From Octopus bimaculoides (Eukaryota), in contig NC_068985.1 in NCBI RefSeq assembly GCF_001194135.2, forward strand, positions 5,257,872-5,301,358: a stretch of DNA of 43,487 bases. The letters run 5' to 3'. The notes beneath the pieces are model-generated. The model was not told the DNA's origin and searched no databases. It saw only the letters and a program-made list of their open reading frames with translations. The translations under genes were made by a program, and so were the position numbers. Within the stretch, counting starts at the first letter, position 1; the number at the start of each line of letters is the position of its first letter. Below, in pieces: positions 1-43,487 of the stretch.

Positions 1-11222: not shown

Positions 11223-11944
11223 CAGATTTCTTATTCCAAACCTTATTCAACAAGCTTAATTTCTTCTATCTTTGTCGCAATTTCGACAAGTTTTTGACGA
11301 ATTAAATGAACGTGATAAACAATCTCTCAGGAATGTTTGGAAAAAGCTGTCATGTCAGAAATTGCGTAGATCATATCATTTCAGTCTGAGAACTAGATGA
11401 AGGGATTTCAGGAGAAACCATTTTCAGAAGTCTGCTCTGATTTCCTGTATATTCTATTACTATAAGGTGATTCGCGAAAGAAGCTTTAAGAAAACACACA
11501 CTCACACACGTGCACATGTGTATCTATGTATCTCTATGTGCGCGCTTGTGTGTAAGCTATCATAAAATATTAAATAGCAAAGCTAAATATCTAACAAGTA
11601 AAACATTATAAATATAACAAAATGCGCACAAATTGATAAGAAAAAAAGGATGTGAAAATAAAGCTAAAATATGACGAAGATCGATAACATGAAAGTTATG
11701 GTGTATCTTTAGGGTATATAACTCGAGCATTGCACGTCCAATATCAATTACTTATGCACAAGTGCAATCTTGTTAACCAAATTAGTTGGAGAAGCCATGG
11801 AAAATGCTTCTCATTTTAGTATTTCCAATAATGAATACTAGAGTAATGACAGAATAATAATTTCGAAATAGTCTAGAGCTACACAGGCAGTTCTTACTGG
11901 TGACGTAGAAGTATATGTAGTAGTATTAGTATAAGTAATATTAG

Positions 11945-12020
11945 GAGCAATAGCAGCAGTAGTAGTAGCAGCAGCTGTAGCAGCAGCTGTAGCAACAGTA
12001 GTGTTAGTAGTAGTAGTAGT
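11945..12020. repeat. (GCA)/(GTA) trinucleotide repeat
   Basis: Direct. Confidence 0.9.
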
Positions 12021-12124
12021 TTCATAGACCTGGTCGATTTGGTAGCCGTAATCCTATCTTATCAGACACATCATTTCCGGAACCATACAACTCAATGTTT
12101 CTTTCGTTATTGTTGTTATTGTTG

Positions 12125-12320
12125 TTGTTGCTGTTTATCTCAAGTCAAGCTAGAATCACGAGAAGCTATGATCAAAGGAATTTTAGTCGCAACCATTCTG
12201 TCTTTTCGGGTTTGTGTCGGAATACATCATTTAATATGTTCGTTGTTGAAGACAAGTGAAGGTCATTTAACGGAAATTTGGTTGCTATTTCAAGCATGTT
12301 GAGCATCCTCATAGATACTT
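12125..12320 (+). mobile_element. Interspersed repeat family D (unclassified, diverged)
   Basis: atgatcaaagg..accattctgtc and aatttggttgctatttc recur at 12590-12630 (-), 18555-18750 (+) and 41275-41345 (+). Confidence 0.45.
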
Positions 12321-13219
12321 ACTTATTTCCCGACCATCATTAATTAATCAGATATAGCATCAAAGACAGTCCATTCATAACCATCCTCTCTTGTTCTTTT
12401 GTTTTTCGTTTTTTAGGTCGAGTATACCTACGACTGTATCATCTTACTTTAACTCAGTGATGTCGCTAATATAGAGCAAGTAATGCTTGCGCCTCACATA
12501 TTCTCGATTTCTCTCTTGAATTCGATGGGAAATTTCTCCATTAACATCGAATATTTGAACCCTAACCAACATGTAGTTTCCACGCAGTCACTCAATCTGC
12601 TGGAAACAACAACCAAATTTTCTTGAAAGCTTGCTCTTTAGTCTCTAAAAGTTGGAGAATATTTCGTCGATAACCAATGTTAAAAGAAAAGAAAAAACGG
12701 AGAGCTTCTATTGTGGCGGAATATATTTTGTTTTTTCTCATCCTGAATCTTTTGAGTGCAACAAATGTTAATCTTGGAGGAAAACCCCAAATATTTGACG
12801 TAACGAAGCAAATACAAAAATCCGTTATTTAGTAGGTGCTACAAATGTATTAGGGAATTGTCCTACTTCCGTCTAATTTTTATCACAGAGAAGATAAAAT
12901 AGTGCTTATAATCTTTCTTTCTTGAAAATTGTATTGGATAAGTTTAAAACGATAAATATCATCTCAATGTTGTGAAACAGGACAATTTGTCCGATCTCTT
13001 TTCAATGCCATTAGGGCCACTCCCACCAAGCAGGGACTGCCTCCACTGTGAGAAATTGTGTGCTATCTAATCAAATGTTTCTAATAATGGTCATGATAAT
13101 AGCAATAAAATTTTTGTGACATAAATATAAGACTACATCATTTGTCGATAAGTAAAGAGGACACCACTGTATTTAACTTAGAGGGCCAAGCAAGGAAACG
13201 TCGCCAAACGGAAACATCA

Positions 13220-13500
13220 GTTCCAACAAACAATTACTTAAAGCTCGAAAAAATAGAGAAATTATACGAATATAAATATCTCGAAATAGAAATAACCTGA
13301 ATGTGGGGACTGCAAATAAGAAAAATCCATATAATGATAGGTGTCCTGGAATGGTTAAAGACAAGAAAATAGATACAAACCTCCAGCTCTAAAACATACG
13401 ATTATATACAACACACAATATAAAAGGAAAAAAAAAAAACAGAACTGAAGGCCTTGCAGACATATCACGCAAAGTACTGTCAAGACATCAGGAAATGTAA
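13220..13500 (+). mobile_element. Old R4/Dong RLE remnant
   Basis: LKLEKIEK..YKYLEIEIT*MWGL..IMIGVL..ISRKVLS, homologous to the C-terminus of copy 2. Confidence 0.75.
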
Positions 13501-13630
13501 TAGCACAATGAATCTGTACACAGACTCATGGCGCAAGGAGCAGGTCTCTGTGGTTTAGTAACAAAACGGATTCAGTAAATATGGCGTTGCTGATAAAATA
13601 ACATTGTAACTTTTAGCATGTTACATTTTT

Positions 13631-13730
13631 GAATAAGTACTGGGGTCGATTGATTTGACTAAAAGTTCCTGAAGGCGGTGCCCCAGAATGGCTACTGTCT
13701 AATATCTGAAACAAGTAAAAGATAAAAGTT
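13631..13730 (+). mobile_element. SINE family A 3' tail fragment
   Basis: gaataagtactggggtcgat...gcggtgccccagaatggc...ctgaaacaagtaaaagataaaag. Confidence 0.8.
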
Positions 13731-13783
13731 AAAAATACATAGTCTTAGCATTGGCAGATATGAATTCAATGCGAATACTTTCT

Positions 13784-13998
13784 AAGGCGCGCTGGCAGAG
13801 TCGTTAGCACGCTGGAAGAAATGATTAGCAGTATTTCGCTTTCTTTACGTCTTGAGTTCAAATTCTGCTGATGTCGAACTTGTCTTTCATCTTTTCGAGG
13901 TCGATTGAATAAGTACCAGTTACATACTGGGGTAGATGTAATCGACTATCCCCCTCCTACAAAATTGCTGCCCTTGTGGCAAAATTTGAAGCCATTAT
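13784..13998 (+). mobile_element. SINE family B, tail type i
   Basis: Full head, central domain and ccttgtggcaaaatttga tail. Confidence 0.9.
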
Positions 13999-14015
13999 TA
14001 CTATTTTCTCAAACA

Positions 14016-14270
14016 TTAATTTTTATCTTCATATAAAATAATGTTCCGTAACCCTTTGTTCACTGCATCCTGCTGTGCATCTTTGACCGCTGTTTCAATG
14101 AACTCTGCCCCATTGAAATGGAGAGCAGCATAAAATGTTCGTCCCAAACGCCTCAAAAGCAACCCGTATAAATAAGAGGCGTCTTTGAATGGTAAGAACA
14201 TCAGACAAATGGTAATGATTCAAGACTTGCAAGTATGCACAACAGAAAGAATGGCACTCTTTGGTACTAA
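14016..14270 (-). pseudogene. Unassigned coding-like segment (..CLMFLPFKDASYLYGLLLRRLGRTFYAALHFNGAEFIETAVKDAQQDAVNKGLRNIILYEDKN*)
   Basis: Non-repetitive, protein-like composition, GC above background; in-frame TGA upstream; no certain family assignment. Confidence 0.3.
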
Positions 14271-14274
14271 ATAA

Positions 14275-14654
14275 ATATTCTTTTCTACTCTAGGCACAAA
14301 GCCCGAATTTTTGGGGAATGTGGGGCCAGTCGACTGGATCGACGCTAGTACGCAACTGATACTTAATTTATCGATCGCGAAAAGGATGAAAGGCAAAGTC
14401 GACCTCGGCGGAATTTGAACTCATAACGTAAAGACAGACGAAATACAGCTAAGCATTTCACCCGGCGTGCTAACGTTTCTGCCAGCTCACCACCTTATAT
14501 ATTCTTTTCTACTCTAGGGACAAGGTCCGAAATTTTGGGGGAGGGGGGGCAGTCGACTAGATCGATCCCAGTACGGAAATGGTACTTAATTTATCCACCC
14601 CGAAAGGATGAAAGGCAAAATCGACTTCGGTGTAATTTGAACTCAGAACGTAGA
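14275..14654 (-). mobile_element. Two tandem SINE B copies, tail type ii (14275-14496 full; 14499-14654 head-truncated)
   Basis: Both begin with atattcttttctactctagg (reverse-complemented tail) and share the B central domain. Confidence 0.9.
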
Positions 14655-14963
14655 CATATCTCAATATGGTAGAAAATAAATAAAGCTTCCGCATCTCATC
14701 AATCAAACATTTCCAACAATTTCTCCCCATAGGGGTAACTATCTGGGGTCTTTTCAATGCCAGCGAATATCCCAGAAGGGGAATATGAAGTTCAACTGCC
14801 GTTTCCTTTTTTCTGGAGAATTTGTGAAAAGTATTTAACTTGGTCAACGGGAACACGAACCTTCTAACCCAATCAGATGAAGGCATATGCCATACAAAGT
14901 CGAACAAAATGCCGATAAGCATTTCTGTCCGGCGTGCGAACAATTCTGCTACGTTCTTCTCGT

Positions 14964-15166
14964 CCACTCAGCTGGCAAACATGAGTAGTACCAGTAATTC
15001 AAAGGGCCAGTCCTGTAATATTCTGTGTCGTACTGAATCTTTTTCAGAACTATGTTAAGGATTACGCATGCCACTGGTGTTCTCAGCCACTTGCAATTTA
15101 ATTTCACGAGCAGGCTGTTCCGTTGATCGGATCAACTGGAACGCTCATCGTCGTAACTGACGGAGT
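14964..15166 (+). mobile_element. SINE family C 3' part (preceded by a SINE B head fragment at ~14895-14955, minus strand)
   Basis: ccactcagctggcaaa..tcaaagggccag..cacgagcaggctgttccgttgatcggatcaactggaac is the reverse complement of the copies at 20.5 and 28.6 kb. Confidence 0.8.
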
Positions 15167-16559
15167 AGAAGCTTTTTAACCTAATCAGAGTCATCAGTGT
15201 TTGGTTCTAATGATGTAGAAGTTCGAAAATGTACAAGCAGCTATCAGAATTAATTTGCATGTGAAGAAATAAAGTCAGTTGACTTGCAAATTGAAGGGAA
15301 AAAATACGGAAATATTTCATCGAACTTTTCCCAAATATTCAAAATAAACCCAACAAATAATATTACAATACCGACATTTTAGTAACAATAATTTTTAATA
15401 TATTCTGTGTGAATACTAAGACTGTTTCAATACACTCATTTCTATTGTTACCATTGTTTGCCAGTGCATTTCGTATAGGATCTTTGTTGGGCTTTGTTGA
15501 AAATTTCTATCGACCGCGAGCAATGATATTAATATAGCAACAAAGACTGACCTTGCACTAAGGCAAAAAATATATTATCGTTATACGAGAAAACTATTAT
15601 TGATGTCAGAAATCATCATCATCAACATCATTTGAAGTCATTATTATTATCAAATATAATGAATAAAAATAAAAAGAATCAAAATCAATAAAGGGTTTCA
15701 TTATTAATTTTAGTAGTAGTTGTAGTAGTAGTAGTACCATCGTTGTGTATATAGATATATATTTGTGCAAATTCTATAAAACCAGGAAACCTATATAGCG
15801 AAGGGGTTTTGTTTCATTTAACCATGTGATATTTATTAGATTCATTTGAATGGAAATTGTTACTTTATTTAAAGTTTAGATTAAAGGAAACGTTCCCTCA
15901 CCATAGCTAAAACAAGCATTATTATTATGACTATAATTTTGCACTTCGGCAGAAAGAAGCACAAAGAATATTCAGTGCAAATTAAACCATGTGTGGCCTG
16001 ATCGAAGCGTCTCTGGTTTTGAATAAAAATCGACCGATTTTTAACACTATTGCATCTACAAGTCAATACATGATAGATGCAGAGCATAAAAAGAAAAGGC
16101 AACGATAGCTGCATTAAGAAGTATTTCAAAGTAATGGCGGGTGTCAACTTCCTTTCTTTAAGCTATAGTCGATAAAATATATCTACATAATATACTGTGG
16201 ACGATTGAATCGACTTTACACAGTTTCAGTAAGACAATTAACCTTTTGCTTGCTTCAAAGTAATCAATATGTAATGTATATGGTCGGCTTGCACAGATCA
16301 CATTCGTCTTTTCTCAAGTTCCATTCTAGTTGATATATTCTAAATTTTTTCTTTGAAAGTTAATCATAGTAGACTGGAATGTACTAATGGCCTTTGCAGA
16401 CCCTATCAATTTGAATACATGGAGGTGAATGACTTCTAGGTAAAAAAATGTGACTTGCAGAATAATGAAATCACATTAAAAAAATCACAACCGCACACTG
16501 ATGCTATGAGTTACTAATCGTATACATTCTCATTGAATATATTTCCCTCCCTTAAAAGT

Positions 16560-16640
16560 GAAGGTATGTGGCTTAGTGGTAAGGCTATTCGACGCACTAT
16601 CGTGATTTCGAATCCCGGTGATGCGTTGTGTCCTTTCTTA
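16560..16640 (+). mobile_element. Decayed tRNA-derived SINE head
   Basis: gtggcttagtggtaagg..cgtgatttcgaatcccggtgatgcgttgtgtcct resembles the head of the 28.8-kb copy. Confidence 0.5.
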
Positions 16641-16781
16641 AATACCTTCTCTTAATATTTTTCGTTCTGAGTAATTTCCGCAGTCCCCACTAGAATGTGT
16701 AAATTTTGTTCAACCTCAAATTTCTGCGTTTTCCTTTTGTTTTATATTTTTCACTACTTAAACATATATTCATAACATATA

Positions 16782-16823
<42 letters not shown>

Positions 16824-16829
16824 CATACA

Positions 16830-17393
16830 TACTCTTTTACTTGTTTCAGTCATTTGATTGCGGCCATGCTGGGGCACCGCCTTTTGTCGAGTAAATTGAC
16901 CCCAGGTCTTATTCTTTGTAAGTCTAGTACTTATTCTATCGGTTTCTTTTGTCGAACCGCTAGAATACGGGGACGTANNNNNNNNNNNNNNNNNNNNNNN
17001 NNNNNNNNNNNNNNNNNNNNNNNNNNNNNNNNNNNNNNNNNNNNNNNNNNNNNNNNNNNNNNNNNNNNNNNNNNNNNNNNNNNNNNNNNNNNNNNNNNNN
17101 NNNNNNNNNNNNNNNNNNNNNNNNNNNNNNNNNNNNNNNNNNNNNNNNNNNNNNNNNNNNNNNNNNNNNNNNNNNNNNNNNNNNNNNNNNNNNNNNNNNN
17201 NNNNNNNNNNNNNNNNNNNNNNNNNNNNNNNNNNNNNNNNNNNNNNNNNNNNNNNNNNNNNNNNNNNNNNNNNNNNNNNNNNNNNNNNNNNNNNNNNNNN
17301 NNNNNNNNNNNNNNNNNNNNNNNNNNNNNNNNNNNNNNNNNNNNNNNNNNNNNNNNNNNNNNNNNNNNNNNNNNNNNNNNNNNNNNNNNNNNN

Positions 17394-17424
<31 letters not shown>

Positions 17425-17530
17425 TATGTACTAGGCTTACAAAAAACAAGTTCTGGGGTCGATTTGTTCGACTAAAGGCAGTGCTTCAGCATGGCCGCAG
17501 TCAAATGACTGAAACAAGTAAAAGAATAAA
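16830..17530. mobile_element. Two oppositely oriented SINE A tails (16830-16977 minus; 17422-17530 plus) around gap N 16978-17393
   Basis: The two tails are reverse complements (gcggccatgctggggcaccgcc / ggcagtgcttcagcatggccgc). Confidence 0.85.
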
Positions 17531-18780
17531 ATAATGAAAAGAATAATACATGTGCGTGTGTGCGTGAGTGTATTTATGTATAATATCATTATAAAGTTAG
17601 CATAGAATTGTAAAATTTGCATAATTATATTTTCATACGTGACAGTATTAACCTGCAGCATAAGATAACTCTATGAATATATTACATTTTGTAAATAGAT
17701 TCATTAACGAGAAAGACAGCTAATGCTTTTTTTTTTCTTCTAACCTGTACATTGTTATTATGTATACAATCTAAGATGAGATTATGAAGTTCGAGAAATA
17801 TGTACTGTAGATTGTTTTGTGTATGAACCAGCAGCTGAGTTAATACAACTCACTTCAAGCAGAGGTAAGAGAGGAGCTAGAAATTTAGAGAAATAGAAGC
17901 AGAATAGAGGGAAAATGCAGTGTTGGAAAAAACTATATTATAATTGAGAGAAACTTAATAACTTGTGGGGAGAGTGAGAGTGAGAGAGGGTGACAATGAG
18001 TGAGAAAGAGAGAGAGAAAATAGAAGAGTTGAACACACAAGGGAAAGTATGGCGGAGGTGGTGTAAAATATTGTGAACGGAAAGCAAAATAAATGTACAT
18101 ATATTTAAAACTGAGGACTTGAGTCACGCCATTACTTATATTTTGTCGTAAGATGTGGTAACGCTTCTATCGTTTGATCATATTCCCTTTGAGGTAGATG
18201 CCAACGATGTCTGTCAGACGAAACAGGAATTGCGAAGTTGTGTCTTATGCATCTTCTACACTGGCGTTATGATATTAGCGACGTAATTAAATAACTTATA
18301 TCAAATTGGAATCGAAACCCGTATCGATGTGTTTACTCAGCAGGAATTCCCATTTTGTTTTCTGGCAGTCACGACAAGTAATGGAAAAGGAAGCATGATT
18401 TGGTATTGTTCCGAAGGCAATTTTCAGGTGACAGTGAAATCTAGTAAAGTTTACATCAAAAAGAGGAGGCGGCAAAATGATATTTCCTAAAAGTATTCGC
18501 TCTGGAGAAATGGAATTGGTAAAAAGATTTCATTTCCAAAACGTATTATTGCTATGATCGGTGTTTAGTCCCAGCTAAGATCTAATTCAGCAGATATTCA
18601 ATCAAAGGTGTCTTGGCGTCTACCATCCTGTCCTATGTTTTAGGGTTAGCTTTGACTTTATTCTCAAATTTGTCCATTTTTGTTTTGTTCTTCAAGTGAT
18701 TTAAAGGCAATATAGCTGCCATTTCAGGCGAGTGGAAGAACCATGTACAGTATTTATTTCTGACTTGCCGAGGACATATT

Positions 18781-19140
18781 ATTATTGATTTCAAATTTTG
18801 GCACAAGGCCAGCAATTTCGGTGGTGGGGTGATTCGATTACACCGATTCCAGAACTCAACTGGTATTTATTTTATCGGCCCTGAAAGGTTGAAAAGCAGA
18901 GCAAACCTCCGCGGAATTTGAACTCAAGACCTAAAGAAGGATGAAATGCCATCAAGCAATTTGCCCGACGTGCTAGGGGTTTCTAACGGTTCGCTGCCTT
19001 TCTTTAGCATGTTTATATTATAACTGCTCTTAAGACGGCGAGCTGACAGAATCGTTAGCACGCCAGGCAAAATACTTGGCGGAATCGACTTTCCTCCTCT
19101 CTGAAATTGCTGGCTTTGTGCCAAAAATTGAAAACAAATT
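18781..19140. mobile_element. Head-to-head SINE B pair (18781-19000 minus; 19032-19140 plus, internally deleted)
   Basis: The second copy joins its head directly to aatcgacttt..gctttgtgccaaaaattga. Confidence 0.85.
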
Positions 19141-19893
19141 CTTAAAGGCGTAGCCTGAATTTGTTTTATCTGGTTGGTTACAGTTCGAATGATTCTTTTC
19201 ACAAGTCTGCTTAATAAATGACCTGTGGTTAAAGAACCGCAACAAAAACTAACCACTTGTCCAATTTCGTACTTTGAATTAGTCTCAAGTTGTAATTATA
19301 TCGAATATGAAGATTAACACCTGTGACTTTTGAACTGAGAACATCAGGAGAGATACCATAACGACAGAACATTTCTACAGATTCACCATAACCATTTCTG
19401 CTACTTCATTATTCCTTACAAAATTAAATTACGTTATCCTTGTTTAAATCATATAAGCTATTCTAAAGTAATATTTCCTCGTAAATTCTATTATCTCATC
19501 TTAAATTACTGTATTTCATATCAAATTTAATTTCGTAATCTGAAGAAAATAATTTCTGAAGCAAACCTTATGAGTTAGATTCAGAATTCTATATTGATAG
19601 AGTAGAATAACGCAATAAACAAACTCCCGACTCCGAGCTAGAAATGCTTTACTCCTAGACGTGAGTGGAAGTGATAATTGTTCATGGTAGAAGGACTATA
19701 GTTATACTGTATCGATATAACTTTTATTGTTTGGAAATGGGCTATTTGTAATTTATGATAATTTATTAATTATACCTGACTGTCTCTATTCCAACTGTGT
19801 TTTACGAACAGTTATTAGAAGTATCAAATTTTAGCACAGAGCCAGCAGGTTTTAAGAAGAGGGAGCGAGTCGATTGATTTGATCCCAGTGTTC

Positions 19894-19954
19894 GGAAGTC
19901 AGAGAGATAGACCTATAGTTTTTGGTATCTGCTCTGCTTCCTGCTTTATATATA
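19894..19954 (-). mobile_element. LINE RT fragment (CR1/L2/Jockey-type) entering gap N 19955-20478
   Basis: IYKAGSRADTKNYRSISLTS matches the PIxKxGxxxxxxNYRPISLTS motif. Confidence 0.7.
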
Positions 19955-20478
19955 NNNNNNNNNNNNNNNNNNNNNNNNNNNNNNNNNNNNNNNNNNNNNN
20001 NNNNNNNNNNNNNNNNNNNNNNNNNNNNNNNNNNNNNNNNNNNNNNNNNNNNNNNNNNNNNNNNNNNNNNNNNNNNNNNNNNNNNNNNNNNNNNNNNNNN
20101 NNNNNNNNNNNNNNNNNNNNNNNNNNNNNNNNNNNNNNNNNNNNNNNNNNNNNNNNNNNNNNNNNNNNNNNNNNNNNNNNNNNNNNNNNNNNNNNNNNNN
20201 NNNNNNNNNNNNNNNNNNNNNNNNNNNNNNNNNNNNNNNNNNNNNNNNNNNNNNNNNNNNNNNNNNNNNNNNNNNNNNNNNNNNNNNNNNNNNNNNNNNN
20301 NNNNNNNNNNNNNNNNNNNNNNNNNNNNNNNNNNNNNNNNNNNNNNNNNNNNNNNNNNNNNNNNNNNNNNNNNNNNNNNNNNNNNNNNNNNNNNNNNNNN
20401 NNNNNNNNNNNNNNNNNNNNNNNNNNNNNNNNNNNNNNNNNNNNNNNNNNNNNNNNNNNNNNNNNNNNNNNNNNNNNN

Positions 20479-20787
20479 CATGTGGCTGAGCACTCCACAG
20501 ACATGCGAGCCCTTAACGTAGTTCTTGGGGAGATTCAGCGTGACACAGTGTATGATAAAGTTGGCCCCTTTGAAATACAGGTACAATAGAAACAGGAAGT
20601 AAGAGTGAGAGAAAGTTGTGGTGAAAGAGTACAGCAAGGTACACCACCTCCCTCTGCCGGAGCCTCGTGGAGCTTTAAGTGTTTGTGCTCAATAAGCATT
20701 CACAATGCCCAGTCTGGGAATCGAAACCGCGATCCTACGACCGCGAGTCGAGTCCGCTGCCCTAACCACCGGGCCATTGCGCCTCAC
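20479..20787 (-). mobile_element. SINE family C with head type 1
   Basis: Minus strand: gaggcgcaatggcccggtggttagggcagcggac..ggtttcgattcccagac (A/B boxes), then the shared C body. Confidence 0.85.
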
Positions 20788-20865
20788 ACACACACAGACA
20801 CACACATACACACATACACACGCACACATATATATAGATATACATATACATATACATACACACAC

Positions 20866-20920
<55 letters not shown>

Positions 20921-21233
20921 NNNNNNNNNNNNNNNNNNNNNNNNNNNNNNNNNNNNNNNNNNNNNNNNNNNNNNNNNNNNNNNNNNNNNNNNNNNNNNNN
21001 NNNNNNNNNNNNNNNNNNNNNNNNNNNNNNNNNNNNNNNNNNNNNNNNNNNNNNNNNNNNNNNNNNNNNNNNNNNNNNNNNNNNNNNNNNNNNNNNNNNN
21101 NNNNNNNNNNNNNNNNNNNNNNNNNNNNNNNNNNNNNNNNNNNNNNNNNNNNNNNNNNNNNNNNNNNNNNNNNNNNNNNNNNNNNNNNNNNNNNNNNNNN
21201 NNNNNNNNNNNNNNNNNNNNNNNNNNNNNNNNN

Positions 21234-21271
<38 letters not shown>

Positions 21272-21476
21272 CCATGATATGGTAAAAATTCGATATTAAT
21301 TAATATCAATTTAATACCAGGAAACTAGCACATTAAAAGAATCAGAAGGTTCAGGAAAAAAAATTTTGGAGATCCTAAAAGGATTATAGTACTTGTGTAT
21401 ATAAGATTGACCATTAACTGGTCTGTCAATATGCTAGAAGAAGATCACTTAAAAAATTCTCAAATAAGGATTCAGC

Positions 21477-21683
21477 GGAGCAAAAACAGGCGCACGTGCA
21501 CATTTCCACTGGTTGAAGACAACTAGCACGAGATTCTGTTCGATTATAACAATATCGGCAATTTGTACTGATGATAAATAGAGATTTTAATTTGGAAGTG
21601 TTGATTTTGAAAGTATAGTCTACATATAACCGAGGTATGTATAATTTTCACTGGTCTCGCTCGCCTGTTTTTGCTCCCCCCTC

Positions 21684-21686
<3 letters not shown>
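21477..21686. mobile_element. Possible Tc1/mariner-type MITE
   Basis: 16-bp inverted repeat ggagcaaaaacaggcg / cgcctgtttttgctcc; right end ...cccctcgTA is mariner-like; left outer end is decayed. Confidence 0.45.
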
Positions 21687-21715
<29 letters not shown>

Positions 21716-22098
21716 CAAAAATTCAAAGTTATTCACTCCGAGGTATCCAAAATAATTTCAACGCTGTATTTATCCTTCCTCGCCTTATACAAACCTCATA
21801 AGTCCTCGTGCTTTTTGTTTTTAACTAACCCAAGGGATAGCTCGACGCCAGAAGTAAGTTTACTTCAATAGGTATACATTCATAAAGAGATAATGTATTG
21901 TTTGCGGCCCAACACACCAATCGATACAATTAAATGCACTGAAAAAAGGCAAAATTAGTAACTTAATAGATTTTGGTCCAAAAATTGCAGCCATTGACCT
22001 AAGTAGAGTAATGTCTTAAGATGTTATCCGCATCTTAACCGACCGAACAGAAAATCTAATGAAGATTTCTTCTACACAATGTAAGCATCATTCTGTTA

Positions 22099-22309
22099 TT
22101 CTTTTCTTTGTTTGAGTCATTTTGACTGCGGTCATGCTGGAGCACCGCCTTTCAGTCGAACAAATCGATCCCAGGACTTATTCTTTGTAAGAGTAGTATT
22201 TATTCTATCGGTCCCTTTTGTCGAACCGCTAAGTTCGGAGGACGTAAAACCACCAGCATCGGTTGTCAAGCGATGGTGGGGGACAGACATAGACACACAC
22301 ACACACACA

Positions 22310-22351
<42 letters not shown>

Positions 22352-22500
22352 CGACTGGCTTCTTTCAGTTTCCTTCTACCAAATCCACTCACAAAGCTTT
22401 GGTTGGCTACATTAGAAGACATTGCCCAAGGTGCCACTCTGTGGGACTGAACCCGGAACCATGTAGTTGGTAAGCAAACTACTCACAATACAGCCACTCC
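22099..22500 (-). mobile_element. SINE family A, full length with internal (CA)n(TA)n
   Basis: Head, CORE-like domain, microsatellite, second domain and tail all present. Confidence 0.9.
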
Positions 22501-22603
22501 ATGTTCAAAAGTAATAATTAAGTTAGAGCTTTAGCTTATCGTGAAATAAATAGTCTTCGAAAATGCTTCCGTAGAGACGTATCGAACCCCAAACCTTGCC
22601 TCC

Positions 22604-22812
22604 CGTGGCAGAATCGTTAGCATGCCAAAGAAAGTGCTTAGCTGCATGTCACTCCTCTTTACGTTCTGAGTTCAAATTCCGCCGATGTCGAATTTCCCTT
22701 TTGTCCTTTCGGGGTGAATAAAATAAGTACCAGCTGAACTGTGGGGTCGATGTAATTGATTTAAACCCCTGTCCCGAACGTGCTGGGCTTATGCCAAAAT
22801 TTGAAACCAATA
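22604..22812 (+). mobile_element. SINE family B, tail type i
   Basis: Matches the B consensus. Confidence 0.85.
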
Positions 22813-22843
22813 CAGTTATGTATCATCTACCAAACATTTGAAG

Positions 22844-23019
22844 TCCTACAGTTCTATATTTAAGAGATGAGGAATTATGAACATTATTTCCATTATTTAC
22901 ATTTGACGGATATTGTTTGTTGTTAGGAATGAGAACCCTGATGAAAGCTGGAGAGCCGAAACGTTGTGTTAACAACAAACAAGATGAGGACAAGTATCCG
23001 TCAAATGTAAATAATATAA
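22844..23019 (+). mobile_element. Hammerhead-bearing hairpin insert (PLE pLTR-like)
   Basis: Perfect 21-bp (22892-22912/22995-23015) and 13-bp (22913-22925/22970-22982) inverted arms; 48-nt left tail; flanked by atttgaag (22836-22843, 23020-23027). Confidence 0.75.
22934..22970 (+). ncRNA. Minimal type-I hammerhead ribozyme motif
   Basis: CTGATGA (22938-44), AA, stem II GCT-ggag-AGC, C, GAAA (22958-61), C-GTT with no stem-III loop (palindromic ACGT); stem I AACC/G(T)GTT is bulged. Confidence 0.65.
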
Positions 23020-23452
23020 ATTTGAAGCACTCGCCAAGGGCCTGGATTCTATATCGTCAACTATATTCTACCATAAAATATCCTGGCCCCCTACATTTCA
23101 CTACCTTAACCCGTGAATTGCAACAGATGTGTTATCCTGGTGAGTTAGACTACGGGTAGCATGTCTAATTGCACAACTGCTGCAGATTTCTTACTAGGCT
23201 ACATAAGATATTCGCAAGGAAATACACAACACCGTGTAATATCAAAATGAGTGATTGAAATTTACATGAGTGGCAACAAGACTTGAACAAATATTAACAT
23301 TTGTAAAATTGCAGGTTTAGAATAAATATAAGGAAATTTCATAGGTTTCTTCTATCTATCGACTATTTGTTTTGTACAGCACAATACCAAAATATAACAA
23401 AAAAAAAAAACGAATTCGACTCGGGTTTTCGGAGATACATCCGCTACTGTTT

Positions 23453-24082
23453 AAGGCAAGCTGACAGAATCATTTGCACGCCGGGGAAAATGTTTCGTGT
23501 CATTTCGTCCGTCTTTACGTTCTGAGCTTGAATTCCGCCGAAGTAGACTTAGTCTTTCAAGCTTTCGGGATCGATAAAATAAGTACCAGTTGAGCACTGA
23601 GGTCGTTGTAATCGATTTAGTCGTTTCTCGAAATTGCTTTCCTTCTGCCAAAATTTGAACATATTATTCCTTTCTACTCTAGACAAAAGGCCCGAAATTT
23701 TGGGGAAGATCGACCCCAGTACGCAACTGGTACTTAATTTATCGACGCCGAAAGGAAGAAAAGCAAACTCGATTCGGTGGAATTTGAACCCAGGAAGTAA
23801 AGACGGACGAAATACCGCTAAGCTTTTCGCCCGGCGTGCTATCGTTTCTTATTTCTTTATTGCCCACAAGGGGCTAAACATAGAGGGGACAAACAAGGAC
23901 AGACAAACGGATTAAGTCGATTACATCGACTCCAGTGCGTAACTGGTTCTTAATTTATCGACCCCGAAAGGATGAAAGGCAAAGTCGACCTCGGCAGAAT
24001 TTGAACTAAGAACGTAACGCCAGACGAAACACCGCTAAGCATTTCGCCCGGCGTGCTAACGGTTCTGCCAGCTCGCCGCCTT
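23453..24082. mobile_element. Cluster of three SINE B copies: 23453-23663 (+, tail i), 23662-23849 (-, tail ii), 23850-24082 (-, tail iii)
   Basis: Shared head and central domain, three different 3' ends. Confidence 0.9.
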
Positions 24083-24164
24083 AATTTGATCCCGCTATCA
24101 TATTATGTCGTCATCGGCTTTATATTGTATCTGAGAATTTATTTTCTTCTTTGCTGAACGCTTC

Positions 24165-24475
24165 CTTTATGGTGATGCCGTTGATGACTCTGTAGACCAA
24201 TTCTTGCGTAAAAGAATCGATGGCATTGACTGCATCGCAATATTGGTGGAGGACGACGTTGGTTTTGTCCAGCCTTTCTCTCTTGTTGGATTTCTTCGTT
24301 TTCTCTTTTGGTAGCGTCGAAGTCTTTGATTCCGATGGTGATGGAACACCATCTCTTGCTACGGTCTCGAGCTTGCGTTTCAAGCAACTTAGGCTCAACT
24401 CCAGTGACTTTCAGTGTTGTTTCGAGTTGGTCCTTGTATATTCCAAGAGGGCAACTCCGTGGTCTTTACTCTTCG
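24165..24475 (-). mobile_element. RTE-clade LINE 3' end
   Basis: YKDQLETTLKVTGV..LETQARDRSKRW..GIKDFD..RK..RCSQCHRFFYARIGLQSHQRHH (RTE C-terminal C2H2 finger). Confidence 0.85.
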
Positions 24476-25509
24476 TGGCTCTTCACTCTTCGATTCTGAC
24501 CATCGAAGAGATTATATTATGTAATGTACGTGTAAATTTATGTCTCGAAGTATACCATTGCCATCAGCAGCCGTGATTTATGCTTGTATTTCAATTCGCA
24601 ACCGAAAGACCATCAGCAGCGCAGAAGATAATGTCCACAATATATCCTGTTCATAGCCTACTGGCGTTATTTTCTCCGCTTTAGCTAGTCGCTGGTTCCT
24701 TTTTTTTTCTCCACACTTTTATATTTTGCTGCTCTGATCTGGGCCAAAAGACATTTCTTCTTTAGTATTTTGATCTCACAAATTCTCTAATTGGTTCAAT
24801 GTTTTAACTAGCTGTAACCTAGAACTCTTTACCTTGGCCATAGACAGAACGTATTAAACAAGTGTTCATTACTTAAGAACTTTCAGAGACATGAAAAGCT
24901 TTCATTGAAATGATATATCTTGTTTCTTTATTTGTAACCTCCTTTCTTTGTCATTCTCATATCTTAGTGAATGACGTGACAGATTGTCTTGCAATAACCA
25001 GTTGTATTTTGTTTCTAGTTGTGTTCTCAATACTAATTGTTACGTATGAAGTAAGAAATATAAACTCGCCCCCTACTGAGTGAATAATGTGAAATCGGTA
25101 AACAACTGATATAATAGGTGTAAATGTATATCTGTGTGTTCATAGAAAATATGTCCTCACTTACATGCGGTTAGGGACGGAGATAACTCACAGCACCTAT
25201 AAACAACTTACGTACATACAACGAAAGCAGAAATATGTCATATGAATATGAGCACACATGAAGATACATTACCATAAACACATATGATGTCACCACTTCT
25301 CCAAATACAATCACATGTTCACACAATACGACAACAAATTCAATGTACCAAAAAGCACATGTGTTCATACGGACTAAAAAACCATTGGACACGAACTGGA
25401 GGAGTTCTGTTTAGTTTTGGCATTTGTCTAACAACGTTTAATGAAATTGTTTTCTAACTTTGATGGACGGCCCTGGCTGAATCCTCATATTTTCCCTTTT
25501 TCTTCACAG

Positions 25510-25779
25510 CAAAGAACTAATCTAAAAAGACTTGTCATTCTGCTTCGTGGTCCCAGCAGGCAAAATGGCAAAAGCGTTTCCGCGGAGGACGCCAAGGGAC
25601 AAGCGCTGGAACAGGCACACCGACTTATGTATCAACTGCTTGCGGAAACCACCTCCGCCCCGATAGCAATGAGCTTGGATGTGGTCCGAAAAGGCCGAGA
25701 ACGCCGGAGGTTTCCTCTGCAAATGGCTTGACCACTAACCTATCAGAAAGCGGCCGACACCTTGACAGTTTGCCCTTCA
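25510..25779 (+). other. Candidate exon (GC-rich; 5'UTR or terminal coding exon)
   Basis: Very strong acceptor ttttccctttttcttcacag| and donor CA|gtatgt; frame 0 is open for 73 codons to TGA at 25729-31. Confidence 0.4.
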
Positions 25780-25809
25780 GTATGTACCAGACAGAAATTC
25801 TTTATTTTT

Positions 25810-26005
25810 TTATTCTTTCATTTGTTTCAGTTATTTGACTGCGGAAATGCTGGAGCACCAATTATTCTAATCGGTGTCTTTTGCCGAACCGCTAATTTAC
25901 GGGGCACATAAACACACCAACATCAGTTGTAAGGCGATGGTGGTGGTGGAACAAACACGGACACGCATACATATTACATACATGCATGGACACACACACA
26001 CACGC

Positions 26006-26041
<36 letters not shown>

Positions 26042-26406
26042 NNNNNNNNNNNNNNNNNNNNNNNNNNNNNNNNNNNNNNNNNNNNNNNNNNNNNNNNNNN
26101 NNNNNNNNNNNNNNNNNNNNNNNNNNNNNNNNNNNNNNNNNNNNNNNNNNNNNNNNNNNNNNNNNNNNNNNNNNNNNNNNNNNNNNNNNNNNNNNNNNNN
26201 NNNNNNNNNNNNNNNNNNNNNNNNNNNNNNNNNNNNNNNNNNNNNNNNNNNNNNNNNNNNNNNNNNNNNNNNNNNNNNNNNNNNNNNNNNNNNNNNNNNN
26301 NNNNNNNNNNNNNNNNNNNNNNNNNNNNNNNNNNNNNNNNNNNNNNNNNNNNNNNNNNNNNNNNNNNNNNNNNNNNNNNNNGTGTGTGTGTGTGAGTGTG
26401 TGTGTA

Positions 26407-26451
<45 letters not shown>

Positions 26452-26623
26452 GACGAGCTTCTTTCAGTTTCTGTCTACCAAATCCTCTCACAAGGCTTTG
26501 GTCGGCCCGAGGCTATAGTAAAAGACACTAGCCCGAGGCACCATGGAACCCGGAACCATGTGGTTGGTAAGCAAGCTACTTACCGCACAGCCACTTCTGT
26601 ACCTATGGCCACACCTGCGCCTA
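25810..26623 (-). mobile_element. SINE family A spanning gap N 26042-26381 (may be two copies)
   Basis: Tail half left of the gap and head half right of it, same orientation. Confidence 0.85.
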
Positions 26624-26752
26624 TATCGGACAGTAAAGAAAAACATATCACCATCGAAAGACTACAGATATGTCGCAAAGAAATTTAAAAAAATATATTT
26701 ATTAATGAATAATGAGTTTGTTATAACCTGTACACTGGTTTATTATTTACAG

Positions 26753-26822
26753 CAAATCTCTTCCACAATGCAACCCTCTACAGAAAACCTACATCAGGCA
26801 GCGAACGGAGCCAATCGACAAA
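26753..26822 (+). other. Candidate 70-nt exon
   Basis: tttattatttacag|...CAAA|gtagga; all three frames open to the donor. Confidence 0.25.
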
Positions 26823-26927
26823 GTAGGAGATAAACTGCATTGCGTGCTCGTTCCAACTCCTATGCACATTATGTCCAAAAAGGACACAGTCCAACTTTTG
26901 GGGTCAATAAACAAAATCCAACACACT

Positions 26928-27120
26928 GAATCGTTAACATCCCGGACGAAATGCTGCTAAGCATTTTGTCCGTCTTTACCTTCTGAGTTCAAATTCCACC
27001 AAGATCGACTTTACCATTCGTCCAATCGTGTCGATAAAATAAGTACCGATCAAGTATAAGGATGAATGTAATCGACTTACCAACCCCACCGCATCCCCAA
27101 AAGCTGCTGGCCTTGTGTCA
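26928..27120 (+). mobile_element. SINE family B (diverged), tail type i
   Basis: Matches the B consensus. Confidence 0.8.
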
Positions 27121-27189
27121 CGCCTGTGCTGTGGCTTATTTATAGCTTTCATCGTTTCTACCTGTCCTTCTGTTCCTCTCTCCTTTCAG

Positions 27190-27295
27190 AAGAAATTGGT
27201 TGTCGTCAGACCTGGAGAGAGATGAACACCAGCAGGTGTAAAAATGCCTGACACACGCCCTATGTTACAAGGCACCGCTATAACTCTTTTCATTT
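27190..27295 (+). CDS. Candidate start-codon exon: 5'UTR + MPDTRPMLQGTAITLFI (ATG 27244), phase-1 donor
   Basis: Strong acceptor ccttctgttcctctctcctttcag|, aaaATG context, donor TTT|gtatgt; the hydrophobic end is compatible with the start of a signal peptide. Confidence 0.45.
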
Positions 27296-28540
27296 GTATG
27301 TTTTTCTGTATGCGTGTGTGTGTGTGTGTGTGCGTATGTGTGTGTGTGCGTATGTGTGTATGTGTGTGCGTGTGTGTGTATATGTGTCCTCGAGAGACTG
27401 TGTTGTTCTATGGTTTTGACAATTTCAATAACATTACCGTTGTTTCTGCGTAATGTCGCAACAATATATTAGATATTTGACAGGTAATGAGATTTATGCA
27501 ATAAAAACAATACGTTTATAAACAACATATACATCAAGAACATAAGAAGAAAAGAAAAGAAAAGAAAATAGCCGGACGCAAGACATGGTTGTTGGTCTCT
27601 AATAAATCTTCTTTCTGACTGCATAAAATTTGCGCCGACTTCCATTGGAATTCATCTACCACAGCCATAATAGAATTTCATCTGATTTTTCTCGCTTCTT
27701 TTTCACTTGGGATTCATAAAAATGACTTATATTAAAATTTTCCTTTCAATAATAGTTATTTTCCAGAAAATACTCATTTGGGGTTTTGTTTCGTGTTTAC
27801 TTTCATATAAAAGTCCTATATCTAGAATGAAGTTAATCTTGAAAAGAAGCAAATAACAAACAAAACTAACAACCATGAGAATAAGGAAACAAGTCTTCTG
27901 TAAGCATCATTTTCTTTTTCATACATTTACAAGAGCTGAAACTATAGCTATGTGTAACCACGTGTAATTTTCGTGATTTTTACAAGTGGGGTAATATTCC
28001 TAAAAATGCAAGTATATGTTATAGTTAATAACTAACTTGTCAGAAAATAAATTCGTTATTATTGCAGAATATATTTATAACTCTCGTCTGCTTCGATGTT
28101 TACCATAAGTATAAACTTGGGCACGAACGAAACCGAATGATGTAACAAGCTGAATATGATCAGAATTGGTCTCAGAAGTGTCTTATATGTTACAAATATG
28201 TGATAGAGGGTGGGGACTATCAAAATCTAACGGAAGAGTTCGAATAGGACAACTAATAGTCGATTCGATACTTGTAAAAGATAGCTGCATAGCTTTAAGT
28301 AGATGATTGTGAGATTTCCTGTTTGCGAAGCAAAATTTTAATATCATTAGGTTGTACTTGTGCATATATGAACATTGTTATATAGCTATACTCATATCAC
28401 GTCACACACATATAAAGGAATATGAAGTGATGTGGGTCTTGTGGTACAGAGAACAAAGTTATTTGGATTATTTCTCCAAATAACCCAGTTGCCCGCTTAT
28501 TGAGCCAATCTCATTTCTGAAATAGAAACAACCCGCCCCG

Positions 28541-28849
28541 GGTGACTGTTCCAGTTGATCCGACCGACGGAACAGCCTGCTCGTGTAATCAACGTGTAAG
28601 TGGCCCTAAGTGGCTGAGTACTTCACAGACACGCGTACCCTTAACGTAATTCTCAGGGAGATTCGGTATGATTCAGGATGTAACATGGATGGCCATTTGA
28701 AAGACAGGTACAACTCATATTTTTCATGTGCGTGGACTGGAGCAACTGGAAATAAAGTGCCTTGCTCGGTGACACAACGCACTGCCGGGAATCGAACTCA
28801 CAACCTAATGAGCGCAAGCCGAATACCCAATCCACTAAGTCATGCGCCT
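28541..28849 (-). mobile_element. SINE family C body with a different (CORE-like) head, type 2
   Basis: Body matches 20479-20580; head on minus strand: aggcgcatgacttagtgg..gagttcgattcccggc..gagcaaggcactttatttcc. Confidence 0.8.
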
Positions 28850-29880
28850 TTACCTGCCCTAACTCTATGGCACAGCTAAACTACTGGGAAAAGCAGGATT
28901 CTTCAAGATTTTGCTTAAAGAAGAGTGTCAAATACGCAGCGATTTATAGGTGAAGAAAAGGTTCAAGACCAATGTCGGCTCGTCGATAAAATTAGTGGGG
29001 GGTGGGGGTGGGGTTGCTTCAGAAAAATTGTTTTAATATTGTGCAAAAGGAAACAAACATATTAAAAGAAACTTAACACATAAACTTGATCGGTTCGTGT
29101 TTTAGTCACCGCCAGGAACTGTGTTTAATTTCTTCACTGAACCTCACCGCGAATTCCCCCTTGTTTTTCAAAAATCCCCCTTAAATCACAACATAAGGGG
29201 GGGGGGGATCTGCCCTATTTTTCAAATTCTGGCAGCAACAGTGTAGCTGGAAGCAGGATAATAATCTAATTCTACACTTTATCACATTCAAGAATATAAA
29301 CACGCTTTAAAGCTCGCAGAATCAAGGAGAAACACTAATTTTCACCAGCACACAGTGGTCGGCATTGCGTGAACGATAGTGATCTCTCTCCCTAGCGTGC
29401 AGCTTCCTATCTCGGACATGTGAGCATGTGCACAACAGCCAAACACTCGGAACTGTGAAGTGCACAGTTTTATACAAGGATTTTTGTATTTTTTTCATAA
29501 ACTAGGGGATGACTGCTGACATTAAGCTTAAGGTTTATATAATGTACAAGGATAAAGAAAGGATTAAAGAAAAAAAGGACTCATTATATTGGGTGGAAAT
29601 AGTGGGTGCTGCAGTGTCGCCACTGGGTTCAAGTGATACACATGAACATCAACATTTATGAAATTCTTTGAATTACGTGCCAATAACGAAAGCAAACGTC
29701 ACGCCCCTTCTGTAGCAAAATAACAGGAGATAAACGCTCGTTGCGTCCAAAGAAACATAACTTGTTTGAATTTTTGGATACTTTCTCACAACAGTCACGT
29801 GATATGCATTGGGGTTAAATATTAAGAAGAAAAAACATCGAACAACGTGTTTCCTGGATTACAGCCGACTTGGTGCCAAA

Positions 29881-29889
29881 ATCATCATC

Positions 29890-29926
<37 letters not shown>
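29881..29926. repeat. (CAT)n
   Basis: Direct. Confidence 0.95.
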
Positions 29927-30118
29927 ACGACAGCGACAACAACAAAGGGAACAACTTACGAGGGATTACGATTTTTCATTAAATAGAGATTATGTACGGT
30001 GCTTATCTTGGGTGACAACGACAGTAATAAATTATCATTTGTATGTGTTGCCTAGCACAACTTCATCTATTATTGTCTTGTGATACATGTGTGTGTGATT
30101 GTGCGTGTGTGTGTGTGT

Positions 30119-30152
<34 letters not shown>

Positions 30153-30399
30153 TTTACAGCAGTTTCTTACAACATGCTGTCAGTTGAAATAACAGGTTAT
30201 TTTGTTGGGGGAGGGTGAAGACTATCTCAAATACAGTGAAATAGATATCTAAGTACTTTAATTACAATGCTTCAATCTATGTCCTCAGGTGTGTGTGTGC
30301 ACTACCTGTATTCCTCTATCCAACGTACACGATAATTATCTTGTATATTCCCGCATCTACATGTATTATTCAAACGGATGCTAATTATTGCTCTCTATA

Positions 30400-30435
<36 letters not shown>

Positions 30436-30526
30436 AATATCTTACACTCTCTCTTACATTGGCCCACTGTCAAAACTACAGACACTCTCATACGCCCGCG
30501 CACGCATATATACAAGCACCTGGGCG

Positions 30527-30560
<34 letters not shown>

Positions 30561-30654
30561 ACACGCACCACACAATTATTTCTAGTTAGCTTTGTAATGC
30601 TTCCTGCATTAAATTTGTTAACACTATCACAACCTGTGTATTTATTTATCCATG

Positions 30655-30655
30655 C

Positions 30656-30700
<45 letters not shown>

Positions 30701-30701
30701 C

Positions 30702-30746
<45 letters not shown>

Positions 30747-30767
30747 CATCCATCCATCCATCCATCC

Positions 30768-30815
<48 letters not shown>

Positions 30816-30971
30816 CTATCTATCTATCTTTCTCTATCTATCTATCATCGTCTGTCTGTCTGTCTGTCTGTCTGTCNNNNNNNNNNNNNNNNNNNNNNNN
30901 NNNNNNNNNNNNNNNNNNNNNNNNNNNNNNNNNNNNNNNNNNNNNNNNNNNNNNNNNNNNNNNNNNNNNNN

Positions 30972-31012
<41 letters not shown>
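30655..31012. repeat. (TATC)n/(CATC)n/(TCTG)n tetranucleotide array, gap N 30877-30971, (TA)n
   Basis: Direct. Confidence 0.95.
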
Positions 31013-31017
<5 letters not shown>

Positions 31018-31931
31018 TGCATGTTCGTACATTCGATACATACAAAAGCAGAAACGTACTTCTGCGAGTGTGTATACTTCAATGTAAGTATGAATGGTGA
31101 AAAGGACTTATTAAGACGGAACTTTTTAGATAACAATAACCGCCTGATAACCTTATCTGCGATAATGATTTGATAAAAGTCAAGTGAAAACAAGCAGTAG
31201 GAGTTAATTCCCCCTCTTCACTTCTTCTTCAGTTGCTGGAGGTAATTTCTAGCCCACCTACCAACAACAGTCTTTCTCGACTTTTACACTTTTGTTAACT
31301 TCAAAAATTGTTTTGTTAATTTTTCCATCTGTCAGTTCATTATTAATGAGGTATTCAACAATAAAGCTCACTGACATAGCATTTGCCATTATCTTGCCGA
31401 CAGGAATGTTATCACAAATTCTAATGAGATGATTGTTGGGTGGACAACCAATATACATCAAGAGATAATGAATGCCTGGCGTATGTGATAAGTGCGTTGT
31501 GCCACACGGATACCAGACATACAAACACAAATCTTTCACACAAATACACACACACACACCCACATTTATTATATATTACAAATATATTACAATGAGGTTT
31601 TCTGTCTCCCTCTCTTTCCTCCTCCTCTCTTGTATGTATATTCTTATGTTCTTTTTCTCTTTTTAATTTAGATTTAAGTTCACCTGCTGGTTTTACTCAT
31701 AATTTTGAGGAGATCTTGCAGGTTTTTATACCCCTACACATTGTGATCATCTGTAGTGTATAAATTAAGGATTTAGGTTTTCACGCCAAGAATCCAAGTT
31801 CAGCCATACTTCAGATGGGTCGGTATGTATCCTGTTGCTCCAATAATAATAGGTATGAAACTGAAAGTGCATCTTGGTTACTGAATTTGCAAACCCCTTA
31901 TCAACGGTCCAATGATGTCCTCTTTCTCCAG

Positions 31932-31986
31932 GATTATTTTCAGATCACATTGCTGTGCAGATGGCAGCTGTTTACCACAACGGAAT
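31932..31986 (+). CDS. Candidate exon (G)LFSDHIAVQMAAVYHNG
   Basis: Acceptor cctctttctccag|, weak donor AT|gtatat; the peptide resembles the GLF..AFxxAxxxHN start of iGluR N-terminal domains (by eye). Confidence 0.3.
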
Positions 31987-32284
31987 GTATATTTTCTTGT
32001 AGCGTCACGCAAAAATAGCCCTACCGGTTGTGTTTTAATTTGGTGGCTGTTTTAATTTCTAAGTGTCACCAACATTCTTTTGACCCATTAGTCTCAATAT
32101 AGTCAACATTATCTACTGAGATTTTCTTTTCCTCCTATTTTATTCTAAATTATTTCGGTCACCACATCATGACATATGGGAAAATAGCAACTAGGAGTTG
32201 GCAATAATGGGGGTCTTCAGTTTTAGTTTTGCACACTCAACATTTGTTACCCATCATTGTAGTTATGCCGTTTATGCGCTAAAT

Positions 32285-32608
32285 GAGGCCTAACCAACTC
32301 GAATTACATTGCGGGCCACTTTAATATCACAGAAAGATTTTTGAGGGCCGCTTAGATAATGACAGAATGAAAGCATTTTGCATTCTCATGCTTTTATTAC
32401 AATAATGAAGGAGTGATCGTTGATTCGACATGAAATATTATCGTTACAAAAACAATAGTATCTTTCTTTTTTACTTTTCATTACAATCTTTAATTTTTGA
32501 TAAAAGTTTTAAAATGTTTGTTTGAATAACCCCATTTCTAGAAAGTATCAAGCGGACCTCAATATAAATGACGTATGCGGCCCCCGGGCCTCAAGTTGGT
32601 TTGCCCTG
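32285..32608. mobile_element. hAT-superfamily MITE
   Basis: TIRs gaggcctaaccaac / gttggtttgccctg (11/14), subterminal gcgggcc and gcggcccccgggcc motifs, 8-bp TSD cgctaaat (32277-84) / cgctagat (32609-16). Confidence 0.85.
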
Positions 32609-32747
32609 CGCTAGATATTTGATGGGGATTGTCTTGTTCTTGAAGTGTATAGAGGTAGTTTTCACAAATTTGTCGGTATTTCATGCCTGGCCTTTTATGC
32701 TCTAAAATTGAACAAGATATTTACTGGCCACATTCCTCTCTCTGCAG

Positions 32748-32879
32748 ATGTTGCTTCATTCTTACAATAAATATTTCATATGACATCAATGCAGATTTAA
32801 CACCACGGTCCATCCTTGACTGGGAACTACAGCCTGTCGATATCGTCATTGATGTTGAAGATTCTAGTAACAACGAGAG
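32748..32879 (+). CDS. Candidate exon ..DINADLTPRSILDWELQPVDIVIDVEDSSNNE, iGluR/ANF-receptor (PBP1-fold) N-terminal domain-like
   Basis: Acceptor cattcctctctctgcag| (alternative at 32795), donor GAG|gtttgc, open frame; the pattern IN..LxPxxxLx[YW][DE]xQxI..DS resembles kainate/AMPA-type amino-terminal domains as recalled, not searched. Confidence 0.4.
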
Positions 32880-33750
32880 GTTTGCATTAATCTGTCTTTT
32901 TCGTTAAACTTTTACACTGACCAGTTTAGAAGGCTAGATGTATGCATTGGGATAGGCACTGCAAAGGTGTTGAGGGCGATATACTTGTATTCCGAGAGTT
33001 TAGAATTTAAATCTCTGAAGACATTCATTTATTATTGTTTTCTCCTTATTGACGGGTATATCACAACTGACTTTCCTATCGTATCGAAGACGATTAGAAA
33101 TTTCACGGGAAAATAAAGATTATTTTTAGGTCATTCACGTTTAGTAATTTGGAAGAAATAGACATTTGGACTCAGCATCGGCTGAACACCGGATCCTAAC
33201 CACTTCAGCACAGACAGACTTTTTATCAGTTTGTCGCCACGCAGTAGACCGTTTTGACTTCTGGAAGCTCTAAGAATTTTAGCAGAAATCTTTCCTACAC
33301 GCTTTTGTTTATGCACTTTCACACACAGGAATAACACCTTCCACGTTGATTTTGTCCTCCCCATCCATCACCAGATACTTCATGCTTAATTTTATACTTT
33401 TATTCCAATACATTTACACATGCTATTACATCGAACACGCTTTTAACCTACCCATTAAACAATTACACACACACCAACGCCGCACTAGACAACGCTGTTA
33501 TGCGTCCACTCCTGCACATATCTAATCATGTATGCCACACTAATACACACACGTAAACCCCACTCTCCTTTATGCTTCCAGGCACAAATACACCTTGGTT
33601 CATGCACCTATACACCACCCCTCTCCTTTCTTCTCAGCTCGCGCCATACAACATTTCTTTTGAATTCTAACGATTTGCCTTTCGCCTGTGTCCAATCTTC
33701 TCTTTTATATACTCACTGTTTTTCTCTCTCTGTCTACGCTTGTCTGTTTC

Positions 33751-33795
33751 TTTCCTTCCTTATGATGAAAGATTAACATCCGAAACGTTAAGATA
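33751..33795 (+). ncRNA. Degenerate minimal hammerhead motif at the end of a pyrimidine-rich PLE-like segment
   Basis: ATGATGA (33762-68; C3>A), AA, GAT-taac-ATC, C, GAAAC-GTT, stem I CTT/AAG. Confidence 0.55.
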
Positions 33796-34377
33796 CACAC
33801 TTTCTCTATTAAACCTTAAACTATTTCTAAAAGTGTCAAACATTTTTAGCTCCAAATATACACACATATCATGTGTTGTATGTTTTTGTATAAGCTGCAA
33901 CATATATACGTATGTAAACACAAGCACTCGCCCCAATAAATGTATATATGTTTGCGTGCATGTGTATACGTATATTCTTAAATACATAATTTCCCAGAAA
34001 CACATTCATTGCACAAACACATTCTCTCGTGCATATTTATACATATTTTTTAACATAGCGGAAGTCAAGTCCTCCAGTAAGAAATAATTTTTAAAGAAAT
34101 GATGTACCAGCTGATAAACAAATATACAACTGGATTAAAACTCTAAAGGATTAAATAAGCAATAAAAGTGACTTCAGCATATTAACGTTTCGTTCACATT
34201 AGAAGCCATAGTTAGATATAAATCCGAAATACTTTAAACCCGTGTGAGCGGAAAATTCCCAAAACCAGTGATAGATATTATTTTCTAGTTGCTCTCCAGT
34301 TCAATCTACTGAGGAATTAAAAGATAATTGTATAAAGCTAGCTTTGAATGCACTTAGCTATCAAAAATTGAAGGAAA

Positions 34378-34379
<2 letters not shown>

Positions 34380-34434
<55 letters not shown>
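34380..34434. repeat. (CA)n
   Basis: Direct. Confidence 0.95.
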
Positions 34435-34435
<1 letters not shown>

Positions 34436-34899
34436 CAATATAAATAGATATAATTGACACGCACATATACATATATATGTATGTTTGTGTGTCTGTACAA
34501 GAATCATTTTCGTACTAAATCTATGATGTTGAAGAAAGTAGATTTCTATAGAATTAGTATCGAAACATGCGTTTATCCGTAGAAATTGTACTGGTTACAT
34601 ACTGTTCCCATATAAGCTATCTACTAGACCACCGTAATTCTTAGGAAAGGCGATTTAAGATTAAATAAAAGATATCAGCAGGATACGAGATTCTTCCTTT
34701 TGTTTTCCTCCTTGGCATCTCCTGACGTGCATGGTGAATTAGCTCTGGAGTTACCCGTCACGAAATACATCACAGAATACTCTCTCGTAACGTTGCATGG
34801 TGTATGTTCTAATTAGAAGCTAAATACAGAGCTGCATGCAGCGAGAGAATAATATTGTTAGCGTTTCTGTAAATATAGACAGCGTTTCTATAAAGCAAT

Positions 34900-35400
34900 G
34901 ATGGTAAATACTTTTAAACGGATTCCCGTCTGTTTCGGCGATGTGTGTTCCAGTTTTTCGATCAATGGATTTGCCTTCTCTTTCAATTAGCATGTATGCG
35001 GCTGAGTAGTGTACTACTGCGTGTAACCCTAGCCTAATGCACAGCGGGAGTCAACGATACGCAAGTGTGCAACCATTTTGGACCGTTGAATGAGAGGTAC
35101 AAATCAACGTGTGGTCTGATAGTTACGGTGTTTCACTCACGATTGTTAGGTCCAGAGTTCGAATACTGTGCTTTAGTGGGATAGTTAAAAGGAAGGACAA
35201 CTTTCTTGTTTTTACTTCGGAGACTTGTGTGCATTTAAACCGTTTGGAGATATTTCATCCCCGTTGACTCAGCTTTCAAACGTAGACTTAACGAAATAAA
35301 GTTTGTAGTCGCGGTAGCCGTGAAACGTCCGCGCTATCATAATGACGCACTCGGAGTTACTTCCCTTAGCGTTAAAATGCAAATATATTGCACTCAACCA
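34900..35400. promoter_or_regulatory. CpG-enriched, repeat-free island; candidate promoter/first exon (minus-strand donor at 35141|35140)
   Basis: About a dozen CpGs in 35280-35400; TGACTCA (35265-71), TGACGCA (35343-49), GGAAGT (35359-64, minus); minus strand AATC|gtgagt. Confidence 0.4.
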
Positions 35401-36341
35401 AAAAATATACTGAATTTAGCGAAGGTAGAAGTGTGAAAAGCGAAATTGTCATTAATCGCTAGATAAGAGAATTGGCAAACGTTTTGCTTTATTTAAACAA
35501 GTAATATTCTCAAAAGTTATTGAATCATTTAATAGTTTATTCATAGTGGTTCCACAAAGCTGCGAAGTAGATGTTGCTTAAATATCTAATTCGATATAGG
35601 TCATCTAAATGGATTATGGCACAATATGACTGTCTCTATCCAATGACTAACAAAATCGTGTCTCATCTTTACTTAATCAGTCAGTCATTCTCAAGGGGAT
35701 AACATTCCATTATATTGACAATTCATAAGTATGTAACATAGATTTATATCTCACGAGCTCTTTTGATTGTACGCTTTTGTATATTAGTAGTTTAGTTCGA
35801 AATTATATTTACAGTAAGACAATATATTATTAAAGTGATGCCAAATCACGACACACTGCTATTGCATAAAGAAGTTAGCGGACACAAATTGATTTCAAAC
35901 AGACAAATCTGCGATTTAATTGTGAAACGGGGACTTCAGATAGATAACACAGTTGCTGTATCTACGCAGGATCAACAATGTTATATGAACTAAGTTAGTG
36001 AAAAAAGAATATGGAAGATCAATTCTGACATAATGGAATCTTTCAAATAGTTTTGCGGACGAAATTGGTTAATGTAAAAGACTTTATTTAATTACTTCTT
36101 ATAAAATACAATTCCCACAAAGATTACAAACGTCATTTTAATCTCTATTGAGATTCTACATCAATCCACGTGGCATCTCTTTCTACTTCTGTCTGTCTGA
36201 CTGTCTGGCTATTTGTCTCTGAGGTGGTACGCGCCTGCACGATTATATATATATATATATATACATGTTCAGCATACATACACACTACACTCACAAACAC
36301 ATACACACATACGTATATTATATATATNNNNNNNNNNNNNN

Positions 36342-36590
36342 CTTTATCATCTCCCCATCTTCCTAGCTATCCTGTCAAACTAGCTCTTTCCTACCAGTCG
36401 CCATGATTGATCTCTAAATCTACAGTTTTTTTTTATTCTCTCTCTGTTTATTTCCTCATGTTCCTTTCTGTTGAAGAGCGTAGGCTCGAAACGTAGAAGA
36501 CTTTCTCACTCCCCGAACATCAAACTAATACACCTGCTTGTTGTTTATACACCTGTCTTCGCCTTTTGTTTTTCTGTAAATTTCGACTAT
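36342..36590 (+). mobile_element. PLE pLTR-like segment with hammerhead variant at 36464-36499
   Basis: CTGTTGA (36468-74; A6>U), A, perfect stem II GAGC-gtag-GCTC, GAAAC-GTA, stem I CTTT/GAAG; pyrimidine-rich flanks, ends in (TA)n. Confidence 0.6.
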
Positions 36591-36665
36591 ATATATATAC
36601 ATACACACATGTGTAGTATCTATTAAATAGCCGTCTAAACGTACGCATTCTTGACTATTCAATTT

Positions 36666-36827
<162 letters not shown>

Positions 36828-38944
36828 TTGGTGCTTGCGTACCTGTGATATTTGCGGCCGGGGTCGAACATTGCACTTGACAATAACTTTAGAAGTTGGT
36901 CTTCAAACTCCTTCCAAAAAGGCCTTCATAGCCTGTCAGACCGGCAGATATTTTACACCTCCATGCACACTCATAGACACACATACATAAATACCTACAT
37001 ACTTACACGCACACATACACACACACAGACATACACACATGCGCACACAGACACACACACAAACAACAAACACACACACACATTGTCTCGCTTGTTGGCA
37101 AAGACGGGGCTACAATTGCTAAAGGGTTCTTTCCTAATTCAAAGTCATTTCTTAAAAATTAAAATATCAGAAATAAAACTGTTTGAGGAAAAACGTAGGT
37201 GTTATCTTGGACCCTTTACCTGAGATTAGTTAATTATCAGGAAAGCCATATTTGATTGGAAGTTACTAATTTTACTAATTACCTTGAAGTGGAAAAAGTG
37301 CTTAATTAGCATAATTAGAAAGACGGTAGCGGAAACAGCAAAGCAGATTAGGTTCAGAATATGTAAAGTTATTTGATCCAGAATAGAATGAAGTCCGTAA
37401 ATGTATTGGCTGTGAGCAAGAGAGAATAAAAGGCAAACAACAGTGTCTACGATTTGGAATTTAAGTCAGAATGGAAGTTCTAAGTTAAACTATTTGTATT
37501 CACCCAAAATTTTGTATCAGCCATAAAGTTGGAGAATAGTTCCATTGGCTAAGAATGTGAGGAACGTGATTCAATTCTGTAAAACCGAAGTGAAAAAAGC
37601 TACATGGAAACGGTAAGAGAAAAATCCCCTGCTAGGCAAAGAAGACTGATGTAACGTTACTCATGACTTTGGAATAAAAGGAAAAAAGATGGTGATACAA
37701 GTGTCATGAGCATTGAAGAAGTTTACAAAAAGAAACAATAGTTAGCGTGGCATGTTATTATGGTAATCAAGAACTGAAGAGATAATAGCAAACGGAATAA
37801 AGAAATAAGGAAATGGTAAAGTTCTACTGAAATAGAAGAATAATGGTACAATTAGTTAGAATGAAATCAGAATGAATGAAGGAAAAAAAATACGCAACAC
37901 AAAGAAGGAAGGTTTGTGGATTAAAAAAATACGAGACTAAGAAAAGCTGAGTGGAACAAAAGTTTAATCAATATAAAGATGAAATTCTACGGGGATATAT
38001 AATTAAATTTCCATTAAGAACACAGCCGTGGATGTTTAAAATGTAAACTTAGTTTTCACGAGATGTTGTTCAACCATTATATTAAAATGAATTATATGTC
38101 ATGAAACAAAGAAGTTTGATATTTGTCAATATGGTAATGGAAACAAGTTTATGGAAGAGGTTAAAAGTGACAGACGTGTATGAGTTATGCAATGAATGGC
38201 CATCTGTTGCTTGGGCGTAAAATATAGGGACGTACAATAGCCATAACTTAAGCTTGAGTAAATAAGTTGATTGATTGGAAAATTATCAGTGTCGTTTCGA
38301 ACTAGATGTTTTAACGAAACCCCACTGGAGGATAAGGAAGAGAAAATATGTATGAATTTGAATACCTCATGCATAAGTCTATAACTGCCAGGCTGCAAGA
38401 TTCAATTTCAGCTAGTAACTCTCGTAAGTATATGGGGATAATTGATATTAACCTGCCTCAATGATAACACACATTCGGGAAAGAACATGAAGGGAAACTG
38501 AGAGATTATCAACGATTAAATTTTGAAATGAATTGAATAAGCAAATGAATTATATACAAGGATTATGGCTGAATTTAATTAAATGAAAGGATGTTGTAAA
38601 CAATGTATTTATTGAAATGAAAAGAAGTATGAGCACAGCATAGACTAATGTATTTTGTGAATGTGAATGGTAGATTCTCCACTAATAAGAGTGAACAATT
38701 AGCGTTTAGTTAATGAGCCAAATGTGCATATGTTGCTACAAGGGAAATGGAGGTATAAACAATTGAGTAACCATAAACACGTTTCCCTTAACGCAACTCT
38801 CAAACTGAATCAGAGACATAGCGTGACAAGATGGTACCTTTGAAGGACAGGTACAATCCAGAAAGAATAACAAAGAAAGAAAGAATGAAGGAAAGAAGGA
38901 AACAAATCGATCAGATGGTTGGAATAGCATTTGACTCGAGAATC

Positions 38945-39205
38945 TCATAAGAATAGTAAGTTCCTGGTCAAATATGGCGGTCTATTTGGCACTCTAACGT
39001 TTTTGAGCGCGAAACAATGTTGAGATGTCCAGTTCGAAACTGTCCAATCAGAGTGAAATTGTTGACCGCAACGAGAAGCAAACAAACGCTTCCATATTTC
39101 CATTGTGAGTGTTTCCAGCCTGTTAATTGTGGCCATGCTGCAACATTTCCATCCGGCTTGTGATTGGTCGTTTACAATGACAACATGACGCGTATCAAAT
39201 TGCAC
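38945..39205 (-). pseudogene. Probable mariner transposase remnant
   Basis: FDTRHVVI..G..ATIN..RLETLTMEIWKR..QFHSD..VPNRPPYL is colinear with mariner WDxKGVI..GxTIN..LxxAIxxKR..LHDN..LPHPPYSPDL; heavily decayed. Confidence 0.4.
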
Positions 39206-39779
39206 TTGCGTATAAAGCAGGTGTACGTATGTTGTTTTAAGTGTATGGACAACCGGAATGTTGAAAGGCTCGTGCCGTAACCAAGAACATTAGATCCAGC
39301 AGCGGTTGCTGTCAGTTTCAGTTAATGGGAAACATGAACTCTGTATCGCACGCATTCAAAGAATACCAACAATGAAATATAAAACAAGAGGAGGAAGAGA
39401 TGGAGAAAGACGAGAAGGAGGAAGGCAAACGTTGTTTGAAGTACAAATTATTGTTACCTTAATAAAGGCAAACGATGCCATTGTGATGTGTTCCAAGCTC
39501 GTGATACAAGGAGGCAAATTTGTAGACATTTATTGAACGACATTCTCTGACGTACATAACAACTACATGCTTTATTGATTGCGGTGGAATCGATAAAAAA
39601 AGTAAACCCTGACGGAACTTGAGTACATGGACCGCAACCAAGGAAGAAGGCAAGATAAAAAAGAGTAAAAGGTGCAGTGTTGAATCGAACGAAGCAATAA
39701 GAAAAGAGACAGAAGGCTTGAGCAAGTTTCTTTACATCATGTCTTCAGACAATATTCTGTAATGCCTGCAACCATGAAA

Positions 39780-40215
39780 GACTAGCAAACGTGTACCAGA
39801 TAAATTCAAAGCAAGGCTAGTGCGCATGCTCATTTGGCCAATGGGTATTTATGGTTGTGAAGCATAGACCCTGAACAAATCTGGAGAAAGAATAACGTGT
39901 TTGAAATGTGGGTTTTTATAGGAGAAAGTTATGAGTTTCTTACAAGGACCATCGGCTATTCGTGTGGTTGCTACAACAAATAGGTCAAAGACGACAACTC
40001 TTGAACATTGTGAAAAAGACAAAAGGTCATCTGTTATGGCCGTATTCGAAGAAGCAGAGGTTTAGAAAACATTATTATGAAAGGAAGAGTAGAGGGCAGC
40101 AGATCACGAGGCCGGCAGAGAATGCAATGAAAGGACAATATCAGGAACTCGTTAGACAAAAGTGGCAAGGTAACTGGAGAACTCGCGCTTAATCAGGAAT
40201 ATTTTCGTTGTAGTG
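39780..40215 (+). mobile_element. RTE-clade LINE RT/3' remnant (may extend back to ~39480)
   Basis: KARLVRMLIWPMGIYGCEA*TL, FEMW, LLQQIGQRRQLLNIVK, GLENIIMKGRVEGSRSRGRQRMQ*KDNI. Confidence 0.85.
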
Positions 40216-40384
40216 ACACCAATGCTCTGCAGGCGTACGGTACATGAGGACGATCATTGTCGAAGAGTCTTCATCATTTTTGATAAAAAAATCAAAATTT
40301 TCCTGCTGCGAAATCAGATACGATTACGGTGAAAGACAAGAAAAAGAAATAGAACAGTTTATCTGCTATCTGTTATGTTTTTAC

Positions 40385-40805
40385 TTGCGACAGCCATTAG
40401 GCTGCGGCCATGCTGGGGCATTGCCTCGAAGAGGTTTTAGTCGAAAGAATCAATCTGAGCAACTGAGCAATTTTTAAAAGCCTGCTACTTATTCTATCGT
40501 TTTATTTTGTCGAACCACTACGTTACAGGGACGTAAACACACTAACACCGGTTGTCAAGCAGTGGATGGGGACAATCACAGACACACAGAGACAGACACA
40601 CGCATACACACGCGCGCGCGCTCGTACACACACAAAAACAGGCCGGCCTCCTTTCAGTTTCCGTCTACCAAATCCACTCTCAAGGCTCCGGTCGGCTCGA
40701 GGCTATAGTAGAAGACACTTGCCTAAGGTGCCACGCAATGGGACTGAACCCGGAACCATGTGGTTGTTAAGCCAGCTTTTTACCACACAGCCCCACCTGC
40801 GCCTA
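40385..40805 (-). mobile_element. SINE family A, near full length
   Basis: Matches the 22.1-22.5 kb copy. Confidence 0.9.
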
Positions 40806-41365
40806 TGATTGTTGATCGTCTTTATTCAATTTCGTTTATATCACCAACACCAATGATAGAGGCATTAATTTAACAACTTCCAATTGTTACTACTGCATAA
40901 AATTGAGCGAATGTACCTGCACATAAAACCTGCTTCATTCTTATACTGACGCTGTCGTGTGTAACGCTAAACAGTACTTCTGACATTTGACCTGAACCAC
41001 AAGAGATGACTGCTTCATGTTTCCGTTACGTTTGCCAACTTCGAAACACATTCAATAGGGTATTGATCTCTTTCAGCTCTTTGGGGAATTTGATTATGGA
41101 AGTTGTATTCAATATTGGACGACTTTTGAATGAATAGAGATTCTTTCATTTGCCAAATGCCTTCCGCAATTTCCCGTTTTCCAAGTCAGCATCTAAAGCT
41201 GAGAGCGATAAGCATGACGTGTAAAGCAACACAATACTCTACAGTATCAAATCAGTTTTCTGAAGTGTGTTAATTGTTGTTATTTCGACCTAGATCAACC
41301 TGTATTCAGCAGGTATACGATCAACTCTACTCCAGGTGTGACTAAGTTTTTTTTAAATATTTTTC

Positions 41366-41553
41366 GACACAGGCACAAACAAGGCTGTATGGTGAGAAGT
41401 CTGCTTCCCAAACACATGGTTCCAGGTTCAGTCCTACTTCGTGGCACTTTGGGCAAGTGTCTTCTACTATAGCCTCAAGGTGACCAAGGATTTCTGAGTG
41501 GAGTTGGTAGACGGAAACTGAAAGAAACCCCTCGTATTTATGTATATGTGTGT

Positions 41554-41617
<64 letters not shown>

Positions 41618-41830
41618 GTGTCTGTGTTTGTCCCTCACAGACACTTGACAACCGGCGTCGATATGTTTACGTCCCCGTAAATTAGCGGTTCGACAAAAGA
41701 GACCAAGACAATAAGTATCAGGCTTTAAAAAAATATAAACATTGGGGTCGATTAGCTGGACTAAAATTCCTCAATGCGGTGCCCCAGTATGACCACAGTT
41801 TAATGACTGAAACAAGTAAAAGATAAAAGA
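41366..41830 (+). mobile_element. SINE family A, full length with internal (TG)n
   Basis: Head, CORE-like domain, microsatellite, second domain, tail ctgaaacaagtaaaagataaaag. Confidence 0.9.
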
Positions 41831-41868
41831 TACACACAGATACAAAGACACACTGACACATTGACACA

Positions 41869-41908
<40 letters not shown>

Positions 41909-42159
41909 CACACATATCAGTTCCAGCTCAGAGCTGTGGCCATGCTGTAGCACCGCCGTTTTGCTACACTGTTATTATTGAGAGCCTCCTCTGATATGTG
42001 GCATTTGAGGAAAAATGGGGGTTTATATATATGAATATTGCTTTCCAGTCAAATAAAGCACCATAAAAGTAGAAGTACAAATATAGAATAGTGGCACAAG
42101 GCACCAAAATTATCGAATGCTATTTCCAGTAAACATTGGCACCTTGTACCACTATTCTA

Positions 42160-42187
42160 CGCACACACACACACACACGCACACACA

Positions 42188-42238
<51 letters not shown>

Positions 42239-42623
42239 TATTAGCAAGCTTTCAAGGAGATATTCATCAACAGTACTTTGGAGTAAAGGTTATTTGCCCT
42301 CATAACATGGCAGTTCTGGTTTAGGACGAATGTTGCTGTAATTTAGCCCCAGGAGACATTGTCACCAGCTGGCTGAGTGTCGTATAGCCAGCTGGAGACG
42401 ATGTCCCCTGGGATTAAATTACAGCAACATTCGTCCTAAACCAGGACTGCTATGTTATGTTGGCAAATAATCTTTACTCCAACAAGCTTTCCGTTTTCGT
42501 CTACTAAAGCCACTCAGAGGGCTTTGGTCGGCCCGAGCCTATAGGAAAAGCCTCTTGCCGAAGATGCTGCGCAATGGCAATGAAACCGGAACCACTTCTT
42601 ACGACACAGTCACGCCTGTGCCT
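42160..42623 (-). mobile_element. SINE family A head half, interrupted by the hairpin element
   Basis: (CA)n and ttagcaagctttc left of the insert; cgttttcgtctact..ctttggtcggcccgag..cacagtcacgcctgtgccta right of it. Confidence 0.8.
42254..42481. mobile_element. Long-hairpin element, copy 2 (25-nt left tail, internally deleted)
   Basis: Arms 42279-42374 and 42386-42481 are homologous to copy 1; flanked by gcaagctttc (42244-53) / acaagctttc (42482-91). Confidence 0.9.
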
Positions 42624-43139
42624 ATATAAATACGTTATATCGCTTCTAAATGCTGCTTTCTAAATGCCGAATCACTGACAGTCAGCACCAGGTTAACTCT
42701 CTCCTTAACTTTCCTGACAGCGAAGGAAATTTAAATAAAGTCATTCATCGCGTACTCTATTCAATACACTGGGTACAGCATACTTAATCTTAGCGATGTG
42801 TTTTCTCTAAAAGTTCTCCACAAATATATGACGAATTATTTAGGGACACAATGTAAAGAAAATTGGGGTAATTTTACCTCAGAGGAAGCAATCTCCTGAG
42901 AACGTTATATTTCAAGATCTATATCTATCTTCAAGCATTCGAGATTGATAGAATTCATTTTGGGCCTATAGACACTCTGGGTTAAACGGAACACTAACAG
43001 GAGCATACAACTCTGCCGAAAAGGGGTCACAGTTATATTTAAATGAATGAAAAAAATAAAAGCTAGAAAAAAAGGTAATGTACAGCAACATGAAATTATC
43101 TTCCTACGATCATACGTACCTAACACACTTTGTAGTGAG

Positions 43140-43487
43140 ACATATGTGTGTGCGTGTGAGTGTGTGTGTTTGTGTGTGTATATATATATGTATATATATA
43201 TATGTATATATATATATATGTATATATATGTATGTATGTATATATAATGTATATATGGGTAGGTAGATAGAGAAATAGATCGATGACTAGATAGATAAGT
43301 GTGTGTATGTATGCACACAAATGCATATGCTTAGAAACACAAATATATGAGTATGTGCATATATATGTCCGTGTATGTGTATACACACACAGACATATAT
43401 GTATATACATACCAACAAATATATACATATACACACTCTATATATATATTTGCATAAATATATGTATATATATATATATATATATAT
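43140..43487. repeat. Compound (TG)/(TA)/(TATG) low-complexity tract
   Basis: Direct. Confidence 0.9.

What the first reader, a model, noticed from the sequence alone, without database searches (positions are those of the whole stretch)
22836..23027. Hammerhead core in the loop of a long hairpin, with the same tail/hairpin/TSD layout as the 10.9 and 42.3 kb elements
Seen: intact CTGATGA and GAAAC-GTT, perfect 21- and 13-bp arms, a 48-nt left-only tail and an exact 8-bp direct repeat (atttgaag). Established: PLE pLTRs encode minimal hammerheads that cleave as dimers via a palindromic stem III. Inference: this insert ties the architecture to PLE biology. Stem II starts with an A/C mismatch and stem I is bulged, so this copy may be inactive.
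Basis: partly seen in the sequence, partly recalled or inferred. Interest (0 to 1): 0.7.

Follow-up and report, generated by a model that had tools for sequence, protein, structure and literature searches.

The report
Dead hammerhead retroelement copy, Penelope-style insertion
This 176-bp insert is a single, probably inactive copy of a small hammerhead-ribozyme-carrying retroelement, inserted with the tail, inverted-copy and target-duplication pattern typical of Penelope-like elements; it is a new member of a known kind, not a new kind of element.

Summary

The motif is not chance. A spurious-ORF search led to an abundant repeat family in an unrelated eukaryote (ENA ERZ21867824, NCBI GCA_052426985.1). 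Its 129-bp units carry a proper minimal hammerhead: CUGAAGA, bulged A, G10.1-C11.1, 5-bp helix II, GAAAC-GUU. A covariance model built only from those units hits window 22924-23026 at 41 bits (E about 5e-7). The next best hit scores 16 bits.

Three of the four fully resolved foreign insertions show the same layout: an inverted 5'-truncated copy, a roughly 37-nt tail at one end, and 8-13-bp target duplications. The internal 3' end falls at the homologous position. So the "hairpin" is two copies of the element's 3' region joined head to head, not an RNA stem.

The layout matches the published Penelope-like insertion signature. No Penelope gene was linked, so that step is inferred.

The window copy is a monomer with A10.1/C11.1, a 3-bp helix II and a bulged helix I, so it is probably inactive. 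The 10.9 and 42.3 kb elements share the layout but neither the sequence nor the hammerhead.

The parts
22836..22843 (.). Left copy of the 8-bp target-site duplication ATTTGAAG
   Evidence: Exact repeat of 23020-23027. It abuts the end of the tail as defined by collinearity with the foreign family's tail end.
22844..22891 (-). 48-nt 'tail': the extra 3'-terminal stretch, present only on the inverted copy (element sense is the minus strand)
   Evidence: It has no partner at the right end. It is collinear with the roughly 37-nt tail of the foreign family, but the similarity is weak (local alignment p about 0.06 against shuffles). It contains UCCUCAUCU, which is complementary to AGAUGAGGA of the body (D3, 78).
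22892..22925 (-). Inverted 5'-truncated copy of the region downstream of the ribozyme: 21-nt plus 13-nt arms, lacking a 12-nt segment
   Evidence: Perfect complement of 22995-23015 and 22970-22982. The same inverted partial copy is seen in L001, L003 and L005.
22924..23019 (+). Direct copy of the element: ribozyme plus 54 nt downstream, ending at the internal 3' end
   Evidence: Covariance model R1, built from foreign units only, hits 22924-23026 at 41.2 bits, E 4.5e-7. blastn gives 81% identity over 47 nt. Global alignment.
22933..22937 (+). 5' strand of helix I (GAACC)
   Evidence: Pairs with 22966-22970 as C-G, (U bulge), C-G, A-U, A-U: 4 bp with one bulge.
22938..22944 (+). Hammerhead box CUGAUGA (C3-A9)
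   Evidence: Aligned to CUGAAGA of the foreign consensus.
22945..22957 (+). Bulged A22945, then helix II: an A22946/C22957 mismatch at 10.1/11.1, GCU/AGC (3 bp), and loop GGAG
   Evidence: The foreign consensus has A + GGCCG...CGGCC with G10.1-C11.1. The window pair U22949-A22954 replaces C-G of the consensus.
22958..22965 (+). GAAA box, C15.2-G16.2 (ACGU palindrome, no helix III loop), U16.1, U17. Predicted cleavage is after 22965
   Evidence: Identical to GAAACGUU of the foreign consensus.
22966..22982 (+). 3' strand of helix I (GUGUU) running into the AC-rich stretch UAACAACAAACAA (right inner arm)
   Evidence: Aligned to GUGGAAAUAACAAUAAA of the foreign units.
22983..22994 (+). 12-nt segment GATGAGGACAAG, absent from the inverted copy and flanked by the ACAAG repeat
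   Evidence: The homologous GATGAAGACAAT is present in both arms of the foreign insertions, so the left arm here has a slippage-type deletion.
22995..23015 (+). Right outer arm, running to the internal 3' end at about 23019
   Evidence: The end aligns within about 2 nt of where the tail-less foreign copy ends in L005 (...AAUGAUAAAAA). The equivalent end in L001 falls within a T-run shared with its duplication and is ambiguous by a few nt.
23020..23027 (.). Right copy of the target-site duplication ATTTGAAG
10844..11233 (.). Element with the same layout but a different family: ATTTCTTA repeat, left-only tail, 147-nt arms
   Evidence: (I12). No CTGATGA or TCATCAG inside.
42245..42491 (.). Second copy of that family: CAAGCTTTC repeat, 24-nt left-only tail, 97-nt arms, next to a (CA)38 array
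   Evidence: (I13).

Best explanation
Window 22844-23019 is one insertion of a short non-autonomous retroelement. Its roughly 135-nt unit carries a minimal type-I hammerhead ribozyme, followed by a conserved 3' module where reverse transcription starts.

**Anatomy.** The insertion consists of two cDNA copies of the element's 3' region joined head to head.
- The direct copy (22924-23019, + strand) runs from just upstream of the ribozyme to an internal 3' end.
- The inverted, 5'-truncated copy (22844-22925, minus strand) starts 48 nt further 3' (the 'tail') and stops 4 nt past the ribozyme cleavage site.
- The long hairpin is therefore a by-product of integration. The ribozyme sits in the 'loop' only because the direct copy is the longer of the two.
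- The 8-bp ATTTGAAG duplication marks a staggered target cut.

**Inferred mechanism.** The element was probably mobilised by the reverse transcriptase/GIY-YIG endonuclease of a Penelope-like element. In vitro that enzyme cuts and extends both target strands and starts reverse transcription at two sites 30-40 nt apart. This would give exactly this tail-plus-inverted-copy pattern.

**Ribozyme state.** In the source RNA the ribozyme would act as a dimer through the ACGU palindrome. This genomic copy is a monomer with A10.1/C11.1, a 3-bp helix II and a bulged helix I, so it is most likely an inactive, dead-end copy.

**Shown:** the anatomy, homology to a hammerhead-bearing family, and the shared insertion layout.
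**Inferred:** the Penelope enzyme as the mobiliser, the dimer mechanism, and inactivity.
For: 1. **Anatomy.** All features are at the stated coordinates.
2. **Route to relatives.** The + frame translation of the element matched P0002, a spurious ORF through a tandem repeat. Its locus L001 and 989 related ORFs define an abundant family in ENA ERZ21867824 and NCBI GCA_052426985.1.
3. **Foreign consensus.** It reads ACAC-CUGAAGA-A-GGCCG-loop-CGGCC-GAAAC-GUU-GUGG, arranged as 129-bp tandem units. A diverged copy, L004 7666-7784(-), keeps the motif with helix II GGCCA/UGGCC (a compensatory change) and a GUA site.
4. **Homology to the window.** Model R1, built without the window sequence, scores 41.2 bits at 22924-23026 (E 4.5e-7); the next best hit is 16 bits.
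5. **Layout in relatives.** L001, L003 and L005 each have an inverted partial copy abutting direct copies and target duplications of 8-13 bp. L001 and L005 also have a tail of about 37 nt at one end only. The tail-less end falls at the position homologous to window 23019.
6. **Literature.**
   - PLE insertions show an inverted 5'-truncated copy plus a 30-40-bp tail at one end (PMC8557442).
   - The tail equals the stretch between two RT start sites. Both strands are cut and extended, cleavage is at ATT, and RT starts roughly 85-92 nt downstream of the hammerhead cut site (PMC11167929).
   - Metazoan PLE min-HHR features and opposite-strand pairs 100-700 bp apart are described in PMC4209133.
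   - Animal retrozymes derive from PLE pLTRs (bioRxiv 10.64898/2026.07.22.740005).
7. **Youth of the insertion.** The arms are identical at 34/34 positions, so the insertion is young, and the A10.1 defect may already have been present in its source.
Against: - No Penelope RT/GIY-YIG gene was found near any copy. The RT genes in the foreign loci look like AP-endonuclease LINEs.
- The window itself was not screened exhaustively for protein domains.
- Only one copy exists in the window, so no consensus for the source genome could be built. The unit join at TAGGA is hypothetical.
- Tail similarity between the two lineages is weak (p about 0.06).
- The tail is 48 nt here, against the published 30-40 nt.
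- Covariation in the ribozyme helices is not statistically demonstrable, because the available copies are too alike: 84.9% of cells paired against 83.8% in shuffles.
- Several foreign subfamilies carry core-damaging changes (C3 to U, G1.1 to A in L004), so selection on cleavage is not obvious.
- Rfam hammerhead models do not hit the site. They also miss the foreign consensus units, so this silence is uninformative.
Confidence: 0.75

Rival explanations
1. The copy is a severely 5'-truncated fragment of an autonomous Penelope-like element's own pLTR/3' end, not a copy of a dedicated non-autonomous (SINE- or retrozyme-like) element.
For: - PLE insertions are often heavily 5'-truncated, and min-HHRs are mostly found as isolated motifs from truncated PLEs (PMC4209133; PMC8557442).
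- The AUG inside CUGAUGA opens a frame through the conserved module. This recalls PAc, whose ORF starts at the start of stem II of the ribozyme (PMC11167929).
Against: - In the foreign family the homologous unit is attached to a tRNA-like head and repeated in 129-bp tandems without any ORF.
- A search of 1.84 billion representative proteins with the window frame found no long RT protein.
Confidence: 0.15
2. It is a chance hammerhead-like motif inside an unrelated foldback or MITE-type DNA transposon, or a random palindrome.
For: - Rfam gives no hammerhead hit.
- Helix II and helix I are imperfect.
- The 8-bp repeat alone has roughly a 1% per-position chance.
- AT-rich windows hold many inverted repeats.
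Against: - The covariance model from an independent hammerhead family hits here at E about 5e-7, covering the ribozyme and the 55 nt after it.
- A motif this good is expected 0.002 times per window.
- The left end is a 48-nt unpaired tail, not a terminal inverted repeat.
- Relatives show the same asymmetric layout.
Confidence: 0.04
3. It is a LINE-mobilised SINE whose inverted arm arose by L1-type twin priming.
For: LINE reverse transcriptases are present in the window (about 5050-8400) and in the foreign loci. Twin priming is known to give inversions.
Against: - In twin priming the inverted segment comes from a more 5' part of the RNA. Here both arms are copies of the same 3'-terminal region.
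- There is no poly(A) or simple-repeat 3' end in the window copy or in the relatives.
- Two alternative 3' ends 37-48 nt apart are the PLE-specific signature (PMC11167929).
Confidence: 0.04
4. It is an active retrozyme unit, or a functional hairpin RNA (for example a small-RNA precursor) maintained by selection.
For: The hairpin is very stable (z -5 to -7.6), and weak miRNA-precursor-like hits appear (far below gathering scores). Retrozyme monomers are known (bioRxiv 10.64898/2026.07.22.740005).
Against: - It is a single monomer with no second ribozyme to release a unit.
- The core-adjacent pair is mismatched.
- The unit RNA is not rod-like (z -0.7 to -1.6 for the foreign unit, +0.2 to -1.1 for the window unit).
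- The hairpin is explained by the insertion mechanism.
- No second copy or orthologue is available to show conservation.
Confidence: 0.02

Closest known systems
Minimal type-I hammerheads (min-HHR) of metazoan Penelope-like elements (Cervera and de la Pena 2014, PMC4209133)
   Same: CUGANGA and GAAA boxes; an extra nucleotide between A9 and 10.1; no helix III loop with a palindromic 15.2-16.2 (ACGU), implying dimer action; short helix I; occurrence as isolated motifs and as opposite-strand pairs from truncated or inverted copies.
   Different: - Here 10.1/11.1 is A/C instead of the conserved G-C.
- Helix II is 3 bp, against the 6-8 bp typical of PLE min-HHRs.
- No flanking PLE ORF is known.
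- The foreign relatives have a 5-bp helix II and proper G10.1-C11.1.
Penelope-like element insertion architecture: pLTR, inverted 5'-truncated copy, one-sided 30-40-bp tail (PMC8557442; PMC11167929)
   Same: - Inverted 5'-truncated copy abutting a direct copy.
- An extension at only one end.
- Target duplication starting with ATT.
- Two alternative 3' ends.
- Ribozyme 54 nt (without tail) or about 100 nt (with tail) upstream of the 3' end, compared with about 85-92 nt in PAc.
   Different: The whole insertion is only 176 bp with no coding part, and the tail is 48 nt. The link to a PLE enzyme is inferred, not shown.
Animal non-LTR retrozymes (Cervera and de la Pena 2020, PMC7229834; Li et al. 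2026 preprint 10.64898/2026.07.22.740005)
   Same: Short, AT-rich, non-coding units with a type-I hammerhead. The foreign relatives form 2-4-unit tandems of 129 bp. Monomeric derivatives are known, and a PLE pLTR origin has been proposed.
   Different: The window copy is a monomer. The ribozyme is the minimal rather than the canonical type. The unit RNA is not predicted to be rod-like. No circular RNA evidence exists.
Sm-alpha SINE-like element of Schistosoma (hammerhead in a tRNA-derived short retroposon; from my own knowledge, and cited as Ferbeyre et al. 1998 in PMC4209133)
   Same: The foreign family combines a tRNA-like head with a hammerhead-bearing body.
   Different: Sm-alpha carries a canonical hammerhead with helix III. 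A head was not seen in the window copy. No sequence comparison was made.
MITEs / foldback DNA transposons
   Same: Small size, long inverted repeat, flanking direct repeat.
   Different: The inverted repeat does not reach the left terminus because of the 48-nt tail. The arms are copies of an RNA 3' region, with an alternative end conserved across genomes.

Membership tests
Metazoan PLE min-HHR | Conserved boxes CUGANGA and GAAA at the right spacing | tested here: met
   22938-22944 and 22958-22961.
Metazoan PLE min-HHR | Extra (bulged) nucleotide between A9 and 10.1 | tested here: met
   A22945. The same A is present in the foreign consensus.
Metazoan PLE min-HHR | G10.1-C11.1 base pair | tested here: not met
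   The window has A22946/C22957. The pair is met in the homologous foreign consensus, with 16 of 19 scored cells G-C.
Metazoan PLE min-HHR | Helix II of at least 4 bp (typically 6-8) | tested here: not met
   Only GCU/AGC, 3 bp with loop GGAG. The foreign units have 5 bp.
Metazoan PLE min-HHR | No helix III loop; palindromic 15.2-16.2; U16.1; H17 | tested here: met
   A-C-G-U-U at 22961-22965.
Metazoan PLE min-HHR | Helix I of 4-5 bp | tested here: inconclusive
   4 bp only if U22967 is bulged. The foreign units have CAC/GUG, 3 bp.
Metazoan PLE min-HHR | Located in the pLTR of an element encoding RT plus GIY-YIG | not testable with these tools
   No PLE ORF is at hand. The source genome could not be searched, and the RT genes in the foreign loci are LINE-like.
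Metazoan PLE min-HHR | Self-cleavage, as a dimer | not testable with these tools
   Needs an in vitro transcription assay.
Penelope-type insertion | Target-site duplication | tested here: met
   ATTTGAAG twice, with about 1% chance per position. Relatives have 8-13-bp duplications.
Penelope-type insertion | One-sided 30-40-bp tail, reflecting two alternative 3' ends | tested here: met
   48 nt on the left only. The tail is about 37 nt in L001 and L005, with the tail-less end at the homologous position.
Penelope-type insertion | Inverted 5'-truncated copy adjacent to the direct copy | tested here: met
   22844-22925 against 22966-23019. Seen in L001, L003 and L005.
Non-LTR retrozyme | Tandem array of at least 2 units, each with a type-I hammerhead | tested here: not met
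   One unit only in the window. Met in the foreign relatives, at 2-4 units of 129 bp.
Non-LTR retrozyme | Expressed as highly structured circular RNA | tested here: inconclusive
   The circular fold of the (hypothetical) unit is not unusual: z -1.1, and -1.6 for the foreign unit. No expression data are available.
MITE / foldback transposon | Inverted repeats at both termini, directly inside the duplication | tested here: not met
   The left terminus is a 48-nt unpaired tail.
Rfam Hammerhead_1/3/II/HH9/HH10 | Score at or above the gathering threshold | tested here: not met
   No hit even at E<=10 on 451 nt. The models also miss the well-formed foreign units, so they do not cover min-HHRs.

The most novel reading that the evidence does not exclude
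The roughly 130-nt unit (minimal hammerhead, AC-rich stretch, and a stem AGAUGARG/CYUCRUCU enclosing the internal RT start site, followed by the tail) is a portable 3' module. It is conserved between two genomes that share no other detectable repeat. It could therefore be an ancient or horizontally spread parasite of Penelope-like reverse transcriptases, and its conserved stem and two start sites could define the RNA signal that this enzyme recognises.
Probability: 0.3. Interest if true: 0.55.

Novelty: new member of a known kind. Interest (0 to 1): 0.4.

Why it matters
How Penelope-like elements integrate is still poorly understood, and the role of their hammerheads is open. This 176-bp insertion shows every hallmark at once: target duplication, two alternative 3' ends, an inverted copy and the ribozyme. 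It also has clear relatives in an unrelated genome, with the internal 3' end at the same position. That gives a compact natural substrate for testing which RNA features direct the start of reverse transcription, and whether ribozyme cleavage matters.

For annotation, it shows that long hairpins with a one-sided tail in this genome are integration products rather than MITEs or RNA genes. It also shows that Rfam hammerhead models miss this whole class.

Tried and rejected
- **Rfam.** The gathering search on the whole window and the E<=10 search on 22700-23150 gave no hammerhead, only sub-threshold miRNA/snoRNA noise. The same was true on well-formed foreign units, so Rfam is uninformative here.
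- **More copies in the window.** blastn and model R1 found none.
- **Minus-frame translation** against 5.8 billion proteins: no candidates.
- **JGI metagenome scans.** Two patterns from the conserved module gave zero hits and then two chance hits in prokaryote-like contigs without a CUGANGA box.
- **Hypothesis: the inverted copy always ends at the ribozyme cut site, which would be evidence of in vivo cleavage.** L003 and the window fit within 2-4 nt. L001 turns inside helix II, L005 turns 8 nt upstream, and many foreign ORFs read through whole inverted units. Dropped.
- **My first reading of 'CTGATGT' in the L001 hairpin loop as a degenerate ribozyme.** It is the reverse complement of loop II. 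Dropped.
- **Rod-like retrozyme fold of the unit:** not supported.
- **Search for a Penelope ORF in the foreign loci:** only LINE-like RTs. A Pfam call on a called gene failed because of stop codons.
- **Identity of the organisms.** The accession codes are not in the paper library. The window and the foreign loci share no repeats by blastn.
- **Alternative target duplication AAATTTGAA at 22797:** rejected, because it lies inside an intact SINE.
- **P0001** from the representative search is an unrelated tandem-repeat protein.

Full report
**Context.** The window is a draft eukaryotic scaffold. It has nine runs of N, about 35% G+C, many (TA)n and (CA)n arrays, a U6 snRNA match at 1778-1884(-), and about ten copies of a roughly 200-bp SINE. 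From memory, its repeats look cephalopod-like. I could not test this, and nothing below depends on it.

**Observation.**
- ATTTGAAG at 22836-22843 and 23020-23027.
- Perfect 21-bp arms (22892-22912 / 22995-23015) and perfect 13-bp arms (22913-22925 / 22970-22982).
- A 48-nt stretch (22844-22891) with no partner on the right.
- A 44-nt loop holding CUGAUGA (22938-22944) and GAAAC-GUU (22958-22965).

One further detail: 12 nt (GATGAGGACAAG, 22983-22994) occur only on the right side. They lie between two ACAAG repeats, so the left arm carries a slippage-type deletion. The hairpin folds far better than shuffles (z -5.1 and -7.6).

**Is the hammerhead more than chance?**
- Read with the conventions for metazoan Penelope-type minimal hammerheads (PMC4209133), the motif is: helix I GAACC/GUGUU (4 bp with U22967 bulged), CUGAUGA, bulged A22945, an A22946/C22957 mismatch, helix II GCU/AGC with loop GGAG, GAAA, and then ACGU with no helix III loop. 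Cleavage is predicted after U22965.
- It is the only CTGATGA...GAAA pair in the window that obeys the cleavage-site rules.
- A motif this good is expected about 0.002 times per window in random sequence of the same composition. The descriptor was set post hoc.
- Rfam gives nothing. It also gives nothing on well-formed relatives, so that silence carries no weight.

**Relatives.**
- No second copy exists in the window.
- Translating the element in its open + frame and searching 1.84 billion representative proteins returned P0002 (E 5e-4). P0002 is a spurious ORF running through a tandem repeat.
- Its locus L001 lies on a 352-kb contig of ENA assembly ERZ21867824. It holds 2.8 units of 129 bp.
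- A second search with P0002 found 989 such ORFs. All but two of the 120 listed hits came from that assembly, the other two from NCBI GCA_052426985.1. I fetched L002-L006.
- Fifteen units were extracted. Their consensus is ...ACAC CUGAAGA A GGCCG GAGGACAUAU CGGCC GAAAC GUU GUGG AAAUAACAAUAAAGAUGAAGACAAUAGUCCG.... This is a minimal hammerhead with the bulged A, G10.1-C11.1, a 5-bp helix II and the ACGU palindrome.
- A diverged copy, L004 7666-7784(-), keeps all of this but has helix II GGCCA/UGGCC (one compensatory pair), a different loop, and a GUA site.
- Formal covariation statistics on the 23 aligned copies are not significant, because the copies are about 90% identical: 84.9% of cells paired against 83.8% in shuffles. 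Slid registers pair only 14-52%.

**Homology of the window copy.**
- Covariance model R1 was built from the foreign units alone. It scores 41.2 bits at window 22924-23026(+), E 4.5e-7 (calibration is rough). The next best window hit scores 16 bits.
- The match covers the ribozyme and the 55 nt after it: GAAACGUUGUG..AA.AACAA..AAGAUGA.GACAA...UCCG...AAU.AUA.AA.
- Relative to the consensus, the window has G10.1 changed to A, an 8-nt shorter loop II, and U-A where the consensus has C10.4-G11.4.
- The two genomes share no other repeat detectable by blastn, so this module is the only visible link between them.

**What the hairpin is.** Three of the four fully resolved foreign insertions have an inverted partial copy of the region downstream of the ribozyme abutting the direct copies (L001, L003, L005). 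L004 is a plain direct insertion.
- In L001 and L005, the inverted copy ends at ...AAUGAUAAAAA, while the direct array runs about 37 nt further, to ...UUUAGACAACUAA.
- The window's right end (about 23019) aligns within about 2 nt of that shorter end. The window's left tail is collinear with the foreign tail, though the similarity is only weak (p about 0.06).
- Flanking duplications are TTACATTTTTTTT in L001 and TATATAAAGAA in L005. L003 possibly has ATATCCAG with a 33-nt filler.
- The window hairpin is therefore two copies of the element's 3' region joined head to head. The ribozyme lies in the 'loop' because the direct copy is the longer one. The two copies meet at a shared TA (22924-22925).

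**Mechanism.** This layout is the published signature of Penelope-like element integration.
- An inverted 5'-truncated copy and a 30-40-bp tail at one end are described in PMC8557442, section 6.
- The enzyme cuts and extends both target strands, cleaves at ATT, and starts reverse transcription at two internal sites whose spacing is the tail. Those sites lie about 85-92 nt downstream of the hammerhead cut site (PMC11167929).
- In the window, the cut site lies 54 nt from the tail-less end and about 100 nt from the tail end, and the duplication begins with ATT.
- L1-type twin priming does not fit. It inverts a more 5' segment of the RNA rather than duplicating the 3' end, and there is no poly(A).
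- I therefore infer, but have not shown, mobilisation by a Penelope-like RT/GIY-YIG enzyme. The RT genes in the foreign loci are LINE-like, and the source genome could not be searched.

**Nature of the family.**
- In the foreign genome the unit is attached to a tRNA-like head and repeated one to four times. This resembles SINE-like hammerhead elements and the animal non-LTR retrozymes, which a 2026 preprint derives from PLE pLTRs (10.64898/2026.07.22.740005; PMC7229834).
- The unit RNA is not predicted to be rod-like.
- Several foreign subfamilies carry core-damaging changes. Selection for cleavage is therefore not obvious.

**State of the window copy.**
- It is a monomer, so no second ribozyme is available to build the dimeric helix III.
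- The conserved G10.1-C11.1 pair is broken, helix II is 3 bp, and helix I needs a bulge.
- In a genomic transcript the 34-bp hairpin and a GUUGU/ACAAC mini-hairpin compete for the cleavage site.
- The arms are identical at 34 of 34 positions, so the insertion is young. The A10.1 defect may have been present in its source.

**The 10.9 and 42.3 kb elements.** They are two copies of one family, about 90% identical to each other. Both have a left-only tail sharing GAGATATTCA..AACA.TACT, long arms (147 and 97 nt), and flanking repeats ATTTCTTA and CAAGCTTTC.
- The layout is the same as at 22.8 kb.
- There is no sequence similarity to the hammerhead element, and no CTGATGA/TCATCAG inside.
- The link between the three elements is therefore the integration mechanism, not common descent.

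**Verdict.** It is a new member of a known kind: a minimal-hammerhead, Penelope-style short retroelement. The useful extras are the cross-genome conservation of the 3' module and its internal 3' end, and a conserved stem between the post-ribozyme region and the tail.

Noticed in passing
window 22982-22990 with the reverse complement of 22865-22873; L001-L006 units: In element sense, AGAUGAGGA just after the ribozyme is perfectly complementary (9 bp) to UCCUCAUCU in the tail. The foreign units pair AGAUGAAG with CUUCGUCU at a fixed offset (7-8 of 9). One pair changes A-U to G-C and one U.G to U-A between the lineages. The stem encloses the internal RT start site.
   Followed up: partly
window 22941-23019 (+ frame); P0002-P0121: The AUG inside the CUGAUGA box opens a frame, MKAGEPKRCVNNKQDEDKYPSNVNN. 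Its PKRC.NN..DED..P motif recurs in the foreign units. It may only mirror DNA conservation. It recalls PAc, whose ORF starts at the start of stem II of its hammerhead.
   Followed up: partly
window 10844-11233 and 42245-42491: Two copies of one abundant inverted-repeat family with a one-sided tail and no hammerhead. The 42.3 kb copy lies 8 bp downstream of a (CA)38 array (42162-42237), which fits the microsatellite insertion bias reported for some Penelope-like clades.
   Followed up: partly
window 22606-22812 and nine other sites (9482-9688, 13793-13994, 14353-14484, 14580-14652, 18783-18962, 23462-23659, 23709-23823, 23909-24070, 26969-27047): A SINE of about 200 bp with a tRNA-like B-box (GAGTTCAAATTCCGCC). 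Copies are 74-88% identical in both orientations. The hammerhead element lies 24 nt past the end of one copy.
   Followed up: partly
window 1778-1884 (-): Full-length U6 snRNA match (67.4 bits, gathering score 44). It is flanked by a (TG)44 array at 1910-1997, so it may be a gene or a retroposed copy.
   Followed up: no
window about 5050-8400: LINE reverse-transcriptase C-terminal fragments in two partial copies (for example ...HPKSDIERLYIQRTEGGRGL...), interrupted by an 831-nt N gap at 5580-6410.
   Followed up: no
L005 10200-10375 (-), L004 10289-10380, L002 1-120, L006 1-175: In the foreign genome the hammerhead units follow a shared head of about 170 nt with a tRNA-like segment (GGTTGCAGGTTCAATCCTCAC). 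The element is therefore a composite SINE-like retroposon with a hammerhead-bearing 3' part.
   Followed up: partly
L004 7666-7850 (-): A diverged subfamily copy with an intact minimal hammerhead (helix II GGCCA/UGGCC, GUA site). About 60 nt upstream lies an inverted copy of its helix II region, so the head-to-head arrangement recurs here.
   Followed up: partly
L004 10375-10901: Most units of this array share C3 to U (three of four) and G1.1 to A (three of four), both of which damage the ribozyme. The array was probably amplified or homogenised from a mutated unit.
   Followed up: no
Rfam, tested on L004 10200-11000: Rfam release 15 hammerhead models do not detect well-formed minimal hammerheads lacking helix III, even at E<=10 on 800 nt. 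Scans that rely on Rfam will miss this class.
   Followed up: yes
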